Shown here: one piece after another, positions 1-64,000 of the stretch
Layout of the letters: each line of letters begins with the position of its first letter
How positions within the stretch are numbered: position 1 is the first letter of the stretch
Origin: Bdellovibrionota bacterium FG-1
GTDB taxonomy: Bacteria; Bdellovibrionota; UBA1018
Direction of reading: 5' to 3'
DNA length: 64,000 nt
NCBI GenBank assembly: GCA_051382295.1
Contig: JBBCAW010000062.1
Coordinates: 50,040 to 114,039, forward strand
The notes under the pieces: generated by a model
The model's database searches: none
The model's input: the letters and a program-made list of their open reading frames with translations, nothing else
What the model was told of the DNA's origin: nothing
Program-made: the position numbers and the translations under genes

Positions 1-361
1 TGATTTCATCCGCCAAAACCAGATTCGTAAAAATCGGCCCTTTGCGGATCGAAAAGTCTCCGGTTTTTTGGTTAAAAATCATCGTGCCAATCAAATCTGA
101 CGGCAAAAGATCAGGGGTGAATTGGATGCGTTGAAAGTCAGCATGAATAATGTCAGCTAAAGTCTTGATCGTCAGCGTCTTGGCAAGGCCCGGAAGCCCT
201 TCCAGCAAAACATGCCCGTCACATAACAGTGCCTGTAGCAGACGCTCAACCAGGAGTTTTTGTCCGACGATGACTTTACTCGCTTCATTGAGTACAACAT
301 CGACAAACTGACTTCGTTGCTTGATCTCTTCGGTAAGGGACTGAACATCGATAGTAGCCAT
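1..361 (-). CDS. moxR: MoxR-family AAA+ ATPase (N-terminal part, runs off left edge; absent from ORF track)
   Basis: Manual translation from ATG at 361: ...[14 protein letters not shown]...[17 protein letters not shown]...[13 protein letters not shown], the MoxR signature motifs. Confidence 0.95.
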
Positions 362-395
362 ATGGGCAAAGTATACTCACAACTATCCCCCCCGT

Positions 396-3300
396 CTAGC
401 GATTCAGAGCCCTCCGAGCCTCCGAAAAAAAGGCGCCGAGCTCCCCATCTTGAATATGACTACTCAGGGTTTTGAAAATACCCATGACTCCCTCTGGGTT
501 TCGTCGACCTAACAAGAAAAACTGGTCCAATTCACCCTTCTCCAGGCGTTCGGCCAAATAAAGCCGAATTTTTAACGCGGTTATTTTTGCCATAGGATCA
601 GGGTCTCGCTCCTCAAAAAAATCCAAAGCACCTCGACCCAACCTATCCAAGCCGAGCGCCCCATACTCTGGCAAACTGGTCAAGATGCCCCACCGTGCAT
701 TCACCTCTTGCCATGCCTCGCGCGCCCCCTGGGTATCCTCGTCCACGGCACGCAAAACATTCAAACCATCCACTGCCAATGTGGACTCCTCAAAAAATTC
801 TCGAATCAAATCTCCCAAATGTTCCTTAGTGGGTTGATCGGTATCCTCATAGAGGGCCCTCATCAGATCAGCGATCTTCTTTGATCGCAGCAACCCTTCT
901 ATCTTATCCGTATTTTGCGCAAGATAACTTAAATGCGCGTGTAATACAGCACCCCCTGTCTTAACAACCGGTTGAATTAAACCCAGTGGTCCCGCTTGAG
1001 CCAAGGCAAAAAAAGCCATCTGCCTCATTCGGGTATTTTCACGCCCCCACTCAGAGCGAATTCGATTCACCTCGTCTACAGACTTTCCTTGAATTTCTTT
1101 ACTATGTGCGTCATCAAGACTGCGCCCCTCTGCTGCATCGATCACACCAAAGATATTTTTAAGTACACCCCAAATCAACTCGTGCTTAGAATCCAGCAAA
1201 GGATCAACCAAAGAATGAGCCGTGTAATGTGGGTGAACGGGATCCTGCGGGTTATCTACCGTGGTCGCGCCCTCCATCAGCGAATCAAAAAAATCGACTA
1301 CCCGAGAATCGTCCACACTCCACCCTTTTAAATGTCGCGTCGCTTCACGGGTTAAGCCCAATCGCACAAGCCGATTGATCACCGAGAGGTTGTTTTTAAA
1401 GCCGTCGGCAACACGATGAAAATCCGCCTTTTGATATTCATCTGGGGTACTATAATAAAGCTGATAAAACAGATCCCTCATGATTCGCATTCCATTGACG
1501 AATTTTCCGCCCTGACCAAGCGGATAACCTCGTCGAGGCAGATTTTCTTCCAACACACTCAGCACCTGCTCAAGATTAAACAAGTAGCGACGCATCTGAG
1601 GAATATCAAAACCCGGCATCCAGCGAGGAACACCTACCGTATGAGGGGTAGGATCCCAGACCTCCTCTGGATCTCCCTCTTGCTGACAAGACGGTAAATT
1701 TGGCAAACCTACCACATGCAAAAACATGTTTTTAGTGCCGATAATATCATGAACCGCCTCCGCCAAAGTAGGCGGTCGAGAACCTCGATATTTCTCTCGA
1801 ATGTTTTGGGGCCAGGATTCTCTTGGCTCATCCCCCCAGGCATCGGCCACTTTCGACAAAAATAACAAACTGAAATTACGATGGTTGCCAAAATCTGGCA
1901 AAAACCGCCCCGGAACAAAAGGCCAGATGCTCCAAAAATCCGCGTTCATGAGCACGAGTTCAAATCGATCCATCGTGCTCACCAGCCTCACGCGTGGTCG
2001 AGCCTCACCTGGAAAAAAATAAGAAATCAAACGGTGATCATCCGATCGATCCATCAGAAATTTTCGCAACTCATCCCGATGGTAATGTTGAAACTCATTG
2101 GGCACGGTTTGGCCGTCTGGCAGCGTGAAATAGCGCAACACGTTCAACATGCTATCCAGCACACCGCCCTCACCCACCTTGGTCAGCACATCGTCCAATT
2201 GACCCTTAAATTCTTCCAAAGTCCAATCTCGACGTTGCGAACCTCCTACGAGATCCCAAGTGGTAATGGCCTGTTCCCAATCATCGATAATCTGATGAGT
2301 GCGCTGTTGTTTAAATCTCTCGATATCACCCATCGTCGAATGCGACGGAAGGCCATCACACTCCTTATTCCACACCCGTCGCTTGATGCGTTCTCGATCA
2401 TATTCACTCAAGGGACCCACGAGTTCAACCTCGGGTTTACTGTCCAATAATCCGTCCATATAGCGCAAAATTCGGACAAAATCGTCGCGCCGAAAAACAC
2501 GTGCTACAAAACCTTCCAACCGCCGGATTGAAGGCCTGATTCGCTCATCCATCACCGGCCTGAGTAACTCCACCACAGGCGCCACCACCGACTCGACCCG
2601 GCCCGGAATGCCCTTCACAAAAAGTGGAATCGCATCCAAGCCTTTAAAAATGCGCTGATCATCTACGAGCTGAGAAAAACGGTTGACCAAAAATCCAAAC
2701 TCCTGCGCTCCTAGCGCATGGGCGCCCGCCCCGATCTGACCGACAAAATCCATCCCAAAACTAAAGAAATCTCGCCCATCTTCCGTCTTTTCTGACCGCA
2801 AAAGCTTCAACGCGTCCTCAAGGTCGTCATGACGACTGTCCGAATTAATGCAATGAGCGAAGTGATCGAGTTCTTTCTCGAAGTCCCGATCGCGAGTGTT
2901 TACCAGCGACACACGCAGATCAAGCTGGCGACAATCCGAATTAGCCAGGGAGAACTCCTCGCGCTTGCCGAAATGGTTTAAATCAGCCGAAATCAGGTTA
3001 TGCCGCGCACGAGGGATAAACACTGGCTCAGAAGTCAAATGAATTTCCATTTTTCCTTGACTAGAAAATTTATGAAAAACTGAAAGCATCGCGCCCATCA
3101 GCTCCTTCAGTCTTCCATCCTTGGCCATATTCGAAAAAAGCCGAATCGACGCCTGAAATTCCTGCAGGTCTGACATCAAAAACAGGGTATTGAAAAGTTC
3201 CTGATTGGAATTAGCCTCTGACAAAATTTCTCGAACTAAGTCCACAACCGGATGCACATCATTGACATAGTAAGCCTGTCTTAGAGCAATCAGGGCTGGC

Positions 3301-4856
3301 TCAAGCATTTTTCGGTCTGTTGCCAAAAAATGGCGCATACTGAAAATAAAATTGTAAAAGCTTTGTCGCGAATTCCGCGATACTGCCCGACTGAGCACAT
3401 CGTAAACGCTTTCTTTATCCCCCTGAGAGCCCAAGGTCTTTTCAACCAAAAAACCAAGCTCGCTCCGAATCCCTGCCCGATCCGCCTCACGGGGGACCGA
3501 AAGCAGCAGAACCAGATCTTCCCATGCATGACGGTCCGTTAATTCAGCCAAAACGGGAAGAAGTCGTTTAAGTCCCGCGGTATTTTCGGAAGGACCTCCC
3601 ACTGCTGCGTATTCGGCGCTGCCGGTGTCCGATAAAAGATCGACCACCATCTTAGTCATTTTTGGACTGACTCCCTGAGTGGCCTTGATGATATCCACAA
3701 CGGGTTCGATAGCTGCAGTATCCGCTAGCGAAACGATCGCTGGATAAAAATCACCCAGTTGGCGTGGCAACTCACAAATAGGATTGAGCGCCATCAAAGT
3801 CAGGGGATTGGACCGTTTCAAAAAAGATGAGGCACTCGGAGTTTCAAGCCGTACCAACTCATCCACCATGAACATTGCACCATCGGAAACTGAAACACCG
3901 CCCTTCAGACAGGAAATCGGACGATGCGAGTAATGCAAAAGAGAGCTCAGTCCATCCAGCAACTGAGCATTATGAGACAGGGTCACGTCCAAAATCGACG
4001 CCAATCTGGGTACGGTTAAACCCAAGCGAGCGACATCGGATCCCAATACGGCTGGGTTATCCAAAACCGAAAAAAAGTTTCCAGAGATCACTTCGCCAAT
4101 CAACTTGTTCCCGGCATCCACATGCCGGGGATCTCCAATGTCCTGCAAGTAACCCAGGACACCATCGGTCAAATCGCGAAGTTTTCGACCCGATAAACTA
4201 TCGCCGTGGAAACGCTCTTGCAGCGCACCAAAGGACCGCGCCTGCGCAATAGTCAACGCAGCATCCGTGAAGTCAGAGATATGATCGAGGGACAAACGCG
4301 TCGATAGCCGTTCGATCGCCAACAAAAGCGTGCGATCCGCCGAGAAATTCGAAGTTCCCCCCTCTTCGTTAAATCCTTCCTTCAATAAAGCAATCGAACT
4401 TGAGACAAACTCCTCATTTTCCAAAAGTCGGCCGAATTCCACCAAACTGTTATCTAATATTTTTTTTTCGCTCAACGTTTCAAAAGTCCGCTCCAGCTGA
4501 AAAAGAAGCTTTCGGTCGTTTAAAAGGTATCGATTGACAATCCGAACGAGCGGCTGCAAATCAACATCCGCCAGCCGACTCGTCAAATTTTCTATTGGCT
4601 CAATCGCGCCATGGGAATTAAAACAATGAATAAGCCGTCTAAAAATCGGAACATCTAGACTAGGGCTCGAAATGTCGATCCCAGAGCAGCTCGTATTCAC
4701 CCGTCGGTAGCCCGGTGTATTTACAACTCCACCGTCTTGACTTTCACCCCAGAACGTCGCCGGGGAACACCCGTCCAAGGCTACACAGAGGCCCAAAAGG
4801 GCAGTAAATTTACAAAAAGTCTTAAAATTCAACCACACAACGCGGTGTAGTATCAT
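396..4856 (-). CDS. Very large (1486 aa) exported, possibly lipoprotein, hypothetical protein
   Basis: Long ORF; hydrophobic N-terminus ending LDGC (atypical lipobox); Leu-rich, helical-looking; no family recognised. Confidence 0.8.
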   Translation of the reverse strand: MILHRVVWLNFKTFCKFTALLGLCVALDGCSPATFWGESQDGGVVNTPGYRRVNTSCSGIDISSPSLDVPIFRRLIHCFNSHGAIEPIENLTSRLADVDLQPLVRIVNRYLLNDRKLLFQLERTFETLSEKKILDNSLVEFGRLLENEEFVSSSIALLKEGFNEEGGTSNFSADRTLLLAIERLSTRLSLDHISDFTDAALTIAQARSFGALQERFHGDSLSGRKLRDLTDGVLGYLQDIGDPRHVDAGNKLIGEVISGNFFSVLDNPAVLGSDVARLGLTVPRLASILDVTLSHNAQLLDGLSSLLHYSHRPISCLKGGVSVSDGAMFMVDELVRLETPSASSFLKRSNPLTLMALNPICELPRQLGDFYPAIVSLADTAAIEPVVDIIKATQGVSPKMTKMVVDLLSDTGSAEYAAVGGPSENTAGLKRLLPVLAELTDRHAWEDLVLLLSVPREADRAGIRSELGFLVEKTLGSQGDKESVYDVLSRAVSRNSRQSFYNFIFSMRHFLATDRKMLEPALIALRQAYYVNDVHPVVDLVREILSEANSNQELFNTLFLMSDLQEFQASIRLFSNMAKDGRLKELMGAMLSVFHKFSSQGKMEIHLTSEPVFIPRARHNLISADLNHFGKREEFSLANSDCRQLDLRVSLVNTRDRDFEKELDHFAHCINSDSRHDDLEDALKLLRSEKTEDGRDFFSFGMDFVGQIGAGAHALGAQEFGFLVNRFSQLVDDQRIFKGLDAIPLFVKGIPGRVESVVAPVVELLRPVMDERIRPSIRRLEGFVARVFRRDDFVRILRYMDGLLDSKPEVELVGPLSEYDRERIKRRVWNKECDGLPSHSTMGDIERFKQQRTHQIIDDWEQAITTWDLVGGSQRRDWTLEEFKGQLDDVLTKVGEGGVLDSMLNVLRYFTLPDGQTVPNEFQHYHRDELRKFLMDRSDDHRLISYFFPGEARPRVRLVSTMDRFELVLMNADFWSIWPFVPGRFLPDFGNHRNFSLLFLSKVADAWGDEPRESWPQNIREKYRGSRPPTLAEAVHDIIGTKNMFLHVVGLPNLPSCQQEGDPEEVWDPTPHTVGVPRWMPGFDIPQMRRYLFNLEQVLSVLEENLPRRGYPLGQGGKFVNGMRIMRDLFYQLYYSTPDEYQKADFHRVADGFKNNLSVINRLVRLGLTREATRHLKGWSVDDSRVVDFFDSLMEGATTVDNPQDPVHPHYTAHSLVDPLLDSKHELIWGVLKNIFGVIDAAEGRSLDDAHSKEIQGKSVDEVNRIRSEWGRENTRMRQMAFFALAQAGPLGLIQPVVKTGGAVLHAHLSYLAQNTDKIEGLLRSKKIADLMRALYEDTDQPTKEHLGDLIREFFEESTLAVDGLNVLRAVDEDTQGAREAWQEVNARWGILTSLPEYGALGLDRLGRGALDFFEERDPDPMAKITALKIRLYLAERLEKGELDQFFLLGRRNPEGVMGIFKTLSSHIQDGELGAFFSEARRALNR

Positions 4857-4981
4857 TCCATACTAAATTAATCAACGATAGAAACAAAGAGCATACTTTC
4901 CTCATGATATCAACACTTTCTACTTGTATCAGACCCCTGGTTTTCGATATGAATAAACTGAAAAAATAGGAGATCTCTAAA

Positions 4982-5356
4982 ATGGCTCAGACTGGTTCTT
5001 CTAAAAAAAATAAGTCCCGTGTTTCCCAAGTTCTCGATCAGGCTCGAGAATCCCTTAAGCTCCTAGAAACTCTTGAAAAAGAAACCTTGGCCAAGGCCAA
5101 GACCTTTGTTCGTAATCCGCTTCAGGCCGAACGACGCAAAAAAATGGCCAATGAGAAAATTTTGGCCAAATTTAAAACGATGGGCGTCGCCACCTCGACC
5201 GAAGTTCGTGCTCTTGAAGAAAAAATCGAGAGACTCGAAAGAGAGTTTGCCGCACTTCAGGCCATGGTCGCTGAATCACAACTCAAACGAGCTGCCAAGG
5301 CAGCGAATAAGACAGCACCAACTCCTCCATCGACGGAAACATTTCCGAATACTTAA
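4982..5356 (+). CDS. Phasin/PhaF-like coiled-coil protein
   Basis: AGGAG RBS; motif ATSTEVRALEEKIERLE resembles PHA-granule-associated proteins; Ala/Lys/Pro tail. Confidence 0.55.
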   Translation: MAQTGSSKKNKSRVSQVLDQARESLKLLETLEKETLAKAKTFVRNPLQAERRKKMANEKILAKFKTMGVATSTEVRALEEKIERLEREFAALQAMVAESQLKRAAKAANKTAPTPPSTETFPNT

Positions 5357-6885
5357 AACCCCACCTGATCGCCTCTATCGGGCCGCGGCGGATGTACCGG
5401 CGTCCCTGGGGCATCGCTGGCTAGATTCGCAAACAAGGTGTATTCGGATAGCCAAGCCAGCCGAATCGTAGCGGTTTCACCGGCACGGTGTTTGCCGACA
5501 ATCAGCTCCGCAATGCCTTTTTCTTCAGTGTCTTTATTGTACACTTCATCACGATAGATGAAGCACACCATATCGGCGTCTTGCTCGATTGCGCCGGACT
5601 CACGCAAATCCGAAAGCATCGGACGCTTATTAGGACGTTGCTCAAGACCGCGATTCAGCTGCGAAAGTGCGATAATCGGCACCTTGAGCTCTTTAGCGAG
5701 ATTTTTTAGGCCTCGACTGATTTCCGAAATTTCTTGCTCGCGCGAGCCACTCGCTTTTGCGTTGCGCGACCCCTGCATCAACTGAAGATAATCGATCACA
5801 ATCAAATCGAGCTTTTTCTCAGTAGCCAGAAGCCGCCGACAACGCGATCGGATGTCCATCACCGTAATGCCAGCCGCATCATCAATAAAAATCTTAGCCT
5901 TTGAAAGCTGATCAGCCGCCTGGGCTAACCGCGCCCACTCACGATCCGCAATTCGTCCGACCTTAAGTCGCTTTGCATCAATTCGAGACATCCCCGAAAG
6001 AAAACGCATCCCCAGTTCATCTTTGGTCATCTCAAGAGAAAAAATACTCACCACCGACTTTGAATGCACTGCCATGTGTTGAGCCATCGACAAAAACATC
6101 GATGTTTTTCCCATCGCAGGCCGTGCCGCCAAGACAATCAACTGTCCAGGGCGCATTCCGCCGGTCAGCTTATCGAAATCGGTAAAGCCCGTCGGAACCC
6201 CGATCACATCGGTTTTTCGCGAAGCAAGTTCCTCAATCGTATGCATGTTGGCGACAAGGATTTCCTGCATACTCGACATCGTGTCGACTTTGCCGGTATC
6301 AGCGACATTGAGAATTTTCGTCTCAACCTCGTCCATAAAGGCTTCCGTATCCTCGATGCCTTCGTATGCTCGTGCTGCGATTTCAGACGAAGTGTCGATC
6401 ACCCGACGTAGCAACGCCTTCTCGCGCACAATGCGAGCATAATGGCTCACATTCCCAATCGCGAAGGTGTCCTCAAAGAGGCTCGTTAAAATCGCACTTC
6501 CACCCACCGCCTCATACCAGCCCTTATCGCGCAAGGTCGAGGTCAGAGTGACCAAGTCGGCCGGCTCTCCCCGACTGACAAGGGCGTAAATCGCATCAAA
6601 GATTTTTTGATGCCGCTCATGATAGAAATCGCGGCCCTCGAGACCGACTTCAGAAATTCGATAGACTGATTCGTTATTCAGAAGGCAAGCACCTAAAACA
6701 GAGCGCTCAGCCTCAAGATTATGAGGTGGAATCCTTCCCCCTGGAGAGCCCGACTTGGACGAACCAGTCGTCTCCCAAAAAGGAGCCGTAGACACACTCG
6801 CAGTACTACCCGATTTTCGAGTAGACTTATCCCAATCGCCAGAAGGCGGATAAAATCCGTCCCCCGGTCCATTCCCCCCAGACAT
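5353..6885 (-). CDS. dnaB: Replicative DNA helicase DnaB
   Basis: PPHNLEAERSVLG, AARPAMGKT, IVIDYLQLM, SDLRESGAIEQDAD; ~50 aa low-complexity N-terminal extension; no intein. Confidence 0.98.
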   Translation of the reverse strand: MSGGNGPGDGFYPPSGDWDKSTRKSGSTASVSTAPFWETTGSSKSGSPGGRIPPHNLEAERSVLGACLLNNESVYRISEVGLEGRDFYHERHQKIFDAIYALVSRGEPADLVTLTSTLRDKGWYEAVGGSAILTSLFEDTFAIGNVSHYARIVREKALLRRVIDTSSEIAARAYEGIEDTEAFMDEVETKILNVADTGKVDTMSSMQEILVANMHTIEELASRKTDVIGVPTGFTDFDKLTGGMRPGQLIVLAARPAMGKTSMFLSMAQHMAVHSKSVVSIFSLEMTKDELGMRFLSGMSRIDAKRLKVGRIADREWARLAQAADQLSKAKIFIDDAAGITVMDIRSRCRRLLATEKKLDLIVIDYLQLMQGSRNAKASGSREQEISEISRGLKNLAKELKVPIIALSQLNRGLEQRPNKRPMLSDLRESGAIEQDADMVCFIYRDEVYNKDTEEKGIAELIVGKHRAGETATIRLAWLSEYTLFANLASDAPGTPVHPPRPDRGDQVGF

Positions 6886-6903
6886 GATGGGATCTCCTAA
6901 AAC

Positions 6904-7350
6904 TTATTGTTCTTTTACAACCCAAACTTTAACGGTGGCCGTAACATCAGCATCGAGACGAATGGTCACAGGATGCACACCCAAGCTCTTAATAGGATGC
7001 TCGAGAATGATATCCTGTTTTTCGATCGGATAGCCAGCCTTTACAAGAGCCGACGAAATATCGCTGGAGGTTACAGAACCAAACAACTTATCGTGTTCGC
7101 CAGTCTTGCAACCAATGGTGCAAGAAAAGTCAGCCAATTTTTTGGCCAGCTCATCGGCAGAAGCACGAGCCAAAAGGCGCTTCTTTTCCAATGTTTTTTT
7201 GTGATGCTCGATAACAGCAATATTTTTAGCATCAGCAGCGACCACTAGACTTCGCGGCAAAAGAAAATTGCGGGCGTAGCCATCGGAAACATTAACGACA
7301 TCACCGATACGACCCAGTTTAGCCACATTTTCACGCAAAACGACCAGCAT
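6904..7350 (-). CDS. rplI: 50S ribosomal protein L9
   Basis: LGRIGDVVNVSDGYARNFLLP, KLFGSVT. Confidence 0.98.
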   Translation of the reverse strand: MLVVLRENVAKLGRIGDVVNVSDGYARNFLLPRSLVVAADAKNIAVIEHHKKTLEKKRLLARASADELAKKLADFSCTIGCKTGEHDKLFGSVTSSDISSALVKAGYPIEKQDIILEHPIKSLGVHPVTIRLDADVTATVKVWVVKEQ

Positions 7351-7398
7351 TGCTTAAACTCCTTGAAAGAAAAAAACCAAAACCTTTGATATGTCAGC

Positions 7399-8412
7399 CT
7401 AAGATGACTGCCTGAACTTGCTCCGAAAGTCAAACCAGAGGTCAAAGAACCCAAGGCTCAATAGCAGAGGCATCATCAGAAAAGTCGCAATCAAAAAACC
7501 GACTGTTCGAAAGAACCCACGAACCTTCCACAAATCAAAAAAGAAGCTCAAAACACTCAAGCCCTGAATGGCATAAATCGCCATAAAAAACCTGAACAAA
7601 TTCAGCGATATATACGAAATCCGCCCTACTTCCACGATCAAAAAAAACGCCGTAACAATCGTTGGCCACACCAGCCATTCTGGAGCCTTCCACTCGCGCA
7701 AAAACCGGGCATTAAGTCCCATTTTGTCACGAATCCCTGCAGGATTAATTCGAAGCAACGTTACGAGGTTAGCCCACACCAGGACCAGAGCAAAAACAGC
7801 GACGGCAGAAGGGAACTCCCGAAACAAGTTTTTCTTCCATTCATCGATATCCCCAGGACTTAACGAGGACCCATTTGACATGGATTGCTGCAAAAAATCA
7901 ACCATCGCAGAGATCTGCAAACGGACCTCTTGCATCCAGTTCACTGAGTGTCCAAAAGAATACCAAGCCAATACCACAACCCCGCAAACACCCGCCGTAA
8001 CCAAACTCATTGCGGCTATTTTCTCTAAAGACTTTCGACGATCAATCCCCTCGCTCATAGAAACGGCTACGGCCACGACAAAAATAAAGTAAAACGCAAG
8101 ACTAACCGTCCCTGCGGCGACGCCGACGATGAGACTATTAGTTAAAATCGCAATGAATGACCACTTTCGACCCGCCCGAAACCGTAAAAAAAGAATCGGA
8201 AGCGGTGCGAAAATTGAAAACAAGGCGCTCAAAAAAAAGAAGGCGCTCAGAAAAAAAGGAACTACTCTCAACCATAAAGGCGTCGAGATCGGCTTTCTTC
8301 CTGGCATTCCATCTGGAAGTCCGGAAACTTCATCTCCACCCCGAGACGTACCGAGACCCGAAACGTTCGAATCCGAAGGCTGATGATGAAGCGAAGTTTC
8401 CGACGATTCCAT
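7399..8412 (-). CDS. YybS/DUF2232-family membrane protein
   Basis: Multi-TM, QGLSVL and LGFFDLWFDFR C-terminus, usual position between rpsR and rplI. Confidence 0.85.
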   Translation of the reverse strand: MESSETSLHHQPSDSNVSGLGTSRGGDEVSGLPDGMPGRKPISTPLWLRVVPFFLSAFFFLSALFSIFAPLPILFLRFRAGRKWSFIAILTNSLIVGVAAGTVSLAFYFIFVVAVAVSMSEGIDRRKSLEKIAAMSLVTAGVCGVVVLAWYSFGHSVNWMQEVRLQISAMVDFLQQSMSNGSSLSPGDIDEWKKNLFREFPSAVAVFALVLVWANLVTLLRINPAGIRDKMGLNARFLREWKAPEWLVWPTIVTAFFLIVEVGRISYISLNLFRFFMAIYAIQGLSVLSFFFDLWKVRGFFRTVGFLIATFLMMPLLLSLGFFDLWFDFRSKFRQSS

Positions 8413-8420
8413 AATTGAGC

Positions 8421-8729
8421 TTAGTTGCCCATCGACACGTAGCCAACGAGCGCAAGATTGCGGGCGCGCTTAACCGAAGAGGTCAGGGCACGCTGATGTA
8501 ACGCACAGTTTCCAGAGATTCGGCGCGGAACGATCTTCCCATGCTCGGTCACAAAGGACTGCATCATGCGAATATCTTTATAATCCATGACAAAATCCTG
8601 ATCGGAGCAGAAACGGCAGACTTTCTTACGAGTAAAGCTGCGGCGCCCGCCGCCATCGGCATCTTTGTCCTGACGATCAGAGCGGTCGTCTCGGTCGCGC
8701 ATATCGGTTTTCAAGTGGGTTGTAGCCAT
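8421..8729 (-). CDS. rpsR: 30S ribosomal protein S18
   Basis: RKKVCRFC...DYKD...[17 protein letters not shown]. Confidence 0.98.
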
Positions 8730-8773
8730 TGAGTATATCCTCTTTAAAAAATTGTATTTCTTTAGATCTCGCC

Positions 8774-9298
8774 TTAAATCTCGTCTGACTCAACATCGCT
8801 AACGTCGTCCACGACATCAGGGGCTGGTCCGCGATGACGGCTTTCCGAATGACCTCGATCATCTCCGTAGCCACGCCGCTCTTGCATGCGCTCTTCACGA
8901 CGAGCTTCACGTTCCTCTTCACGACGCTTGGCAGCGGCATGGAGTTCGGCACGGCGCTTAGCAAAAACCTCACCGTCAAATTCTTTTTCCAAATTCACGG
9001 TCAAGAAGCGAAGCACGTGCTCATGGAGACGAAGATTACGTTCAATTTCATGAACGATGTCACTGGTGCCAGTATACACAAAATAGGTATATTGCCCACG
9101 AGCCTCTTTGTGGATCGGATAAGCCAGCTTACGCTTACCCCAGTCTTCTTGCAGTACGACTTGTCCTTTATAAGCGGACACTACGCCATTCAAACGTTCC
9201 TGCAGTACCTTTAAGGCATCATCGGACATCTCAGCGCGAGTAATAAAGGTCGTTTCGTAACCGGGCAAAATACTTGCACCGGCAGTTTCATTTGCCAT
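8774..9298 (-). CDS. rpsF: 30S ribosomal protein S6 with charged C-terminal extension
   Basis: [21 protein letters not shown]. Confidence 0.97.
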
Positions 9299-9299
9299 A

Positions 9300-9392
9300 A
9301 CTTCTCTCCTTTTGGTTAATGAACCGACTTATGGTTTTCCGGCTCAAAAGCCCATTTGCCTGAAATCAATGACCAGACACCTGAGCAAGGTT
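9300..9392 (-). promoter_or_regulatory. Probable S6:S18 ribosomal protein leader
   Basis: Minus strand reads CCTTGCTC...TGGTCATT...GAGCCGG...TAACCAAAAGGAG directly before rpsF, resembling the known S6:S18 autoregulatory leader. Confidence 0.45.
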
Positions 9393-9466
9393 AACTGAGC
9401 AGCAGGATGCCACTCTTCTTCGTTTAAAGAAGCGGTGGAATTAACACAACGATTGGGGATTATCCA

Positions 9467-10291
9467 CTACGGTTTTGGGGAGGGCTCACTGGAACGACCG
9501 ACCAGAGCGTTTTTCTCGACTTCGGCGGCTTCGCGCTCTTCACTGGTCGCCTCGGCAGACCGCCTGAGCCCCATCCAGTGAACCACCCAAATGGAGCACT
9601 CGTAAAGTAGAACCAACGGCCCCCCCAACAAGAGCATGGAAACCGCGTCGGGTGGCGCAAAGAGGGCCGACACCACTGTAATTAAAATAATAGCCATTCG
9701 GCGTTGCTTACGGAGCATGGGTGCATCCACCACACCCAAAAAACCTAATAAGCACACCAAAACAGGGAGTTCAAACGACATCCCAAAAAGCAACAGAAGC
9801 TTAAGCACGGTGCCATAGTAGGAATCTATGGTCAGCATGGGAACATCCGAGGGGGAGCCGTAATGCACGAAGTAATCAAATCCCACCGGCATGAGAACAA
9901 AATAAGCAAAGCCGGCCCCTGCCGCAAAAAAGAAGGTCGCCGCCCCCACAAAGGGGAACACCAACCGACGCTCTTTGGGATAAAGCCCCGGCGCGATAAA
10001 GCCCCATATTTGGAAGAAAAAATAAGGAGAAAGAAAAAAGAGGGACGCGTACCCCGAAATTTTAAGATGGGTCAAAAAGTTCTCAAAAAGACTCGTAAAA
10101 TATAACTTTCGTTGCTCCGGCGGCAGCGCATTAAAAAGCGGCCTACGCAAAACAGCCAGCATGGGTTCTGAAACAAAATAGAGGGCAACAAATCCGCCCA
10201 TAAATACCCAGAGCGAACGGATCAATCTGACCCGTAATTCCTCCAAGTGACTATAAAAGCTCATGCTCTTCACGTTATTCTCTTGAGACAT
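9467..10291 (-). CDS. tatC: Twin-arginine translocase subunit TatC
   Basis: HLEELRVRL, FIAPGLYPKERR, FELP, PPDAVS. Confidence 0.97.
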   Translation of the reverse strand: MSQENNVKSMSFYSHLEELRVRLIRSLWVFMGGFVALYFVSEPMLAVLRRPLFNALPPEQRKLYFTSLFENFLTHLKISGYASLFFLSPYFFFQIWGFIAPGLYPKERRLVFPFVGAATFFFAAGAGFAYFVLMPVGFDYFVHYGSPSDVPMLTIDSYYGTVLKLLLLFGMSFELPVLVCLLGFLGVVDAPMLRKQRRMAIILITVVSALFAPPDAVSMLLLGGPLVLLYECSIWVVHWMGLRRSAEATSEEREAAEVEKNALVGRSSEPSPKP

Positions 10292-10351
10292 CCTGAGTTG
10301 GGAGTAGAAGGTATAGCTTTGAGTTTCAAGTAGAAATGGAGTGATCTATCC

Positions 10352-11008
10352 ATGCGTCACCGGATACTGCCGGCTTTGTTCGTCATAATATTGTGTGTTT
10401 TCGTTGCCTTAGGTGTTGTTTTTGCTCGCAAAAACACCGTTCGCGAAAGCGCCGTGCAACCTGCCCTTCCCATCGCAACCCCTTCGGTTGTGGCACTGAC
10501 CTCACCTACTCCGTCACCGTCCACCACCGTTGCTCCAACCCCCAATCCATCACCGGATCTGAGCGTCGATCCGAGCGGACTCTCTAATGCAACAGTCGTG
10601 ATCACGACGACCCAGGGGGTTATCAAATTTAAGTTCTACCCCCAGGACGCCCCCAACACGATTCAACGTTTAATCGTACTGATGAATCAGGGTTTTTATA
10701 ATGGACTGGTCTTTCACCGGGTTGTGCCCGGATTTGTTATTCAAACGGGCGACCCCCTGGGCAATGGGACCGGCGGAAGCGGACAGAAACTCAAAGCCGA
10801 GTTTAATAACCGCCGCCACATAGAAGGTACCGTCGCGATGGCGCGAGCTCAAGACCCAGATTCGGCGGATTCGCAATTCTATATCAGCCTAGGGACCCTA
10901 CCTCACCTCGATCACGGCTACACGGTGTTTGGGCAGGTGATTGAGGGGATGGACGTCGCAAAGAAGATCAAGATCGGGGATAAAATGACCTCGGTGAGAA
11001 TTGAGTAG
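10352..11008 (+). CDS. Membrane-anchored cyclophilin-type peptidyl-prolyl isomerase
   Basis: FYNGLVFHRVVPGFVIQTGDP, GTVAMAR, HLDHGYTVFGQV; N-terminal TM and Pro/Ser/Thr linker. Confidence 0.95.
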   Translation: MRHRILPALFVIILCVFVALGVVFARKNTVRESAVQPALPIATPSVVALTSPTPSPSTTVAPTPNPSPDLSVDPSGLSNATVVITTTQGVIKFKFYPQDAPNTIQRLIVLMNQGFYNGLVFHRVVPGFVIQTGDPLGNGTGGSGQKLKAEFNNRRHIEGTVAMARAQDPDSADSQFYISLGTLPHLDHGYTVFGQVIEGMDVAKKIKIGDKMTSVRIE

Positions 11009-11015
11009 CCCCGCC

Positions 11016-12275
11016 CTAACTCAGGTTTTCGAGATAATTTAGGTCTTTTCCAAACGTTTCCTTCAGTCCGAAAAGAGCAACTGCCGCGATTACGAGCGTG
11101 ACCGCACCAACGACCATCGCACTCCAGAGCATGGCCAATGGATCTGAGGTGCCGGCCCATCCTGCCGCGCGGATTAAACCTACCCCCGCTTGAAATGCCA
11201 GTGTAACCGGTACGACCGCTCCTCGAACAAAATTAGGTGCGGTGGTTGTAACGGTGGCTCGTAAATTAGTCCCGAATTGCTCCGAGGCCACTGTCACAAA
11301 AACTGCCCAGTAACCGGTAGCAAAACCCAGGGCGGTACAAAGTCCATAGAAGGCCATGGGAGAGATGCCCCGCAAAGTTCCATAAGCGATGACAAAAGAG
11401 GTCGTTAAAAACAAAAAAATTCCCAAAATTTTGCGACGACTTTGAAAATACTGGCTCAAAAACCCGCTCGCAAAATCGCCAAAAATCAATCCGATGTAGC
11501 AATATTTGATGCTTTGCCCCCCTTTAATGGGACCAGTGACAGCTAAAGCCCGACTGAGTTCAGGCGAAAACGTAATCAGAATGCCAATCACATACCAGAT
11601 GGGCACGCCGACCAAAATACAGCACAAATACCGCTGGAACCGTTCACGGTGCGTAAAAAGGGCGATAAAATCCCCTCTTTTAACGTGGGCATCTGCAGCC
11701 ATGTGTTCAAACATTCCGGAGTCGCTCAATTGAACTCGCAAAAGCAACAAAAAGAGACCCAAGCATCCCCCCATCACATAGGCCGCCTGCCAGGATAATG
11801 TGTCGCCCACCCAAGCAGCAAACACCGCGCCCGATACGCCCACGGTCGCGACAAGGGTAGCACCCCATCCACGAGTTTCTTTAGGCATGATTTCGCTAAT
11901 CAAAGTGATGGCCGCCCCGAGTTCACCGGCGAGCCCCACTCCCGCCAGAAATCGCAAAAGAGTATAGGCTGGCACACTGGTCACTAGCGCATTGCCAAGA
12001 TTTGCCAGGGAGTAGAGAAGGATGGAGCCAAATAAAACCGAGAGTCTACCGCGCTTGTCACCGAGTACGCCCCAAAGCACGCCACCCACAAGCATCCCCG
12101 CCATCTGCGCATTCAGCAGCCAAACGCCCGTGGAGAGAATCTCACTTTCGGGAGTGCCCAGTCCTCTGAGGCTCGGCACTCGGACGATACTAAAGAGGAC
12201 TAAATCGTAAATGTCGACAAAGTAGCCAAGTGAAGCCACCAGAAGGGTAAAGAGAATTTTACGACGATCACTCAT
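11016..12275 (-). CDS. MFS transporter
   Basis: GVLGDKRGR motif A, about 12 TM segments. Confidence 0.93.
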   Translation of the reverse strand: MSDRRKILFTLLVASLGYFVDIYDLVLFSIVRVPSLRGLGTPESEILSTGVWLLNAQMAGMLVGGVLWGVLGDKRGRLSVLFGSILLYSLANLGNALVTSVPAYTLLRFLAGVGLAGELGAAITLISEIMPKETRGWGATLVATVGVSGAVFAAWVGDTLSWQAAYVMGGCLGLFLLLLRVQLSDSGMFEHMAADAHVKRGDFIALFTHRERFQRYLCCILVGVPIWYVIGILITFSPELSRALAVTGPIKGGQSIKYCYIGLIFGDFASGFLSQYFQSRRKILGIFLFLTTSFVIAYGTLRGISPMAFYGLCTALGFATGYWAVFVTVASEQFGTNLRATVTTTAPNFVRGAVVPVTLAFQAGVGLIRAAGWAGTSDPLAMLWSAMVVGAVTLVIAAVALFGLKETFGKDLNYLENLS

Positions 12276-12304
12276 GCGGTAGGCATATAGCGGATGTCGG
12301 TCAT

Positions 12305-13105
12305 CTACACCTCAAAAAAATCCATCAGCACGGCAAAAGGGGCTTGTTCTGGCGACTTTTCGACGATTGGCTCGATATCTTGAAGGAGTTGAAGCATCAT
12401 CGAGCGAATTCGCTCGGCATCGACGCGCGAGATTCCAAACAGGGCCGAATAGTGAAGGGGCTGACCTTTCGGACTTTCGATCGCACTGAGAGCTTTGACC
12501 CGCCAATTGCTATGGTGACGCGGAAGAAGGGGCGATGAAGTCCCGAGATGAATTCGACCGGTCCCAATGGAAAGCTTGCCGCCCTTTTCTTTAACCAGGC
12601 CTCGTTGAATCAAGAAACGGAGCCCCTTTTCAACCAGCTCTGGAGCAAGACCTAACCGCTCAATGATGGCTTCGCTAGTTTGAGTGCCCGGCAACGCGCT
12701 CAGAATGTGAATCGCGCCATACCACCAGGCACTGTAATAAGTGACCTGATCGTCTAAACCGAGTTCGTTTTTAACCCCGATGCGCTCTTTGACTAACTGG
12801 CGTTTTTGCAAAATGGCGTCGGCCTGCGCTTGAAAAAATCGTTCGAGTTCTTTGGACCCTGCTTTGTCTTTTTGAACCAAGAGCATGAAGAACTGACTTT
12901 CTTCAGCGGTGTGCCTGAAAAACTCTGAGGTTTTTAGCGCATGTTCCAGACTCAATTGCGACTTTCCACTCAGGACCTGCGACACAAACGAGGTCTGGCA
13001 CTGAAGATGTCGCGCAAGGCGCGCCCGTCCCCCTTTTTGCAGGGTCTCTTGGTTCATTTGGGCGATGAGGTAGTCTCGATAATGATTAAAATCAAAGAGG
13101 GCCAT
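12305..13105 (-). CDS. TIGR02147/DUF4423-type HTH protein (putative regulator)
   Basis: LFDFNHYRDYL start, HTH (SFVSQVLSGK), YYSAWWY, winged helix, C-terminal MDFFEV. Confidence 0.8.
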   Translation of the reverse strand: MALFDFNHYRDYLIAQMNQETLQKGGRARLARHLQCQTSFVSQVLSGKSQLSLEHALKTSEFFRHTAEESQFFMLLVQKDKAGSKELERFFQAQADAILQKRQLVKERIGVKNELGLDDQVTYYSAWWYGAIHILSALPGTQTSEAIIERLGLAPELVEKGLRFLIQRGLVKEKGGKLSIGTGRIHLGTSSPLLPRHHSNWRVKALSAIESPKGQPLHYSALFGISRVDAERIRSMMLQLLQDIEPIVEKSPEQAPFAVLMDFFEV

Positions 13106-13205
13106 ATTAAGTAATTACTACCTGATTGCGTTAATTTTTCACTACATTTATCTATCGAGCTTAAAAAATTCAAAGCAAACTCATTTCAAGAAGAGCATTG
13201 ACCAC

Positions 13206-14258
13206 TTGGATAACAGGGGAGAAAACACGATTATGGGCATCTGGAAAAATGGATTGGGAATCGCAGCAGTTTCACTGGGCCTTTTGATGGGGCTAAACGC
13301 TCATGCGGGCGTAGGGACAAGTGGCGGGGGTGCCGTCGCGGTTTGTCGAGATGCAGCTGGACATATTCAATCGGCAGAATTACTAGATCTGTACGAGGGC
13401 AAGGTCAGGTTTGGAATGACGATTGATCAGTCCGCAACCGACCCAAACCAGGGGTTTTTACGGGCGGTCTCTCGCTTTGTAGACCAACCTTATTACGGAG
13501 CCTTGATCCGCGAATCCGCCAAAGACGTGCTCGAACGAATGGTGTTTTTGCCACCAGGAGTGGGACTTTCGCCGGGAGTGGACCTCGGAAACGACTACGG
13601 TGTGGTGATTCCAGATGGGTGTCGCCTCGAGTATGTGGGCTACTACGAATCGGATGGGACGCTCAAGGTTGCGCAGCCCGTTTACCGAGCCTTAAGTGCG
13701 ACTGATCGCGCGGCTTTTGTGATCCACGAAGCGGTTTACAAAATCGCGAGAGAATACCTCGGCCAAACCGATTCGAGCCATTCACGGAAATTTACGGCGG
13801 CCCTTTTTGCGGGGAATAATTCGGAGGGGGATCTGATTCATTTGGCGCAGGAGGTGTTTCCGATTCAAGAAGGTGATTCTCTCATTGTTCTTCCCAAAAA
13901 CCTTTCTCATTCAATTGAGGTGATCCAAACCCCACAAGACAGCCAGGTTCTAATACACTACAGTCTGGACTGTTTCGCGGATACTAAAGCCACCGAATTA
14001 ACCCCATTAGAAAGTACGGATTGGGTAGGTAAAGGAAAGAATAAGTTAACCCTCAATCCGACCCAACAATGCCGACGGATCGAATTTAGGCTCTATGCGA
14101 AAGAGATGGGTTATCACTCTGTCGCTTATAATTTTCAGGTCTTTTATGGGGGAAACTTGATCGATATCGGCGAAGTAGCTGCCAATCTTTCGACCTATGC
14201 CCACGTCATCCGTTTCGCCACCAACGTTCAAGTCCCCGCCATCCCAACCCTGCCATAG
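13206..14258 (+). CDS. Secreted hypothetical protein with N-terminal AGxxxSGGG motif
   Basis: Signal peptide ending AHA then GVGTSGGG, ELLDLYEG, HEAVY; true start probably ATG 13233. Confidence 0.8.
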   Translation: MDNRGENTIMGIWKNGLGIAAVSLGLLMGLNAHAGVGTSGGGAVAVCRDAAGHIQSAELLDLYEGKVRFGMTIDQSATDPNQGFLRAVSRFVDQPYYGALIRESAKDVLERMVFLPPGVGLSPGVDLGNDYGVVIPDGCRLEYVGYYESDGTLKVAQPVYRALSATDRAAFVIHEAVYKIAREYLGQTDSSHSRKFTAALFAGNNSEGDLIHLAQEVFPIQEGDSLIVLPKNLSHSIEVIQTPQDSQVLIHYSLDCFADTKATELTPLESTDWVGKGKNKLTLNPTQQCRRIEFRLYAKEMGYHSVAYNFQVFYGGNLIDIGEVAANLSTYAHVIRFATNVQVPAIPTLP

Positions 14259-14333
14259 GGATCACCCAACCGAAGCGCGTCCTCCACCATGAGGGCTCCG
14301 GGTTGACTAGCACGCTGTACCCGCGAACCTCCC

Positions 14334-14471
14334 CTAGCTTCGGTCTAAGTGACTGGAAACGAAATCGATAAGAAAAACCAGAAGTTTCCAGATCAGTAAA
14401 AATAGTGCGGATCTGAACTTCAGTTTTTCATACCGACGCCGAGAAGAATAACATGTTCTTTTATTCTTCAT
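14334..14471 (-). CDS. 45-aa basic/hydrophobic peptide, putative type I toxin: MKNKRTCYSSRRRYEKLKFRSALFLLIWKLLVFLIDFVSSHLDRS
   Basis: GAGAGGTG Shine-Dalgarno just upstream of ATG; frame conserved in all three copies. Confidence 0.8.
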   Translation of the reverse strand: MKNKRTCYSSRRRYEKLKFRSALFLLIWKLLVFLIDFVSSHLDRS

Positions 14472-14475
14472 AAGG

Positions 14476-14514
14476 CACCTCTCTTTCTATCAGGAAGGGA
14501 GGTGTTTTCCTTTT
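14476..14514 (+). terminator. Rho-independent terminator of putative antisense RNA, copy 1 (same sequence in copies 2 and 3)
   Basis: CACCTCTCTTTCT-ATC-AGGAAGGGAGGTG is fully paired with G-U on the + strand and followed by TTTTCCTTTT. Confidence 0.65.
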
Positions 14515-14548
14515 CACGCGCGCCTCGGTTGGGCTGGGTGGATCCTAA

Positions 14549-14564
14549 AGCAAGGTCAGTGCCG
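14549..14564 (-). promoter_or_regulatory. Sigma54 -24/-12 promoter, copy 1
   Basis: CGGCACTGACCTTGCT, GG-N10-GC spacing. Confidence 0.75.
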
Positions 14565-14898
14565 GAAAAAGATGCAAAAAATGGCGATTTTTGAGCAAGA
14601 TCTGTTCGAATTTCGGATCAAAGTGGGGAATCCGGACTTCATTACTGAAACTTCAGTAGGCAGTGCTCATCACCGCCGCTGCGGCTCACTATTACCCACA
14701 TGAGGAGTTTGCGCATTTGTCACTTCGAGATTCGGGAGTCCCAGATCGTTTCGTGAACGTTTTAAATGCACAAGCACCTGCAATGGGTTAACAAACTCAC
14801 TTAAAACCTGAAACGTTTCCTCCTGTCCACTTACCAAGGGTGAGCTAAGCGCCTAATCATTCAATAACTATTTGTTTTAATAATGATTTACATACCTA

Positions 14899-14927
14899 TT
14901 GCACCATACAATATTGTATCATACTAT
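14899..14927 (+). promoter_or_regulatory. Sigma70 promoter with palindromic operator in spacer
   Basis: TTGCAC-N17-TACTAT; ATACAATATTGTAT palindrome at 14906-14919; ATG 7 nt downstream. Confidence 0.65.
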
Positions 14928-14934
14928 ATATCTC

Positions 14935-15471
14935 ATGGACGTTCATACAACTCTCAATCAGTTCGATGAATACCTCGCACAAAGAGGACAAGCCTTTGAA
15001 GCCGTTGTCATTGGTGGCGCTGCCCTCATCGTCATGGGGATCATCAGCCGGGATACGATTGACGTAGATTGCCTTGATCCAAAAATTCCAGATGAAATTC
15101 TGAAACATGCAGCAAATTTTAGAACATCCGCTCCCAATCTTAGACTCCATGAAAAATGGATCAACAATGGTCCAGATTCTCTAATTCGAGACTTACCCCA
15201 TGATTGGCGAACCAGGCTCGTTCCAATTTTTAAGGGAGAATCACTTCATCTTCTTACCTTAGGTCGACTGGACCTCCTAAAAACAAAACTCTTTGCCTTT
15301 TGTGATCGTGATCAAGACCTGCAAGATTGTATGGCATTTAAACCTACTCAAAAAGAACTAGACTCCTGCATAGATTGGGTTTCACAGCGAGATGGAAACC
15401 CAAACTGGCCCGAAAATGTTCGCCGCCATTTTGAGATCCTCAAAAAGAGACTAGGTCATGATCAAACCTAA
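14935..15471 (+). CDS. DUF6036-like nucleotidyltransferase (AbiEii/type IV toxin-like)
   Basis: VIGGAAL...RDTIDVD, WINN, DLLKTKL, RDQDLQD; start moved to ATG 14935. Confidence 0.8.
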   Translation: MDVHTTLNQFDEYLAQRGQAFEAVVIGGAALIVMGIISRDTIDVDCLDPKIPDEILKHAANFRTSAPNLRLHEKWINNGPDSLIRDLPHDWRTRLVPIFKGESLHLLTLGRLDLLKTKLFAFCDRDQDLQDCMAFKPTQKELDSCIDWVSQRDGNPNWPENVRRHFEILKKRLGHDQT

Positions 15472-16141
15472 CCATGACCTTTCACTCAATCAAAAACTTG
15501 CCTCAATCGGCTTTCGAATCAATTATGATTCGCTCGGGTTGAAGTTAAAAAATCTTTCGTTACTAGAAAATGCCGACCTTGAAGAAACCCTCATTCACGC
15601 AGCCTTTGAAGCAAAAACTGATTTTAGAACTCTATCCATTCTCTTAAGCTGGATTACCGTGCACGCCGATTACGTGATTGTTGAGAAATTTTTAAAAAAA
15701 ATAAAATTATTTGAAAAGATCCATGGGGTAAACCGCGTTCTTGATCTCATGGCCGCGCACGCCGTAATAAACGGCAGCCATAAATGGAAAAAAGCCATCC
15801 GAACGCATGTGAAACGTCCCGAGTTTCCAGTCGACCCCGAATTACTTAAAACTTCAATTGAATTTCAAGGGGCCGATGATACACTCAAGAAATTTGGAAT
15901 TTTAATTCCGAAAAAACTCCTCCGAATTCGAACCAGCGATGTTCTACAGCCAGCAGAACTTTCCACCATTAACCCCCAATATCGCAACCGGCTTCTTTTT
16001 GGCGCTTCCTGGCGCTCCGACATTATTACAGCCATTGAGGCTGGAATAAAAAACCCCAATCAGATCTCCAAAATGCTGGGCTGCTCCTATGAGCCCGCCT
16101 ATCGCATCTTCAAAGATTACCGAGCGGCACATGGAATCTAA
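15458..16141 (+). CDS. Hypothetical protein with C-terminal HTH; probable partner of the upstream nucleotidyltransferase
   Basis: Overlaps the upstream gene; C-terminal NPNQISKMLGCSYEPAYRI. Confidence 0.7.
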   Translation: MIKPNHDLSLNQKLASIGFRINYDSLGLKLKNLSLLENADLEETLIHAAFEAKTDFRTLSILLSWITVHADYVIVEKFLKKIKLFEKIHGVNRVLDLMAAHAVINGSHKWKKAIRTHVKRPEFPVDPELLKTSIEFQGADDTLKKFGILIPKKLLRIRTSDVLQPAELSTINPQYRNRLLFGASWRSDIITAIEAGIKNPNQISKMLGCSYEPAYRIFKDYRAAHGI

Positions 16142-16240
16142 AACAACAACTTTTTTGTAGTTTTAAAATCACCCAACCGAGCCGCGTCCTCCGCCATGAG
16201 GGCTCCGGGTTGACTAACACGCTGTACCCGCGAACCTCCC

Positions 16241-16378
16241 CTAGCTTTGGTCTAAGTGGCTGGAAACGAAATCGATAAGAAAAACCAGAAGTTTGCAGAT
16301 CAGTAAAAATAGTGCGGATCTGAACTTCAGCTTTTCATACCGATGCCGAGAAGAATAATAGTACTTCTTATTCTTCAT
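16241..16378 (-). CDS. 45-aa peptide, copy 2: MKNKKYYYSSRHRYEKLKFRSALFLLICKLLVFLIDFVSSHLDQS
   Basis: Same SD, start and stop as copy 1; synonymous differences (AAA/AAG, AGT/AGC). Confidence 0.8.
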   Translation of the reverse strand: MKNKKYYYSSRHRYEKLKFRSALFLLICKLLVFLIDFVSSHLDQS

Positions 16379-16455
16379 AAGGCACCTCTCTTTCTATCAG
16401 GAAGGGAGGTGTTTTCCTTTTCACGCGCGCCTCGGTTGGGCTGGGCGTATCTCAA

Positions 16456-16471
16456 AGCAAAGTCAGTGCCA
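16456..16471 (-). promoter_or_regulatory. Sigma54 -24/-12 promoter, copy 2
   Basis: TGGCACTGACTTTGCT, near-consensus. Confidence 0.8.
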
Positions 16472-16690
16472 TGAAAAGGCGCAAAAATCGGCGATTTTCA
16501 AGCAAAAGCTGTTCAGACTTCGGATCACGACGGGGAATCCGGACTTCATTGCTGAAACTTCAATAGGCAGCGCTGATCACCGCCGCTGCGGCGCTAGGGT
16601 TTTGATCACTATCTAAAATCACCCAACCGAGCCGCGTCCTCCGCCATGAGGGCTCCGGGTTGACTAACACGCTGTACCCGCGAACCTCCC

Positions 16691-16831
16691 CTAGCTTTGG
16701 TCTAAGTGGCTGGAAACGAAATCGATAAGAAAAACCAGAAGTTTGCAGATCAGTAAAAATAGTGCGGATCTGAACTTCAGCTTTTCATACCGATGCCGAG
16801 AAGAATAGTACTTGGACTTCTTATTCTTCAT
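16691..16831 (-). CDS. 46-aa peptide, copy 3: MKNKKSKYYSSRHRYEKLKFRSALFLLICKLLVFLIDFVSSHLDQS
   Basis: Differs from the other copies by a frame-preserving 3-nt insertion. Confidence 0.8.
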   Translation of the reverse strand: MKNKKSKYYSSRHRYEKLKFRSALFLLICKLLVFLIDFVSSHLDQS

Positions 16832-16908
16832 AAGGCACCTCTCTTTCTATCAGGAAGGGAGGTGTTTTCCTTTTCACGCGCGCCTCGGTTGGGCTGGGCG
16901 GATCCCAA

Positions 16909-16924
16909 AGCAAAGTCGGTGCCG
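16909..16924 (-). promoter_or_regulatory. Sigma54 -24/-12 promoter, copy 3
   Basis: CGGCACCGACTTTGCT. Confidence 0.75.
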
Positions 16925-17062
16925 TAAAATATGCCAAAGACAGGCAAATTTCCGGCGAGAGCTGTTCAGAATTCGGATCGGAGTGGGGAATCCGGACTTC
17001 ATTGCTGAAACCTCGATAGCCGGCTCTACTCACCACCACTGCGGCTCACTATGACCCACCTA

Positions 17063-17111
17063 AAAACCGGGTTATAATTGCATTGACATTACACTTATAA
17101 CCCGGTTTTAT
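17063..17111 (+). promoter_or_regulatory. 15-bp inverted repeat operator overlapping a sigma70-like promoter
   Basis: AAAACCGGGTTATAA (17063-17077) and TTATAACCCGGTTTT (17095-17109) flank TTGACA at 17083. Confidence 0.65.
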
Positions 17112-17118
17112 AAAAGAA

Positions 17119-17483
17119 ATGCGCTCATTTACGCTCGAGATCGCTTCTTCCTATTTTCCGCAAAAAACTCAAACAATGGCCCGCCATTTGCTTTTGGGGA
17201 CCTCGCACGTGAACTCATCGAACTTTCCGCTATACTGAATCAACCAACCGTGGCCGAATTTGCAAAAAACACCGGCGTACAAGCAAGACGAATTCAAAAT
17301 CACTTAGATGCTTTAGAAGATCTTTTTGTCCTTTATCGGATAGAATTTTGTTCTTTGTCGGTTGGAAAAACCCGATACATTCCCTTTGAGTGCGGCGTTG
17401 TTGAGCATTTCAAGGCAACCGATGAGCCCAGTCAAAATCTAAAACCTGGAGTAAACGTCCTGCCCTGGCGGGAAATTTTCTAG
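17119..17483 (+). pseudogene. Internally deleted, frameshifted remnant of an AAA/DUF4143-type ATPase
   Basis: Off-frame N-terminal piece HLRSRSLLPIFRKKLKQWPAICFWGPR (pre-Walker A) joined to the wHTH-like piece AEFAKNTGVQARRIQNHLDALEDLFVL and a VLPW C-terminus. Confidence 0.55.
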
Positions 17484-17505
17484 AGGTTTCAACGAAGACA
17501 TAATA

Positions 17506-18336
17506 ATGAAAACCCACATTCGAAACCCCCTCAAACCCAAAGCGCTTTCCAAAAAGCTTCTCCTTTCGGTTCAATTCAAAAACGTTGAAGCCTCATCGAG
17601 TGGCTGGCTTGGGGATTTTGATAAATACACGTTCAAAGACCAAAACGGGTCCGAATACCTCATTAAGGTCGGCCAGGACAAAGCTAAAAACCTTCCCGAA
17701 GTTGAGTTTTTAAGTAATCAAATATCTAGCATCCTTGGAGTCGAAGTCGCGGATTTTGGTCTATGGACCGTCGATGGAAAAAAAGCGTTTGCAACCAAGG
17801 ATTTTCTTAAAAATAATCCGAAAATCCCAGAAACCGCCGGCCTCATCCATTTTAAACGCTATTTCAAAACCAGCGGTCGCTGGGCCTGCGAAGACATCCT
17901 CGACCTCTTAAAAAAACAATCGAGCAGGTCAGCGCACGATATTCGACAATTCATCCGCCTGACCTTGGTCGACGCCCTTATCGGCAACACCGACCGCCAT
18001 GCCTATAATTTAGCCTTTATCCACGAAGACAGTCATCTTTACCTGAGTCCCATTTATGACACCGTCAGCGTTTTCGTGGCCGTCGATCGAGACCCATACG
18101 AGGATTTTATTGACACCTGCAAAATCGGCACAAAAGATCAGGATACGGCGAGATTCGAAGACTATCTAACAGAGTTTAAACGGCTAGGGTTCGCAAAGGA
18201 GGTCACGGTCGTCTTAACGGCCATGACGTCCAAAAAAAATAAAATTTTTGCCTTGATTCAAAAGTCAAAACTTCCCCTCATCAAAAAAGAGTACTGGTGC
18301 GACCGAATCAATAAAACAATCAAGAGCCTCAAATGA
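17506..18336 (+). CDS. HipA/HipT-like kinase toxin
   Basis: YLIK, EFLS, DALIGNTDRHAYN, LSPIYD; lacks the N-terminal Couple_hipA subdomain. Confidence 0.88.
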   Translation: MKTHIRNPLKPKALSKKLLLSVQFKNVEASSSGWLGDFDKYTFKDQNGSEYLIKVGQDKAKNLPEVEFLSNQISSILGVEVADFGLWTVDGKKAFATKDFLKNNPKIPETAGLIHFKRYFKTSGRWACEDILDLLKKQSSRSAHDIRQFIRLTLVDALIGNTDRHAYNLAFIHEDSHLYLSPIYDTVSVFVAVDRDPYEDFIDTCKIGTKDQDTARFEDYLTEFKRLGFAKEVTVVLTAMTSKKNKIFALIQKSKLPLIKKEYWCDRINKTIKSLK

Positions 18337-18704
18337 AAAAAATTCAGGTCACCCTTGAGACCCAACTTAAGAAAAAGATCGTCGGATTTTTATATCGGCG
18401 ACGAGCCGCATGGATATTCGAATACGACCCGTCGTGGATAAATAGCGGCGTTAATATTGACCCCCAATTCGAAAAGAAACCAGGACCCCAACCTTTTAAA
18501 GAATTGCCGGAGTTTTTTTCAGACAGAATCCCGCCACTGGGGTCTCAGATGAGAGGCGCCTACGGAAAAGCATGGAAACTTAATCACTCGGAGCATGACG
18601 AAATGTCACTTCTAGTTACCGTCGGCCATCGGGGACCGACGAACTATGTCTTTTACCCCATCGGGTTCACCCCAGGACTTTGGGCAGAGCTGGAAAAACG
18701 CTAA
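18333..18704 (+). CDS. HipA N-terminal domain (HipS-like) protein
   Basis: VGFL...WIFEYDPSW...LPEFFSDRIP; ATGA-coupled to the kinase. Confidence 0.8.
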   Translation: MKKIQVTLETQLKKKIVGFLYRRRAAWIFEYDPSWINSGVNIDPQFEKKPGPQPFKELPEFFSDRIPPLGSQMRGAYGKAWKLNHSEHDEMSLLVTVGHRGPTNYVFYPIGFTPGLWAELEKR

Positions 18705-18707
18705 AAC

Positions 18708-19292
18708 CTACTGCCAATGCTTCTTAATTGTCTCGTTTGGCAATATCCCGGCCTCTTGCAAGGCGCGCGCGGCCCGCTCACTCCGGGTTCGAACCCAAAG
18801 CTCATACATGCGCAAGAGGTCGATTTCAGTACGTGGCGTGGTCTTGGCGCTCACCTCCGCAAAAACATCAACAAATGTGGCAAAACGAGCTGCGAGTTCT
18901 TCGTAAACGGCTTTGAGCGTATCCGCGCTCAATCGCGCCGCCACTTGCTGATAGGCCGCCCCACCCATGTCGATATAGTAGTCCACATCCACCATTTTTC
19001 GATTCAAACTATCTTGGAAAAAGCCTCCCACATAAAGCGAAACATCTCCGATATGGCGAAAACGAGCACTTTGTACCTGAGGGAGCGTCTCTTCCAGCGC
19101 ACCCTTTACCAAAAGAGCAAGAGGTTCTTCGGTCAAGCGGTCAGGCTTCATGAACTGATTCAGGAGATTGACTAGATAAAATTCAGTCTCAGGTTGGGCG
19201 GAGACCTTCTGGTGGCCCATGGCTTCGGTAATCAGCTCCCGAAAGTAATCCTGAGGTTGAGCAACAAGGGTAAGACCACTTTTATCAGTCAT
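18708..19292 (-). CDS. Conserved hypothetical protein
   Basis: Protein-like ORF (EFYLVNLL, IGDVSLYVGGFF, YYIDMGGAAY); function not recognised. Confidence 0.75.
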   Translation of the reverse strand: MTDKSGLTLVAQPQDYFRELITEAMGHQKVSAQPETEFYLVNLLNQFMKPDRLTEEPLALLVKGALEETLPQVQSARFRHIGDVSLYVGGFFQDSLNRKMVDVDYYIDMGGAAYQQVAARLSADTLKAVYEELAARFATFVDVFAEVSAKTTPRTEIDLLRMYELWVRTRSERAARALQEAGILPNETIKKHWQ

Positions 19293-19395
19293 AATACCTA
19301 TTTTAGACGTATTCTACGGCGTGTCAAATCCACCCAGGCCTGAATCGGTCAAAAATCGTGCCTCCCCATAGACGAGGCAAGGAATCCCAGGTAAA

Positions 19396-20016
19396 TTGGG
19401 TACTTGCATGCGGCATCCTCAAAAACTCCTTTTTAGAGTCGTTTTTATATATGGCCTTAGTTTATTCGTTCATGCGAATGCGGGTTCCTTGACTGAGATT
19501 CAAGTGAGTCTTTTCGGACAGCCCTGCTTTCTTCAAGGACCCGTTGATTCCAAGACGCTCAAGAACATCCACGCTCTGAGTCCTGAACAACTCTACCCCT
19601 TAAGAGAAACCCCCCTCAGCAGCGCGCCGACTCGAAAAGCACTCGAGAAATTGCGAAGCCCCGCCCCTCCTGCCGGTCTAGAGCGTTACCGCGACAGACT
19701 GCTGAAACGTTTCGAAGCCCAACTCGGTTTGCTCGAAGGGATCGAAGCCTTTAAAAAAAGCAAAAATCCCACCGTACTTCTTAACGTGGGCAAAAAATAC
19801 CTTTCGGCAAGAAAACTCAAAGACTTTGAATCACTTGTTAAAAAGACTGCATCTCCCAAGGAACTCTCGCAAACCATTGACCTTCTTTTTGACTCTTTTA
19901 GCGACGGAATTGAGGCAGATCCAGAAGAGGAGTTTCACCGGTCGATCCATCGGATGAAGATCCAATATATTTGCTCATTCGAGGGAGAGACCAGCGAAAG
20001 CGAAGCGGACGAATGA
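19396..20016 (+). CDS. Secreted hypothetical protein
   Basis: Signal peptide ending ANA; start probably ATG 19408. Confidence 0.7.
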   Translation: MGTCMRHPQKLLFRVVFIYGLSLFVHANAGSLTEIQVSLFGQPCFLQGPVDSKTLKNIHALSPEQLYPLRETPLSSAPTRKALEKLRSPAPPAGLERYRDRLLKRFEAQLGLLEGIEAFKKSKNPTVLLNVGKKYLSARKLKDFESLVKKTASPKELSQTIDLLFDSFSDGIEADPEEEFHRSIHRMKIQYICSFEGETSESEADE

Positions 20017-21212
20017 AATGGAATCCTGCCGAGGTATTGAAGGGTGAACACCTCCCGGCAGCGCTGGTCGACCTTGATGTCTTCGATCGGAATATAGAGA
20101 AGACCGTCAGAATGGTGCAGAGCCAGGGAAACAAAACCGTTCGGCTCGCAACCAAGTCCTTACGAGCCCCCGAGCTGATTTCACGCGCGCTCAAAAAAGG
20201 AGGCCCAGTTTTTCGCGGAGTCATGTGTTTTTCGGCCCAAGAAGCGCTTTCACTTCATCAATACGGCCTCGATGACTTTTTAGTGGCCTATCCCACTTTG
20301 CAGCCCAGCGATTTGCACGCCCTCAGGCAAATCCACAATGCTGGCGGACGCGTAACCATCGTGACGGATCATCCTGAGCAAATCAGCGCTCTTGCTCAAG
20401 CGATGCATGGTACCAGTCGCCCCTTTAGAACGCTGATCGATGTCGATATGTCTTGGCGCCCCCTGGGGGGCTTGCTGCACATCGGGGTGCGGCGCAGCCG
20501 AATTCGTAGCGTCGCGGACACCCTGGCGCTTTGTGAGGAAATCAAGAAATTCCCTGACCTTCAAGTGGACGGGCTCCTGGCCTATGAGGCCCAAGTGGCC
20601 GGGCTGACCGACCGGAATCCCTTCAAAAAACTACTCAACCCACTGGCTCATTGGATCCGAAAAGCCTCAATCCCTCATGTGGCCCGCCTTCGTGCTGAAA
20701 TCGTCCAAGCCATGCGCGCGCACGGTTACTCCGTCGGATTAGTCAACGGCGCTGGTACCGGTTCCCTTGATTTTGCACTCATTGAAAGCACGCTCACTGA
20801 AGTCACCGTCGGAAGCGGCTTTCTGTCACCGCATCTTTTCGATTATTACTCCAATATTCGATTTGAACCGGCGGCCTTTTTCGCACTTCAAGCAGTGCGA
20901 ACCTCTGATCCCGGCTTTGTGACCTGCCAAGGCGGCGGTTATATCGCCTCGGGAGAACCTGGCTGGGACCGTGTGCCAATTCCCGTCTGGCCAGAAGGCT
21001 TGCGGCTCGTTTCCGCTGAAGGCGCGGGTGAGGTCCAAACCCCGCTGCGCTTGCCGAAAAACACCTCGATCACGCTCGGAAGCCCCATACTTTTTAGACA
21101 CGCTAAAGCCGGTGAGCTCGCGGAGCGGTTTAATGAGTATTTGCTCATTTCATCCGGAAAAATCACAGGACGAGCAAAAACTTACCGGGGACTGGGCATA
21201 TCCTCCGTATAA
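20013..21212 (+). CDS. PLP-dependent alanine racemase-fold protein (D-amino acid aldolase/deaminase-like)
   Basis: RLATKSLR, YEAQVAG, FRHAKAGELAERFN; ATGA overlap places the start at 20013. Confidence 0.85.
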   Translation: MKWNPAEVLKGEHLPAALVDLDVFDRNIEKTVRMVQSQGNKTVRLATKSLRAPELISRALKKGGPVFRGVMCFSAQEALSLHQYGLDDFLVAYPTLQPSDLHALRQIHNAGGRVTIVTDHPEQISALAQAMHGTSRPFRTLIDVDMSWRPLGGLLHIGVRRSRIRSVADTLALCEEIKKFPDLQVDGLLAYEAQVAGLTDRNPFKKLLNPLAHWIRKASIPHVARLRAEIVQAMRAHGYSVGLVNGAGTGSLDFALIESTLTEVTVGSGFLSPHLFDYYSNIRFEPAAFFALQAVRTSDPGFVTCQGGGYIASGEPGWDRVPIPVWPEGLRLVSAEGAGEVQTPLRLPKNTSITLGSPILFRHAKAGELAERFNEYLLISSGKITGRAKTYRGLGISSV

Positions 21213-21577
21213 ACACCGACCTTATATTCTAAGACGGCATGCGCTTGAGGATGGGAGTAATAAAGGGTCATGATCAGGCCCCGCAAGCCAAGCCGAATAA
21301 ACCGAAGAGGTGCCCCAATCCAGTCGGGCCATCCCAAACTTTTTTCCAAAAGAGCGATAAACCCCCTCACCGCGAAGGGGGGAAACCACGACATCAAACT
21401 GAACAGCAGTTTGAGATCTTTAAGATCCCCCTCCGGCATATAATCAAGGATGCGATCGACTTCTTGAGCACAACCGCTCCCTGAAAAAGTCTGAAACTGC
21501 TGATCCCCGGGAAGGAGCGAATCTCCCAGTTTTTCAAGCCCCCGCATTTGACCACGATTTAAGTGTTTAGAAGCCAT
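21182..21577 (-). CDS. Small protein downstream of the GMC oxidoreductase (possible accessory subunit)
   Basis: AAGGAG RBS before ATG 21577; LRGLIMTLYYS motif. Confidence 0.6.
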   Translation of the reverse strand: MASKHLNRGQMRGLEKLGDSLLPGDQQFQTFSGSGCAQEVDRILDYMPEGDLKDLKLLFSLMSWFPPFAVRGFIALLEKSLGWPDWIGAPLRFIRLGLRGLIMTLYYSHPQAHAVLEYKVGVYTEDMPSPR

Positions 21578-21593
21578 TAGGATCTCCTTGAAT

Positions 21594-22973
21594 TCAACGA
21601 GCCAACATGGACTCAGATGCTTTTTGACTGAGAGCCATAATCGTAAATGAAGGATTAATGCCAGGAGCGGACGGAAACACACTCGAGTCCGCCGCAAACA
21701 GATTCGGAAGGCCATGGACCTTAAATTCAGGACTCACAACCGATCGAGCGGAGTCGGTGCCCATCACACAACCGCCCATGAGATGCAGACCAAACCCCTG
21801 GTCACATTCGATCACTTCTTTTGCGCCTACGGCGAGAAAGAGCTCCCGAATTTCGCCCCGCCCTGCCTTGATTCGATTGCGATCCTGCTGGGTCAATGGC
21901 TTATCGACTTTGAGCTTACCGCACTTGCTCATGGTAATGCGCCCCAAGGGTTCGTCCCGCACCGCCACCTCCATGGATGCAATATGCCGATATTTTTTCA
22001 TCTGAGCCATTTGTTGCCGACCGTACCCCGGCATAATAATGGCCGTGGCTACGGGAGGAGCAAAAACGTTTTCGAGTTTAAAGCCTTTTTGGCGATAACT
22101 CGGTTCATCCGATTTCACACACTGAAAGGCGCCCTTGTGGGCATCCACCCGCTCGGCAAACACGCCATAACTCATAAACTGAGGATGACAACTAAACTGC
22201 GTACCGAGCGCGGGCAACTGCTTTCCCAACCCTGAACGAAGTAAAATCGCCGTATTACCCACGGCACCGGCGGCCAGCACCACTTTGCGAACCACCAGTT
22301 CTTTATGAACTCCCCGTTGAAGACCGATAATCCTCACCTGGTCTCGTTCGTGAATAACAGTTTGAACATCAAAATCAGATTCCACCTCCAGGCCCTTTTC
22401 GCGGGCCTTTCTAATGGTCGTCACCAAAGAACTTTGCTTGGAATCCCGGGGGCATCCGCCTAAACAAACAATACAATCAGTCCCTTTATCCAGCTTGCAG
22501 TCGCCCTGTGCGCGATTCAAGGGCTTCCATTTACGGCCCAACTGATCCAGGGCCTTGGTAAAAATTTTAGCGTTTTTGTTATAGAATTCGACAGGAATGG
22601 AGCTTTGTAAAATCGCGCGTGAAGATAAATCATAGTAGGGGGTCATTTCAGCGCGATTCAAAAAACTAATCCCGCTGCGCGCCTTCCAATCATCCCATGC
22701 AATATCGTCAAAAGGATCCAACAGCGCTTGATTAACGATAGATGTGCCCCCCAAACATTTGGCTCTCAAAAAGCCGAGATCACCCCTCACGCTTACCTCT
22801 AACCCGCCCCCCCAAAACATTTGGGTCGAATAATCCATTTCGTTGGAAGGAAAAGTATGAGCCGAGTACTCACGCCCCGCCTCGATCAACAGGCACTTTG
22901 CACCCCCAAAAACAAGTTCGTGAGCTACCCGCCCACCTGAAACGCCAGATCCAATCACCGCAAAGTCGTACAT
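21594..22973 (-). CDS. GMC-family FAD oxidoreductase
   Basis: IGSGVSGG, LGGTSIVN, HLMGGCVMG, DSSVFPSAPGINP. Confidence 0.93.
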   Translation of the reverse strand: MYDFAVIGSGVSGGRVAHELVFGGAKCLLIEAGREYSAHTFPSNEMDYSTQMFWGGGLEVSVRGDLGFLRAKCLGGTSIVNQALLDPFDDIAWDDWKARSGISFLNRAEMTPYYDLSSRAILQSSIPVEFYNKNAKIFTKALDQLGRKWKPLNRAQGDCKLDKGTDCIVCLGGCPRDSKQSSLVTTIRKAREKGLEVESDFDVQTVIHERDQVRIIGLQRGVHKELVVRKVVLAAGAVGNTAILLRSGLGKQLPALGTQFSCHPQFMSYGVFAERVDAHKGAFQCVKSDEPSYRQKGFKLENVFAPPVATAIIMPGYGRQQMAQMKKYRHIASMEVAVRDEPLGRITMSKCGKLKVDKPLTQQDRNRIKAGRGEIRELFLAVGAKEVIECDQGFGLHLMGGCVMGTDSARSVVSPEFKVHGLPNLFAADSSVFPSAPGINPSFTIMALSQKASESMLAR

Positions 22974-23032
22974 TCCATTGCTCCGATCTATCGGTTGGAC
23001 ACTCTAACGAGATATTTCAAACCAAGTATATT

Positions 23033-25711
23033 CTAACCTACGATACTCGTCACCTGGTAAGGTTCTACAAAATATTTCGCGCAAATTCTTTGAACGTCTT
23101 TGGCTGAAATTGTCCGAATCTTTCGAGTGAGTTCCGCCTCATCGACATGCAGAATACCGTAAAGAGTTTCCAGGCCAAAGTGGGTAGCGAGAGCCGAATC
23201 ACTCTGTAAATCCATCGCTCTTCGGCCCAAGAAAAACTCTTTAGCACGCGCCATTTCTCTGGCTGTAGGCCCTTTAGAGGCCAACGTTTCGAGCACTTGG
23301 CGAATGCCATCCATGGCTTCTTGTTTCTTTTGAGGCGCGCAAGCGATATAGGTACCCACATAACCACGCTCAATACCCTCAAAACTCATCGGAGCTACCG
23401 TATAAGCCAGACTCTTCTTTTCACGTAACTCCACAAAAAGTCGGCCACTTTGGCCACCTAATAGCGTTTGCAGGAGACGCAATGCATGGCGATCATCGGA
23501 GGTAATCTGGGTACCCAATCCCCCGACAATAATATGCGTTTGCTCTCGCTCTAGATTACGCTCGATCCAGCGCGGCGCCTTAAGAGCCTCCTCATCAGGA
23601 GGGATAGAGAAAGTCCCCTGGGCTGGGGTTTGTTGAGCATAGGCTCGAAGTTGCCCATCGAGATCCTTCAGCCAATGATCTAAAGCAGAACGGTTAACAG
23701 AACCACTGACCGACAAGACCAACCGTTCGGGACGAAGCCATTTTTGGTGAAATGAACGCAATTTAGTTGATTGAATCGTGGCCAAACTTTCGAGCGAACC
23801 AATCGTCAAACGACCATACGGGTGATGTTCAAAAAGAGTTTCTAAAAACAACTTGGAGCAAAGCTGCGAAGAATGATCCTCCACCGAACGAACCGAATCC
23901 TCCGCAATACGGCGAGAATGCCCTACTTCATCTTCTGGAAACGTGGCGCCCACCAAGACCTCATTAAACAACCCCGAAAGAACGCCCCAATCCCGACTCA
24001 ACCCCGTCATTTGCAGGCCCACGCTATTGCGGCCCGCAAATCCATCCATCCCAGAGGCATGCCCCTCGACAATTGCCGAGATTTCCCGAGCGCTCTTATG
24101 AGCGGTTCCCTTAGTCCAGCTCAGCGACATCATATAGCTTGAGCCCCAGTCCGCTTCGGGGCTGGTCACCGGGTTTGCCATTTCAAGCCGTAAGCCGCCA
24201 AAAACGGAGGCATGAACGCTGAACACGTGGGATTGTGGCCGATCGAAATAACAAACCTTGATTCCAGAAGGAAGTTGCGTGACTTCGACTGGCAATGCCA
24301 TTTGGTCTCGTAGATTTTTTGGAGTCTTGGCATGACCGCGCGCAATCGCAGGGGCGGCCAAACGCTCTGGACAAAGGACCTCTTCAGCCAAATCCCGAAT
24401 CGTGTCAATATTGAAGGTCTTATCACCCTTAGGCAAAAGAACAATTCCAGTCATTCGAGAGTATATCAAATATTTGCGCGCCACCTCCTGAATACGAGCA
24501 GCATCGACTGCTTTCAGGTCTTCGAGATAGCGGCGGTCGAATTCTAGATCGCCCATGATAAATTTAAGGAAGCCCAAACGGCCTGCCATTCCGTCAGCAG
24601 TCTGGGTAGCATAGAGCCGTTCGCTCTCGGCGCTGACTATTACTCGAGCCAGTTCTTCAGGGGTCGGCCCCTCACTCCCGAGGCGCCGAAGTTCCTTGAA
24701 AATAGCCCGAGAGACAGTCTCGATCTTGTCCACTGAATCCATTTCAGCCTGAAAATAGAGCATTCCAGCATCTTTTGGAACGTAGAGCCCACCGGAAACC
24801 TCAGTTACCAGGGAATTTTTGTAAAACAAGTCTTGATAGAGACGCGAAAGCTCTCCCATTCCCAATATTCCGGCCAATAAATCCAAGGCTGGAATATCCT
24901 CATGATTGAGCTCGGGCACGCGAAAAGAAAAGGCAACCGACGGGGTTTTGACATCAAAGGTTTTTAATGAAAAATGAGGATCTTTGCGCAGCGCAGGCTC
25001 CACTGGGCGCTGATGAAGTGTCTCCATTTTTTTAGGTAAAAGCCGCGTTCCCAGATGTTTTTCAAGTTGTTGCAGAATGGCTTTGCGTCGAGCTCCGGTT
25101 TGGTCATTGATGGGCCCGACCAAAACCAGCCCCATTTTTCCGGAGATATAATTCCGCCGGTAAAAGGCTTCCAGATTTCCAACTTGAGCCGCTTTCAAAG
25201 TTTTAACAAAACCGATGACCGGCCGGCCATAAGGATGCTTGCGAAAGGTTCCTGAAAACAGACTTTGAAAGAGCTGTCGACTCGGCGAATCTTCGTTTTT
25301 GCGAAGTTCTTCCAAAATGACTTCACGCTCACGCACAAAGTCGGATTTCAAAAATTTCTGAGGCTTAGCCATCGCACCAAAGGCATCGATGACCTTTTCC
25401 CAATGTTGGGCGGCACAGGTGACGTGGTACACGGTCTGGTCAAACGAGGTATAGGCGTTAATATCCCCCCCCATCGATTCTACCGCCCGCGCCAGCATTC
25501 CTGTCGAAGCCTTACCGGTTTCTTTTGCCGCAGCGTCCTTGAACAGCATATGTTCCAAGAAATGAGCAAACCCCGCCTCGGCGGTGGTTTCATCCGCGCT
25601 TCCGGTTTTGACCCACCAGTACGTCGTGGCAACCGGGCCATCATAATGCTGCAAAATGACCGGAATTCCGTTAGAAAGCTGATGTTGTTCAGGATGATGA
25701 AGTTTTGCCAT
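23033..25711 (-). CDS. M16 (pitrilysin-family) zinc peptidase, two-unit fusion
   Basis: HFLEH inverted zinc motif, NAYTSFDQT, RLFVELREKKSLAY. Confidence 0.95.
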   Translation of the reverse strand: MAKLHHPEQHQLSNGIPVILQHYDGPVATTYWWVKTGSADETTAEAGFAHFLEHMLFKDAAAKETGKASTGMLARAVESMGGDINAYTSFDQTVYHVTCAAQHWEKVIDAFGAMAKPQKFLKSDFVREREVILEELRKNEDSPSRQLFQSLFSGTFRKHPYGRPVIGFVKTLKAAQVGNLEAFYRRNYISGKMGLVLVGPINDQTGARRKAILQQLEKHLGTRLLPKKMETLHQRPVEPALRKDPHFSLKTFDVKTPSVAFSFRVPELNHEDIPALDLLAGILGMGELSRLYQDLFYKNSLVTEVSGGLYVPKDAGMLYFQAEMDSVDKIETVSRAIFKELRRLGSEGPTPEELARVIVSAESERLYATQTADGMAGRLGFLKFIMGDLEFDRRYLEDLKAVDAARIQEVARKYLIYSRMTGIVLLPKGDKTFNIDTIRDLAEEVLCPERLAAPAIARGHAKTPKNLRDQMALPVEVTQLPSGIKVCYFDRPQSHVFSVHASVFGGLRLEMANPVTSPEADWGSSYMMSLSWTKGTAHKSAREISAIVEGHASGMDGFAGRNSVGLQMTGLSRDWGVLSGLFNEVLVGATFPEDEVGHSRRIAEDSVRSVEDHSSQLCSKLFLETLFEHHPYGRLTIGSLESLATIQSTKLRSFHQKWLRPERLVLSVSGSVNRSALDHWLKDLDGQLRAYAQQTPAQGTFSIPPDEEALKAPRWIERNLEREQTHIIVGGLGTQITSDDRHALRLLQTLLGGQSGRLFVELREKKSLAYTVAPMSFEGIERGYVGTYIACAPQKKQEAMDGIRQVLETLASKGPTAREMARAKEFFLGRRAMDLQSDSALATHFGLETLYGILHVDEAELTRKIRTISAKDVQRICAKYFVEPYQVTSIVG

Positions 25712-25851
25712 ACTTCAAGTACGCTACAGCATTTTTCGGTCCGGCCAAATGCATAAATATTCACGACCACATACGCAGCGCATCATCCCACTGGACATCG
25801 CAGCAAATCAGCGGTAGTCTAGAAGGTAGTGAAAGGAGTCCTGGCCCCCGT

Positions 25852-26367
25852 ATGAATAAGAAGCTCTATGTAGGTAACCTTCCCTTCGGCGCAGATGAAG
25901 CTGCGCTCCGTGCCGTTTTCGAAAGTGAGGGCCACCCGGTCGCCTCAGTTAAAGTGATGATGGATCGCGAAACAGGCCGTTCTCGTGGCTTTGCTTTTGT
26001 CGAACTCACCACTCCTGAGGGTGCGCAAAAGGCACTCGCGGGCATGAACGGATTTCCATTTCAGGGCCGCCCCCTGATGATTAACGAAGCCCGTGAACAG
26101 GCTCCCCGAACAGGAGGCCCAAGGCCGAATGGCGCTGCGGGTGGATTTAGTCCTGACCGAGGTCCCAGACCTGTGGGCACCGGTGGCGGCTTTAATTCTG
26201 ATCGTGGTCCCAGGCCCAATGGGGGTGGTTTTGGAGGTGGATACTCGCCCCCCCCTCCAGCCGGAATTGAACCTCCAGCAGAAGGTCGCGCCAATAAGGT
26301 TCGCGATCGAGGCCGAGAAAAAGAAAAAGACCGGGGCCGCCGAAATCGCGGTAATGATGATTGGTAA
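25852..26367 (+). CDS. RRM RNA-binding protein with Gly/Pro/Arg-rich tail
   Basis: KLYVGNL, TGRSRGFAFVE; AAGGAG RBS before ATG 25852. Confidence 0.93.
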   Translation: MNKKLYVGNLPFGADEAALRAVFESEGHPVASVKVMMDRETGRSRGFAFVELTTPEGAQKALAGMNGFPFQGRPLMINEAREQAPRTGGPRPNGAAGGFSPDRGPRPVGTGGGFNSDRGPRPNGGGFGGGYSPPPPAGIEPPAEGRANKVRDRGREKEKDRGRRNRGNDDW

Positions 26368-26375
26368 TGACCGGC

Positions 26376-27932
26376 TTAAAATAACCGTTTAAGAACCTGA
26401 GTCTCCAAGACCCCTGCGGTAATGATCCCGCCAGTGAGCGCTCCGGCGATACCCAAAACCGCCACATCACAACCCGTCATATATAGATTTTTAACGGGCG
26501 TGCGTGCACTCAATCCGTGCGCCCCAAAGCGCTGCGGTGTTGGGGCCAAACCATAAATAGCACCCTGCGGAGCTCGAATAAAATACGCCGTCGAAAGAGG
26601 CGTGGATAATTCATAGAATTTTACTAGTTCGGCAAGTTTGGGATGGTGCTTTTTAAACTGCGCAAACAAGCGCTGTTCAAGCCCCTTTTTGAATTCCATA
26701 TAATCTTTTTCACGATAGCCACGCCGGGTGTGCTTCCATTTTTCAAAGGCGTCCCAAGGCACAAACACAACGACTTCCCCCGTGTGCTTCTTTTCGGGGC
26801 CCGCAACGTGCCGAGGATCCTTGAGTGAAGGAAATGAAATATACAAAAAAGGCGACTCAGATTTTGGATCTGAAATATCCCACTCGCCTTTTTCCATGTC
26901 CCAGTCTTCAAAGTGCCATTGATTAGCGAGAGTACCGCCTGCTGCTGCGACATCGCCCTCAAAACCCAAATATAAGGTCAAATAAGCAGGGGACTGGGGA
27001 AGTTCGCGAATTTCACGGACCCACTCTCCCTTTTGCTCAGCCTCAGGCAAAAGCCGATCTACGGTCGCCTTGGCCCCTGCTCCCGAAATAATCTTGGGAG
27101 CAAATAACTCTTCGCCATTCTCTAAACGCACACCGACCGCGTTTCCGTCGCGAATGATAATTTCTTTGACGGATTTTCGAGTTAAGACGTCACCGCCACC
27201 GGCCCGGATGGTTTCGACAAAATGGTCGGCAAAGACCTTGGCCCCGCCGCTCGGGTAATAGCCGCCATTCCAAAAATGACGAACGGTCATGGCATGAACC
27301 AAGAAACTCGATTTTTTTGGGGTGCTTCCATAATAGCCCCACTGCGCGGTGAGGACGGAAAAGAGTTTGGAATTGCTGACGATCGACCTGAGGACTTCAT
27401 CGGTGGTCTTGAGCCACCATTTCTGTCCTAGCCGATCAATAAGCGGCGCGGTGAGCTTATCCAACCATAATGGCAAAGTACGGCTGGCAAAACAGTACTT
27501 TGCGGCATCGGCGCCTCGGTCGATGAGTTCAAAATACTGATCAATGGCTGAGCCATCTTTGGGGAAATTTTCTTTAAGAACGGCTCTGAACTTTTCTTTG
27601 GTGTCGGGCAACTCCATCTTGAAACCGTCCGGAAAATGAAAACTATCGTAAGCCCGGCCTAAAGGATTAAACTGAATCTTTCCGTTTGAAAGCCAATCAA
27701 TCGTTTTTCTGGGCACTTCGGCTATATGCATCTGGCCTACGCAATGCACACCGACATCCCAGTGATACCCCTTACGAGAAAACATGTGGGTGCACCCGCC
27801 GGCTACATAATGCTGTTCTAGAACCAGAATCTTCCAACCATGCTTGGCTAACGCTGCCGCGCAGGTCAACCCACCGATTCCAGACCCAATGACAATGGCA
27901 TCCCACTTCGAAGAGGTATTTTGCATTCTCAT
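26376..27932 (-). CDS. Phytoene desaturase/retinol saturase-like FAD oxidoreductase
   Basis: IGSGIGGL, EQHYVAGG, WDVGVH, STPLST, GAIYG. Confidence 0.88.
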   Translation of the reverse strand: MRMQNTSSKWDAIVIGSGIGGLTCAAALAKHGWKILVLEQHYVAGGCTHMFSRKGYHWDVGVHCVGQMHIAEVPRKTIDWLSNGKIQFNPLGRAYDSFHFPDGFKMELPDTKEKFRAVLKENFPKDGSAIDQYFELIDRGADAAKYCFASRTLPLWLDKLTAPLIDRLGQKWWLKTTDEVLRSIVSNSKLFSVLTAQWGYYGSTPKKSSFLVHAMTVRHFWNGGYYPSGGAKVFADHFVETIRAGGGDVLTRKSVKEIIIRDGNAVGVRLENGEELFAPKIISGAGAKATVDRLLPEAEQKGEWVREIRELPQSPAYLTLYLGFEGDVAAAGGTLANQWHFEDWDMEKGEWDISDPKSESPFLYISFPSLKDPRHVAGPEKKHTGEVVVFVPWDAFEKWKHTRRGYREKDYMEFKKGLEQRLFAQFKKHHPKLAELVKFYELSTPLSTAYFIRAPQGAIYGLAPTPQRFGAHGLSARTPVKNLYMTGCDVAVLGIAGALTGGIITAGVLETQVLKRLF

Positions 27933-28016
27933 CAGTCTGACATAGCCGCACGCTGGGTGCCAGGAAGATTAAGGGAGGCACCGACGCCCAAATTAGCGCC
28001 GATGCCCACTTTCAAA

Positions 28017-29252
28017 TCAATTCAAAGCTTCCCATCGAAAAATCCCAGGGATGTACGCTCCATCCACCAGGCCATCCAAAACCACCGAATCCGGCATAAG
28101 CGACATAATCACATCAAATTCGCGGCCGCCCGGAAGAGCCGGTTTAAACTTTCCAAAAAAACGCTGCTCCCGCACCGAAGGGCCGTAAACCACAGGAGGA
28201 AGACGCCAATCTGAGCCGCCAAAAATTTTTTGTCCATCGGTCAAAAATATCTTCACACCAAAAGTCGCAAGCATACCAGCGCCGACAATCTTCCCAGAAA
28301 TCGACCCCATTTTTTTCTCCGCTCCCACCTTTCCCTCATTGTCGAAAGCCCTGCCAAAAAGTGCAAACTTCTCTTCACCATCTCCTGGTTTCAAATACGT
28401 TCGTATCGGAAAATGAAATTCTGGCCCAAATAACTGGTTAGCCCACTGAGGGTCCACACTAAACCCACCAAACCACCCTTGCTCAGACTCCCGAGAAGCC
28501 TCGAAGTGAAAAAAAGGCAAAATCTCAAGCGAATCTCCCACAGTGTTAGGTAAAATATCCAAAAGTCCTCTCACCAAAAGCGACTCCGAATACCCTTCGG
28601 ACATCAAACCCGCCCCTCCATGCGACAACCCAAACACATGGCCGATTTCATGCACAATCGCGCGATAAAGAACCCCGCCCTTACCCTCATGCCAGGCTCG
28701 ATCGCGCAGATGACCGCCTTTGTAGCGCAAAGGCCCCGAATCTGCTGAAATATAGATAAAGCCTTTGCCCCGCAAATGGACTTCATCATAATCAGTCCGC
28801 ACCGCAACACCCACCAGTCGAGTCGGATCTCCCAAAAACGCCTTTTGCTCAGGAGTTAAAACCCCGAACTGAAACGTGACATCCTCGGTCCCTTCGCACG
28901 TCGAATGAAACACGAACTCCTGAGTTCCCACACGAATCGGCTCCCACGGACTATTTGGATTCCCGGTCAGGTACTTAACCACCTCAGCCGCGGGATCACT
29001 CATTTGGGTTTTCCAATACGCAATCGCACGACTCACCAAATCCGGCACAAGCGTAGGAATGTCGCCAAAAACTGTCGGATCGGACAAAATGCAATAAGTT
29101 ACCGTTGCCGTATTTTTCAAAAACCACGGATTATTGGCATCCTTCAAAATATTCCCGCCGCCACTCGTCCATCCCCCGGCAAAAACCGTTGACGCGGCAA
29201 GACTTCCCAAAACAGCAAAAAACAAATTGAATCTCTTCATTTCTAGTTTCAT
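28017..29252 (-). CDS. Secreted metzincin-type zinc protease with AGGWTSGGG N-terminus
   Basis: Signal peptide, HEIGHVFGLSH, Met-turn GLM. Confidence 0.85.
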   Translation of the reverse strand: MKLEMKRFNLFFAVLGSLAASTVFAGGWTSGGGNILKDANNPWFLKNTATVTYCILSDPTVFGDIPTLVPDLVSRAIAYWKTQMSDPAAEVVKYLTGNPNSPWEPIRVGTQEFVFHSTCEGTEDVTFQFGVLTPEQKAFLGDPTRLVGVAVRTDYDEVHLRGKGFIYISADSGPLRYKGGHLRDRAWHEGKGGVLYRAIVHEIGHVFGLSHGGAGLMSEGYSESLLVRGLLDILPNTVGDSLEILPFFHFEASRESEQGWFGGFSVDPQWANQLFGPEFHFPIRTYLKPGDGEEKFALFGRAFDNEGKVGAEKKMGSISGKIVGAGMLATFGVKIFLTDGQKIFGGSDWRLPPVVYGPSVREQRFFGKFKPALPGGREFDVIMSLMPDSVVLDGLVDGAYIPGIFRWEALN

Positions 29253-29395
29253 CTAGGTTCCCTTCTTACATTTTTAAGCTCATTTTTCCAGTCAATGCCC
29301 CGGGCAGTCACCAACGTCGCTCAAAACTCCCAATAAATGAATTATGAAGTAATTCATTTATTTCAATTTGTTGCACTAAAAGTTAACATTCAGAA

Positions 29396-30223
29396 ATGGA
29401 CCTCTTTCTTTGTGACGATTACAAAAAAATCCTTCGCAACCGCGTCGAAAAGCTCAAAACCCAAAACAAGCGGATGACCTTCCAAAACCTGGCCACCTTC
29501 TGCCGCATCCAAAAAACCTATCTTTCGCGAGTTTTCAGCCATGACAAAAACCACCTCAGCCCCGATCAATTCTATCTGGCTCTCGAATTTTTAGGCTTCT
29601 CAAACGAGGAGCGCAACTACCTCCACCTCGTTTTTGAACGCCAGCGCACCGATCTTGCTCAGCGCCGCGAGAACCTGGCCCTCCAAATTGAAACAATCCG
29701 CAAGGTCCGCCTTCGTACCGAATCCCACCTCACCATCTCACCGACCGCCGTTCAGCAACAAGACTGGACGGACTACTACCTGGATCCCAACTGCCAGCTC
29801 GTACACCTCTTTCTCACCGTCCCCAAATATGCCGAGCAGGCCGAGCTCATCCGTAAAAAACTAGAATTGCCCAAACGACGTTTTGACGAAATCCTGAAAC
29901 GTCTCCTGCGAATGGGCGTGATTTCGGTTGAACCTGAAGGCTACAAAGTCGTGCGCGAGCAAATGCACTTACCTTCGGAATCACCCCTTCTCGGACCCTA
30001 TCGAACTTTGCTCCGAATAAAAGGGTTAGAACGAATGCAAAAGCTCTCTAGCGATGAGGCCTATACGTTTTCGGTGGTCTTTTCGGCCAGCCCTAAGGAG
30101 AAAAAATGGATCCAAACCGAATTCCTGGCCCTTCTTAAACGAATCGAAAAGACGGTCGCCAAGGCGCCCGCTACCGAAGTCTATCAAATGAGCTTTGATC
30201 TTTTTGATTGGAGTGGCGGCTAA
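29396..30223 (+). CDS. TIGR02147/DUF4423-type HTH protein
   Basis: Paralog of 12305-13105 (YLSRV HTH, YYLD, C-terminal MSFDLF). Confidence 0.8.
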   Translation: MDLFLCDDYKKILRNRVEKLKTQNKRMTFQNLATFCRIQKTYLSRVFSHDKNHLSPDQFYLALEFLGFSNEERNYLHLVFERQRTDLAQRRENLALQIETIRKVRLRTESHLTISPTAVQQQDWTDYYLDPNCQLVHLFLTVPKYAEQAELIRKKLELPKRRFDEILKRLLRMGVISVEPEGYKVVREQMHLPSESPLLGPYRTLLRIKGLERMQKLSSDEAYTFSVVFSASPKEKKWIQTEFLALLKRIEKTVAKAPATEVYQMSFDLFDWSGG

Positions 30224-30449
30224 CTGAGCACCGAGTAAAAGGGACTGATAAAAACTCAAGAACGATCAGCATCATTGACCGCTTTAGTCGGCGCAAGCTT
30301 TTTTTAGTTGAAATTTCCAACTCGACCTTCGGTTCGGGACGCTGCCCTGGCCAGGCCTACCCGATCTCCGCTCGCCTTTGGTGCTCGGTTTGTGGATAAT
30401 GGAAATAAGGGGGGTAAAATTATGCACCCATCCTCGGGAGGTATGAAAG

Positions 30450-31022
30450 ATGAATTCAACAGCTAAAAAACTAGCGACCTATAGCGATTTGTTTGCATTG
30501 CCAGATCATATTGTGGGGGAGATCATCGCCGGAGAATTGATTACCTCGCCACGACCAGGGCCAAGGCATGCACGAGCATCATCAATCCTCGGAGGTGAGA
30601 TAACAGGACCGTTCGACAAAGGGCAAGGCGGCCCTGGCGGCTGGTGGATTTTGGATGAACCCGAGCTTCACCTGGGTGGAGATATCCTCGTTCCCGATCT
30701 TGCTGGATGGAAAAAAGAAAAACTACCTACGATTCCTTTGGACAAACAATACTTTGAAATAGCACCTAATTGGATTTGTGAAGTTTTATCTGAAAGCACA
30801 GCCCGCCTGGATCGAGTAAAAAAGCTTCCCATTTACGCGCGCGAGAAAGTGCATTTCGTATGGTTGATCGATCCGAAGGCGAAGACACTGGAGATCTATC
30901 AGCAAGAGAATTCACGATGGATATTACTGAATACCTTCGCGGGGGATGAACGTGTGCGCGCGGCCCCCTTCGATGCGATTGAAATCGACCTGGGTGCTCT
31001 TTGGCTCCCGGATGAGCAATAG
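30450..31022 (+). CDS. Uma2-family endonuclease-fold protein
   Basis: EIIAGEL...H, VPDLAGW, PNWICEVLS, WLIDP. Confidence 0.92.
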   Translation: MNSTAKKLATYSDLFALPDHIVGEIIAGELITSPRPGPRHARASSILGGEITGPFDKGQGGPGGWWILDEPELHLGGDILVPDLAGWKKEKLPTIPLDKQYFEIAPNWICEVLSESTARLDRVKKLPIYAREKVHFVWLIDPKAKTLEIYQQENSRWILLNTFAGDERVRAAPFDAIEIDLGALWLPDEQ

Positions 31023-31157
31023 CGAAGCGTGCGGATTCCGCCCGCTTTTCCGATCGTCGTGCCGCCATTAACCAGGGGAATTACATAGATCGAATCCACC
31101 AAAAAGTAAAATGACCTTGACTCCGAATTACTTTTTGCCCAAAAATCGAGGTCATCC

Positions 31158-32303
31158 ATGTCATTACTGAAGACTTTGCCCGAACGAATCTATGCTGGGC
31201 CCATCAAAAAGGATCTTGAAAAGAAAATGATTTTTATGGGGGGACCTCGTCAAGTCGGGAAAACCACCTTGGCCACCTCTTTTTTGAAGGACTTCTACGA
31301 CGGACACCCCGCCTACTTGAACTGGGATAATGAGCTTTCCAGAAGAATCATTAAAAAAGGAGACTGGCCCAAAGACCAACCTCTTATTATTTTTGACGAA
31401 ATTCACAAACGAAAGGGCTGGCAAAGCTTAGTTAAGGGCATTTGAGATACCTGGAAGAACACCCAGCGATTCATCGTCACCGGATCTGCTCGACTGAACA
31501 TATTTCGCAAGGGCGGCGATTCAATACTAGGCCGCTATCACTACTATCGAATCCACCCCTTTTCTTTGCCTGAGCTAGGAATTTCAAAAAAAAATCTCGA
31601 ACTGATCTTTGAATTTAGCGGATTCCCTGAACCTCTCCTTTAGCAAGACCAAACCGAGTTGCGACGCTGGCACCTTCAAAGGGTCTTTAAACTGGTGCGA
31701 ATTGATTTAAGAGACCTCGAAAACGTCAGCGACTTAGACAAGGTCGAATTACTCGCAGAAAGCTTAGCTCCAAAAGTAGGAAGTCCCCTGTCGTATAAGT
31801 CATTGGCGGAAGACTTAGAGGTTTCTGATAAAACCGTTAAACGATGGGTTCAAATTCTGGACACCTTATACTACTGCTATCTTATTCCCCCATTTGACTC
31901 ACATAAAATTAAGGCCATAAAAAAATCTCAAAAACTCTATCTGTGGGATTGGTCTCAGGTCGAAGACCCTGGATTTCGATTTGAAAACATGGTTGCTTCT
32001 CACTTACTTAAATTATGCGACTACTGGCAGGATGTTTTAGGACACCGATCAGAGCTGAGGTATATTCGCGACGAAAAGGGCAAAGAAGTGGATTTTGTCG
32101 TTTTGCGAAATCGCAAACCGTTATTTGCCGTAGAATGCAAATTATCAGACACTGACATTGCCCCCTCTTTGCTCGAGCTCAAGTCAAGGCTGGATATTCC
32201 AAAGTGGTACCAAGTTCATATGGGATTAAAAACACGAATCGTAAGTCCTGACTTTTCGATCATGCCCTTTGATAAATTCTGCGAAGAGCTGGCTTTAGTA
32301 TAG
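31158..32303 (+). pseudogene. AAA_14/DUF4143 ATPase interrupted by two in-frame stops
   Basis: GPRQVGKT, FDEIHK, TGSARL, GFPEP, EVDFV all in one frame; TGA at 31443 and TAG at 31641. Confidence 0.9.
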
Positions 32304-32342
32304 TAAAATGAGGTACATCATTAGCCTCGGAGGCACCACCCC

Positions 32343-34040
32343 ATGATCCTACTCAATCCCAAAAAATACGCTCATCAATATCCCGATGCCCCATCCCGCG
32401 AAATCATGCTCAAAACGATCGAGTTTTTTGAGTCTCGCGGTAAAAAGCGACTCAAGCAGGATGACCATGAATGCGCCTGGTATGCGGACTTTCTAGAGTT
32501 CATCAAAAAAGAAAAAATCTTTGCCACCCTCATGACCCCAGCCGGTTACGGTGCCGCGGACTCACGCTGGGATACCTGGCGAAACTGCGGTTTTAACGAA
32601 ATATTAGGGTTTTATGGCCTCAATTATTGGTACACCTGGCAAGTCTCCATGCTGGGCTTAGGCCCCATCTGGATGGGCGGAAACGAAGCGATTAAAAAAC
32701 ACACGGCCCAACTTCTTCAAGACGGCGGAATTTTTGCGTTTGGTCTCTCCGAAAAAGAACATGGTGCAGATCTCTATTCCTCCGAAATGAAGCTACTTCC
32801 CCAGCCCGATGGGACCTTCAAAGCTAGGGGAAGTAAATACTATATCGGCAATGCCAACAAAGCGGCTCTAGTCTCCACTTTCGCCAAAATCGGAAATTCC
32901 GACGAATACGTCTTTTTTGCGGTAGACTCCCAACACCCCAAATATGAATGCGTCCAGAACGTGGTCCACTCACAGAACTACGTGGCCGAATACGCACTGC
33001 ATGATTACCCCATTACAGAAGCGGACATTTTATCCAAAGGGATCGAAGCCTGGGATTCTTCACTCAACACCATTAATGTCTGCAAATTCAACCTGGGCTG
33101 GGCCTCCATCGGAATGTGCACGCATGCGTTTTACGAGGCCATCGACCACGCCGCCGGTCGACACCTTTTCAATCATGCGGTGACCGATTTTGCGCATATT
33201 CAACAGTTCTTTGTCGATGCTTACGCGCGCCTCAGCGCCATGAAGCTTTTTAGCCTGCGCGCTGCAGATTATATGCGTTCAGCCTCGCCCGATGATCGAC
33301 GCTATTTGCTTTATAATCCGATGGTCAAAATGAAAGTCACGACCCAAGGCGAAGAAGTCATCAATCTTCTTTGGGACGTCATAGCGGCCAAGGGATTTGA
33401 AAAAAACATGTATTTCGAGACCGCCGCCCGGGACATTCGCGCCCTTCCCAAGCTGGAAGGCACCGTCCATGTCAACATGGCGCTGGTCGTGAAATTCATG
33501 CAAAATTACCTATTCAAGCCCGCTCCCTTTCCGGAAATTTCGAGACGCGATGATCCTGCCAACGATGAATTTCTCTTTCATCAAGGCGCCACCAAAGGGC
33601 TCGGAAAAATTCGTTTCCATGATTACCAGATTGCGTATGACAGCGTAAACCTGCCCAACGTGGAGATTTTTAAAACCCAAATCAAGCGCTTTAAACGACT
33701 CCTCGCGCTCGCGCCGCCCAACAAAACCCAAAAGGAGGACTTCGACTTCTTGCTCATTTTGGGCGAACTGTTCACGCTCATCGCCTACGGCCAGCTCATT
33801 ATCGAAAATGCCAAGATTTATGACATCGGCGACGATCTCCTCGACCAAATTTTCGATTTCATGGTACGGGACTTCTCGAAGTTTGCCCTTCAGCTCTACT
33901 CAAAAACCAGCAGTACCCGGCTCCAAATGTTCCTAGCCCGCCACCTCATTTGCAAACCGGTGGTCGCTCCAGAACGCTTTGTACGAGTCTGGAAAGAGCA
34001 GGTCTTTTCGCTCCGCCGAGCCTATCAAATGAAGGAATAA
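32343..34040 (+). CDS. Acyl-CoA dehydrogenase
   Basis: FGLSEKEHGAD, GSKYYIGN, KLEGT. Confidence 0.92.
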   Translation: MILLNPKKYAHQYPDAPSREIMLKTIEFFESRGKKRLKQDDHECAWYADFLEFIKKEKIFATLMTPAGYGAADSRWDTWRNCGFNEILGFYGLNYWYTWQVSMLGLGPIWMGGNEAIKKHTAQLLQDGGIFAFGLSEKEHGADLYSSEMKLLPQPDGTFKARGSKYYIGNANKAALVSTFAKIGNSDEYVFFAVDSQHPKYECVQNVVHSQNYVAEYALHDYPITEADILSKGIEAWDSSLNTINVCKFNLGWASIGMCTHAFYEAIDHAAGRHLFNHAVTDFAHIQQFFVDAYARLSAMKLFSLRAADYMRSASPDDRRYLLYNPMVKMKVTTQGEEVINLLWDVIAAKGFEKNMYFETAARDIRALPKLEGTVHVNMALVVKFMQNYLFKPAPFPEISRRDDPANDEFLFHQGATKGLGKIRFHDYQIAYDSVNLPNVEIFKTQIKRFKRLLALAPPNKTQKEDFDFLLILGELFTLIAYGQLIIENAKIYDIGDDLLDQIFDFMVRDFSKFALQLYSKTSSTRLQMFLARHLICKPVVAPERFVRVWKEQVFSLRRAYQMKE

Positions 34041-34058
34041 AACGAGGCCAGAGGAGAC

Positions 34059-35171
34059 ATGATTCGATCGCTTTACGTCCACTTCCCTTTTTGCGAAAGC
34101 AAATGCCATTACTGTGACTTTTATTCGCTCGGAAAAGAACGCACTCGCCCCGGTGATCCGACGGCATTTGAAGCCGCCCTCCGAAAGGAGTCGGAGCAAG
34201 CCGCCCCGTTACTCGACACAGAGCTGGATACGATCTTTTTTGGGGGGGGAACGCCCAGTATGACTCCCCCTGATTCCATGGCTCGTGCACTGGAGCCTAT
34301 CCTTAAGCGTTGCAAAATCACTCCCCAAACGGAATGGACCATGGAAGCGAATCCCTCTTCCATCAACCGTGAAAACCTCCAAGGTTATCAAAAACTGGGA
34401 GTCAATCGAATCAGCATGGGAGTCCAGGCCATGCGTGACGATCTATTATTGAAATTGGGACGAGTCCATTCCCGCGAAAAGGCCCTTATCGCACTCGACA
34501 CGCTTTTTGAGGTCGGCTTTAAGAATGTATCCGTAGATTTACTTTGCGGCGTCCCCGGGCAATCCCTAAAAGACATTGAGGAAGCCCTCTCCCTATTGAC
34601 CCAATTCCCGATTACCCATCTCAGTTGCTATTTACTGACACTCCCACCGCACCATCGGATGTTCGCAGAACTTCCCCATGAGGATGATCAGCTCGCTCAC
34701 TTACTCTTTTTGGATCCATGGATGACCGCCCATGGCTTTGAACATTATGAAATTTCCAACTACGCCCGCCCCGGCAAGCAGGCCCGCCACAATCTAGCCT
34801 ATTGGAAGGGGACATCCTATCTTGGCTTGGGGCCTTCGGCCCACTCTTTTGATGCTCGCCAATCCAAGCGATGGAAGCATGTCTCTTCGCTCCACAAATA
34901 CGCCCACCTCTTGCAAACAGGCCAAAGTCCCATCGAATGGACAGAAATCCTGACCGAAGAGCAAAAAAGCCTTGAAAGATGGATGCTGGCCCTACGCCTC
35001 GCCGAGGGTTTTCCGGAGAGCTGGCTAGGGAGTTCCACCCAAAAAGCTCGGGCGCAAGCTCTGGAAAATGAAGGGTTTCTGGAAGCCCATCCGCAAACGC
35101 CCACCCGCAAGCGGCTTACCACTAAGGGATTTGCTCTTTCAGATCAAGTCATTGCTGCGCTTGCTCGGTAA
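34059..35171 (+). CDS. hemW: Radical SAM heme chaperone HemW
   Basis: YVHFPFCESKCHYCDF, GGGTPS, HYEISNY, HNLAYW; upstream of grpE. Confidence 0.92.
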   Translation: MIRSLYVHFPFCESKCHYCDFYSLGKERTRPGDPTAFEAALRKESEQAAPLLDTELDTIFFGGGTPSMTPPDSMARALEPILKRCKITPQTEWTMEANPSSINRENLQGYQKLGVNRISMGVQAMRDDLLLKLGRVHSREKALIALDTLFEVGFKNVSVDLLCGVPGQSLKDIEEALSLLTQFPITHLSCYLLTLPPHHRMFAELPHEDDQLAHLLFLDPWMTAHGFEHYEISNYARPGKQARHNLAYWKGTSYLGLGPSAHSFDARQSKRWKHVSSLHKYAHLLQTGQSPIEWTEILTEEQKSLERWMLALRLAEGFPESWLGSSTQKARAQALENEGFLEAHPQTPTRKRLTTKGFALSDQVIAALAR

Positions 35172-35192
35172 AAGAAAAAATTCGAATTGGAG

Positions 35193-35220
35193 TTTGACTC
35201 CACCCGGGTCGTTCCCATAG
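35193..35220 (+). promoter_or_regulatory. Possible sigma32 heat-shock promoter
   Basis: TTTGAC-N14-TCCCATAG upstream of grpE-dnaK-dnaJ. Confidence 0.5.
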
Positions 35221-35261
35221 TAAGTCAAGACACACGCAGAACTTTTGGAGGTCTTACGGTC

Positions 35262-35831
35262 GTGGATCATACGTCAAACGAGAATCAAACGCCTAGCGAA
35301 GCCCCTGCCCCCGCCGAGAATCAGGATGCCAATGCCGCGACAGCTGACGCCAATAGCGCGCAAGTCATCTTGGAATTGGAAGCACAACTCAAAGAAAAGA
35401 CCGATAAATACCTTTATCTCTACGCTGAATTCGACAATTTCAAAAAACGCTCCATCAAAGAACGGTCAGATTTGATCAAATTTGGCTGGGAGTCGGTCGC
35501 CCGTGAACTGATTTTAGTGCTCGATAACTTCGAACGCGCCCTTTCACATATCCCCGCTAATACGGATAAAAACCTGACCGAGGGGCTGAAGATGATCGCA
35601 AGTCAATTTCGCGGAACTCTTCAGAAACAAGGCATGCAGCAAGTGCAGGTCATCGGCAAAGAATTTGATCCTGAGCTGGCTGAAGCCGTGGGGCAAATAC
35701 CCTCCGACCAGCCTGCTGGCACGGTTGTCAGAGAAGAACTGCCCGGCTATACGCTTCATGGACGGCTATTGCGCCCAGCTAACGTCATTTTGAGCACGGG
35801 ACAGGCAAATCAAGAAAAAGTTGCCAACTGA
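35262..35831 (+). CDS. grpE: Nucleotide exchange factor GrpE
   Basis: AEFDNFKKR, DNFERAL, FDP, GYTLHGRLLRPA; GGAGG RBS before GTG 35262. Confidence 0.96.
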   Translation: MDHTSNENQTPSEAPAPAENQDANAATADANSAQVILELEAQLKEKTDKYLYLYAEFDNFKKRSIKERSDLIKFGWESVARELILVLDNFERALSHIPANTDKNLTEGLKMIASQFRGTLQKQGMQQVQVIGKEFDPELAEAVGQIPSDQPAGTVVREELPGYTLHGRLLRPANVILSTGQANQEKVAN

Positions 35832-35906
35832 AGATTCGTCACCATTTTCCTAATTAGGATATTTGAACTGTTCATCAAGATTGAAAAGAAAGCGAGAAAT
35901 TGAATC

Positions 35907-37844
35907 ATGGGTAAAATCATTGGAATTGACTTGGGAACGACCAACTCTTGCGTCTCCGTACTTGAAGGGGGCGAGCCTAAGGTGATCCCAAACTCCGAAG
36001 GAACGAACACGACACCATCGATCGTTGGCTTTAGTAATTCCGGTGAACGTGTCGTCGGACAGTCTGCAAAGCGCCAAGCCATTACCAACCCAGAACGGAC
36101 CGTTTTTGAATCCAAGCGCCTTATTGGCCGCAAATTTAGTTCAAAAGAAGTACAAGAATTTATCAAAGTTGCTCCTTTTAAAATCATTGAAGCCAAAAAT
36201 GGTGACGCATGGGTCCAGGTAGGTGATCGCGAATACTCTCCTCAGGAAATCTCCGCGCTCGTGCTTCAGAAGATGAAAAAAACAGCTGAAGACTACCTCG
36301 GAGAACCGGTTACTGAAGCCGTCGTCACCGTCCCTGCTTATTTTAACGACGCCCAGCGTCAAGCAACCAAAGACGCTGGCCGCATTGCAGGTCTCGAAGT
36401 CAAACGTATTATTAACGAACCGACCTCTGCGGCACTGGCCTATGGCCTTGATAAGGGCGGAAAAAATCACACGGTTGCGGTTTTCGACCTAGGCGGCGGC
36501 ACCTTTGATATCTCGATCCTCGAATTGGGGGACGGCGTATTTGAAGTGAAAGCGACCAACGGCGACACCTTTTTGGGAGGTGGCAACTTCGACCAAAAAA
36601 TTATTGACTGGCTTTCGAGCGAGTTCCAGAAAGAAAGTGGGATCGATCTCCGCAAAGATCGCATGGCTTTGCAGCGCTTGAAGGAGGCCGCTGAAAAGGC
36701 CAAAATTGAACTCTCAAGCACGACCCAGACGGATATCAATCTTCCGTTTATCACGGCGGATTCGAGCGGTCCTAAACATCTGAATCTTCAGCTTTCACGC
36801 AATAAACTCGAAGCTCTGGTTGCGGAACTCATCGAAAAGATGGTGCCACCGTCCGAGACATGCTTGAAAGACTCAGGGCTCAACAAGAGCCAGATCGACG
36901 AAGTCATCCTCGTCGGTGGCATGACCCGTATGCCGCGAGTTCAAGCCAAGGTTAAGGAGATCTTCGGCAAAGAACCTCACAAAGGCGTGAACCCCGACGA
37001 AGTCGTGGCGATCGGTGCTGCCGTTCAAGGCGGCGTACTTAAGGGCGAAGTCAAAGATGTGCTCTTGCTCGATGTCACTCCACTGAGCCTCGGTATCGAA
37101 ACTCTCGGTGGCGTGTTCACCAAGCTCATCGAAAAAAATACAACGATCCCCACCAAGAAATCGCAAACTTTCTCAACAGCTGCTGATAACCAAAACGCGG
37201 TGACCATTCACTGTCTGCAAGGCGAACGAGAATTTGCTGAATACAACAAATCCCTGGGTCGCTTTGATCTTGTTGGCATCCCTCCCGCTCCCCGCGGCGT
37301 ACCGCAAGTCGAAGTTACATTCGACATCGACGCTAACGGCATTGTCCACGTTGGGGCAAAGGATCTAGGCACCGGCAAAGAACAATCGATCAAAATCACG
37401 GCCTCAGGTGGTTTGACCGAAGAAGAAATCAAACGCATGCAGACAGAAGCTGAAGCGCATAAAGCCGAAGACGATAAGCGTAAAGAACTCGTCAACGCCC
37501 GCAACACACTCGACGGCTTAATCTATACGATTGAAAAGACGTTGAAAGAAAATGGCGAGAAAATCGCCGCAGATACTAAGAGTAATGTCGAAGCCGCATT
37601 GGTTGAGGCTCGTAAACACTTGGATAGCAAGGAGCTCGAAGAGCTTCGCAAAGCCACAGAACAATTGACTGCGGCCTCAAACAAGATGGCTGAGCAAATG
37701 TATAAGACTGCCGGCACACCAGGCGCTGATGCTAGTCAACCAGGAAATGGTGCAGAAGCCCACGCCGCGGGCGACCAGGGTCATGCAAAAAAAGACGGCG
37801 CCCAGGGTGACGATGTCATCGATGCGGACTTCAAAGAAGTCTAA
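35907..37844 (+). CDS. dnaK: Chaperone DnaK
   Basis: [28 protein letters not shown]. Confidence 0.99.
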
Positions 37845-37863
37845 TTTGAGTAAAATTGAATAA

Positions 37864-37895
37864 GGGGTGAATTCGACTCCGTCGGGTTCGCCCCC
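37864..37895 (+). terminator. Hairpin between dnaK and dnaJ
   Basis: GGGGTGAATTCGAC-TCC-GTCGGGTTCGCCCC; no U-tract, so possibly an mRNA-stabilising stem. Confidence 0.55.
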
Positions 37896-37943
37896 TAATC
37901 AGTTGTCGCCGTAGTGCTTTGCGCCACAAGGAGACTCTGAAAA

Positions 37944-39098
37944 TTGGCCAACAAACGCGATTATTACGAAATCCTGGGATTAGCTCGGAACGCGCAGCCC
38001 GAAGAAATAAAAAAGGCCTATCGCAGGCTTGCTGTTCAGTTTCATCCAGACAAAAATCCAGGTGATAAAAAAGCTGAAGAAAAATTCAAAGAGCTTTCAG
38101 AAGCCTACGAAGTACTTTCGGACGCACAAAAGCGACAAATGTATGATCAGTTTGGCCATGCTGCGGGCGCGGGCAACGCAGGAGGCGGGCAAGGTTTTGG
38201 CGGTGGCTTCGAGGGCTTCGGAGGCGGTGGCGCATCGATCAACGATATCTTTGGCGATATTTTTGGTGATATCTTTGGTGCCCAAGGCGGCGCTCGCGGT
38301 CGTGGTGGCCGGCGCCGCGCTGGAAAGCCCGGGTCCGACCTTCGCACCACGATAGACATTAGCTTTGAAGAGGCCGCCTTCGGCGCTGAAAAAGTGATCA
38401 CAGTCCCAAAAACAGTTCGGTGCGACACCTGCGAAGGAACTGGCGCTCAGGCGGGAACTCAGCCCGAAGACTGTTCGCAATGCGGTGGCCGGGGCGAAGT
38501 CAGCTTTCAACAGGGCTTTTTTGCAATCACTCGTCCGTGCCCAAGATGTAATGGTGCGGGGCAATCCATCCCACACCCCTGTGCGACCTGCCATGGCTCG
38601 GGCAATATAAAAAAACGCACCCAAATTGCGGTCAAAATTCCCGCCGGCATTGACTCAGGCCAACGTCTCAAACTTTCTAATGAAGGGGAGGCCGGTGAAC
38701 GAGGTGGAATGCCCGGCGACCTTTATGTCGTCATTAACATTCTTCCCCATGACTTCTTCACTCGGGAAGATTTTGACGTGATTTGCGAAGTGCCCATTAC
38801 CTTTGCTCAGGCAGCCCTAGGCGCTGAAATTCATGTTCCCACTCTAGAAGGAAAGGTCAGCCTAAAAATTCCAGCAGGGACCCAATCCCACAAAATCCTC
38901 AGACTCAAAAACAAAGGTCTCGCAAAACTCGGTTCTTACGGTCGGGGAGATCAATTAATCAAGGTGATTGTGGAGATTCCGAGCAAGCTCAGTAGCGAGC
39001 AGCGTGAACTTCTTAAGAAATTCGAGGAAGCCGGCGCCTCAAGCTCCCATCCGATGCACCATAATTTTTTCGAGAAAGTGAAAAACCTCTTTGGATAA
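37944..39098 (+). CDS. dnaJ: Chaperone DnaJ
   Basis: HPD J-domain, G/F region, four CxxCxGxG repeats. Confidence 0.98.
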
Positions 39099-41254
39099 TG
39101 CGCTGCGCTATTAATAAAAAAGGTTTTGGTTGCGACGAACTCGGCTCTAGGAGAAAACCAAAAGGCATGCTTCGTCATCTTTTACCGCTTCTTGCCCTTT
39201 CCTTGACCTTGGATCACATTGCACCCCAACTGGGTTGGGGGGGGCAACTTTCTGAGCCCATGCCACTCAAAACTACAAACGAAGCACCCACCGCCTCAGC
39301 TGCGGAGAACCGCGATTTTCGCGAAATTTCGACTCTTTATGCACGCGGCGCTTTTGAAGCCACACTCATCAAGCTGGATATTTTCGAACGCAGATACCCA
39401 CAAAGCCCTCTAGCTCCCCAAGTAGCCAATCTTCACGGATTGAGCTTCCTGCTGACTCAACGACCTTCCCAGGCAATCGCACACTTTAAACATGCACTGG
39501 CGGTGGGAGCCGATCATCCAACGCTGATCCCCTATCTCAACTACAATTTGGCCGACGCCCAATTCGAGGCCAAACAACTCGATGACGCCCGAAAAACAGC
39601 CTCAACGATCGATCTCGATCGCATGGATAAAGAAAACCGACTCAAGGTTCTCTATCTGCGGGCTCGAATCCACTCCCAACGCGGCTTACCCCTTGAGGCC
39701 GCTCGGGAGGCTCTGAATGCCGGAAAGCTCGCCCTTCCGCAAATGCAGATGACCCAGGCAACGCCAGGAGAAACTCGCAATGCCATCGCCAATATTCTAG
39801 AGCAAAATCTTAAGGCCATCAAAGATCCAGGTGAACTTGAGGATTTATATCAAGGCTCTGAAGACTCTACCTTAGCCGATGCCGTATTGTTTAGGCTGGG
39901 CACGATTGAACTCGAGAATGGTGCCAATGAAAAAGGGACAACTCATCTTAAACTCCTCATGACCCGCTTTGCGGATAGCCCACATTATGCTCAAGCTGCT
40001 GCATGGGTTCAAAATAGCGCCAAAACTAATCCATCTCCGTCCCCCACTAGCCTGACACCTCCCGGTCGAGACGGTGGCCCAGTCGACGGAAAAGCCGTAG
40101 GGATTCTCCTGCCCATGCGGGGCAAGTTTGCCAAGTTTGGAACCAGAACGTTGCAAGGCATTGAGCTCGGGTTCAAGATCTTCAACGCCAACGAACCCGA
40201 TAATAAAATCACTCTTTTTGTCGAAGATAGCGGAGAAGACCCTGAGACAACAATCAAGGCCCTCGACAAACTCGTCAAACAACACCATGTTATTGCCGTC
40301 ATTGGCCCCTTACTCAGCAAGGGGATTGACCAAGTGACGAGCCATGCCGAGGAGCTGGGCATTCCCCTGATTTCTCTGGCCCGCCACCCAGGAATCCAAT
40401 CAGATTTTATTTTTCAGGCGGGACTTACCATTAAACTTCAGGCTCAGGAGATCGCGCGTTTTGCGATTGAAAAGCTGGGCCTAAAACGTTTTGCGATTAT
40501 TTACCCTCGAGACAAAACGGGCGAAGACAGCATGCAACGTTTTTGGGACGCAGTAGAATCATACGGTGGGAAAATTCGAGGCGTCGAGTCTTTTAACCCT
40601 GGCGAAACGGACTTTAGACAGGCTATTGACCGTCTCTCTGGCCTTTATTACACAGATGCGCGGGAAAAAGAACTGGAAGAACTTGCACGCCAACGCCAAC
40701 TCAATAATATCAAAAAACGCACTCGCAAGACCGAACAGTACTTTGCACTGCGTCCCGAGGTCGATTACGATGCCGTTTTTGTGCCAGAAGAGCCTAAGGT
40801 TGCGGGACAGATTTTACCCACTTTCGCTTACCGCGACGTAGACCACATCAAATTTCTGGGAACCTCTGCCTGGAACTCACCTGAACTATCGGCCCGCGCA
40901 GCCAACTATGCGGAGAGTGCGTATTTTTCTGACGCATGGATACCTGATAGTTCTTCACCAGCGGCCCGCAAGTACGCTGAACACTTCAAAGCAACATTTG
41001 ATCAAGAGCCGGGAACAATGGATGCCCTAGCTTATGATAGTGCCCGCCTTTTAGACAGTATTTTGAGCCAACACTCGTCGATCGGTCGATCTGACCTACG
41101 AGATAAACTCAAAGAGATCAAAATGTTTCCCGGAGTCACCGGACAAATATCATACAAAGAAGGTCAGCTGAGTCGAAACCTCAAAATTTTGACGGTAAAA
41201 GGTCCAAAAATTATCGAAGCCGCCGTCCCAGCACTGTCCCAGCCCGAAAAATAG
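39098..41254 (+). CDS. TPR + periplasmic binding fold protein (LpoA-like penicillin-binding protein activator)
   Basis: N-terminal TPR-like helices; VGILLPMRG, VIGPL, ALAYD; start may be ATG 39167. Confidence 0.8.
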   Translation: MRCAINKKGFGCDELGSRRKPKGMLRHLLPLLALSLTLDHIAPQLGWGGQLSEPMPLKTTNEAPTASAAENRDFREISTLYARGAFEATLIKLDIFERRYPQSPLAPQVANLHGLSFLLTQRPSQAIAHFKHALAVGADHPTLIPYLNYNLADAQFEAKQLDDARKTASTIDLDRMDKENRLKVLYLRARIHSQRGLPLEAAREALNAGKLALPQMQMTQATPGETRNAIANILEQNLKAIKDPGELEDLYQGSEDSTLADAVLFRLGTIELENGANEKGTTHLKLLMTRFADSPHYAQAAAWVQNSAKTNPSPSPTSLTPPGRDGGPVDGKAVGILLPMRGKFAKFGTRTLQGIELGFKIFNANEPDNKITLFVEDSGEDPETTIKALDKLVKQHHVIAVIGPLLSKGIDQVTSHAEELGIPLISLARHPGIQSDFIFQAGLTIKLQAQEIARFAIEKLGLKRFAIIYPRDKTGEDSMQRFWDAVESYGGKIRGVESFNPGETDFRQAIDRLSGLYYTDAREKELEELARQRQLNNIKKRTRKTEQYFALRPEVDYDAVFVPEEPKVAGQILPTFAYRDVDHIKFLGTSAWNSPELSARAANYAESAYFSDAWIPDSSSPAARKYAEHFKATFDQEPGTMDALAYDSARLLDSILSQHSSIGRSDLRDKLKEIKMFPGVTGQISYKEGQLSRNLKILTVKGPKIIEAAVPALSQPEK

Positions 41255-41354
41255 ACCCGGCAATATCTGCCCTCTTTGCGATGCGCAAAAACCCCGTCAT
41301 ACTAAAACAAAGGAGCATGATGCTCCCTTGAATAGGATCAGTCAGGAGGACTGA

Positions 41355-42761
41355 GTGGGATTGCGCTTTGACCCGATCGGTGGGGGTCAATTCAAACAAG
41401 CCGTCAAAGCGATGGTGGACGCTGAAAGCCAGCCTATCCGCCAGATGGAGGTGCGTAAACAACGCGACGAAGCCAAGCTCAAGCTTTTTCAGGAATTCAA
41501 AAATAAATTTCAAGGCATCGATAAAGCGATTACCGAGCTCGGTTCCTTTCAAAAATTTCGAGAACTCAAAGTGGATCTGGGTGAAGGTGCTAACAGCGTA
41601 TCCGTCACCATCGATCGCGAGAAAGCCCAGCCCGGCAGTTACGAACTTGAAATCGATCAATTGGCCGCTAGAAGTTCCATGATCTCCAACGGCTTTGACA
41701 GTTGTGAGGAGCCCATTTTGGGAATGGGCTTTATCACGATGCAGCTGGCGAACGGCGAATCCGCCGAGATCTATGTGGATGATTCTGATTCGAGTTTGCG
41801 TGGCGTAGCCAATTTGATCAATAAGGAGGCTGACTCGCCGGTGCGCGCGGCGGTCATCAAAGATGCCGGAGACCCAGAAACTCCATGGCGCCTCATTATT
41901 TCGGCAAAAAAAGACGGCGCAGACAACGCGATCAATTTTCCGGATTTTTACTTCCTCGATGGGGCTCAAGATTTTTACGTCGACGATAATCGTGACGCGG
42001 AAAACGCGCGAATCCAAGTCGATGGATTTTCGCTTGAGGCCGATAGCAACGATATCACCGACTTTTTACCGGGGATCAACATCCATCTCAAACAAGCCAA
42101 GCCGGACCAACCCTTTATGATGATGATCACCCAAGATTATCAAAAGATTGCCGGAAAGATGAAGTTCTTGGTTGAGGAAGTTAATAAAGTTCTTGATTTC
42201 ATCGTCAAACAAAATCAGATCGACGAAAAATCCGACACCCGTACGACATTTGCTGGTGATACCACCCTTCAAAGTATCGAATATCGCATCCGTAATCTGA
42301 TGCACGAAGGTTACCCTACCGGCGATCCCGAAAGTGATGACTTCAAACTCGTTTTCCTGAACCAGCTGGGCGTTGAGTTTCAAAAAGACGGTACCCTTCA
42401 ATTCAAGGAAGAAAAGTTTCAAAAAACGCTCGAAAAGGATTTTGACGGAATCTCTCAGGCCATATCCGGCGAAATCGGTTTTGCTCAACAAATGCGTGGT
42501 GCTTTGGATGCGTTTACCCGCGGAACCACCGGCATCTTAGCGACACGCGAAACCGGACTCAGAGCACGGATCAAGGAAATGGACCACCAAATCGAAACTA
42601 AACAAGCGCAAGTGGACCGCAAGCAGCAGGCCCTGACGGAGCAATTTGCGCGTCTCGAAGGATCTTTGTCGACCATGCAGCGTCAGTCGCAGTACCTGTC
42701 CGCCACGATGCCCGGTGCGGGCGGCGGCGGAAACTTAGTCTCTCAACTTTTAGGCGGTTGA
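41355..42761 (+). CDS. fliD: Flagellar filament cap FliD
   Basis: GSYELEIDQLA, SLRGVANLIN, QFARLE C-terminus; followed by fliS. Confidence 0.92.
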   Translation: MGLRFDPIGGGQFKQAVKAMVDAESQPIRQMEVRKQRDEAKLKLFQEFKNKFQGIDKAITELGSFQKFRELKVDLGEGANSVSVTIDREKAQPGSYELEIDQLAARSSMISNGFDSCEEPILGMGFITMQLANGESAEIYVDDSDSSLRGVANLINKEADSPVRAAVIKDAGDPETPWRLIISAKKDGADNAINFPDFYFLDGAQDFYVDDNRDAENARIQVDGFSLEADSNDITDFLPGINIHLKQAKPDQPFMMMITQDYQKIAGKMKFLVEEVNKVLDFIVKQNQIDEKSDTRTTFAGDTTLQSIEYRIRNLMHEGYPTGDPESDDFKLVFLNQLGVEFQKDGTLQFKEEKFQKTLEKDFDGISQAISGEIGFAQQMRGALDAFTRGTTGILATRETGLRARIKEMDHQIETKQAQVDRKQQALTEQFARLEGSLSTMQRQSQYLSATMPGAGGGGNLVSQLLGG

Positions 42762-42789
42762 TTGTTTTAACTAGGAGAATCAATAGGTT

Positions 42790-43179
42790 ATGGTTAATAA
42801 TTTCGGAGCTAATCACTACAAGCAAATGGCGGTGAAAACCGCAAGCCGCGGCCAGATCTTGCTGATGCTTTACGAAGCAGCGATCAAAAACGTCAAATTT
42901 GCGACGCAAGCAATCGAGCGAAAGGATCTGGTGCAAAAAGGCCTCTACATCGGAAAAGCCCACGACATCATCAACGAATTGACGAGCACCCTCAATTTTG
43001 ACGTCGGCGGAGACATTGCTCGAAATCTCGAACGACTGTACAATTTTATCGTGGAACAGTTGATCAAAGCCAATATCGAAAGCAGCAAGGAACCCCTCAT
43101 TGCGGTTCAAAAAGTTTTGGAAACCCTCCATGAGGGCTGGAAGGTTGCAGTCGAACAGGTCAACAGGGGCGTGAAGTGA
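42790..43179 (+). CDS. fliS: Flagellin export chaperone FliS
   Basis: TASRGQILLMLYEAAI, IARNLERLYNF, LHEGW. Confidence 0.96.
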   Translation: MVNNFGANHYKQMAVKTASRGQILLMLYEAAIKNVKFATQAIERKDLVQKGLYIGKAHDIINELTSTLNFDVGGDIARNLERLYNFIVEQLIKANIESSKEPLIAVQKVLETLHEGWKVAVEQVNRGVK

Positions 43180-43628
43180 GGGAAAGTATGGCGCCGACAT
43201 CATACGTCATTAAGCTTCTTGCTAGCAAAAATCGCTATCTGCGACGCTATTTGTCGATCTCCCAGGATTTTCTGGCAAACGCTTTAACCGGCAATTTATC
43301 TCAACTTTTTGAGGTTGAACAAAAGCGCGAAAAACTGATTCAAGCGATCGGCGTTCATAATCGAAAAATTTCTGACCTCATTAGAGACCTTTCACCTGAA
43401 TTTCGAACACCTGACCTAGTGGCATGCGCTCAAGCCCAAATGACAGAAGAGGCTGAGGTCGTTCAAAGCATCCTGAAGGTCGATGATCAAATTATTGAAT
43501 GTATCGAGCTCGAAAAATTACGACTTAAAAAGGAACTGTTACAGGCCCAAAAACGTAAATATTTAGCAGGTCGCTTTAAAAGCGGGTGGATTTCCGAATC
43601 TGGAGAAGGACTGGATAAAAAAGTATGA
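43176..43628 (+). CDS. FliT/FlgN-like helical flagellar chaperone (putative)
   Basis: Position after fliS, helical, QKREKLIQAI. Confidence 0.5.
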   Translation: MRESMAPTSYVIKLLASKNRYLRRYLSISQDFLANALTGNLSQLFEVEQKREKLIQAIGVHNRKISDLIRDLSPEFRTPDLVACAQAQMTEEAEVVQSILKVDDQIIECIELEKLRLKKELLQAQKRKYLAGRFKSGWISESGEGLDKKV

Positions 43629-44776
43629 GTGACATTCGAGAGATTGTGAACAAGCAGTTGAGGCAGGGCGAACTCGATTTAATAGACGTGGTCGCGATTC
43701 CACAAAACGGTGACCGAATGGTCAGACTTCGTACTCTCGAAGAGGCGCTGGATGATTTTCACAGCAACAATTCCTCCGAAACCGTGAGTTATCTGATTCA
43801 AGTCAAGCCGTCTGATGGGCCCATGGCCGCCAAAAAACCAAGCGCCACCACCGCTTCCCCAACAGGCCAGAACATTTACACGCCCGACGGGAAGTTGAAC
43901 GTTCCCTACCTGACTCAAAATGCTGAAATACTTTTCAAGGCAGGTGAAGTCTTATTGGCTCGAAACGTCTTTAAGGCCATTCACGACTCTGGCGAACGGA
44001 CCGGAATGGCCCTTTTCGGGATCGGACGTTGTAATGAGGCGGAGGGAAAGTTGGACGAAGCTCGAGCTAACTATGAGGAGTCCATTGCCTACCACCCAAC
44101 GCTAGAGATCTATCATCGTTTGGCAGCTCTCCTCACCGAACAAAAAAAGGAACAACTCGCTGCTGAGGTTTTTGAACGCGCACTCAGTCTTAAGGACCTA
44201 GATCTCACCACTCGTTTTGAGCTTCATAAGGCTTGCGGCAATTGTTGGACACGAGCCAAAGTACCGGCATCAGCCGAACACCACTTCAAGTCGGCGCTAG
44301 AGGTTGATCCCTCTGCGGACGAAATTCGCTCGAATCTCGCCGCTCTTCACCTTCAACAACAAAACTCGGGGGAGGCTAAACGTCACTTTGAGGATGCTCT
44401 CGCCTCAAACCCAAAAAATGACCGCGCGGAAATTGGACTCGCCTCTTGTTACCTGGCCGAAGGCGATAAACGCCAGGCTCACGACCATTTTGCCAAGGCT
44501 CTTGAAATCAATATTCAAAATCCTACGGCGATTTACCATCTCGTGAAATGTGCCTACGATATCCGCAGTTACGCCACCGCAGCTCGCGTGGTTGAGGACT
44601 ATATCGAGGTGGCCCCAGTCAACCCGAATTTACTCTATAGCTTGGCGGGGCTTCAATTTCATTTGGGTCGAGGTAACGATGCTCGGCATACCGCAAATCA
44701 GATTTTGCAAATGAGTCCGGAACACAATGGAGCTAAGGAGCTTATCAAACTGATCGACCGTTTTATCCAAGCATGA
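43625..44776 (+). CDS. TPR-repeat protein
   Basis: Repeated A...F..AL...P patterns. Confidence 0.88.
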   Translation: MSDIREIVNKQLRQGELDLIDVVAIPQNGDRMVRLRTLEEALDDFHSNNSSETVSYLIQVKPSDGPMAAKKPSATTASPTGQNIYTPDGKLNVPYLTQNAEILFKAGEVLLARNVFKAIHDSGERTGMALFGIGRCNEAEGKLDEARANYEESIAYHPTLEIYHRLAALLTEQKKEQLAAEVFERALSLKDLDLTTRFELHKACGNCWTRAKVPASAEHHFKSALEVDPSADEIRSNLAALHLQQQNSGEAKRHFEDALASNPKNDRAEIGLASCYLAEGDKRQAHDHFAKALEINIQNPTAIYHLVKCAYDIRSYATAARVVEDYIEVAPVNPNLLYSLAGLQFHLGRGNDARHTANQILQMSPEHNGAKELIKLIDRFIQA

Positions 44777-44809
44777 AGCTTGAAGAAAACATTCTGTCAT
44801 GGAGGACGA

Positions 44810-44971
44810 ATGGCTGTAGATACAACTCTTCTAAAAGGTGAAGTCGTCGCGGAACCCAAGGTCGATAAGCTCGATGTGGAGGGCTTGCTCGCTGATTTTT
44901 TGCGAGCTTTATTAGTTGAACAGAACATTGAAACGGGCCAGATGAGACAAGAAAGACCGGTGCAACAATGA
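44810..44971 (+). CDS. Small 53-aa hypothetical protein
   Basis: GGAGGA RBS; stop overlaps the next start (ATGA). Confidence 0.55.
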   Translation: MAVDTTLLKGEVVAEPKVDKLDVEGLLADFLRALLVEQNIETGQMRQERPVQQ

Positions 44972-46812
44972 GTGCATCCACTGAGTCCCCGCAAACCTCA
45001 ATTACTCCGACGGCCAAACCCATTCGATGTTTGGTCATTCAACTCACCAGACTGGGGGACACTCTCCAGAGCCTCATGGCGTTAAGGGCGGCGAAACAGC
45101 TTTACCCTCAGCTTGAAATTCATTTTGTGGCACGGGAACGTTTCGCAGCCGCCGCCAAACGTACTCCTTGGATTGAAAGTGTGATTACCCTGCCCACCGA
45201 CCAAATCTTGGGCTCTGTCATTCGTGGCGAAAAGCCCGAACAGCAGGCGATGGGCGATTTAGCCCGTTGGGTCGCGCCTTTAGTCGAAAAACCCTGGGAT
45301 CTTGTAGTCAATTGGTCCTATTCCGAATCTAGCAGCTTCTTGACTGGACTTGTCCCTGCCTTTATCAAGCTTGGATATACTCGCAACCGGGACAAAAGCT
45401 TTTCGAGCGCAGATGGCTGGAGCCATTTCATTCAGGCCATTGTTCAAGGCGGGGTTCCTCAAAATATCCACCTGACGGACGTTTTGACCACTCAGCTGTT
45501 GACCGCCCTCCAAATTCATTTTGGTGACCCTACCAACGATGGCAACGCACCCGTGACATCCAAAAGTTTTTTTCAACTTGAAATGGGCGAGCGGGACCTG
45601 GTTTGGGGTGATTTTTCGCGTAAATGGATTGGCTTCCAACTCGGTGCTGGCCATCCCAGTAAAACTTGGGATCCCTCCCACTGGGCGGGGCTCGCGCGGC
45701 AAATTCTTAATAAACATCCGGAATGCAGCATTGTCTTGTTAGGTGGCAAAGATGATTCGGACCGCGCGCGACAGTTCATGACCCATCTCAACCTGGACGA
45801 GAAAGAGCAACGCCTCGTATTATCACTCGTAGGTGAAACCGACTTTGATCTCTGGGCTTCGGTGGTCGGGCGGTGCTCGTGGGTTTTTGCGGGTGATACG
45901 GCTGTGGTTCATCTTGCCAGTGTTTTAGGTACCCGCGTTTTCAACCTTTCTATCGGTCCTGTTCGCTGGTCCGAAACGGGTCCCTATGGCAACGGCCATT
46001 ATGTCATTGCATCGAACCGACCTTGTGAAGCATGCCTGACCAAGAATGCGCAAAAAGAACATTCGTGTCGATGGGATCTCACGGCAAAGGCGGTTTTTGC
46101 CGCTTGGTCCTATGCTGCCACAGAATGGGCTCACCGACGTCAAGAAACGCTGGAAAATCACTTTGAACAAATGGGCTGTACCGAACTCGCCCAATCGGTT
46201 CAAATCCTTCGGACGCGAATTCGTAATTCCGGGGATGGTGGGGGCGTCGTTTACGAGAACCTATTCCATCGCCCCCTTTCGTTTGAAACCTGGCTCGGAA
46301 TGTCCATTGGCCATATCGCTCGCGCTTGGTACTGTGGCTGGGTGCCCCCGATTGGCCAAGAACTCTCGCGACAAATGATCAGTCCACAATTAGTGCAGCG
46401 ACTCAGGGAGCTTCAAGAAAGCTCGTTAGTCATGACTCGAATTTGCGAACAAGCAGTCAAGGCCGCTCAAGAACTCAAAGCACGCAGCTCTCGTCTACGT
46501 TCCGACCGAGTCATGGGCATACGAGATCGAGAGGAACTTCGAACGCTTGGCCGTAAGCTGATGGATTTGGACTCGCTCGTAGAACGGATGGGCAAAGCCA
46601 ACCCTTCGCTCTTGGGCTTTACCCAGATGTCAAAGGTACTGATGCATAATCTCAAAAGTACACAGCTCGCCGATCTGGGTGAGGAAAGCGCCAATTCATA
46701 TCGGCAACTCCTCGATGGAGTCAATATTCTCAACGAATGGCTCAAACATACCCTGAGCCTCGCTAAGCCGATGGCGGTCCGGGCCGTCAAAGATCAGGAG
46801 CTCATTCGATGA
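44968..46812 (+). CDS. Glycosyltransferase family 9 protein with long helical C-terminal extension
   Basis: QLTRLGD, QLGAGHPSKTW, GDTAVVHLA, GPY. Confidence 0.9.
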   Translation: MSASTESPQTSITPTAKPIRCLVIQLTRLGDTLQSLMALRAAKQLYPQLEIHFVARERFAAAAKRTPWIESVITLPTDQILGSVIRGEKPEQQAMGDLARWVAPLVEKPWDLVVNWSYSESSSFLTGLVPAFIKLGYTRNRDKSFSSADGWSHFIQAIVQGGVPQNIHLTDVLTTQLLTALQIHFGDPTNDGNAPVTSKSFFQLEMGERDLVWGDFSRKWIGFQLGAGHPSKTWDPSHWAGLARQILNKHPECSIVLLGGKDDSDRARQFMTHLNLDEKEQRLVLSLVGETDFDLWASVVGRCSWVFAGDTAVVHLASVLGTRVFNLSIGPVRWSETGPYGNGHYVIASNRPCEACLTKNAQKEHSCRWDLTAKAVFAAWSYAATEWAHRRQETLENHFEQMGCTELAQSVQILRTRIRNSGDGGGVVYENLFHRPLSFETWLGMSIGHIARAWYCGWVPPIGQELSRQMISPQLVQRLRELQESSLVMTRICEQAVKAAQELKARSSRLRSDRVMGIRDREELRTLGRKLMDLDSLVERMGKANPSLLGFTQMSKVLMHNLKSTQLADLGEESANSYRQLLDGVNILNEWLKHTLSLAKPMAVRAVKDQELIR

Positions 46813-47402
46813 ATCACTTTATTCTCAATGGCAAAGCATTCCAAATCGACGTCTCTCAAGAACAAAAGGTCCAAGAATTTATGGACCACGTCCGCCGGCA
46901 ATTCAACTCCGATGCGGCAATCATTGCTTCGATTCGGGTCAACGGAAACGAATTGGATGGTGACGGCGAAGCAGCGATCGCGGAGCTTCCTCTGTCAGAA
47001 ATTGACTCGGTTGAAGTATTCACCGCCCATCCGCGCGAACTCGCCGAAGAGACCCTTCAGTCGCTCATGGAGTTCACGACCCATCTGGAAAAACTCAGCC
47101 GCCAGTCGGCATCCAAACTCGAGGCCAAAGTGACGCCTTCCGAGTTTCTCCGACTCGTCGATGGAATTGAGACTTTTACGGACGCCCTCATGCAAACCAA
47201 GCAAATCCTCCGTATCGGCCGGATGGAGCCGATCAACGTACTTGAAGCAGACCTAGCTTCAATCCTAAAAGATCTCGTTGAATTTACGGAAAGTGGTCAA
47301 AAAGATTATGTCATTGACCTGCTCAAGAACCATCTGCCAATCAATTTGGAAGATTGGCGACGTGAGGGAATTCCCGCTCTCATTCGCTCTCGCGATAGCT
47401 AA
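46809..47402 (+). CDS. Hypothetical protein, last gene of the fliD operon
   Basis: ATGA-coupled ORF with protein-like composition. Confidence 0.7.
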   Translation: MNHFILNGKAFQIDVSQEQKVQEFMDHVRRQFNSDAAIIASIRVNGNELDGDGEAAIAELPLSEIDSVEVFTAHPRELAEETLQSLMEFTTHLEKLSRQSASKLEAKVTPSEFLRLVDGIETFTDALMQTKQILRIGRMEPINVLEADLASILKDLVEFTESGQKDYVIDLLKNHLPINLEDWRREGIPALIRSRDS

Positions 47403-47416
47403 GATCCCGCTCAGTT

Positions 47417-48766
47417 TTATTCAAAATCAGGATTGAGCAGGTCCAGTTTTTCTTTGAGCTGTTTTTCATAACCTACGGATTTGGGCTCATAAAATCGACG
47501 TCCAACCAGCTCCTTAGGTAAATGACTTTGCCGCGCACGCTGTTGGCCCTGATCATGGGCATAGCGATAACCTTGGCCGTACCCTTCGGCTTTCATTAAC
47601 CCTGTAGCGGCATTTCGCAAATGCATCGGCACAGGCAGCGCGCCCGTGGCATGCACCTCAGCGATGGCCCGATCAATCCCCATGTAGCTTGCGTTACTTT
47701 TAGGAGCGAGGGCAAGGTAAGTGACAGCCTGCGCGAGATTAATTCTAGCCTCAGGTAATCCCACAAACTCCACGGCTTCTTTAGCCGCAAGCGCGATTTG
47801 AAGTCCACGAGGATCGGCATTACCCACATCTTCAGAGGCCAAAATAACCAACCTGCGAACAATAAAAAGAGGATCTTCCCCCCCTTCGAGCATGCGTGCC
47901 AGATAATATAAACCGGCATGAGGGTCGCTATCGCGCAGACTTTTGATAAAAGCCGAAATCACGTTGTGGTGTTCTTCGCCGCTTTTGTCGTACGGTATGG
48001 GTTGTCGCTCCAAGGCACTTTCGAGCGCAGCCTGAACCTCACCGACCGAAAGCGCCTTTTCGTTACCACCCGCATAAAGAGCGACACTTTCCAGGGCTGT
48101 CAACGCCCGTCGCGCATCACCTTCGGCCGTAGATCCAATCCATGCAATGGCTTCAGAAGTAAGCTTCAAAAATCCACCCAGCCCTCGTTCTGAATCAGCC
48201 AACGCCTTTTCAATAATTCGCTCGATCGCGTTGAAATCTAACCTTTCCAATCGGATCACGCGAGCACGCGACAACAATGCTGAATTCAGTTCAAAAGAGG
48301 GATTTTCAGTCGTCGCACCGACTAAAGTTACCGTCCCGTTTTCGACATGAGGCAAAAGGGCATCTTGCTGGGACTTGTTAAAGCGATGAATCTCATCCAC
48401 AAATAAAATCGTCTTGCGACGACTCATTCGCCACGTTTGCCGAGCACGCTCAACCGACTCCTTAATATCCTTAACTCCAGAAAGCACAGCGCTCAGACTT
48501 TCAAAGCCTGACTGAGTTCGTTGGGCCATAATCTGAGCCAATGTCGTTTTTCCACAGCCAGGAGGCCCCCAAAGGACGAGCGAAGGCACTCGATCGGTCT
48601 CAACCCACTGACGAAGAGGCTTACCCGGGCCTAAAACTCGTTCTTGGCCAACAAATTCATCCAAGGTACGGGGCCTCATCCGGTGGGCCAGGGGCGCCCC
48701 TGGTCGACCAGGGTCACTGGGCCCTGAAAAATTATTTTCAGAATAATCGAACAGATCAGGTGGCAA
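47417..48766 (-). CDS. rarA: Replication-associated recombination protein RarA
   Basis: PLAHRMRP, GPPGCGKTT, VDEIHRFNKSQQD, GATTENP; start uncertain (TTG 48766 has an AAGGA RBS). Confidence 0.96.
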   Translation of the reverse strand: MPPDLFDYSENNFSGPSDPGRPGAPLAHRMRPRTLDEFVGQERVLGPGKPLRQWVETDRVPSLVLWGPPGCGKTTLAQIMAQRTQSGFESLSAVLSGVKDIKESVERARQTWRMSRRKTILFVDEIHRFNKSQQDALLPHVENGTVTLVGATTENPSFELNSALLSRARVIRLERLDFNAIERIIEKALADSERGLGGFLKLTSEAIAWIGSTAEGDARRALTALESVALYAGGNEKALSVGEVQAALESALERQPIPYDKSGEEHHNVISAFIKSLRDSDPHAGLYYLARMLEGGEDPLFIVRRLVILASEDVGNADPRGLQIALAAKEAVEFVGLPEARINLAQAVTYLALAPKSNASYMGIDRAIAEVHATGALPVPMHLRNAATGLMKAEGYGQGYRYAHDQGQQRARQSHLPKELVGRRFYEPKSVGYEKQLKEKLDLLNPDFE

Positions 48767-48802
48767 GCTCACGTCCTTTGCATTACGCTCTATCACACGA
48801 CC

Positions 48803-49756
48803 ATGGCCAAACACAGCTCATCTCCTCAAACTGCCCCCCCCGGCCTTTCTTTCAAAAATAGAAAAATCGGTTTTGTTCTTAAGCACCAACAACCCGAAGC
48901 GGCCGATCAGGCTCGAGAGCTATGCAAATTTATCCTGACGCAAGGCTTCGGAGCCGTCTTTGCTGACGAAAGTTCAGGAGTAGTCCTCAGCATTAAAAAG
49001 ACGATGAAACCCTCTGAGCGCTCACGGGTCACCATCGTCAAAAAGCCAAAGCTCGTAGATGTTTGTGATTTAATTGTGGTTTTAGGTGGAGATGGGACTT
49101 ACCTCAGTATTGCCCGGTTGATGAAGAACCGAAGCGTTCCAGTGATGGGCGTGAATATGGGGCAACTTGGTTTTTTGACTGAAATCAAACGCACAGAAGC
49201 ACTTGAAACCATAAGCTCACTGCTTCGCGGCATGCCGCCTGTCATCAGTGAGCGCGCCCTGCTCGAAGTTACCCTCGAACGAAAAGGGAAGATCATTTTT
49301 CACGGTCCAGTGGTTAATGATGCGGTCGTATCAAAGGGAGCGATTGCCCGGATTATCGAGTTAGAAGTCGGCGTCAACGGAAAGTGGCTTCACAGGGTTC
49401 GAGCCGACGGGGTCATCGTAAGTACTCCGACCGGATCCACTGCCTACAGCTTGGCAGCAGGGGGACCCATCATCGAGCCCTCTCTCCCTGCATTGATCCT
49501 CACTGCAATTTGCCCTCACAGTCTAACGCAACGCCCCCTCGTTATTCCCGATAGCGCAGAGATCCAGATTCACCTCAAACAACGTCCAGGGCATGTTTTT
49601 CTTACTTTAGACGGGCAAGACGTGGTCGATATGAAAGAAGGTGACGTGGTGAACATCCGTCGTTTCAAAAAACACTCACTCAAGTTGATTTCTTCACCCA
49701 CAAGGGATTATTTTGGATTACTAAGAGAGAAACTCAGGTTCGGTGAACGAGCCTAA
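48803..49756 (+). CDS. nadK: NAD kinase
   Basis: LGGDGT, GQLGFL, STPTGSTAYSLAAGGP. Confidence 0.97.
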   Translation: MAKHSSSPQTAPPGLSFKNRKIGFVLKHQQPEAADQARELCKFILTQGFGAVFADESSGVVLSIKKTMKPSERSRVTIVKKPKLVDVCDLIVVLGGDGTYLSIARLMKNRSVPVMGVNMGQLGFLTEIKRTEALETISSLLRGMPPVISERALLEVTLERKGKIIFHGPVVNDAVVSKGAIARIIELEVGVNGKWLHRVRADGVIVSTPTGSTAYSLAAGGPIIEPSLPALILTAICPHSLTQRPLVIPDSAEIQIHLKQRPGHVFLTLDGQDVVDMKEGDVVNIRRFKKHSLKLISSPTRDYFGLLREKLRFGERA

Positions 49757-49781
49757 CTTCTCCTATGAGGTCCTTTTTTGA

Positions 49782-51464
49782 ATGCTCGAAACCCTCAAAA
49801 TTCGCAACATCGCGGTCATTGACTCAGCTGAAATCCAATTCAAAGCAGGGTTAAATATTATTTCGGGTGAGACAGGTGCGGGTAAATCTATCGTAATCGA
49901 AGCGATTTCTCTGCTTCTGGGTAGCCGTGCTAGCGCGGATCTGATCCGAGCAGGTTGCGACGAAGCGGTGGTCGAAGGCCTTTTTAATATTTCGGAAATA
50001 CCGTGGATTCGTCCACGGCTGGAGGCCCACGGGTTCACGTCCGAAAACGACGAACTGCTCATCAAACGAATCGTCCATCGAACAGCTAAACACCGAATTT
50101 ACGTCAACGGTGAGTTAGCCACCCTTTCTATTCTTCAATACCTCTGTGAAGGTCTCGTTGACCTTTGTGGCCAACACGAGCATCAGTCCTTAATCCGTGC
50201 GCCCAAGCAACTCGAGATGCTGGACCGTTATGGCGGCTTGGTCGAACAAACGAAACTATTTTCAGGATGTTTCGCCGGCATGCGAGTTCTGGAGCACGAA
50301 CAAACCCGCTTAGGACAAGCCGAAACTGAACGATCGCGCCGCGCTGACTTTTTGCGATTTCAAATCGACGAACTCCGAAGTGCGGAGCTTTGCCCCGGCG
50401 AAGACGAAAAACTTCAACAAGAAAAGCAACTTCTTCAGTCGGCTGAGACACGCGTTCAAGCGGCCGATGCAGTGATTCGCGCGCTCGAGCCATCTGATTC
50501 GGAAAACGAAGGCGTGATCCATGGCCTGCGCGGTGCACTCAATCGATTACGGCCCCTCACCCAAATCGATGCGCGAATGGCCCCCATCCAAGAGAGCCTG
50601 GAGCGCGCCGTAGCCGAAGTCGAAGACGCAAGCCTCGCTCTCAATCGTTACCTAGGTCTCATCGATCTAGACCCAGAAAGACTGGGCATTGTTCAAGAGC
50701 GGCTATCATTACTTGCGGATCTGAGGCGCAAATATGGGGCAAATGTGTCCGATATGATCGACACTTTGGAACGTCTCGAGGGTGAGTATGCGTCGCTTGG
50801 ACAATCCGAAGAGCGACTCAAAGCAATCGCGCACGAGCTCGAAGGACTGAGACACGAAGTTGAAAAACAGGCCCATCACCTTTCTGGTGCACGAAAAAAG
50901 GTAGCTGACCTTCTAGCGAGTTCTGTCACAGCCGAGTTCAAAGATCTCAAGATGAGCGACGCGCGTTTTATGATCGAGCTCACGCCCAAAGTGGATTTTA
51001 CGGAGTGGACAAACACCGGAGCCGATGCCATTCAATATGTTGTTCAGACCAACCGTGGCGAACCCGCCCGCCCGCTCGGCAAGATCGCCTCGGGCGGAGA
51101 ACTTTCGCGCCTCATGCTCGCCATTCGCCGAGTCATCGCCGACCGTGGGGGAATTGGTGTCTATCTTTTTGACGAAATTGATGCCGGGATTGGTGGGCAA
51201 ACCGCCTTTCAAGTTGGGAAAAAACTCAAAAGCGTTGCCTCCTATAACCAAGTGATTTGTATTACGCATTTGCCTCAGGTCGCTTCGTTTGCTCATCACC
51301 ATCTCGTGGTCCGAAAAGCGGTCGTAGGAAAACGCACCGTTACTGAAGTTGTCCAGCTTACAACTAAAGAACGCAAGGAAGAGCTCGCTCGAATGCTCGG
51401 TGGCCCTGAACTCACTAAAAAAAGTTTGGACAATGCAGCCGAACTGTTGGATTTAGCGCGCTAA
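49782..51464 (+). CDS. recN: DNA repair protein RecN
   Basis: GETGAGKS, SGGELSR, FDEIDAG, ITHLPQVA. Confidence 0.98.
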   Translation: MLETLKIRNIAVIDSAEIQFKAGLNIISGETGAGKSIVIEAISLLLGSRASADLIRAGCDEAVVEGLFNISEIPWIRPRLEAHGFTSENDELLIKRIVHRTAKHRIYVNGELATLSILQYLCEGLVDLCGQHEHQSLIRAPKQLEMLDRYGGLVEQTKLFSGCFAGMRVLEHEQTRLGQAETERSRRADFLRFQIDELRSAELCPGEDEKLQQEKQLLQSAETRVQAADAVIRALEPSDSENEGVIHGLRGALNRLRPLTQIDARMAPIQESLERAVAEVEDASLALNRYLGLIDLDPERLGIVQERLSLLADLRRKYGANVSDMIDTLERLEGEYASLGQSEERLKAIAHELEGLRHEVEKQAHHLSGARKKVADLLASSVTAEFKDLKMSDARFMIELTPKVDFTEWTNTGADAIQYVVQTNRGEPARPLGKIASGGELSRLMLAIRRVIADRGGIGVYLFDEIDAGIGGQTAFQVGKKLKSVASYNQVICITHLPQVASFAHHHLVVRKAVVGKRTVTEVVQLTTKERKEELARMLGGPELTKKSLDNAAELLDLAR

Positions 51465-52210
51465 GGCAATTTTTCGCGATGGATATCCAAATCCCCGGGA
51501 CTCCAACTTAGAAAAGACCCGTGAACACGTGGAAAGCCCACGTTGACGTATTGCCCCTCTCGACCATCAACGATAAATCGCTTTTCGTCTAAATCGTGGC
51601 AATGGCCCATGACCACAAAGTCATAACCTTCCAACAGGCGCTCCGCCGCGAAGCTACGGTAAAGATTGCGCAACCTTTCGATCCGCCCTGCAGGCAAATA
51701 CGCAGGCAATCGCGGCTGAGTTCTACGGCTCCGTTCGGAGCTTTTCTGGCCAATCCAGTCGAGCCAAGCCCCGGGAACTAAAGCCATCAATAAACGGGTG
51801 GGCCAGATTCTAAAGAAGATACGGAGCGCAAGATAACCGTAATCTTGCCGATCCACCAGGTCACCATGGGCAAAGAAAAAACGTCGCCCAGCCAGCTCGA
51901 TATCAAAGTCCTTTGAATGAGTCGTCCAACCAGGGATCGATGCAAAGGCCGCTCGTAAATTAAAATCATGATTTCCCTCGATATAGTGGATCTGAACGCC
52001 TCGGCCTCCTGCTATCGCAGCGGCCTCAAAAAATTCCCGGTATCGCTCACGAAATATTTTTTTATTGCCGACAAAAAGATCAAAAAGATCTCCTGCCAGA
52101 ATGACCGTATCGCCTGACTCTGCACGATCACGCAAAAGCCTTAATAAGGAAATATAGAGCGGGTCGTCTGCTCCAAAAACATGAAGGTCTGATACGACAA
52201 AAAGCGTCAC
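51461..52210 (-). CDS. lpxH: UDP-2,3-diacylglucosamine diphosphatase (LpxH-like)
   Basis: SDLH, GDLFD, GNHD, HGD, MGHCH. Confidence 0.85.
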   Translation of the reverse strand: MTLFVVSDLHVFGADDPLYISLLRLLRDRAESGDTVILAGDLFDLFVGNKKIFRERYREFFEAAAIAGGRGVQIHYIEGNHDFNLRAAFASIPGWTTHSKDFDIELAGRRFFFAHGDLVDRQDYGYLALRIFFRIWPTRLLMALVPGAWLDWIGQKSSERSRRTQPRLPAYLPAGRIERLRNLYRSFAAERLLEGYDFVVMGHCHDLDEKRFIVDGREGQYVNVGFPRVHGSFLSWSPGDLDIHREKLP

Positions 52211-52241
52211 TCCTTAGGAATACGCGAGGGAATACGCGAGG

Positions 52242-52637
52242 TCAAAGCTTCTGATCAAGAATTTTTCCACGATTAGGCGAACCCTTGGTTTTTGAATCCC
52301 TCATTTTCAAGAATTCCTCACCAGAAAACTCTCTTAAAATCGTGCCATTGACATCTTTGACCGCAATCCGCAAACCAGGCCCAGTCCCCTCAACCACCGC
52401 ACTTAACCCACTGCTCTGCATTGTTGAGTCCGCTTGAAACGAGGCTAAAGCCTGATCCACCACCTGGGGGTCAAGCTCCTGATCTGCCCGTTTTTTTTCA
52501 GAATCTTTTTGTGGGTCATCTTTGCGCGTTTGATTGGGGTCATATTGATTTCGCCCACTTCCGCCCTCGCCTTCATTTTTCTGGGCGCTGACCGCCTCAG
52601 GAAGACGAAAAATATTGTTAAAACCTGCTATTTTCAT
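52242..52637 (-). CDS. flaG: FlaG-like flagellar protein
   Basis: RIAVKDVNGTILREFSGEEFLKM resembles the FlaG C-terminus; downstream of the flagellins; GGGAGG RBS before ATG 52637. Confidence 0.65.
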   Translation of the reverse strand: MKIAGFNNIFRLPEAVSAQKNEGEGGSGRNQYDPNQTRKDDPQKDSEKKRADQELDPQVVDQALASFQADSTMQSSGLSAVVEGTGPGLRIAVKDVNGTILREFSGEEFLKMRDSKTKGSPNRGKILDQKL

Positions 52638-52721
52638 CTTTTTACCCTCCCAACATCTTTTCGGGAGATTTGAAGAAAATTTAAAGAAAATGTTTTTTAT
52701 AATCAATTTATGGGGTTGCAC

Positions 52722-52757
52722 AATAAAATACCCCCGGGAGCTCGGCACTCCCAGGGG
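52722..52757 (-). terminator. Rho-independent terminator downstream of flagellin
   Basis: GC-rich hairpin (GGGAG/CTCCC core) followed by TATTTTATT on the minus strand. Confidence 0.65.
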
Positions 52758-52987
52758 TTTCAGGGAACAGGAAGAATCACCATGACCCTTCTAGTTCGGG
52801 CGCGCTGTTTCGGGCCGCGCACAAGTTGCAGCTGCAGCCCGACTTCTGATGGATAGGTTCCGCGCACTGGATCCCTATCTAAAACTCTTATCCCACCCCG
52901 GATTTGCCGAGATGAAGTGACGCGGGGAACTCTGTCAGAGTTGGAGAATCGTGGAATTCCCCGCTTTCACTTTTTATGGAGACAGGA

Positions 52988-53821
52988 TTAGAGGAGTTTG
53001 AGAGCGGCCATTGGAGCCGAGTTGGCCTGAGACAACACTGAGATACCCGCGCTTTGGAGAATATTGCCGCGGACCATTTCCGAAGTCTCAGTTGCGATAT
53101 CCGCATCAGCGATGCGTGACCGCGCTTGAGTCAAGTTCTCTTTGGCGACTCCCAAGTTATTGATCGTAGAATGTAATTTGTTTTGCATCGCACCCAAACC
53201 GGCACGAGTACTAAACACCTTACCCATCGCCTCATCGACTTTATCAAGGGCGTCTTTGGCACCATCGATCGTCGTGTAATCCAAGTTATCGATTCCGATC
53301 GAAGCGGATCGAACATCATTTTCACCAGCATTGAACTGGATCCGATCGGCATCATTATTTCGAATACCCACTTGGATATCCAGCACTGCTTTTTCTGATT
53401 GACCATTCAACAGATTCGTTCCGTTGTAGTTAGTGCTGTTAGAGATACGATCGACTTCTTCCACAAGGCTTTGCACTTCTTTATGGATGTAGCCGCGTTC
53501 TTTTTCACCCACCGTATCAGAAGCCGCTTGCACGCCCAGCTCTCGCATACGGATCAGCATATTGCCAATTTCAGTCAAGCCACCTTCAGCAACCTGCGCA
53601 AAGCTGACGCCGTCGTTGGCATTGCGTTCCGCTTGCCCCATGGACCGAATCTGACTCCGTAAGTTTTCACTGATCGATAAGCCGGCCGCATCGTCACCGG
53701 CTTCGGTGATACGTTGACCTGAGGCCAAACGTTGATAGACCTTCTTCTGATCATCGCTCGAGTGAGATAATGCGCGATTAGCAGCAAGAGCAGCCATATT
53801 CGTAGATATTCTTAAGCCCAT
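52988..53821 (-). CDS. fliC: Flagellin (277 aa)
   Basis: MGLRISTN, RLASGQRI, DDAAGL, LGAMQNKL, SRIADAD. Confidence 0.97.
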   Translation of the reverse strand: MGLRISTNMAALAANRALSHSSDDQKKVYQRLASGQRITEAGDDAAGLSISENLRSQIRSMGQAERNANDGVSFAQVAEGGLTEIGNMLIRMRELGVQAASDTVGEKERGYIHKEVQSLVEEVDRISNSTNYNGTNLLNGQSEKAVLDIQVGIRNNDADRIQFNAGENDVRSASIGIDNLDYTTIDGAKDALDKVDEAMGKVFSTRAGLGAMQNKLHSTINNLGVAKENLTQARSRIADADIATETSEMVRGNILQSAGISVLSQANSAPMAALKLL

Positions 53822-54098
53822 AACATTCCCTTTCGTTTGAACGAGTCTCCCCATTCTCATGATAACGCAGTGCGTCATCTCAAGGATAAGAAAACCCTGT
53901 TAAGTTCCTTCCTCGCGTTATTACGAAGTCGGACCGAGGTTAAGCTTCAAACGTCTGGAATATTCTGCGACAGATGCCAAGAGCTACAGCGAACAGTCGG
54001 CAGACGCTTTACGACAGATTGACTTCGCGTTTGGTGCCACGAGATCAACCTTTGCTTAGTTTGTATTCAGGAGTTCTTTGTTCCTGCTTACAACTAGC

Positions 54099-54125
54099 AT
54101 ATCGGTGCGCTGCGTTATTACTTGA
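54099..54125 (-). promoter_or_regulatory. Sigma28 promoter of flagellin
   Basis: TCAA-N15-ACCGATAT. Confidence 0.65.
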
Positions 54126-54309
54126 GCAAAACAGGCAATCTTAACAATTGCCAGTAGGTCGCATCCGCTTGGACTGTAAAAGTCCTTAGGTAGCAACCAC
54201 TTAAAAGTTATTTATTTTTAGCCTTGGAGTTTGCTGTACCCAAGGAATTCTAGCGAACACACCCTTTTCAACTCACACCGGCCCATGCACAGTTTCCTGT
54301 TTTTGGAAG

Positions 54310-54345
54310 CTGGGGGAAGAGACTGTCCTAGTCCCCGCCCCCAGT
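54310..54345 (-). terminator. Hairpin after the upstream flagellin
   Basis: CTGGGGGCGGGGACT...AGTCTCTTCCCCCAG on the minus strand. Confidence 0.55.
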
Positions 54346-54381
54346 GGTGTTTTTGCTACTGCGTATGAGGTACCAAAACGA

Positions 54382-55215
54382 TCAGCCGAGCAGTTTAAGC
54401 GCCAGCATGCTGTTCTGGTTAGCTTGACTGAGGACTGCCGTGTTGGCTTGAGTGAGGATATTACTCTTAGTCAACTCGGACGTCTCAGCAGCCATGTCAA
54501 CGTCCTTAATACGGCTACGGGCGCTAGCCAAGTTTTCGTTATAGATCTGTAAGCTGTTGATGCTGGATCCTAAACGATTTTGCAAGGCGCCGAGCTCTGC
54601 GCGGTTTCCGCTCAGGCTCTGGATAGCAGTATCAATCTTTTCAAGGTTCTCTTGAGCAGACTGTTTATTGACCACATTGATCCCTTCCAAACCCAACCGA
54701 TCTGCCGAGACGTTGGTTTTAGCAACATCAAAGGTAAACCTGTCCTGGTCTGGATGATTGTTTTGGCCGATTTGAATATCAATGGCTTCACCTTCACCAT
54801 TGAGCAGCTTCTTGCCGTTGAACTCAGTAGCAGCGGCAATACGATTCACTTCTTGATGAAGCTGTTGAACTTCCTTATCCATAAATCCTCGCTCAACATC
54901 GGTGATAGTATCCGATGCTGCTTGGATCGATAGTTCGCGGAAACGAACTAAGATATTGGAAATTTCATTCATTCCACCTTCAGCAGTCTGAATCATCGAA
55001 ATACCGTCGTTGGCATTTCGAATGTCCTGGCCGATGGACCGAATGGACGCGCGCATCTTTTCACTGATGGCTAATCCAGCGGCATCGTCCGCGGCGCGGT
55101 TAATGCGTGCACCAGAGGCCAATTTTTCAAGTGACCCCTTTTGTGCGTCGTTATTTACACCCAAGTTACGTTGGGCAGCCAACGACTGAACGTTGGTTGC
55201 AATTCTTAAACCCAT
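54382..55215 (-). CDS. fliC: Flagellin (277 aa)
   Basis: MGLRIATN, SGARINRAADDAAGLAISE, LGALQNRL; GGGAGG RBS before ATG 55215. Confidence 0.97.
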   Translation of the reverse strand: MGLRIATNVQSLAAQRNLGVNNDAQKGSLEKLASGARINRAADDAAGLAISEKMRASIRSIGQDIRNANDGISMIQTAEGGMNEISNILVRFRELSIQAASDTITDVERGFMDKEVQQLHQEVNRIAAATEFNGKKLLNGEGEAIDIQIGQNNHPDQDRFTFDVAKTNVSADRLGLEGINVVNKQSAQENLEKIDTAIQSLSGNRAELGALQNRLGSSINSLQIYNENLASARSRIKDVDMAAETSELTKSNILTQANTAVLSQANQNSMLALKLLG

Positions 55216-55385
55216 ACCGACCTCCCTTAAATCGACAACCTCAGCCGGTGAGCAAAAGTAGACAAAGCTACCCCTGCGCCGATGAGACGCCTTTCCTGTT
55301 TCAGTTTGTGGCAGGAATTTGCTGTACCCCTGCCGAAGACCAGTTCTTGGAACCCATCCAAGACCCAATCTCCTTTCAATGAATC

Positions 55386-55414
55386 TGATCGGTCAGGTAT
55401 TTAAGAACCTTTAG
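55386..55414 (-). promoter_or_regulatory. Sigma28 promoter of flagellin
   Basis: TAAAG-N15-ACCGATCA. Confidence 0.65.
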
Positions 55415-55477
55415 ACTTTTTTAATCAGGTATTGCATTCAGGCAAAACTTTAAAGCCGCACCGCATTATCTATTTAT

Positions 55478-56413
55478 TTATACAGCAGAAATTAAATCAG
55501 CGGCTTTATAAGGGTCCAACTTTCGATCGATTACTTGCTGAAGAACCTCTTTTCCAGAGCTGGTTTCAAAAGCAATCATCACAGAATGGCTGAGCCGTTC
55601 ATTCAAGATATCGGAAATTTCATTTTTGAGAAATTCTCGGGTCTTGAGTTGTCGGGCACCGCTCTGAGTGAGAAACACTTGGTGGGATTGAACCGCCTCA
55701 AGCAATTCAGTCATGCCAAGATCGCGGACCGCCTCCGCTCGAATGACAGGAATTATCCAGCTTTCTTGGTCATGAGGATTCAGAGCCACCATGTTAACAA
55801 GATCCTGGATCATCCGCTCAGACTCTGGACGATCACACTTATTAACCGCAAAAACATCCGCAATTTCCATAAGCCCGGCCTTCATCACTTGAATGGAATC
55901 GCCGCTTTCGGGCACCAACAATACAATGACGGTTTGAGCCAGTCGCAATACCTCTAGCTCAGTTTGCCCTACCCCAGCCGTCTCCACCAATATGACATCA
56001 AAACCGGCAGCATCCAGAAGCAGCACCACCTCTTTAGTGGCATGGGATAAACCGCCATGCTTGCCGCGAGTTCCTAGGGAGCGAATATAAACACCTTCGT
56101 CTCCCGCATGCTGTTGCATACGAATCCGGTCACCTAGAATCGCCCCTCCCGAAAAGGGACTCGAGGGATCAACCGCCACAATAGCCACCCGTTTGCCTTG
56201 ACGACGAAGATGAATGGTCAAACGATCGACCGCCGTCGACTTTCCAGCCCCGGGAGGGCCTGTAATCCCCCAAATTTGGGCCTTACCCGTTAACGGATAA
56301 ACCTCAGTCATGATCTCCGAGACTCCTTCATCCCGATTTTCAACCTTTGAAATTAAACGAGCCAACGCGAGGCGATGTCCCGTCAACATATCCTGGACCA
56401 ATTTTTGAGGCAT
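55478..56413 (-). CDS. meaB: Methylmalonyl-CoA mutase-associated GTPase MeaB
   Basis: GITGPPGAGKS, VDPSSPFSGGAILGDRIRM, ETAGVGQ, NKCD. Confidence 0.95.
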   Translation of the reverse strand: MPQKLVQDMLTGHRLALARLISKVENRDEGVSEIMTEVYPLTGKAQIWGITGPPGAGKSTAVDRLTIHLRRQGKRVAIVAVDPSSPFSGGAILGDRIRMQQHAGDEGVYIRSLGTRGKHGGLSHATKEVVLLLDAAGFDVILVETAGVGQTELEVLRLAQTVIVLLVPESGDSIQVMKAGLMEIADVFAVNKCDRPESERMIQDLVNMVALNPHDQESWIIPVIRAEAVRDLGMTELLEAVQSHQVFLTQSGARQLKTREFLKNEISDILNERLSHSVMIAFETSSGKEVLQQVIDRKLDPYKAADLISAV

Positions 56414-56448
56414 GATCTGAGAAGTCTTACCCAGAATTGGGTAAAAAA

Positions 56449-56475
56449 TAAAGGGTAGCCGAGGCATGCCGATAA
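56449..56475 (+). promoter_or_regulatory. Consensus sigma28 promoter
   Basis: TAAA-N15-GCCGATAA, exact consensus. Confidence 0.8.
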
Positions 56476-56482
56476 GATCAGT

Positions 56483-57748
56483 ATGAACTCGGTACTCTCA
56501 GTCAAAGGTTTGGCGATTTTAGTGTCGATTCCGGTAGTCGGTTTGGCTCTCTGGGTCGACTATTTCGGGAAAAGCCTCCAGGCGTTAGTGAAGGAGGACC
56601 CCCTCTATGATCGTTCTACTGAGCTTTCAAAAATAAAAATAGCGACCTGGATCGGGATTCTTTTTCAATCCGTATTATTTATAGCTACCGCTGAACTTCG
56701 TGATCAAGCGCCTTGGTCAGCCTATGGCTTATTTCTCCTGGCGTTTTTGATCCAAAACCGCATTCAAGTCCATGCCGAAACCCAAGTCAAAGGCCCCCAT
56801 GACCCCTCCGTCAAAACCGAAGCGTTTACTCGTAAACCACGAAACGTTTTAGAACAAAACGGTCTAGGAAATTATGAGCCCGGCCGCGCCGTACGAAGCT
56901 TTGTTTGGGCGCTTTTAGGCGGGGCTCTCTACATCCTGGGTTTCGCCACGCCGGTGGTCATTGCTTCGCTGACGACACGACTTTTTCATCTCAACCCAAC
57001 ATCGGCTGCCGTCGTGGTCATTTTGTCGGCTGTTCTCGGCATGATCTTTGGACTAGTCATCAACTTTGCGCTCGCACCGTTTTACTTACGGCAAATGCTC
57101 ACTGTCAAAACCATTGAACAGGAAAGCCGACACCGGCTATTGAGTCAATGCTTCGAACAGGCAAACATCCCGACCCCTTCCTTATGGATCGTGGAAAGCG
57201 CACCTTCAGAGGCAATTGCCATGATTGCTGGATTTTCGAGGGCAAAGAGTTGGTTTAAACCTGGCCTTTTTCTATCGCGCGGGCTTTTGGATTTACTCAA
57301 TGAACAAGAACTTCACGCGGTCGTACTTCACGAGGTCGCTCATTTAAGCCTCAATCACCTCCGTCGCCGCCTCACCTACTCAGGTCTACTGCTTGTGGGT
57401 ACAACCACGGTCGCCACGACTCTCATTTTTATAGCAAACCTTTGGGCGCCCCAAGGCGAACTTCGCAACTGGGTTGGAATGATCGCGGCCAGCCTAGCTT
57501 TTTTCTCTGCCTTTAGATTGCTCGGCACTCAAAGCCGCCAGCATGAAACCGAGGCCGATGTCTTTTGTGTTGAACGACTCGGAGCAGACGTCACCGCCTT
57601 TACTTCAGCTCTTCGAAAGCTCGATAAGACCAATAGCGGCAATCCTTTTGCAGCGGTTAGTGGGCTCACTCATCCTGCAACTGAACGCCGGATCGCGTTG
57701 CTGAATTCGAGATTCAGCCAAAAGAACAAGCAAGATAAGGCGGCATAA
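56483..57748 (+). CDS. M48-family membrane metallopeptidase
   Basis: Multi-TM, HEVAH, ETEAD, THPATERRI. Confidence 0.92.
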   Translation: MNSVLSVKGLAILVSIPVVGLALWVDYFGKSLQALVKEDPLYDRSTELSKIKIATWIGILFQSVLFIATAELRDQAPWSAYGLFLLAFLIQNRIQVHAETQVKGPHDPSVKTEAFTRKPRNVLEQNGLGNYEPGRAVRSFVWALLGGALYILGFATPVVIASLTTRLFHLNPTSAAVVVILSAVLGMIFGLVINFALAPFYLRQMLTVKTIEQESRHRLLSQCFEQANIPTPSLWIVESAPSEAIAMIAGFSRAKSWFKPGLFLSRGLLDLLNEQELHAVVLHEVAHLSLNHLRRRLTYSGLLLVGTTTVATTLIFIANLWAPQGELRNWVGMIAASLAFFSAFRLLGTQSRQHETEADVFCVERLGADVTAFTSALRKLDKTNSGNPFAAVSGLTHPATERRIALLNSRFSQKNKQDKAA

Positions 57749-57814
57749 GTTATTTATTTAATTGTATTTTTTAAGTTATTGCGAAATATGTATTTTATTC
57801 GTAAAATAACTTAA

Positions 57815-58129
57815 ATGCCCAATCTCAATCGCGAAATGATGTTGAACTCTCTTGAGCGCCTGGATCAACTCATCCCCAAAGACGTCACACTCATTGTGGG
57901 AGGCGGCGGCGCCGTGATCCTCGCCCACGGCCTCGCACTAGCAACCACCGATATCGACGCCGTACCGCGGGGCATGGCCCTCTCAGAGCTAGACCCTTTT
58001 ATTAAGCAAGTTGCACACGAACTCTCTCTTGCTCCGGATTGGCTGAATCCCTATTACTCGACTTTCACACACACGTTACCCTCGGATTATGGCGACCGAC
58101 TCGATTTTTTGGATGACATCCAAGGATGA
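57815..58129 (+). pseudogene. DUF6036-like nucleotidyltransferase, apparently internally deleted
   Basis: VGGGGA...TTDID, DWLN, LPSDYGDRL, then ends about 70 aa shorter than the paralog at 14935. Confidence 0.6.
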
Positions 58130-58842
58130 AGGGACTCATTCAAATCCCGAGTGAGCAAGATTTACTTGGCGCATACGAAAAACTTCAATTTCAAAAAGCG
58201 CCCATCTTTTCAGGAGAACTCATTCTCTGGAGCCAATGGTCCCGATTTGACCCTCGCCTTGCGGAACAATTAATCAGCTATTTTAAAAAGGAATGGAAAA
58301 CCTTACTCCCTACGGATCTCAACGCCCATCTCCTTAAGACGGCCTGGCCTGCCGCCTTAGGAGTCCTTCTATCTCATCTGCAGGAATTTGGTGAATTTCA
58401 GAAAAAAGACGAGGCCCTGTTTTCAAATTGGGCAAATTGCGTGATGACGGATATCCCCTGTGCAAAACACGAACAATTTTTTATCGGTCTTCGCTCTTTA
58501 GGTGGCAAGCTCATGCGAGAAGATGCCGAGCAATCCATAAAACCCTATAATAAATGGGGTTATTTGGGGCGGGAAGTTCTCATCAATAAGGCTTCACAAA
58601 ACATTTCGACCTTAAATTCAAAAAAAACGTGGATTCCACGCAGGGCTCGCCTAGCCGTTCTCGACGGCCTCTTAGAAAACCGCAGCCGCATTACGGTTCG
58701 CGAATATCGTGAGAAATTACATCACTCTGTATCGCTACGACAGGCGGAAATGGATCTAAAAGAAAACCCCCGACTAAAGCCCTTTGGAAATACACGGGCT
58801 CGGCATTATTTGGTTAAAAAAGAACGGAAAAAAAAGGTTTAG
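58126..58842 (+). CDS. Hypothetical partner protein with C-terminal winged HTH
   Basis: ATGA-coupled; ITVREYR...SLRQAEMDL...GNTRARHY. Confidence 0.7.
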   Translation: MKGLIQIPSEQDLLGAYEKLQFQKAPIFSGELILWSQWSRFDPRLAEQLISYFKKEWKTLLPTDLNAHLLKTAWPAALGVLLSHLQEFGEFQKKDEALFSNWANCVMTDIPCAKHEQFFIGLRSLGGKLMREDAEQSIKPYNKWGYLGREVLINKASQNISTLNSKKTWIPRRARLAVLDGLLENRSRITVREYREKLHHSVSLRQAEMDLKENPRLKPFGNTRARHYLVKKERKKKV

Positions 58843-59630
58843 TGACCTTGAGCTTCCTGAGGTTTCGCCGCCTCAGCCGCGGGCTCGCGAACGGGTTCCA
58901 CCGATGCCTGCGGCGTAGGCGATGCAGTTACTGCTGAAACACTTTGAGCAGGAGCCGTAGGCACTGGCGCTACCGGCCCTTCGGCTTTTAAAATATTATA
59001 CTTTTCCAAAACCGGCATATGCCCCGGAGGTTCGCGTAGCAACCCAAAGGGATTGGATGCCTCAACCAATTCAGCAGTAGCTTGGGGGGTCACCTCAAGC
59101 TTACGATAAAAAATCCACTCACTCAGTCGGACATAATACCTCAGCGCCCAGCGCTGATAACGAGAGTCATGAAACTCCGCCATAAAGGCACGGCCAACCG
59201 GAGTAACAAAACTGTAAGTATCCAAAACCTTTTTTTGCCGTTCACTAAAAAAACTTTCGGTTTTAAGATCATCCTCAAGCTGAACCAATTGGCCATAAAA
59301 GCACCAATGGTACTTGACCGGGTCTTGTTTGACCAACTCACGAGCGCCAAGGATAAGTTCATCATTATTTTGGGTTAGGCTCTTCAGCTTTTTGAAATCC
59401 TTATCGCAATCTTTAAGATCCTCAGATCGAGGAGCCAATCGATCAGTCATGATCGCACGCAGATCCGCTAAGTCATAACCTACCGGATGGGGAACCTGAA
59501 CATAGGGGGGCGGCAACGCCTGCGGAGGCGCATGAGGATTAACCTCGGTAGTCGAACACCCGCCGGCGCCTGCGATCCAGGCCACTAAACTCGCGCTCAG
59601 CAAAATAGTGTAGGTAATTTTTGCCTTCAT
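58839..59630 (-). CDS. Hypothetical lipoprotein
   Basis: Hydrophobic signal ending GGGC, Pro/Ala-rich tail, AAGGAG RBS. Confidence 0.75.
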   Translation of the reverse strand: MKAKITYTILLSASLVAWIAGAGGCSTTEVNPHAPPQALPPPYVQVPHPVGYDLADLRAIMTDRLAPRSEDLKDCDKDFKKLKSLTQNNDELILGARELVKQDPVKYHWCFYGQLVQLEDDLKTESFFSERQKKVLDTYSFVTPVGRAFMAEFHDSRYQRWALRYYVRLSEWIFYRKLEVTPQATAELVEASNPFGLLREPPGHMPVLEKYNILKAEGPVAPVPTAPAQSVSAVTASPTPQASVEPVREPAAEAAKPQEAQGH

Positions 59631-59716
59631 CCCTCTCTCCTTAGACTCCCATCAAACCTCTCATCGGCCGATTCCTCCAGATCCCTGAGGAATATGTGTC
59701 ACCCCTTCTTTTTCTA

Positions 59717-59743
59717 TCAAGACTCTGCGCCGATAGCCGAAAA
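59717..59743 (+). promoter_or_regulatory. Possible sigma28 promoter
   Basis: TCAA-N15-GCCGAAAA. Confidence 0.55.
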
Positions 59744-59766
59744 GTCCAAAGAGAAGGAGCACTCAA

Positions 59767-61482
59767 GTGCTTTTAAAGAACAAAAAAAACACCTTGTTTC
59801 AATTCCGGGCCACAGTTGCGTTGCTCTTGGGAGTCATTGTCCTTGGAGCGAGTCCTTCGCGCGCTCAGGCCGCAGACTTGCCGCAAGAACGCAATTTCTA
59901 TGATGTTTTAGAAGACGTCATGGGTGATTTTGAGTTTGACCTCAAAAATGGAAATGTAACTGGACTTCGAGACGTCTCCGTCCGCAACGTCGCGGTGAGT
60001 GAGAATGTCCCCACTTCATTCAAAAGCCATTTGGAACTTCTCATTTCGGAAAAAATCCTCAAAAACACCAAATCCAAGGTCATTCAGTGCCTTCCGTGTA
60101 AGGCCAGAAAAACCACCTTAAACGGAGAACAAGTTGTCATCACCTCTCCGGAAACAAACCCAGCAGAACTCTCAAGAATTGCAAAATCGAGTGGCATTGA
60201 GCACTTTATAGATGTTGCCTTTACCTATCAGCCGTCAGGAATGGTGCTCTCGATGACCATTATTGAGCCTGAAACCGGCTCCATAGTATGGTCGCGCAGC
60301 TACAACTCAGAAACGACCCATGCCGCAGCCTTTCGACGCGGAGTGGATTACTCACAGACCGACGATGCCAGAAAGTCAGCCGAGTATACCCCGACTATGC
60401 AATACCGAGGTACGGCCTATTACCTTTTTGAACCTAACATGGGTGGGATGAGCGGATGTCTGGGGCTTGGGTTCCGGATGGTAGAACGGTACGATAACCG
60501 CCGCAAAGAGGTCGGTTTCGAATTCAATTACCTCAAGGATGTGTCAACTCTCACGGGCGGAAGCTCCGCCACGGCCGCAGCAGATGCAACGGATAATATT
60601 TTTGGAGGCATCAATGCAACCGTCCTTTTTGTGCATGGCTGGAATTTTATTGGGGATGAAGAGAACTTCAATAAGGTCAGGTCCAACTTGACCATAACCA
60701 CCTTAAACGGAGAACAAGTTGTCATCACCTCTCCGGAAACAAACCCAGCAGAACTCTCAAGAATTGCAAAATCGAGTGGCATTGAGCACTTTATAGATGT
60801 TGCCTTTACCTATCAGCCGTCAGGAATGGTGCTCTCGATGACCATTATTGAGCCTGAAACCGGCTCCATAGTATGGTCGCGCAGCTACAACTCAGAAACG
60901 ACCCATGCCGCAGCCTTTCGACGCGGAGTGGATTACTCACAGACCGACGATGCCAGAAAGTCAGCCGAGTATACCCCGACTATGCAATACCGAGGTACGG
61001 CCTATTACCTTTTTGAACCTAACATGGGTGGGATGAGCGGATGTCTGGGGCTTGGGTTCCGGATGGTAGAACGGTACGATAACCGCCGCAAAGAGGTCGG
61101 TTTCGAATTCAATTACCTCAAGGATGTGTCAACTCTCACGGGCGGAAGCTCCGCCACGGCCGCAGCAGATGCAACGGATAATATTTTTGGAGGCATCAAT
61201 GCAACCGTCCTTTTTGTGCATGGCTGGAATTTTATTGGGGATGAAGAGAACTTCAATAAGGTCAGGTCCAACTTGACCATGGGATTAGGCGGCACCTACT
61301 CTTCCGGATTTTTAGGAGGCTTGATTAGGGCCTCTTGGGAATGGCGCTTAGGAAAGCACTTTTCGATTTCAGCCGTAGCCGGTTATCGCCCTTCCGCTAT
61401 GGCTTACGTAGGAACTGCGGTTTCGACCGGAAAAAGCGTGGGTGGCGCTGAATTTGGAGTGGGCATCAGTTTACTGAAATAA
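59767..61482 (+). CDS. Exported protein: alpha/beta periplasmic domain plus probable outer-membrane beta-barrel, with a 195-aa internal duplication
   Basis: Signal peptide ending AQA; alternating beta-strand pattern in the C-terminal part. Confidence 0.75.
   Translation: MLLKNKKNTLFQFRATVALLLGVIVLGASPSRAQAADLPQERNFYDVLEDVMGDFEFDLKNGNVTGLRDVSVRNVAVSENVPTSFKSHLELLISEKILKNTKSKVIQCLPCKARKTTLNGEQVVITSPETNPAELSRIAKSSGIEHFIDVAFTYQPSGMVLSMTIIEPETGSIVWSRSYNSETTHAAAFRRGVDYSQTDDARKSAEYTPTMQYRGTAYYLFEPNMGGMSGCLGLGFRMVERYDNRRKEVGFEFNYLKDVSTLTGGSSATAAADATDNIFGGINATVLFVHGWNFIGDEENFNKVRSNLTITTLNGEQVVITSPETNPAELSRIAKSSGIEHFIDVAFTYQPSGMVLSMTIIEPETGSIVWSRSYNSETTHAAAFRRGVDYSQTDDARKSAEYTPTMQYRGTAYYLFEPNMGGMSGCLGLGFRMVERYDNRRKEVGFEFNYLKDVSTLTGGSSATAAADATDNIFGGINATVLFVHGWNFIGDEENFNKVRSNLTMGLGGTYSSGFLGGLIRASWEWRLGKHFSISAVAGYRPSAMAYVGTAVSTGKSVGGAEFGVGISLLK
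60111..61280 (+). repeat. 585-bp tandem duplication (60111-60695 and 60696-61280)
   Basis: No differences seen by eye; in frame. Confidence 0.95.
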
Positions 61483-61495
61483 AGGAAAGGATCCA

Positions 61496-62248
61496 GTGAT
61501 AGGGGTTTTAAAACACATCAAAATGATTGGAATTGCAGGACTGCTGGTTGTATTTACCTCAAGCGGATGCAGCACCATGCGTTCTGCCATGGGCTTAGAA
61601 ACCAAGCCCCAAGCCAATGGCCCGATCAACAACCCCTTTGGAGAAAGCTTTTCGAACAAAGCTGAACGACCTCAAAGCGTGATCTTAAGAACAAAAAAAG
61701 GTGACCGTGCGGTTGAGGTTGAGATTCCAGGCGGCACCGCCCAATTGACCGATCTCACCATTCCACTTTCTCCAGCCTTTCAAGATGGCACGGCGCGCGC
61801 TCCAGCGGGGGAAATGGATACTTTGACATCGCCCTATAAGCCCAAGCCACCCACGGCAGCCGATCGCGAAATCACGCGCGCTTTTCCCCAAACTTCCGCT
61901 GAAAATGAAAACACTCGCCGAGACATCGAACAGGAACTAGGCGTCACTCCCGCTGAAGACTCGACTCCTGAAGCAACTGAAAGCTATCTGGGCGCTCTGG
62001 ATTACCTAAAGAGCCTTTATCGAGCTGGAAGATACGAAGCCGCGCTCGTGGAAACCGATGCATTGATCCGACAGTATCCTACGGCCCCCCGGCTCCACCA
62101 AATGCGGGGGACACTGCTCGATCGCATTGGGCAAACTGACCTCGCTCTCAAAAGCTGGAAACAGGCCCTACAATTTGAACCAGGCAATACGCCACTGCGT
62201 AAATTTATTGAAAACCGTGAACACAAGAGGAGCTTAGCCTCACCATGA
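61496..62248 (+). CDS. TPR lipoprotein
   Basis: Signal ending SSGC; C-terminal TPRs. Confidence 0.8.
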   Translation: MIGVLKHIKMIGIAGLLVVFTSSGCSTMRSAMGLETKPQANGPINNPFGESFSNKAERPQSVILRTKKGDRAVEVEIPGGTAQLTDLTIPLSPAFQDGTARAPAGEMDTLTSPYKPKPPTAADREITRAFPQTSAENENTRRDIEQELGVTPAEDSTPEATESYLGALDYLKSLYRAGRYEAALVETDALIRQYPTAPRLHQMRGTLLDRIGQTDLALKSWKQALQFEPGNTPLRKFIENREHKRSLASP

Positions 62249-64000
62249 AAAAGCCCCTCACACTCGTCAATCTTTCTTTTGCACTGACTCTTGCGACCCT
62301 GGGATTATCGACAAGCTCCTCCGCCGGGAACAACGCCAAATACAGCGCAGTGGAGACGGTCCAAAAAAACACTGAAGCGCAGGTCAGACGACTGGTTGAG
62401 CCGATCTTGGATAAATATTGCCAAGAAAGCTGCAAACTCCTTTCAGTGAACACCATCGTCGATATGGCCACCCCGGATGAAGTGGCCCCGGGTTTTGATG
62501 AAGTCGAAGGCACGTCAAAGGCCGCGGAGCTTGCGCCGAGTTCGGCCCGTGTCAAGCTATTGATCGATGACAAAGTCGGTCCGATCTCGCGCCAAAAACT
62601 CACGGAACTCGTACAACAATTTTTAGATACGCTGGATTTTCCGGTTAAAATCGACACTCAGTTGGCCCACTTCCCCCAGCCAGTCGGAGCTGAAAGTCGT
62701 GTTGTTGAACTCAGGGATAAAATCATCCGACAGTTCCGTGGAACCATGGACGAACTGTTTAAACAGTTTTGTCCCGAACAGTGCTTGCTTGCGGATTTTA
62801 ACATCGTGACCGAAACGGTGAATCCCGAAGAGGCCCAGTATGGGAAGCCCGGCGAATTCATTCAAGACTCCGGCGTGGCCCTCAAAATAAAGAACATTAC
62901 GGGCACGATCCTTGTGGACGAGGCCCTCCCCCCCGTCGAACGCAATAATATCGTTGAAATGGCCAAGCTCAAAGCCAATGCCTACCGAAATGTGGATCTC
63001 GTTGGAAAAACTCTCAAATTCCCCCACCCTGATCTCATGGTCAACTCCCAAGGACTCGCAGTCGCTCGCGGGCCCCGTAATGGGTCGACTTCTGAGAAAG
63101 AAAAAAACGAGAACCGTTCCTTAGCTTCAACCAGCGACTCTAAAGAAGCCAAGACGATCACCAACGAATCCCTTCAAAAGACAACGGCCACCAATTCCAA
63201 TCAAAACTCAGAAAATAACCTACGTCAGGAAAGATTTGAGCGAATTGAAAAGATTGAGCGAGTCGAGAGTGGCGATGCGGTGCAAGTTGAACTACAAAAG
63301 TTCAAGGTTTTTGGGCTGATTTTCGCTTGTGCGGTGATTTCTTTGCTCATTTTCTTAGCCATGGCGAGCTATCGGCCCCGAGGCGGGAGCGGGGGCGACT
63401 CCTCACCCATCACCCGAATCATCCAAAACATCACTCAGGATCCCACGGGTGGGATGTCCGGCCCGGCTACCTTGGGCCCCCCCTCGGCCAGCGAACATCG
63501 CGGGTTAGTGGCCCTGCGCTTTGAGATTGAACGCCTGACTGAAGAACTCACCGCGGTCTTTGCCCAGCATCCCAAAGTGGCCAAACAGGTGTTTAGCCGA
63601 GTGCTTACCGAAGAGGGCGTCGAAACGACCTCGCAATACATTCAGATCTTTGGCGAATCCATCGTGATGGATATGCTTCGCGACCCCTCTTTGCAGAGCG
63701 ACCTGGCCGAACTCATGGAGTTTTACGCTAAAAACCCATCCGAGCTGAAAGACGAAGAGAAACTCGATCTTCTGCGCAAGCTTCACAATCGCACGATCGC
63801 GGGCAAGCTGCTCGTCATGGGCAATCGCTCCTCCAACCTCTTTGACTTCTTGGCCGAAATGGATGGCCTCCAAATTCTCGAACTCGTGCGCAACGAATCC
63901 CTTACGGTAAAATCAATCGTATTGACCCAGGTGGATCCGCAAAAACGGGCGGCCATCTACTCCCAACTGGACGAAGAAACCCGAATGCAGCTCTTAAGCG
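62245..64000 (+). CDS. FliF-like/FliG-like fusion membrane protein (partial, runs off right edge; absent from ORF track)
   Basis: Manual translation is open for 585 codons: signal peptide, two CxxxC periplasmic repeats, one TM, then FDFLAEMDGLQILELVRNESLTVKSIVLTQVDP resembling the FliG middle domain. Confidence 0.8.
   Translation, partial: MKKPLTLVNLSFALTLATLGLSTSSSAGNNAKYSAVETVQKNTEAQVRRLVEPILDKYCQESCKLLSVNTIVDMATPDEVAPGFDEVEGTSKAAELAPSSARVKLLIDDKVGPISRQKLTELVQQFLDTLDFPVKIDTQLAHFPQPVGAESRVVELRDKIIRQFRGTMDELFKQFCPEQCLLADFNIVTETVNPEEAQYGKPGEFIQDSGVALKIKNITGTILVDEALPPVERNNIVEMAKLKANAYRNVDLVGKTLKFPHPDLMVNSQGLAVARGPRNGSTSEKEKNENRSLASTSDSKEAKTITNESLQKTTATNSNQNSENNLRQERFERIEKIERVESGDAVQVELQKFKVFGLIFACAVISLLIFLAMASYRPRGGSGGDSSPITRIIQNITQDPTGGMSGPATLGPPSASEHRGLVALRFEIERLTEELTAVFAQHPKVAKQVFSRVLTEEGVETTSQYIQIFGESIVMDMLRDPSLQSDLAELMEFYAKNPSELKDEEKLDLLRKLHNRTIAGKLLVMGNRSSNLFDFLAEMDGLQILELVRNESLTVKSIVLTQVDPQKRAAIYSQLDEETRMQLLS

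Follow-up and report, generated by a model that had tools for sequence, protein, structure and literature searches.

In a genome of the phylum Bdellovibrionota, a repeated unit of about 440 nucleotides (nt) appears to be a self-contained gene for a membrane peptide of 41-53 amino acids of the type I toxin kind, a reading to which we assign a probability of roughly 0.6. The unit occurs three times in the window, that is, in the whole stretch of 64,000 nt that was analysed (Bdellovibrionota bacterium FG-1, contig JBBCAW010000062.1, positions 50,040 to 114,039). Our verdict, which draws on analogy with known systems, is that these genes would be a variant of the type I toxin design that is new and gated by sigma-54.

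The three copies (A, B, and C; Table 1) were delimited by a repeat search. They are direct repeats, with a mean column identity of 88% in a MAFFT alignment. Copies B and C are in tandem with a spacing of 450, and two genes lie between A and B. In the alignment, the first ~280 nt of the copies are nearly identical and the last ~150 nt are more diverged. Each unit carries one open reading frame (ORF) of 45-46 codons on the minus strand, and the Shine-Dalgarno (SD) sequence AGAGAGGTG is located six nt 5' of the ATG in all three. A preliminary description of this DNA had already reported three diverged copies with such an ORF and SD sequence, and both the repeat search and the alignment confirm it. 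The sole indel that it noted in the ORF is indeed of 3 nt (alignment columns 214-217), the AAA/AAG and AGT/AGC synonymous differences are present, and the translations have the basic N-terminus and the one hydrophobic stretch that were described.

Table 1. Location of the units and of their observed or predicted features (positions of the window).
Feature	Position	Strand	Basis
Copy A, unit (ends approximate)	14261..14703		repeat search
Copy A, predicted mRNA, ~278 nt	14261..14538	-	from predicted sigma-54 start to end of 3' arm
Copy A, mRNA arms (predicted pairing)	5' arm 14517-14538, 3' arm 14261-14279	-	copy B fold and family helix
Copy A, ORF, 45 aa, basic N-terminus and one TM helix	14334..14471	-	family profile, E 2.8e-28
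Copy A, SD AGAGAGGTG (14476-14484) paired with anti-SD CACCTCCCTTCC (14493-14504)	14476..14504	-	family helix H3
Copy A, sigma-54 type promoter GGCACTGACCTTGCT (-24 GG, -12 GC)	14549..14563	-	motif match
Copy A, region 5' of the promoter with two TCCGRA motifs (tentative enhancer)	14603..14640	-	motif in 26/66 units
Copy B, unit	16168..16617		repeat search
Copy B, predicted mRNA, ~278 nt (3' arm 16168-16186, 5' arm 16424-16445)	16168..16445	-	fold of copy B
Copy B, ORF, 45 aa	16241..16378	-	ORF list, family profile
Copy B, hairpin of SD (16383-16391) and anti-SD (16400-16411)	16383..16411	-	fold, family helix
Copy B, sigma-54 type promoter GGCACTGACTTTGCT	16456..16470	-	motif match
Copy B, TCCGRA motif pair (tentative enhancer)	16510..16547	-	motif enrichment
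Copy B, predicted sigma-70-like promoter, TTTTCA-16-AATAAT, inside codons 7-16	16332..16359	+ (antisense)	promoter scan
Copy B, candidate cis-antisense RNA, ~55-60 nt	16366..16427	+	hairpin and promoter-like site (inferred)
Copy C, unit (ends approximate)	16618..17059		repeat search
Copy C, predicted mRNA, ~281 nt (3' arm 16618-16636, 5' arm 16877-16898)	16618..16898	-	alignment, family helix
Copy C, ORF, 46 aa, one extra codon	16691..16831	-	ORF list, alignment
Copy C, hairpin of SD (16836-16844) and anti-SD (16853-16864)	16836..16864	-	family helix
Copy C, sigma-54 type promoter GGCACCGACTTTGCT	16909..16923	-	motif match
Copy C, TCCGRA motif pair (tentative enhancer)	16963..17000	-	motif enrichment

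The unit belongs to a larger family. The search of the genome and of Bdellovibrionota with the unit and the peptide, suggested in the preliminary description, shows it to be multicopy. In the window's genome there are nine unit matches by DNA and 25 by peptide profile, with 23 full-length copies and three arrays of three copies. Among genomes of the same Bdellovibrionota order, the peptide profile finds matches in 27 of 116, a patchy distribution. In a sample of the phylum, 22 of 401 genomes match, all from this order, and outside the order none does (0/309). All family members come from uncultured genomes. The ORF of 41-53 codons is intact in 83 of the 90 units collected from 20-odd genomes, a count that overstates the number of independent events because paralogues and related genomes are not independent. 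The dN/dS check on these homologs gives a median pairwise value of 0.41, with values below 1 in 99.4% of 2446 pairs. Codon-position entropy is 1.09/0.90/1.28, the second position being conserved through the hydrophobic stretch, and nearly every unit has a strong, extended SD sequence at a suitable distance. The peptide consists of a basic N-terminal part (median net charge +6), one transmembrane (TM) helix with a conserved Lys/Arg (most hydrophobic 17-mer, median hydropathy 2.30) and a tail of about five residues. Chance is excluded by the further copies in the same genome and by the retention of the ORF in 83 of 90 units. We have very little doubt that the gene is real and codes for a peptide; the retained ORF and the dN/dS values thus bear out the earlier claim of real coding.

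This family has no name in the resources that were searched. In Pfam, none of nine members matches any family at E up to 10, so that there is no Hok/Gef profile match, and in NCBIfam none of 42 members has a meaningful match. PHROGs and PADLOC returned nothing meaningful for the peptide. With Rfam, a cmscan of positions 13000-18500 (E up to 1) yielded nothing but a chance match to mir-500, outside the units. The peptide, which had been described as belonging to no recognizable family, thus remains without one in all five collections. The ESM Atlas contains only unnamed clusters (score 0.80). Two large protein collections give 91 matches each; in one of them the names, where given, are all “hypothetical protein,” and the other is nameless. 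Plasmid and phage collections yielded no tblastn match. A literature search found neither a description of the peptide family nor one of a type I system in Bdellovibrionota. As judged from sequence comparisons, the units form a new, unnamed and large family with a well-supported anatomy in Bdellovibrionota.

The diverged end of the unit, about 150 nt long, is a promoter region with a family-wide sigma-54 -24/-12 element. The strict motif (GGCAY-N5-TTGCT) occurs on the sense strand of 64 of 84 units at -130..-65, about 90 nt 5' of the ATG; control counts are 0/84 on the antisense strand, 1/84 further upstream and 0/85 within the ORF. The position matrix of the promoter reads GGCA(C/T)-N5-TTGCT, the sigma-54 consensus being TGGCAC-N5-TTGCW, and the predicted transcript start is 11-12 nt past the -12 GC. 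Of the 85 strict motif matches in the window's genome, 19 precede family ORFs. The host possesses rpoN (one Sigma54_DBD match, 219 bits) as well as enhancer-binding proteins (31 Sigma54_activat matches, about 25 of them strong). A sigma-54 promoter is predicted, with high confidence, to drive the unit. The preliminary description, which had overlooked this region, proposed a type I-like system. Its membrane-peptide gene, multicopy and tandem arrangement and folded mRNA all stand; the sigma-54 element turns the regulatory picture from that of a constitutively transcribed toxin into that of an enhancer-gated one. Upstream, at -45..-85 relative to the -24 element, 26 of 66 units contain a TCCGRA motif, a tentative enhancer, vs. 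9.6% of random segments. It was retained, as the weaker motif, after an enhancer palindrome (GTCC-N7-GGAC) had been dropped; the latter has 46 sites in the genome vs. about 68 expected, none of them near a unit. No activator gene adjoins the units in the flanking DNA examined.

In the predicted mRNA, about 280 nt long, the 5' and 3' ends pair with each other in a closing helix of 14 bp. This helix is 96.8% paired, 13 of its 14 pairs show compensatory changes, and its arms co-vary between subfamilies. The covariation score of the whole structure was reached by none of 500 shuffles. In the closing helix, 111 G.U cells are counted vs. 5 C.A cells, which indicates that pairing acts on the sense RNA and not on the DNA. 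For the SD/anti-SD helix (H3), pairing reaches 87.5% and CCCCC/GGGGG co-variation is seen, and three helices within the ORF are 74-82% paired; helices H2-H7 were hand-written from the sequences, so that the slid-partner controls lean in their favor. Folding of 68 RNAs in silico leaves the SD 5-mer unpaired with a mean probability of 0.10. The 3' tail contains at least three T within 6 nt in 43 of 68 RNAs. Synonymous-site constraints are strong, and the 3' UTR carries conserved unpaired motifs, for example GGGTACAGC. The 3' UTR hairpin H5 is probable; its 5.91 pairs do not beat the shuffle control (5.69). RNAalifold, run on MAFFT alignments, shifted the register of the SD helix in the 5' UTR and left the 3' UTR structureless. 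The closing helix and the SD lock are, as modelled, very likely real, and this covarying 5'-3' helix and SD hairpin support the tightly folded mRNA inferred in the preliminary description. Removal of the 3' end in silico leaves the SD closed: its unpaired probability changes from 0.097 for the complete RNA to 0.098 when the 3' arm is deleted and to 0.103 when H6 is deleted as well. Since removing the 3' arm fails to free the SD, activation of the hok/aapA1 type is not predicted by these thermodynamic calculations.

On the opposite strand, 41 of 79 family units have a sigma-70-like promoter sequence, always in the same register. A hairpin resembling a terminator is present in the window's copies; in copy B it comprises 17 bp (16379-16415) followed by CCUUUUC (dG -22.2, z -5.25). 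There is a synonymous bias at the codons of the antisense promoter-like site, and the same codons also lie in mRNA helices. When a divergent sRNA of the IstR/OhsC type was looked for, the upstream region showed no complementarity to the mRNA beyond chance or tandem-array overlaps. A cis-antisense antitoxin is only hinted at by these sequence features and has the status of a candidate.

We propose the following mechanism. The sigma-54 promoter would be silent until an enhancer-binding ATPase is activated. In the mRNA of about 280 nt then made, the first nucleotides would form the 14-bp closing helix with the last ones, and a U-rich tail would come after it. The 13-nt extended SD would be locked by an upstream 16S-like anti-SD, and the ORF would fold into three further helices. 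Gating may thus be double, involving enhancer-dependent transcription and an mRNA that is inert until the anti-SD is opened or removed. By analogy, the mRNA could be activated by cleavage of the A-rich loop that separates the anti-SD from the SD. A third lock might be provided by a short cis-antisense RNA that begins in codons 4-6 and extends over the start codon and the SD; from the sequence, the chances of this are close to even, on the lower side. The peptide would insert in the inner membrane and, once made, damage or depolarise it. Its toxicity is predicted by analogy, with odds slightly better than even.

The units could also encode sigma-54-regulated small inner-membrane proteins with a non-toxic role, such as modulation of a transporter, of a sensor or of the envelope-stress response, in which case the mRNA structure would serve stability and tight translational control and there would be no antitoxin. 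Indeed, the evidence covers the structure of the gene and not toxicity, a dN/dS of 0.41 suits any functional peptide, the promoter is signal-dependent, and the antitoxin is so far a candidate only. Such a role fits less well with 23 diverged paralogues and tandem arrays in one genome, with patchiness among relatives (27/116), and with a sealed mRNA having a locked SD. Multicopy tandem arrangement, patchy occurrence and sealed, SD-locked mRNAs are hallmarks of type I toxins (ldr, ibs, hok, aapA) and are not typical of small regulatory proteins, most of which have a single gene copy. We consider a non-toxic role unlikely, while giving it real weight.

Two further readings place the function elsewhere than in the peptide. 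The RNA could be dual-function or mainly regulatory, its 16S-like anti-SD and conserved loops acting in trans on mRNAs or ribosomes, with the peptide secondary. Conservation at the RNA level is very strong, including the unpaired GGGTACAGC of the 3' UTR and the synonymous sites, and the Qrr sRNAs are a precedent for multicopy RNA genes driven by sigma-54. However, the ORF is uninterrupted in 83 of 90 units, with a dN/dS of 0.41 and conservation of the second codon position in the hydrophobic stretch, the strong extended SD is correctly spaced in essentially all units, and the anti-SD is paired internally; we hold this reading to be improbable. Still less probable, to the point of being very remote, is a non-autonomous MITE-like mobile element whose terminal inverted repeats would mimic the 5'-3' helix, the ORF being incidental. 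The units are short, multicopy and often at contig ends, and their ~280-nt core is bounded by inverted repeats. Yet the excess of G.U over C.A cells (111 vs. 5) means that terminal pairing is selected on one RNA strand rather than on DNA, the arms co-vary by subfamily instead of forming one fixed transposase site, and every unit has the promoter and an ORF under purifying selection. Moreover, plasmid and phage collections contain no match, and an informal look revealed no target-site duplications. The MITE and non-coding readings were rejected on the strand-specific pairing and on the kept ORF with its dN/dS of 0.41.

Returning to membrane peptides of the type I toxin kind, a tentative and rather doubtful extension is that, throughout the order, up to about 23 membrane-toxin genes per genome form a single regulon. 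One enhancer-binding protein would fire all of them via sigma-54, resulting in signal-triggered self-intoxication (dormancy, lysis or a prey-phase switch) in predatory-type bacteria. If so, near-zero basal sigma-54 activity and a sealed, locked mRNA would replace or supplement an RNA antitoxin, and the end-to-end helix would double as transcription terminator. The family would then be the first of type I-like toxins to be controlled by sigma-54, and perhaps also the first to lack an antitoxin of its own. Type I toxins have been described in a handful of lineages, chiefly enterobacteria, Firmicutes and epsilonproteobacteria, and homology searches are notoriously poor at detecting them. The family raises the questions of whether leak-poor, enhancer-dependent transcription can substitute for an RNA antitoxin and of which signal turns on up to two dozen such genes. 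Its ~90 natural variants also provide material for studies of co-transcriptional folding and long-range RNA pairing.

Among known systems, aapA1/IsoA1 of H. pylori also involves a small membrane peptide encoded by chromosomal, multicopy genes. According to PMC5416894, the aapA1 mRNA is about 250 nt long (253 nt), with long-distance 5'-3' pairing and a sequestered SD. The ends of the mRNA described here are likewise predicted to pair, and its SD to be sequestered. In aapA1, the antisense RNA covers the translation start; here, the same position has a promoter-like site in 41 of 79 units and the antisense RNA is only a candidate. Whereas aapA1 is activated by 3' trimming, the SD lock is here a local hairpin that stays closed in silico without the 3' arm, and the promoter is of sigma-54 type. 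The AapA1 peptide has 30 aa, vs. 41-53 aa here. Likeness to hok/sok lies in a membrane peptide of about 50 aa, a compact stable mRNA with 5'-3' pairing (fbi/tac in hok) and 5' local hairpins, and several chromosomal copies. In contrast, the present peptides have no Pfam Hok/Gef or NCBIfam match, and an informal look noticed no overlapping mok-like frame. The TM segment of Hok is N-terminal, whereas here it is C-terminal to a long basic region, and the promoter is again of sigma-54 type.

The ldr/rdl and ibs/sib systems of E. coli have demonstrated antisense RNAs and sigma-70 promoters. Both consist of tandemly repeated units, a few hundred nt in length, that each contain a separate small hydrophobic ORF (cf. 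PMC2887945). This layout is also that of the present units, which are unrelated to them in sequence according to the profile libraries. In tisB/istR-1, dinQ/agrB, and zorO/orzO, the toxin has a regulated promoter or 5' processing, and the units described here would likewise be tied to a signal. For tisB and dinQ, transcription is tied to the signal via LexA. For TisB, the primary mRNA becomes active only after processing of its 5' UTR (PMC5416894). Here, no divergent complementary sRNA was found, and the input would be a sigma-54 enhancer-binding protein instead of a repressor. The Qrr sRNAs of Vibrio are paralogous short RNA genes, each with its own sigma-54 promoter, under one activator (LuxO). 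Multicopy short RNA genes behind their own sigma-54 promoters are thus common to both; however, Qrr RNAs are non-coding, whereas the RNAs described here carry a conserved ORF under purifying selection. Finally, the plan of hok and aapA1, with sealed ends and a locked SD, recurs here in unrelated sequence, which argues that it is a general solution for silencing a membrane poison.

Three direct repeats of a unit of about 440 nt, named copies A, B, and C, are found in the window, with a mean column identity of 88% when the three units are aligned. Copies B and C are in tandem, and two genes lie between A and B. Each copy carries on its minus strand a small ORF, with AGAGAGGTG 6 nt ahead of the ATG in all three. 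The two-gene cassette 14899-16141 looks inserted into a former three-copy tandem array. The wider surroundings are ordinary, with housekeeping-type genes (rpsF, tatC, cyclophilin, MFS transporter), except where DUF4423, DUF6036, and a split HipA-like kinase make up a small toxin-antitoxin-like islet. The split kinase has an unusual order, the HipA_C gene being ahead of the gene for the N-terminal domain. An inverted repeat and a sigma-70-like promoter are located just past copy C, upstream of the HipA-like genes; the repeat (17063-17109) could be an operator.

Coordinates of the repeat units and of neighbouring features in the window
Feature	Position	ORF	Remarks
DUF4423 protein	12305-13105		weak N-terminal YdaS-like/HTH match; adjoins repeat region
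Copy A	14261-~14703	14334-14471, minus, 45 codons	repeat search and alignment
DUF6036 nucleotidyltransferase gene	14899-15471		between A and B; overlaps next gene
227-aa gene	15458-16141		between A and B; weak C-terminal HTH match
Copy B	16168-16617	16241-16378, minus, 45 codons	repeat search and alignment
Copy C	16618-~17059	16691-16831, minus, 46 codons	repeat search and alignment
Sigma-70-like promoter ATGACC-16-TATAAT	17051-17078		overlapped by inverted repeat
Near-perfect inverted repeat, 23 nt	17063-17085 / 17087-17109		87% complementary
77-aa ORF	17250-17483		ahead of both HipA-like genes
HipA_C domain gene	17506-18336		first half of split HipA-like kinase
Couple_hipA (HipA N-terminal domain) gene	18333-18704		second; overlaps HipA_C gene

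The genome of the window (4.44 Mb, 158 contigs, 97.7% complete) contains 9 DNA matches to the unit and 25 matches to the peptide profile. Of the latter, two are fragments and 23 are full-length ORFs, among them one whose C-terminus is aberrant; three arrays have three copies each. Among 116 genomes of the same order, 27 have a profile match at E <= 0.01, though the weakest four of these are uncertain. In a phylum-wide sample searched at E <= 1e-5, 22 of 401 genomes match, all 22 from this order, and the 309 genomes outside the order give no match. The genomes carrying the family are uncultured assemblies throughout. Matching public contigs are titled uncultured Bdellovibrionia, Bacteriovoracaceae, Bdellovibrio sp., or “Deltaproteobacteria”, and source names from protein searches additionally include Bdellovibrionota and Oligoflexia.

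As judged from codon-level comparison, the units are a coding gene family. The preliminary description had considered the ORF consistent with real coding, and had reported a single 3-nt indel and synonymous AAA/AAG and AGT/AGC differences; the indel and the differences are confirmed by the alignment of copies A, B, and C, and coding is borne out on homologues. Pairwise dN/dS has a median of 0.41 and is below 1 in 99.4% of 2446 pairs. Entropy at codon positions 1, 2, and 3 is 1.09, 0.90, and 1.28, and in the hydrophobic stretch position 2 is nearly fixed while positions 1 and 3 vary. Altogether 90 distinct units were gathered, besides two matches having no recognisable start; the ORF has 41-53 codons in 83 of them, and the other 7 have a shorter (21-38 aa) or longer (58 aa) one. 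The peptide follows the consensus MKNN..YYSYRIRLEKLKQKTW then LLIVLAKLLVFLALLV..YL, with an N-terminal part of median net charge +6, a single hydrophobic 17-mer from about residue 24, and a tail of about 5 residues. The basic N-terminus and hydrophobic stretch described earlier are indeed present in the window ORFs, whose three peptides form a diverged branch of the family (…YEKLKFRSALFLLICKLLVFLIDFV…). In decayed copies from this and related genomes (units L009, L011, L083, L093, L064, and L058), ORFs are cut to 20-38 aa, or reach 58 aa with a frameshifted C-terminus; the promoter and the 5' UTR can still be made out.

The “variable” part of the unit is, by its motif content, a sigma-54 promoter region. 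In the genome of the window, GGCA(C/T)-N5-TTGCT is found on the coding strand 85-101 nt upstream of the ATG in every unit, a variant copy and a fragment excepted. When units from all genomes are taken, 64 of 84 have the strict motif at -130..-65, as compared with 0/84 on the opposite strand, 1/84 at -250..-185, and 0/85 within the ORF. Units devoid of it mostly have one-mismatch variants or an insertion in the 5' UTR. Of 85 strict matches on both strands of the window's genome, 19 are ahead of family ORFs. This genome encodes sigma-54 and about 25 enhancer-binding proteins. TCCGRA is enriched upstream of the promoter, at -45..-85 (26/66 units vs. 9.6% of random 150-nt segments), and these motifs are tentatively proposed as a candidate enhancer. 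They build a TCCGAA-N-TTCGRA palindrome in units L003, L005, and L098, with a near-matching one in L004. A first palindrome model of the enhancer failed in a motif test in the window's genome. By eye, three units of one other genome (L048, L068, and L069) seem to have a TCCGRA/TTCGGA cluster directly downstream of the 3' arm, inverted; this would fit an orientation-independent enhancer. No activator gene was found beside the units in the flanks examined.

The anatomy of the predicted mRNA was derived from an alignment of 68 RNAs. The 5' arm of H1 begins at the predicted start, 11-12 nt past the -12 GC; H1 is a helix formed by the first and the last 14 nt of the RNA (96.8% paired). For copies A, B, and C, the minus-strand transcripts are predicted to begin near 14538, 16445, and 16898 and to end near 14261, 16168, and 16618, respectively. 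Compensatory changes occur at 13 of the 14 pairs, with for example GC 38/AU 21/CG 5 at one of them, and pairing falls to 31-55% when the partner is slid. The whole-structure covariation score is reached by none of 500 shuffles, a control that overstates significance because paralogues and relatives are not independent. H1 cells comprise 111 G.U and only 5 C.A, which shows selection on the sense RNA rather than on the DNA or the antisense strand. At least 3 T are found within the 6 nt past H1 in 43 of 68 RNAs, and this U-rich tail suggests that the closing helix may double as a terminator.

The other helices were drawn up by the analyst from the sequences. H2 is a small GTAG…CTAC hairpin (86.5% paired, GC/UA swaps). 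H3 joins the anti-SD CTCCTTTC to GAAAGGAG, part of an extended SD AAGGAGGTGATCC that is complementary to the 3' end of 16S rRNA; 87.5% of cells are paired, with CCCCC/GGGGG co-variation, and for the SD 5-mer the in silico probability of being unpaired averages 0.10. Three more helices lie within the ORF: one joins codons 2-4 to the YY codons (78% paired), another the LEK to the VFL codons (82%), and a third the W codon to the AK codons (74%). The 3' UTR has a probable hairpin with conserved loop GGTACAGC (68% paired in a MAFFT alignment, the shuffle control not being discriminating) and a second one of at least 4 bp in 50/68 RNAs. For copy B folded alone, the sense-strand z-score is -2.6. The tightly folded mRNA of the preliminary description is upheld in silico by H1 covariation and by SD pairing in H3. 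The 3' UTR also carries an almost invariant unpaired motif, GGGTACAGC, and in most units a second SD-like GGAGG straight after the stop codon.

A cis-antisense RNA was part of the initial proposal. On the opposite strand, TTTTC(C/A/T)-16-(T/A/C)ATAAT is found in 41 of 79 units, with its -10 element within codons ~7-12, and a generic promoter scan places this site in copy B at 16332-16359. RNA from this site would cross the start codon and the SD, as do IsoA1, Sok, and Rdl. In the window copies, the putative antisense RNA would be about 55-60 nt long, spanning roughly 16366 to 16420 on the plus strand in copy B; it would form a 17-bp hairpin (dG -22.2, z -5.25) followed by CCUUUUC, and the two sense-strand C.A mismatches turn into G.U pairs in this hairpin. 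Family-wide, H3 has 56 C.A vs. 34 G.U cells. Synonymous usage is skewed at the antisense-site codons: TAT:TAC is 47:9 and 47:7 at the two Tyr codons, but 14:37 for the C-terminal Tyr, GAA:GAG is 67:5, and AAA:AAG is 66:10. Genome-wide, the codon named first has a share of about 58% in each pair. This evidence is ambiguous, since the skewed codons also sit in mRNA helices and the sense strand likewise has a promoter-like peak (19/79 units). A sequence search of the upstream region revealed no complementarity to the mRNA beyond chance.

Taken together, sequence analysis supports the gene, the kind of peptide it encodes, the kind of promoter ahead of it, the sealed ends, and the locked SD. The peptide would act as a membrane poison; transcription would require an activated enhancer-binding protein, and the primary transcript would be inert, an additional activation step being required. 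When the 3' arm is deleted in silico, the SD stays paired (unpaired probability 0.097 with the arm vs. 0.098 without). The 3' trimming route of hok and aapA1 is therefore not predicted here by the folding model, which counts against the simplest model. Speculatively, activation could involve cleavage in the A-rich loop separating anti-SD and SD, a parallel being TisB, for which passages of PMC5416894 mention 5' processing. Alternatively, the second GGAGG after the stop codon might compete.

The peptide had not been recognised earlier as a member of a known family, and searches of profile libraries agree: 0 of 9 members match Pfam, NCBIfam, PHROGs, and PADLOC give nothing meaningful for 42 members, and Rfam has no family matching the repeat region of the window. 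Exhaustive searches of two protein libraries gave 91 hits (proteins or clusters) apiece, with few exceptions 40-53 aa long; named source entries in one are all “hypothetical protein”, and the other library carries no names. The Atlas gives unnamed clusters only (score 0.80), and the plasmid and phage collections searched give no match. Going by titles and abstracts, a full-text literature search on type I toxin-antitoxin systems and Bdellovibrio yields nothing related. Searches on RpoN or on sRNA for this group of bacteria brought up nothing of relevance, and sigma-54 is unmentioned in the excerpts of “type I toxin” literature found. The sealed-end, SD-locked plan of the family matches that of hok. 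The same design is found in aapA1, described in passages of PMC5416894 as a 253-nt mRNA with 5'-3' pairing and a sequestered SD. By its predicted features, the family would thus be classed as type I-toxin-like, the new element being its putative sigma-54 gating.

Follow-up and report, generated by a model that had tools for sequence, protein, structure and literature searches.

A Bdellovibrionota family of multicopy peptide genes resembling type I toxin-antitoxin loci, with predicted FliA-type and sigma-54-type promoters

Introduction

The window analysed here (the whole stretch of DNA, 64,000 nucleotides from Bdellovibrionota bacterium FG-1) contains three copies of a peptide-gene unit on its minus strand, at positions 14261, 16168 and 16618. 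These copies raise the question of what is encoded opposite the translation start of the peptide gene, and of when the peptide could be made. A first-pass annotation had proposed a plus-strand antisense RNA over the SD and start codon of the gene, with a type I toxin-antitoxin (TA)-like role. Both proposals are upheld here as predictions, the RNA by a conserved promoter and a G-U bias in its hairpin, and the role, as a proposed reading, by a small hydrophobic ORF, a sequestered SD and the antisense promoter. In our judgement, each unit is probably a type I TA module, wired as described below, from a new family confined to Bdellovibrionota. How chromosomal type I toxins are triggered has long been an open question, and in this family the trigger is directly testable because both promoters point to named regulators.

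14334-14471, minus strand: peptide ORF of copy 1, 45 aa, with a basic N-terminus and a hydrophobic helix; putative type I toxin
16168-16544, minus strand: copy 2, with its ORF at 16241-16378
16618-16997, minus strand: copy 3, with its ORF at 16691-16831

The Peptide-Gene Family

A profile search identified 26 copies in the source genome, with an E-value gap from 7e-15 to 2.5, and a DNA profile of the same genome recovered 25 complete units, fragments and one unit with an internal deletion. Matches to the peptide profile occurred in 17 of 74 other genomes of the host's taxonomic family and in 22 of 401 genomes sampled across the phylum; all 22 belong to the same order, and one of these matches (E = 9e-4, inside a long ORF) is probably due to chance. 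A library-wide protein search returned 58 unnamed proteins, mostly of 38-53 aa. A motif scan found 18 stretches, 17 of them in records titled as Bdellovibrionota, Oligoflexia, Bdellovibrio-like or Deltaproteobacteria and the remaining one in a 2-kb contig titled Rickettsiales. At the DNA level, no match was found in 40 relatives, the family being reachable only by profile, and a scan of genome contigs with a single peptide confirmed no copy. The comparison set comprised 53 copies (25 from the source genome and 28 from 16 other genomes), after three of 56 had been left out: one cut by a contig end, one leaderless and one internally deleted. Since the copies are kin, p-values calculated across them overstate.

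The peptides are 41-53 aa long, basic and hydrophobic, with a net charge of +5 to +14, and 46 of the 53 copies contain a hydrophobic 19-mer at or above 1.6. Structure prediction gives a single helix (pLDDT 78), for which dN/dS is about 0.4, and the pattern of substitution indicates that the ORF is under purifying selection. Searches of Pfam, NCBIfam, PDB (by sequence or fold) and PHROGs gave no meaningful match to the peptide and no homology to known toxins. In an Atlas search, unnamed clusters scored 0.82-0.83 and TisB 0.76, below a usable score. Likewise, the RNA had no Rfam match at gathering score, and its matches by E-value were at chance level only.

These genes form a previously undescribed family, restricted to Bdellovibrionota and type I TA-like, with an unusual inferred wiring. 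No such family was found in a literature search confined largely to papers available without subscription. Within mostly open main texts, no type I system was found in Bdellovibrionota, and neither a FliA-made antitoxin nor a sigma-54-made toxin mRNA was found in any organism. The candidate tables of Fozo 2010 and T1TAdb, which lie beyond that scope, could hold related peptides. In the available portion of a 2025 review of TA expression cues, there is no mention of FliA, RpoN or CsrA (PMC11951105).

The Antisense Promoter and Its Start Site

14419-14445, plus strand: FliA/sigma-28-type promoter TTCAGTTT-N11-GCCGAGAA inside the peptide ORF of copy 1, identified by motif match and conservation
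16326-16352, plus strand: FliA promoter of copy 2
16776-16802, plus strand: FliA promoter of copy 3

The first-pass annotation had put forward a TAAAAAT element as the candidate promoter of the antisense RNA, but this element is not conserved. What is conserved is a FliA-type promoter: each copy carries, on the antisense strand, TTAAGTTT-N11-[T/G]CCGATGA or a close variant, and the same motif was present in 19 of 19 further copies. Its core, CGA, is invariant in 51 of 51 distinct promoters. The codon preceding the conserved Arg ends in T in all 51, across His, Tyr, Ser, Phe, Asp and Cys, whereas such codons elsewhere in the family ORFs end in T in 302 of 482 cases. Similarly, the Arg codon itself is CGG in 44 of 51 and never AGA or AGG, which account for 78 of 170 Arg codons elsewhere. 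Codon usage thus shows synonymous-site conservation of the antisense promoter in all 51 distinct copies.

In Bdellovibrio, the FliA consensus TTAAG...CCGATA was found at 92 of 140 attack-phase promoters, three sRNAs included, and the family's antisense promoter matches this motif (PMC3627812). Similar sites precede four of the six flagellin genes of the source genome, with modest matrix scores (3.9-10.3). The source genome encodes FliA, as do 21 of the 23 carrier genomes and all 16 of the good ones. As in a FliA regulon, -35 and -10 boxes, an 11-nt spacer, start-site geometry and the sigma factor are all present.

The numbering of the Pseudomonas aeruginosa fliC promoter, (-15)GCCGATAA(-8) (PMC12784957), puts +1 eight bases after the box, which gives the same +1 here, at about 14453. 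This would be the second base of the loop described by the first-pass annotation. All 51 distinct copies, and all of the 19 examined later, have a pyrimidine exactly at -1 and a purine at +1. Elsewhere in the source genome, a long ORF starts at the +1 offset of five of 489 non-family sites, where the mean over 33 other offsets is 0.45 (with the matrix derived from other genomes; P = 1e-4, or about 0.004 when corrected for the pattern having been noticed first). These five sites (C12:43006, C41:55879, C141:12261, C53:49433 and C62:106488 in the source genome, G000), at which the FliA-type +1 is the ATG, look like leaderless mRNAs. Scans for sigma-70 promoters and terminators gave results at chance level only.

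The Antisense RNA and Its Copy-Specific Segment

14453-14514, plus strand: predicted antisense RNA of copy 1, about 62 nt, with a 19-nt single-stranded 5' tail, a 17-bp 3' hairpin and a U-tract
16360-16421, plus strand: predicted antisense RNA of copy 2
16810-16874, plus strand: predicted antisense RNA of copy 3
14472-14508, both strands: H2, SD/anti-SD hairpin, which would lock the SD on the mRNA and form the 3' hairpin of the antisense RNA
14443-14469, minus strand: H3, start-codon hairpin (the stem of the first-pass annotation), in its full form only on the mRNA if +1 is 14453
14452-14460, both strands: copy-specific segment, the predicted antisense RNA 5' end and the loop of the mRNA start-codon hairpin

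A plus-strand antisense RNA at 14453-14514 is likely, judging from these signals. Its predicted length of about 62 nt replaces the 80-110 nt suggested earlier. Within the window, the RNAs would measure 62 nt (65 nt in copy 3), with a single-stranded tail of 19-22 nt and a 17-bp hairpin; family-wide, the estimate is 57-81 nt. The 62-nt RNA of copy 1 folds with z = -5.9, and for the 72-nt stretch at 14443-14514 the value is z = -6.1, with none of 200 shuffles as stable. As had been claimed, the region covers the SD and first codons of the 45-aa ORF; the predicted RNA itself overlaps the SD and codons 1-7.

The second hairpin and U-tract noted in the first pass are present, the hairpin with 17 bp at 14472-14508, but a strong U-tract turns out to be a trait of the subfamily. 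Six U in 8 nt occur in only five of the 53 copies (at least five in 16 of 53), so the 3' end of the antisense RNA is uncertain and may be set by trimming in most copies. In copy 1, H2 has four G-U pairs on the plus strand and is followed by TTCCTTTT. Across 38 distinct H2 helices, 55 G-U versus A-C positions are of antisense type and 11 of mRNA type, where composition predicts 23:15; these core counts were made separately from a free-register helix count, whose long-range alignments are noisy. GNRA tetraloops lie mostly on the mRNA side of H2 (11 of 23, against one of 23 on the antisense side), so this hairpin is probably used on both strands. The earlier observation that non-Watson-Crick pairs are G-U on the plus strand therefore holds for H2. 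It does not extend to the first stem, which is entirely Watson-Crick in copy 1, so that its strand evidence reduces to one loop-closing pair in copy 3.

The first stem, GAAGAATA[A/G]...TTATTCTTC, and its loops CATGTTCTT (14452-14460), TAGTACTTC and TACTTGGACTTC are as first described, and the loop is indeed copy-specific and hypervariable. Among 14 close pairs of copies, 55 of 217 positions of the variable segment differ, compared with 26 of 359 third codon positions (25% vs 7%), a 3.5-fold divergence, although third positions are constrained by RNA structure and do not provide a clean neutral rate. In the same pairs, 34 of 693 first and second positions and 54 of 845 3' UTR positions differ, and two pairs are essentially identical in the variable segment. 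Copies 2 and 3 of the window differ at four of 11 positions in this segment and at three of 275 in the remaining transcript. Its assignment to an antitoxin loop has to be revised: with +1 at about 14453, the 5' arm of the stem is left outside the antisense RNA, and the segment is predicted to be the single-stranded 5' end.

The first 8 nt of the antisense RNA are distinct in 24 of the 25 source-genome copies. Tail-to-target duplex energies likewise favour the cognate mRNA by at least 3 kcal/mol in 24 of 25 copies, the advantage being 4.9, 5.5 and 11.2 kcal/mol for those in the window. Past the first 8-11 nt, however, the three window RNAs are identical; insulation between copies, which is a prediction, would depend on kinetics, and cross-neutralisation is possible. 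The roughly 25 paralogous pairs of putative toeholds lend themselves to the study of how antisense recognition diversifies and could supply orthogonal RNA switches.

The Peptide mRNA

14550-14563, minus strand: sigma-54 (-24/-12) promoter, GG-N10-GC, just upstream of the closing stem
16457-16470, minus strand: sigma-54 promoter of copy 2
16910-16923, minus strand: sigma-54 promoter of copy 3
14604-14637, unstranded: pair of phased palindromes with the consensus GTCCGAAATTCGGAC, putative sites for an activator
14265-14534, minus strand: predicted mRNA of about 270 nt with a 5'-3' closing stem (arms 14519-14533 and 14265-14279)
14502-14517, minus strand: H5, hairpin with an ANGGAN loop (CsrA-type site), identified by covariation and weak in the subfamily of the window
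14314-14322, minus strand: 3' UTR motif GGGT[A/G]CAGC, near-invariant across copies, within a stem-loop

The -24/-12 consensus of sigma-54 promoters is GG-N10-GC, and this signature is found in 46 of the 53 copies, including 25 of 25 in the source genome, which encodes RpoN and 25 sigma-54 activators. Upstream of it, the palindrome GTCCGAAATTCGGAC recurs with a spacing of about 10 bp. When its matrix is built from other genomes, 21 of the 25 source-genome copies exceed a score of 10, compared with 12 of 1000 random windows. The palindrome is not exclusive to the family: 203 of the 220 genome sites scoring above 12 lie elsewhere, and near-perfect examples outside the family occur at G000 C18:7432, C141:21793, C106:14927, C53:1039 and C14:7409, among others. 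The flagellar cascade was considered as the sigma-54 input but found no support: no family-like sigma-54 site or strong palindrome lies upstream of the eight flagellar loci examined.

The predicted mRNA has a median length of 265 nt across the family, folds with z = -6.4 and has its SD paired. Strand bias points to the mRNA both for the closing stem, H1 (G-U vs A-C, 28:1), and for the 3' UTR stem (37:9). The GGGT[A/G]CAGC motif is near-invariant across genomes as well, and the pairings found do not account for it.

H5 overlaps the anti-SD and presents ANGGA in 37 of 38 distinct leaders (GG served as the search anchor, the first A did not). Its stem is paired in 136 of 152 cells, versus 108 in shuffles, and includes compensatory pairs. 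The ANGGAN hexaloop is a CsrA-type site (PMC7652899). In the source genome, fliA, flgM, csrA and fliW are all encoded, and csrA is present in 22 of 23 carrier genomes. A cluster of flgM, flgK, flgL-like, csrA and fliW genes at G000 C7:26579-30548 constitutes a complete FliW-CsrA-flagellin switch.

Two ways of exposing the SD were modelled, and neither was borne out. For an AapA-like activation by 3' trimming, the equilibrium model showed the SD at least half open in none of 51 copies after 30 nt had been removed from the 3' end. With 3' trimming or with H5 forced, as in CsrA-driven opening, the SD opened in at most one of 51. The cost of opening it is 17-18 kcal/mol, barely altered by either treatment; among 28 rows, two of which are repeats, it was lowered by at least 2 kcal/mol in four. 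The fold models thus contain no route to translation of the peptide, and our guess is that it is translated in a co-transcriptional window.

Genomic Context

No conserved neighbour gene was found among 114 flanking proteins; the copies lie amid unrelated housekeeping genes and have no phage match. The window copies lie on either side of a DUF6036 nucleotidyltransferase pair and ahead of a HipA pair. The first of these pairs, at 14899-16141 on the plus strand, is inserted between copies 1 and 2 and consists of the DUF6036 nucleotidyltransferase gene overlapping a 227-aa gene with a weak C-terminal HTH; a palindrome at 14897-14928 accompanies it, and it resembles a type IV (AbiE-like) TA pair. 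A 23-bp inverted repeat (17063-17109) comes just after copy 3. At 17506-18704 on the plus strand, a HipA_C gene is followed by a Couple_hipA gene, with a DUF4143 fragment ahead of both, making this region a cluster of TA-like genes. DUF4423 genes are found repeatedly near copies, at 12305-13105 in the window and at L010, L015, L025, L047 and L061; they are abundant in carrier genomes, and the recurrence may be due to chance.

Some copies elsewhere are interrupted. L100 and L109, in one genome, are both broken by the same foreign sequence, probably the end of an insertion element. In another pair from one genome, L108 and L110, both interruptions fall at one and the same site, immediately beyond the FliA -35 box; in L110 the interrupting sequence is the end of a group II intron (Rfam RF00029, gathering score), and the near-identical sequence in L108 has no match.

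Proposed Mechanism and Alternatives

From the conserved signals, structures, hypervariability and decay pattern seen in the sequence, we infer transcription, sigma identity, a toehold mechanism, toxicity, insulation and CsrA binding as follows. The sigma-54 promoter, with its upstream activator-like sites, would give an mRNA of about 265 nt with paired ends, whose SD and AUG would be locked in hairpins and which would encode a cationic membrane peptide. From inside the ORF, FliA (sigma-28) would transcribe an antisense RNA of about 60-80 nt. The copy-specific 5' end of this RNA would nucleate pairing at the variable loop in the AUG hairpin of its cognate mRNA, displace the stem and then cover AUG and SD. 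With the antisense RNA coming from FliA and the mRNA from sigma-54, the peptide would be possible only when the activator is on and FliA output is low. If the antisense RNA is FliA-driven, the switch would be tied to the life cycle of the cell through a swimming-stage sigma factor.

A more elaborate version of this mechanism is tentative and, taken whole, rather doubtful. It is a life-cycle logic gate in which sigma-54 and a dedicated activator produce the toxin mRNA, FliA the antitoxin, and the CsrA site provides input from the FliW-flagellin switch, while a rapidly evolving RNA toehold keeps each of the roughly 25 paralogues insulated. If this is true, the peptides would appear only before the flagellar checkpoint or on collapse of the swimming program, as a developmental kill-switch, a dormancy trigger or a timed membrane-lytic burst in a Bdellovibrio-like cell.

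The same two transcripts could also serve a peptide that acts as a membrane regulator without toxicity or as a lytic peptide aimed at prey, with the antisense RNA as a swimming-stage off-switch. This seems rather unlikely to us. Both promoters are of regulated types, unlike those of constitutive addiction modules, a CsrA-type site is present, and the housekeeping surroundings and lack of a phage match described above would suit such a role. However, the SD is deeply locked, the recognition segment diverges fast, which a single developmental switch would not need, and remnants that have lost the helix repeatedly retain the antisense unit. In 13 of 13 N-terminal-only copies fetched, a frameshift, deletion or replacement has removed the helix, and all 13 retain the FliA boxes together with the start dinucleotide; these are 13 of 14 such rows and come from other genomes, the 14th being the internally deleted copy of the source genome. 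A remnant on contig C96 comprises little beyond the antisense unit. Five C-terminal-only matches lack SD and start, owing to contig ends or insertions, and no intact expressed ORF with a broken -10 core was seen among the copies examined. This decay pattern is what would be expected if the peptide were harmful, in rows that were selected for being partial.

Improbable, in turn, is the form first proposed, a longer antisense RNA from an upstream promoter, with a variable hairpin loop and IsoA1-like loop-loop binding. As an mRNA hairpin, H3 exceeds its shuffled versions in stability in 45 of 53 copies, but its mismatches lean antisense (24:7, expected 19:15; p = 0.017 without correction for kinship). 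This count speaks against an H3 that forms on the mRNA only and favours a stem forming on the antisense strand. In addition, an open 5' tail of at least 17 nt is predicted in 22 of 53 copies, the other 31 folding partly at the 5' end, and copies with long inserts carry a small hairpin in the 5' part. Against the longer RNA, upstream sigma-70-like sites are not above chance, TAAAAAT lacks conservation, the 5' arm of the stem overlaps with the conserved promoter, and the C96 remnant ends just past the -35 box. It is possible that A-C mismatches leave the mRNA hairpin readily open to invasion, which would reconcile the H3 count with the shorter, FliA-driven RNA preferred here.

It is very improbable that there is no small RNA at all, the hairpin serving only to lock the SD or to end plus-strand read-through and the "promoter" being a by-product of peptide conservation. 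The motif does overlap conserved residues (R, EKL), and a plus-strand gene ends 3 nt ahead of copy 1. Yet the motif is invariant at synonymous sites and is retained once the helix is lost, and the adjacent gene points away in L010, L012, L013, L016 and L018. Finally, a MITE- or REP-like repeat, with the closing stem as its terminal inverted repeats, would fit dispersal at unrelated sites, tandem copies and 15-bp inverted ends, but as the sole explanation it is largely refuted and scarcely credible, given that conservation extends about 100 bp past the inverted repeat through promoter and palindromes, that G-U pairs are strand-specific and that the ORF appears to be under purifying selection.

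Comparison with Known Systems

The units share the traits of the type I TA class: a small (20-60 aa) hydrophobic ORF under selection, a structured mRNA, as predicted, of 150-400 nt with a sequestered SD, and a predicted cis-antisense RNA gene with its own promoter over the translation start. They belong to none of the AapA/IsoA, Hok/Sok, Ldr/Rdl and Ibs/Sib families.

Ibs/Sib loci are tandem paralogues with variable recognition segments, and the Ibs peptides are under 20 aa. The family described here resembles them in its tandem paralogues and variable recognition segments, and the first-pass annotation had drawn the comparison with sib/ibs-type arrays. The family is not sib/ibs: there is no Rfam sib match, the promoter lies inside the ORF, and the predicted antisense RNA does not span the ORF, whereas Sib spans the whole of it.

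Hok/Sok and Ldr/Rdl are similar in that their antisense RNA is short and combines a 3' hairpin with a 5' leader that is single-stranded, and in that the ends of the mRNA fold back. The Sok leader is named in the title of a reference in PMC8167048. Unlike the predicted RNAs of this family, which cover the toxin's own SD and first codons, those of Hok/Sok and Ldr/Rdl lie 5' of the toxin ORF and act through mok or ldrX. No conserved leader ORF appears in the family DNA profile, and there is no homology.

Two regulatory systems also offer parallels. The antisense promoter matches the TTAAG...CCGATA motif of the Bdellovibrio FliA attack-phase regulon (PMC3627812), and the ANGGAN hexaloop, with csrA and fliW present, recalls the CsrA-FliW-flagellin switch (PMC7652899). 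The available passages on these systems contain no link from either regulator to a type I TA module.

AapA/IsoA, from Helicobacter and Campylobacter, comprises multicopy chromosomal loci with an mRNA of about 250 nt, 5'-3' pairing and a sequestered SD; the antitoxin promoter lies inside the ORF, and the antisense RNA covers the 5' region and ORF start with cognate specificity (PMC5416894, PMC8594479). The present family is alike in its multiple copies, mRNA end pairing, sequestered SD, in-ORF antitoxin promoter, overlapping antisense RNA and specificity, the last being a prediction here. It differs in showing no detectable peptide or RNA homology (Pfam, NCBIfam, PDB, PHROGs, Rfam) and in its promoters, FliA-type for the antitoxin instead of TATAAT and sigma-54-type for the toxin. 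Recognition is predicted to proceed via the 5' end rather than two kissing loops, and 3' trimming does not free the SD in the equilibrium model. Overall, by analogy, the layout is closest to AapA/IsoA and the predicted shape of the antisense RNA is closest to Sok.

Follow-up and report, generated by a model that had tools for sequence, protein, structure and literature searches.

The fused gene and its protein

The window, a 64,000-nucleotide stretch of a Bdellovibrionota genome, ends in three forward-strand genes. The first (59767..61482) encodes a conserved secreted protein that likely comprises an α/β domain and an outer-membrane β-barrel. The second (61496..62248) encodes a TPR protein (TPR_2/TPR_14) with a lipobox-like SSGC, a conserved operon member. 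The third (62245..64000), whose start overlaps the stop codon of the second (ATGA), encodes a single chain with a FliF-RBM3-like part, a transmembrane helix and a FliG-like part. Within the secreted-protein gene, 60111-60695 is repeated exactly in 60696-61280; this 585-bp tandem duplication probably stems from faulty assembly. A sequence search of the secreted protein against solved structures gave no match; its Atlas look-alikes, which carry LpoB/CsgG/TolB_N and OMP_b-brl domains, serve as a lead only.

The open reading frame of the fused gene, called exactly as quoted in the earlier note, runs for 585 residues with no stop at its 3′ end, corresponding to the first part of a protein of about 800 residues in relatives. 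The truncation reported there is real; its cause is the end of contig C62 (114,039 bp) and not the window alone. Near-identical copies on C62 and C55 (92% at the amino-acid level) break at the same place, the 3′ ends of two copies open contig C123 and close contig C147, and a middle piece of about 140 residues does not occur in the assembly. Synteny suggests that the C62 copy ends on C123, where the 3′ end of the gene is followed by a cNMP-binding protein gene, motA and motB. All previously quoted motifs were located: VRRLVEPILDKYCQESC at 62383-62433, SARVKLLIDD at 62542-62571, MDELFKQFCPEQC at 62746-62784, ITGTILVDE at 62896-62922, ELTAVFAQHPKVAKQVFSRVL at 63544-63606 and ESLT at 63895-63906.

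The chain begins with a likely cleavable signal peptide (62245..62325, aa 1 to about 27), which we, like the earlier note, recognised by eye from the sequence. Two ring-building-type units follow, at 62338..62682 and 62683..63033 in direct succession up to a low-complexity Ser/Asn/Thr/Glu periplasmic linker (63034..63279) of variable columns that is predicted to be disordered; its equivalent in the full-length relative P0002 has a pLDDT below 50. A single transmembrane helix (63307..63366) was borne out: hydropathy exceeds 1.6 in one peak only, which begins at aa 355. On the cytoplasmic side, a helical region leads into FliG-N-like helices (63490..63828, helices in the predicted model) and then the start of a FliG middle domain (63871..63993). 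Nearly all matches have intact reading frames, and the alignment of 84 relatives, in which dozens of residues are invariant, has a mean column identity of 53%.

Unit 1 has a helix-strand-insert-strand-helix-strand order with an invariant CxxxC and a PG(F) motif; unit 2 is its internal duplicate and likewise carries an invariant CxxxC, whose Cys pairs may form disulfides. The repeat, seen earlier as two similar units, is genuine, with an hhalign probability of 96.6% (E 6e-10) and a unit-1 profile scoring 27.3 bits on unit 2 against 9.8 for the best of 200 shuffles. In a fold search with the predicted model of both units (pLDDT 89.6), FliF RBM3/S-ring entries took ranks 1-3 (Z 11.2, 10.4 and 10.2), with the FliF S-ring 8Z5V at Z 11.2, rmsd 2.8 over 96 aa. 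An insert between strands 1 and 2 is present in the model as in RBM3, but is much shorter. The RBM fold is a common one, with unrelated OsmC proteins reaching Z 8.9 in the same search, and unit 2 alone gave only generic best matches at Z 8.4 or less. The likeness to FliF, a predicted similarity in fold to its S-ring domain, is confined to RBM3, and sequence-level homology to FliF is not significant. The ELTAVFAQHP helices are a putative counterpart of the FliF C-terminal helix pair. The N-terminal transmembrane helix and RBM1/RBM2 are absent from the fused protein; PF01514 (RBM1/RBM2) matches only on contig C1 in this genome and nowhere in P0002. In the Atlas, FliF_C appears only in clusters at 0.85 and 0.76, again a lead only.

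The cytoplasmic part is homologous to FliG. Full-length relatives, P0002 included, score above the Pfam cut-offs for both FliG_M and FliG_C, and the truncated window protein matches FliG_M over aa 543-583 just under the cut-off (E 1e-4). The HMMER alignment begins at FliG residue 63, and sequence matches in the PDB reached E 7e-11. Structure searches with a full-length relative retrieved FliG 3HJL at E 8e-8, where Foldseek aligned 321 columns to the full-length protein, and FliF 7BK0 at E 1e-4, in keeping with the structural similarity that had been proposed. Unlike FliG, which is soluble, cytoplasmic and encoded in the basal-body operon, the fused protein has a signal peptide and a transmembrane helix, and P0002 scores 51 bits with the FliG equivalog model TIGR00207, below its curated cut-off of 226.7 bits. 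A quick tree did not establish monophyly of the fused FliG domains relative to canonical FliG (support 76, with one long branch inside).

The EHPQ motif, which in FliG binds FliM and was said earlier to read ESLT here, is replaced by E(S/N)xT in 84/84 close relatives and is absent from all 52 rows of a wider alignment. The torque residues K264, R281, D288, D289 and R297 (E. coli FliG numbering) were placed by alignment to T. maritima FliG. Equivalents of K264, D288 and D289 are kept in 83/84, 83/84 and 82/84 close relatives, and the D289 position is acidic in 49 of the 52 wider rows. The R281 equivalent is Glu/Asp in 84/84 close relatives, 81 of which have a Lys/Arg one residue earlier, and the R297 equivalent is displaced by one position; in distant subfamilies both positions vary freely.

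Probable envelope partners and a linked MotA/MotB stator

The outer-membrane-protein and TPR lipoprotein genes lie upstream of the fused gene in 59/59 loci, and a cNMP-binding protein gene lies directly downstream in 59 of 68. As the earlier note held, the gene stands outside any basal-body operon: no basal-body genes lie nearby, nor do any belong to the gene families that recur around it in 77 loci. Inspection of the downstream genes in relatives revealed an adjoining stator, with motA and motB within 2.2 kb of the fused gene in 67/68 loci with enough sequence.

For the operon MotA (MotA_ExbB domain), the top-scoring models and structures are those of flagellar stators, and MotB has plug and OmpA domains and a W-x-x-S-Y-A-D motif that includes the transmembrane aspartate. 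The MotA R90 equivalent is Arg in 0/68 members of the window's subfamily and in 30/30 of the canonical group, and a Lys-Lys pair occurs three to four residues ahead of this position in the subfamily. Distant operon MotAs have Arg there in 27/29 and 13/13 cases and have lost E98. A search for a compensating exchange of charges between the two sides (rotor R to E, stator E to K/R) gave none, the stator site being mostly Asn. In a quick tree, the operon MotAs separate from both canonical groups.

A canonical stator is encoded outside the operon in 76/78 genomes. The operon pair had been suspected of being the only stator in 29 of these 78 genomes; a TIGR03818 match above cut-off ruled this out for 27, leaving G247 (400 contigs) and G085.

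Two flagellin-like open reading frames lie 7-9 kb upstream of the fused gene on the opposite strand, and flagellin genes occur in 25 of the 42 loci having 8 kb of upstream sequence. A sigma-28-like promoter (at most two mismatches) was found in 17/54 operons, 8/54 shuffled sequences and 21/42 flagellin controls. Large open reading frames (at least 900 aa) occur in 21/40 distant loci, and 10 of 12 large proteins scanned contain FN3, Ig, FG-GAP, Kelch or lectin domains; large adhesin-like frames are found in only 5/77 loci of the window's subfamily. A TIGR04565 barrel scores above cut-off at the G085 locus, and the Myxococcales-type locus L157 gives a weak match.

Distribution and the Bdellovibrio bacteriovorus cluster

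Canonical fliF and an EHPQ-bearing fliG are present on contig C1 of this genome, as the earlier note had anticipated, and the fused gene as its only fliG was rejected. The two-domain form occurs in 53/70 genomes of the order; flagellin is present in all 53 and FliF in 52. Versions with one domain and a linked motAB extend across Bdellovibrionota and Myxococcales-type contigs, with motA inside the region covered for 29/40 one-domain relatives and motB upstream of the fused gene in 14/14 Myxococcales-type loci with enough upstream sequence. The Myxococcales-type proteins are related to the window family with a homology value of 97.7%. Gene order is fixed across lineages, and some genomes hold several divergent copies.

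One carrier of the five-gene operon, G085 (91% complete, 380 contigs), gave no match to FliF, FlhA, flagellin, rod/hook or FliM/N in its single incomplete genome. Mis-binning of the operon contig is not supported: its composition matches that of the genome with a value of 0.96, and none of 101 other loci exceeds 0.85. With the same query, no match came from the eight other genomes in the family of G085. A search of 24 genomes for further aflagellate carriers with alignment A5 gave none, and is uninformative because it also missed the known positive, G085; a mixed-alignment search returned two proteins. It is the gene content of this one fragmented genome that suggests that the operon may work without a flagellum.

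In B. bacteriovorus, motAB2 (Bd3021/Bd3020) stands with the hypothetical genes Bd3014-Bd3019. The published sizes and order (577, 325, 194, 302, 205, 319 and 293 aa) match our clusters L107 and L113, and the Bd3020 primer-derived peptide occurs in five operon-type MotBs and in 0/60 canonical-stator loci. By these sequence criteria, Bd3014, annotated as hypothetical and not mentioned in the literature searched, is the likely orthologue of the fused protein. The cluster probably represents a one-domain version of this system, differing in its one RBM unit, lack of a Cys pair and other barrel partners.

Published expression data score Bd3014 as silent in attack and growth phase (RPKM 4/5), along with all but one of the seven cluster genes, Bd3019 being expressed in growth phase; the attack-phase value of motA3 is as high as 332 (PMC3627812 Table S2). 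The canonical-motif motA1 is likewise scored silent there, so silence alone is not diagnostic. Morehouse 2011 is reported to show that all three motAB pairs contribute to flagellar motility, and strong changes in motA2/motB2 accompany fliL mutation (PMC11323537). Our reading of the operon MotAB differs from this published role of motAB2 as a flagellar stator.

A candidate second rotary machine

The FliF/FliG-like domains, the MotA/MotB genes of relatives and the outer-membrane partners make a fused rotor of a second rotary machine likely. The proposal of a natural MS-ring/rotor fusion, possibly the core of a non-flagellar machine, is supported by the FliF and FliG folds and the canonical pair on C1. 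The explanation that we consider probable is a ring rotor that is driven by MotAB, does not switch and stands apart from the flagellum, the main support for separateness being the dedicated MotA/MotB pair. In such a machine, the S-ring-like periplasmic domains would assemble copies of the protein into an inner-membrane ring, and the stator encoded in the same operon in relatives would turn its FliG-like cytoplasmic part, with MotB presumably anchored to peptidoglycan through its OmpA domain. Rotation would be one-way, without FliM/FliN/CheY switching, and the TPR lipoprotein may hand torque on to the outer-membrane protein. The cNMP-binding protein, encoded between the fused gene and motA, could act as regulator. 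Counting against this reading are the altered torque charges on rotor and stator, the published flagellar role of motAB2 and its response in fliL mutants, the flagellin and FliF of nearly all two-domain carriers, the flagellin genes near many loci, the scarcity of large adhesin-like frames in the window's subfamily and the commonness of the RBM fold.

With the flagellar rotor core (FliF MS ring and FliG, MotA5B2/PomA5B2), this system shares the predicted RBM3/S-ring-like fold, a transmembrane helix, the N-part/M/C order of FliG with a GG-like hinge (here PG), the acidic torque-helix pair and a flagellar-type MotA and plug- and OmpA-bearing MotB. It differs in being one polypeptide, with a signal peptide in place of the N-terminal transmembrane helix and one or two short Cys-pair RBM units; in the altered R281/R90 charges and loss of EHPQ; and in an operon that has extra outer-membrane partners and lacks genes for FliM/N, export gate, rod, hook and filament.

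Natural FliF-like/FliG-like single chains in a non-flagellar context are also described for Chlamydiaceae (Bergeron 2016, PMC4768692). These proteins of about 330 aa are reported to be injectisome-tied and to have two transmembrane helices, an RBM2-type domain and only a FliG-M-like tail, with no SpoIIIAG-like RBM3, in contrast to the RBM3-type units, FliG-M plus FliG-C and linked stator seen here. Engineered FliF-FliG fusions, made in Salmonella and in Vibrio, where they form MS rings (PMC10941966), join full canonical genes for the flagellum. FliM/FliN are reported to seem necessary for a stable ring in the Vibrio fusion, and are apparently lacking here.

An unlikely alternative is a non-rotating energiser or sensor, with no continuous turning of a ring. 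An ion-conducting MotAB pair would then work the FliG-like domain as a Ton/Tol-style lever or scaffold, powering cargo export or release at the barrel or reporting surface contact to the cNMP-binding protein. The charge changes in both rotor and stator, the free variation at R281/R297 in distant subfamilies, the partners resembling those of envelope transport systems and the frequent cNMP gene would suit it. It fits less well with the retention of a complete FliG M+C module and S-ring-type domain, with a stator that is flagellar-type and not ExbD/TolR-like, or with the conserved D289 equivalent and, in distant groups, R90.

We regard a flagellar accessory role, as an alternative rotor ring, stator reservoir or clutch under special conditions, as improbable. 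Against it stand the operon in G085, the missing RBM1/RBM2 and N-terminal helix for housing an export gate, the loss of EHPQ in every row beside coexisting canonical rotor and stators, the divergent copies and the silence of the B. bacteriovorus cluster in swimming cells (PMC3627812). The motility role published for motAB2, its response to the fliL mutation, the flagella of nearly all carriers with flagellin genes often nearby, and the MS rings of the Vibrio fusion speak in its favour. That the protein is a functionless remnant left by the decay of a second flagellar system is very improbable: the lost motifs, low expression in both phases tested and patchy distribution would agree with it, but sequence conservation, intact frames and fixed gene order weaken it.

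If the ring-rotor reading holds, its output may, more doubtfully, be to move or deliver an adhesin at the cell surface, serving surface motility or attachment to prey. At nearly even chances, we further propose that minimal five-gene rotary motors exist in Bdellovibrionota and some Myxococcota, in which a single-chain FliF/FliG ring drives outer-membrane adhesin machinery and is the true client of B. bacteriovorus motAB2. Such a motor would retain the flagellar stator-rotor gear minus export gate, switch and filament. FliG-coupled torque is not known outside the flagellum; this would be the first FliG-geared motor beyond it and a candidate engine for prey attachment or surface motility. A natural rotor made of one chain and supplied with a stator of its own would show that the motor core can work as a stand-alone module, bearing on flagellum evolution and offering a five-gene rotary motor for study. 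The parts belong to known families and the novelty lies in the system, of which we found no description in the literature searched outside subscription journals and bioRxiv supplements.

The gliding motors GldLM/T9SS of Bacteroidota and AglRQS/Glt of Myxococcus are likewise ion-driven and 5:2-type, with envelope-spanning coupling to outer-membrane parts (PMC13104615), a works-like analogy only; they have no FliG or RBM ring, and the stator here is a flagellar-type MotAB. For B. bacteriovorus gliding, a 2026 review calls the machinery unidentified, and another points to Agl/Glt-like operons. Because the likely orthologue Bd3014 and motAB2 lie in a genetically tractable organism, the proposal is testable now, and, if it is true, one of the three published motAB pairs would be reinterpreted.

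Domain architecture and predicted folds

The putative rotor gene starts at position 62245 of the forward strand, overlapping the stop codon of a TPR lipoprotein gene, and stays open for 585 codons to the end of its contig, C62, bearing out the truncation claimed in an earlier note. Every motif quoted there was found in the ORF, together with the single transmembrane helix (residues 355-374), and the two similar periplasmic units that it described are a genuine internal repeat. The FliG-middle-like segment corresponds to a weak Pfam FliG_M match at the extreme C-terminal end of the truncated ORF. A protein search returned 247 relatives, mostly from Bdellovibrionota or Oligoflexia where a source was named; the best 120 are mostly 720-840 aa long, and nearly all carry both FliG_M and FliG_C. 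The EHPQ motif, read as altered in the window, is replaced in every relative examined, consistent with an absence of FliM.

The predicted structure of a full-length relative, P0002 (mean pLDDT 77.7, pTM 0.37), gave FliG structures as its ten best matches (3HJL, E 8e-8 over 321 columns) and FliF as the eleventh (7BK0, E 1e-4), in line with the proposed FliF-FliG fusion. A model of the window's own periplasmic part (pLDDT 89.6), compared with 48,161 chains, gave the FliF S-ring domain as top match, with Z scores of 11.2 (rmsd 2.8, 96 aa), 10.4 and 10.2, followed by the unrelated OsmC (8.9), EscJ (8.1) and SpoIIIAG (7.2). As modeled, the lead of the S-ring domain is modest and the fold itself widespread. 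The alignment between the rotor profile and the FliF of the same genome is non-significant, yet placed at the first RBM3 helix; the C-terminal half aligns by sequence, gap-free, with the M and C domains of T. maritima FliG. The protein falls outside FliG and FliF membership as defined, yet it likely works like a FliF and FliG pair. The Chlamydiaceae protein is likewise a natural fusion but, according to the accessible part of PMC4768692, lacks RBM3, FliG-C and a stator; no other natural fusion was found in the literature.

A conserved operon with its own stator

We collected 77 loci from a genome collection, with at least 2.2 kb of downstream sequence in 68 and the same length upstream in 59. 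The downstream genes, to which the earlier note had directed attention, include motA and motB within 2.2 kb in 67 of 68 loci, and a gene for a cNMP-binding protein lies immediately 3' of the rotor gene in 59 of 68. Upstream, a secreted-protein gene and the TPR gene are present in 59/59. Among models and structures, the operon stator genes give their highest scores with the flagellar MotA/PomA/MotP types; the MotB carries both a plug and an OmpA domain. At the thresholds applied, neither Pfam nor PDB gave a match for the secreted protein; as a lead, it lies close to LpoB/CsgG/TolB_N and beta-barrel clusters in the Atlas. In the window its gene contains an exact 585-bp in-frame tandem duplication (60111-61280), probably an assembly artefact: the protein is 571 aa long, or 376 aa without the duplication, and its relatives measure 366-414 aa. 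Upstream of the operon, two flagellin-like genes and meaB (52988-56467) make up a block that many relatives conserve, some of them in inverted orientation.

Of 70 genomes sampled from the order, 53 gave a match to the two-domain form. One-domain relatives (550-700 aa) occur across the phylum, the distant ones at 13-21% identity, and motA lies inside the fetched region in 29 of 40 of their loci. A Myxococcales-type subfamily (58 proteins, two of them named Myxococcales) is homologous to the window family over 508 columns, and its genes run secreted protein, TPR, motA, motB, rotor; in all 14 loci with enough sequence among 23 fetched, the rotor gene is preceded by motB. In one genome an additional, divergent motA-motB pair sits immediately 5' of the operon (L094:4225-4956).

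A putative rotary machine and its relation to the flagellum

We consider it rather probable that the protein is a ring rotor turned in one direction by MotA5B2, driving the lipoprotein and an outer-membrane partner. The RBM units would bring protein copies together as an inner-membrane ring, a peptidoglycan-anchored MotA5B2 would turn the FliG-like ring in a single direction, and the periplasmic face of the ring would drive the lipoprotein and outer-membrane partner. The output may be the movement or delivery of an adhesin, as suggested by large proteins adjoining many distant loci: ORFs of at least 900 aa lie beside 21 of 40, and 10 of 12 scanned have FN3/Ig/FG-GAP-type domains, although such ORFs are rare in the window's subfamily (5/77).

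On the torque helix, with residues labeled in E. coli numbering, equivalents of K264, D288 and D289 are retained; the R281 position holds an acidic residue, immediately preceded by a basic one, and R297 is shifted by one. The R90/E98 rotor-contact motif is missing from the operon MotA of the window's subfamily (Arg in 0/68 versus 30/30 in the canonical group), and distant-subfamily operon MotAs keep the R90-equivalent Arg (27/29; 13/13) and have lost the Glu. By these residues, rotor and stator have both departed from the canonical interface. The changes would fit a dedicated rotor-stator pair, but one that may not produce torque. A non-rotating energiser or sensor is an unlikely alternative.

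Slightly less probable is a flagellar accessory. FliF is present in 76 and flagellin in 77 of 78 genomes checked, and of the 42 loci whose upstream flanks are long, 25 have flagellin genes in the vicinity. A canonical stator lies outside the operon in 76/78 genomes, so the operon stator is not required for swimming. The genome with neither a FliF nor a flagellin match, G085 (2.2 Mb, 380 contigs), also gave no FlhA, rod/hook or FliM/N matches at 91% completeness, yet it holds all five operon genes, and the contig that carries them agrees with the genome in composition. In quick trees its rotor joins the subfamily of the window (support 94), and its MotA joins the Myxococcales type (support 96); the query used matched nothing in eight further genomes of that family. 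At the G085 locus (L114:766-3039) and Myxococcales-type loci (L157:2432-4674), a TIGR04565-type barrel gene joins the operon, as does one for a 526-551-aa helical/TPR-like protein.

Two observations from B. bacteriovorus count against a separate machine: all three motAB pairs reportedly contribute to flagellar motility, going by the title of a 2011 study by Morehouse, and motA2/motB2 respond to a fliL mutation (PMC11323537). The HD100 gene table of PMC3627812 lists hypothetical Bd3014 (577 aa), Bd3016-Bd3019, motB Bd3020 and motA Bd3021. Their sizes and order agree with two fetched clusters (L107 and L113), and the Bd3020 primer encodes a peptide found only in operon-type MotB; motAB2 is thus likely part of the rotor-operon system. 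In the same source, six of the seven cluster genes scored silent in attack and growth phases, as did motA1, and motA3 was attack-specific (RPKM 332). That the operon is a relic we regard as very improbable. The portion available of a preprint (10.1101/2025.02.19.638989) reports that most epibiotic relatives are without motAB2 and that motAB3 is present in all strains. We found no description of the rotor-operon system in the literature searched, although subscription journals or bioRxiv supplementary files may hold relevant material, nor a mention in the accessible part of a survey of MotAB evolution (PMC12505986).

Additional copies and motor genes in the genome

Canonical fliF and fliG, whose presence elsewhere the earlier note had proposed confirming, both lie in a basal-body cluster on contig C1, the latter with EHPQ intact. 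A second copy of the operon's first three genes ends contig C55 (33218-36715); its rotor is 92% identical to that of the window, against just 42-56% for the two upstream genes, suggesting that the rotor gene alone was recently duplicated or underwent gene conversion. Two rotor 3' ends occur, at the start of C123 and the end of C147. The former, followed by genes for a cNMP-binding protein, motA, motB and a zinc-ribbon protein, we infer to be that of the window copy from synteny with relatives such as L033; at the latter (L173) a zinc-ribbon/SH3 gene comes next and motAB is missing. A distant one-domain paralogue (C107:2020-8098) lies with a TPR lipoprotein gene and a barrel-like gene, facing a gene for a 977-aa Ig-repeat protein; motAB is not present on this 13-kb contig.

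Seven motA-like genes adjoin motB (on C33, C54, C116 and C123, and three on C55), two of them canonical flagellar types. One C55 cluster (L174:7175-11608) comprises a barrel-like gene, a signal-peptide/TM protein of ~550 aa, motB, a short motA and a TPR lipoprotein-like gene; a similar set on C116 (L176:269-7999) adds an FN3/lectin protein. The ~550-aa proteins matched none of the rotor profiles used and may be a very divergent rotor branch. Two separate genes, at C141:13758-14201 and C86:9212-9661, encode ~148-aa proteins made up of FliG_C alone; one of them directly follows an HD-GYP-like gene. Lastly, window positions 57815-58842 hold a short, perhaps frameshifted DUF6036 nucleotidyltransferase-like ORF (104 aa) and an overlapping 238-aa partner, together resembling a toxin-antitoxin or abortive-infection-type pair.
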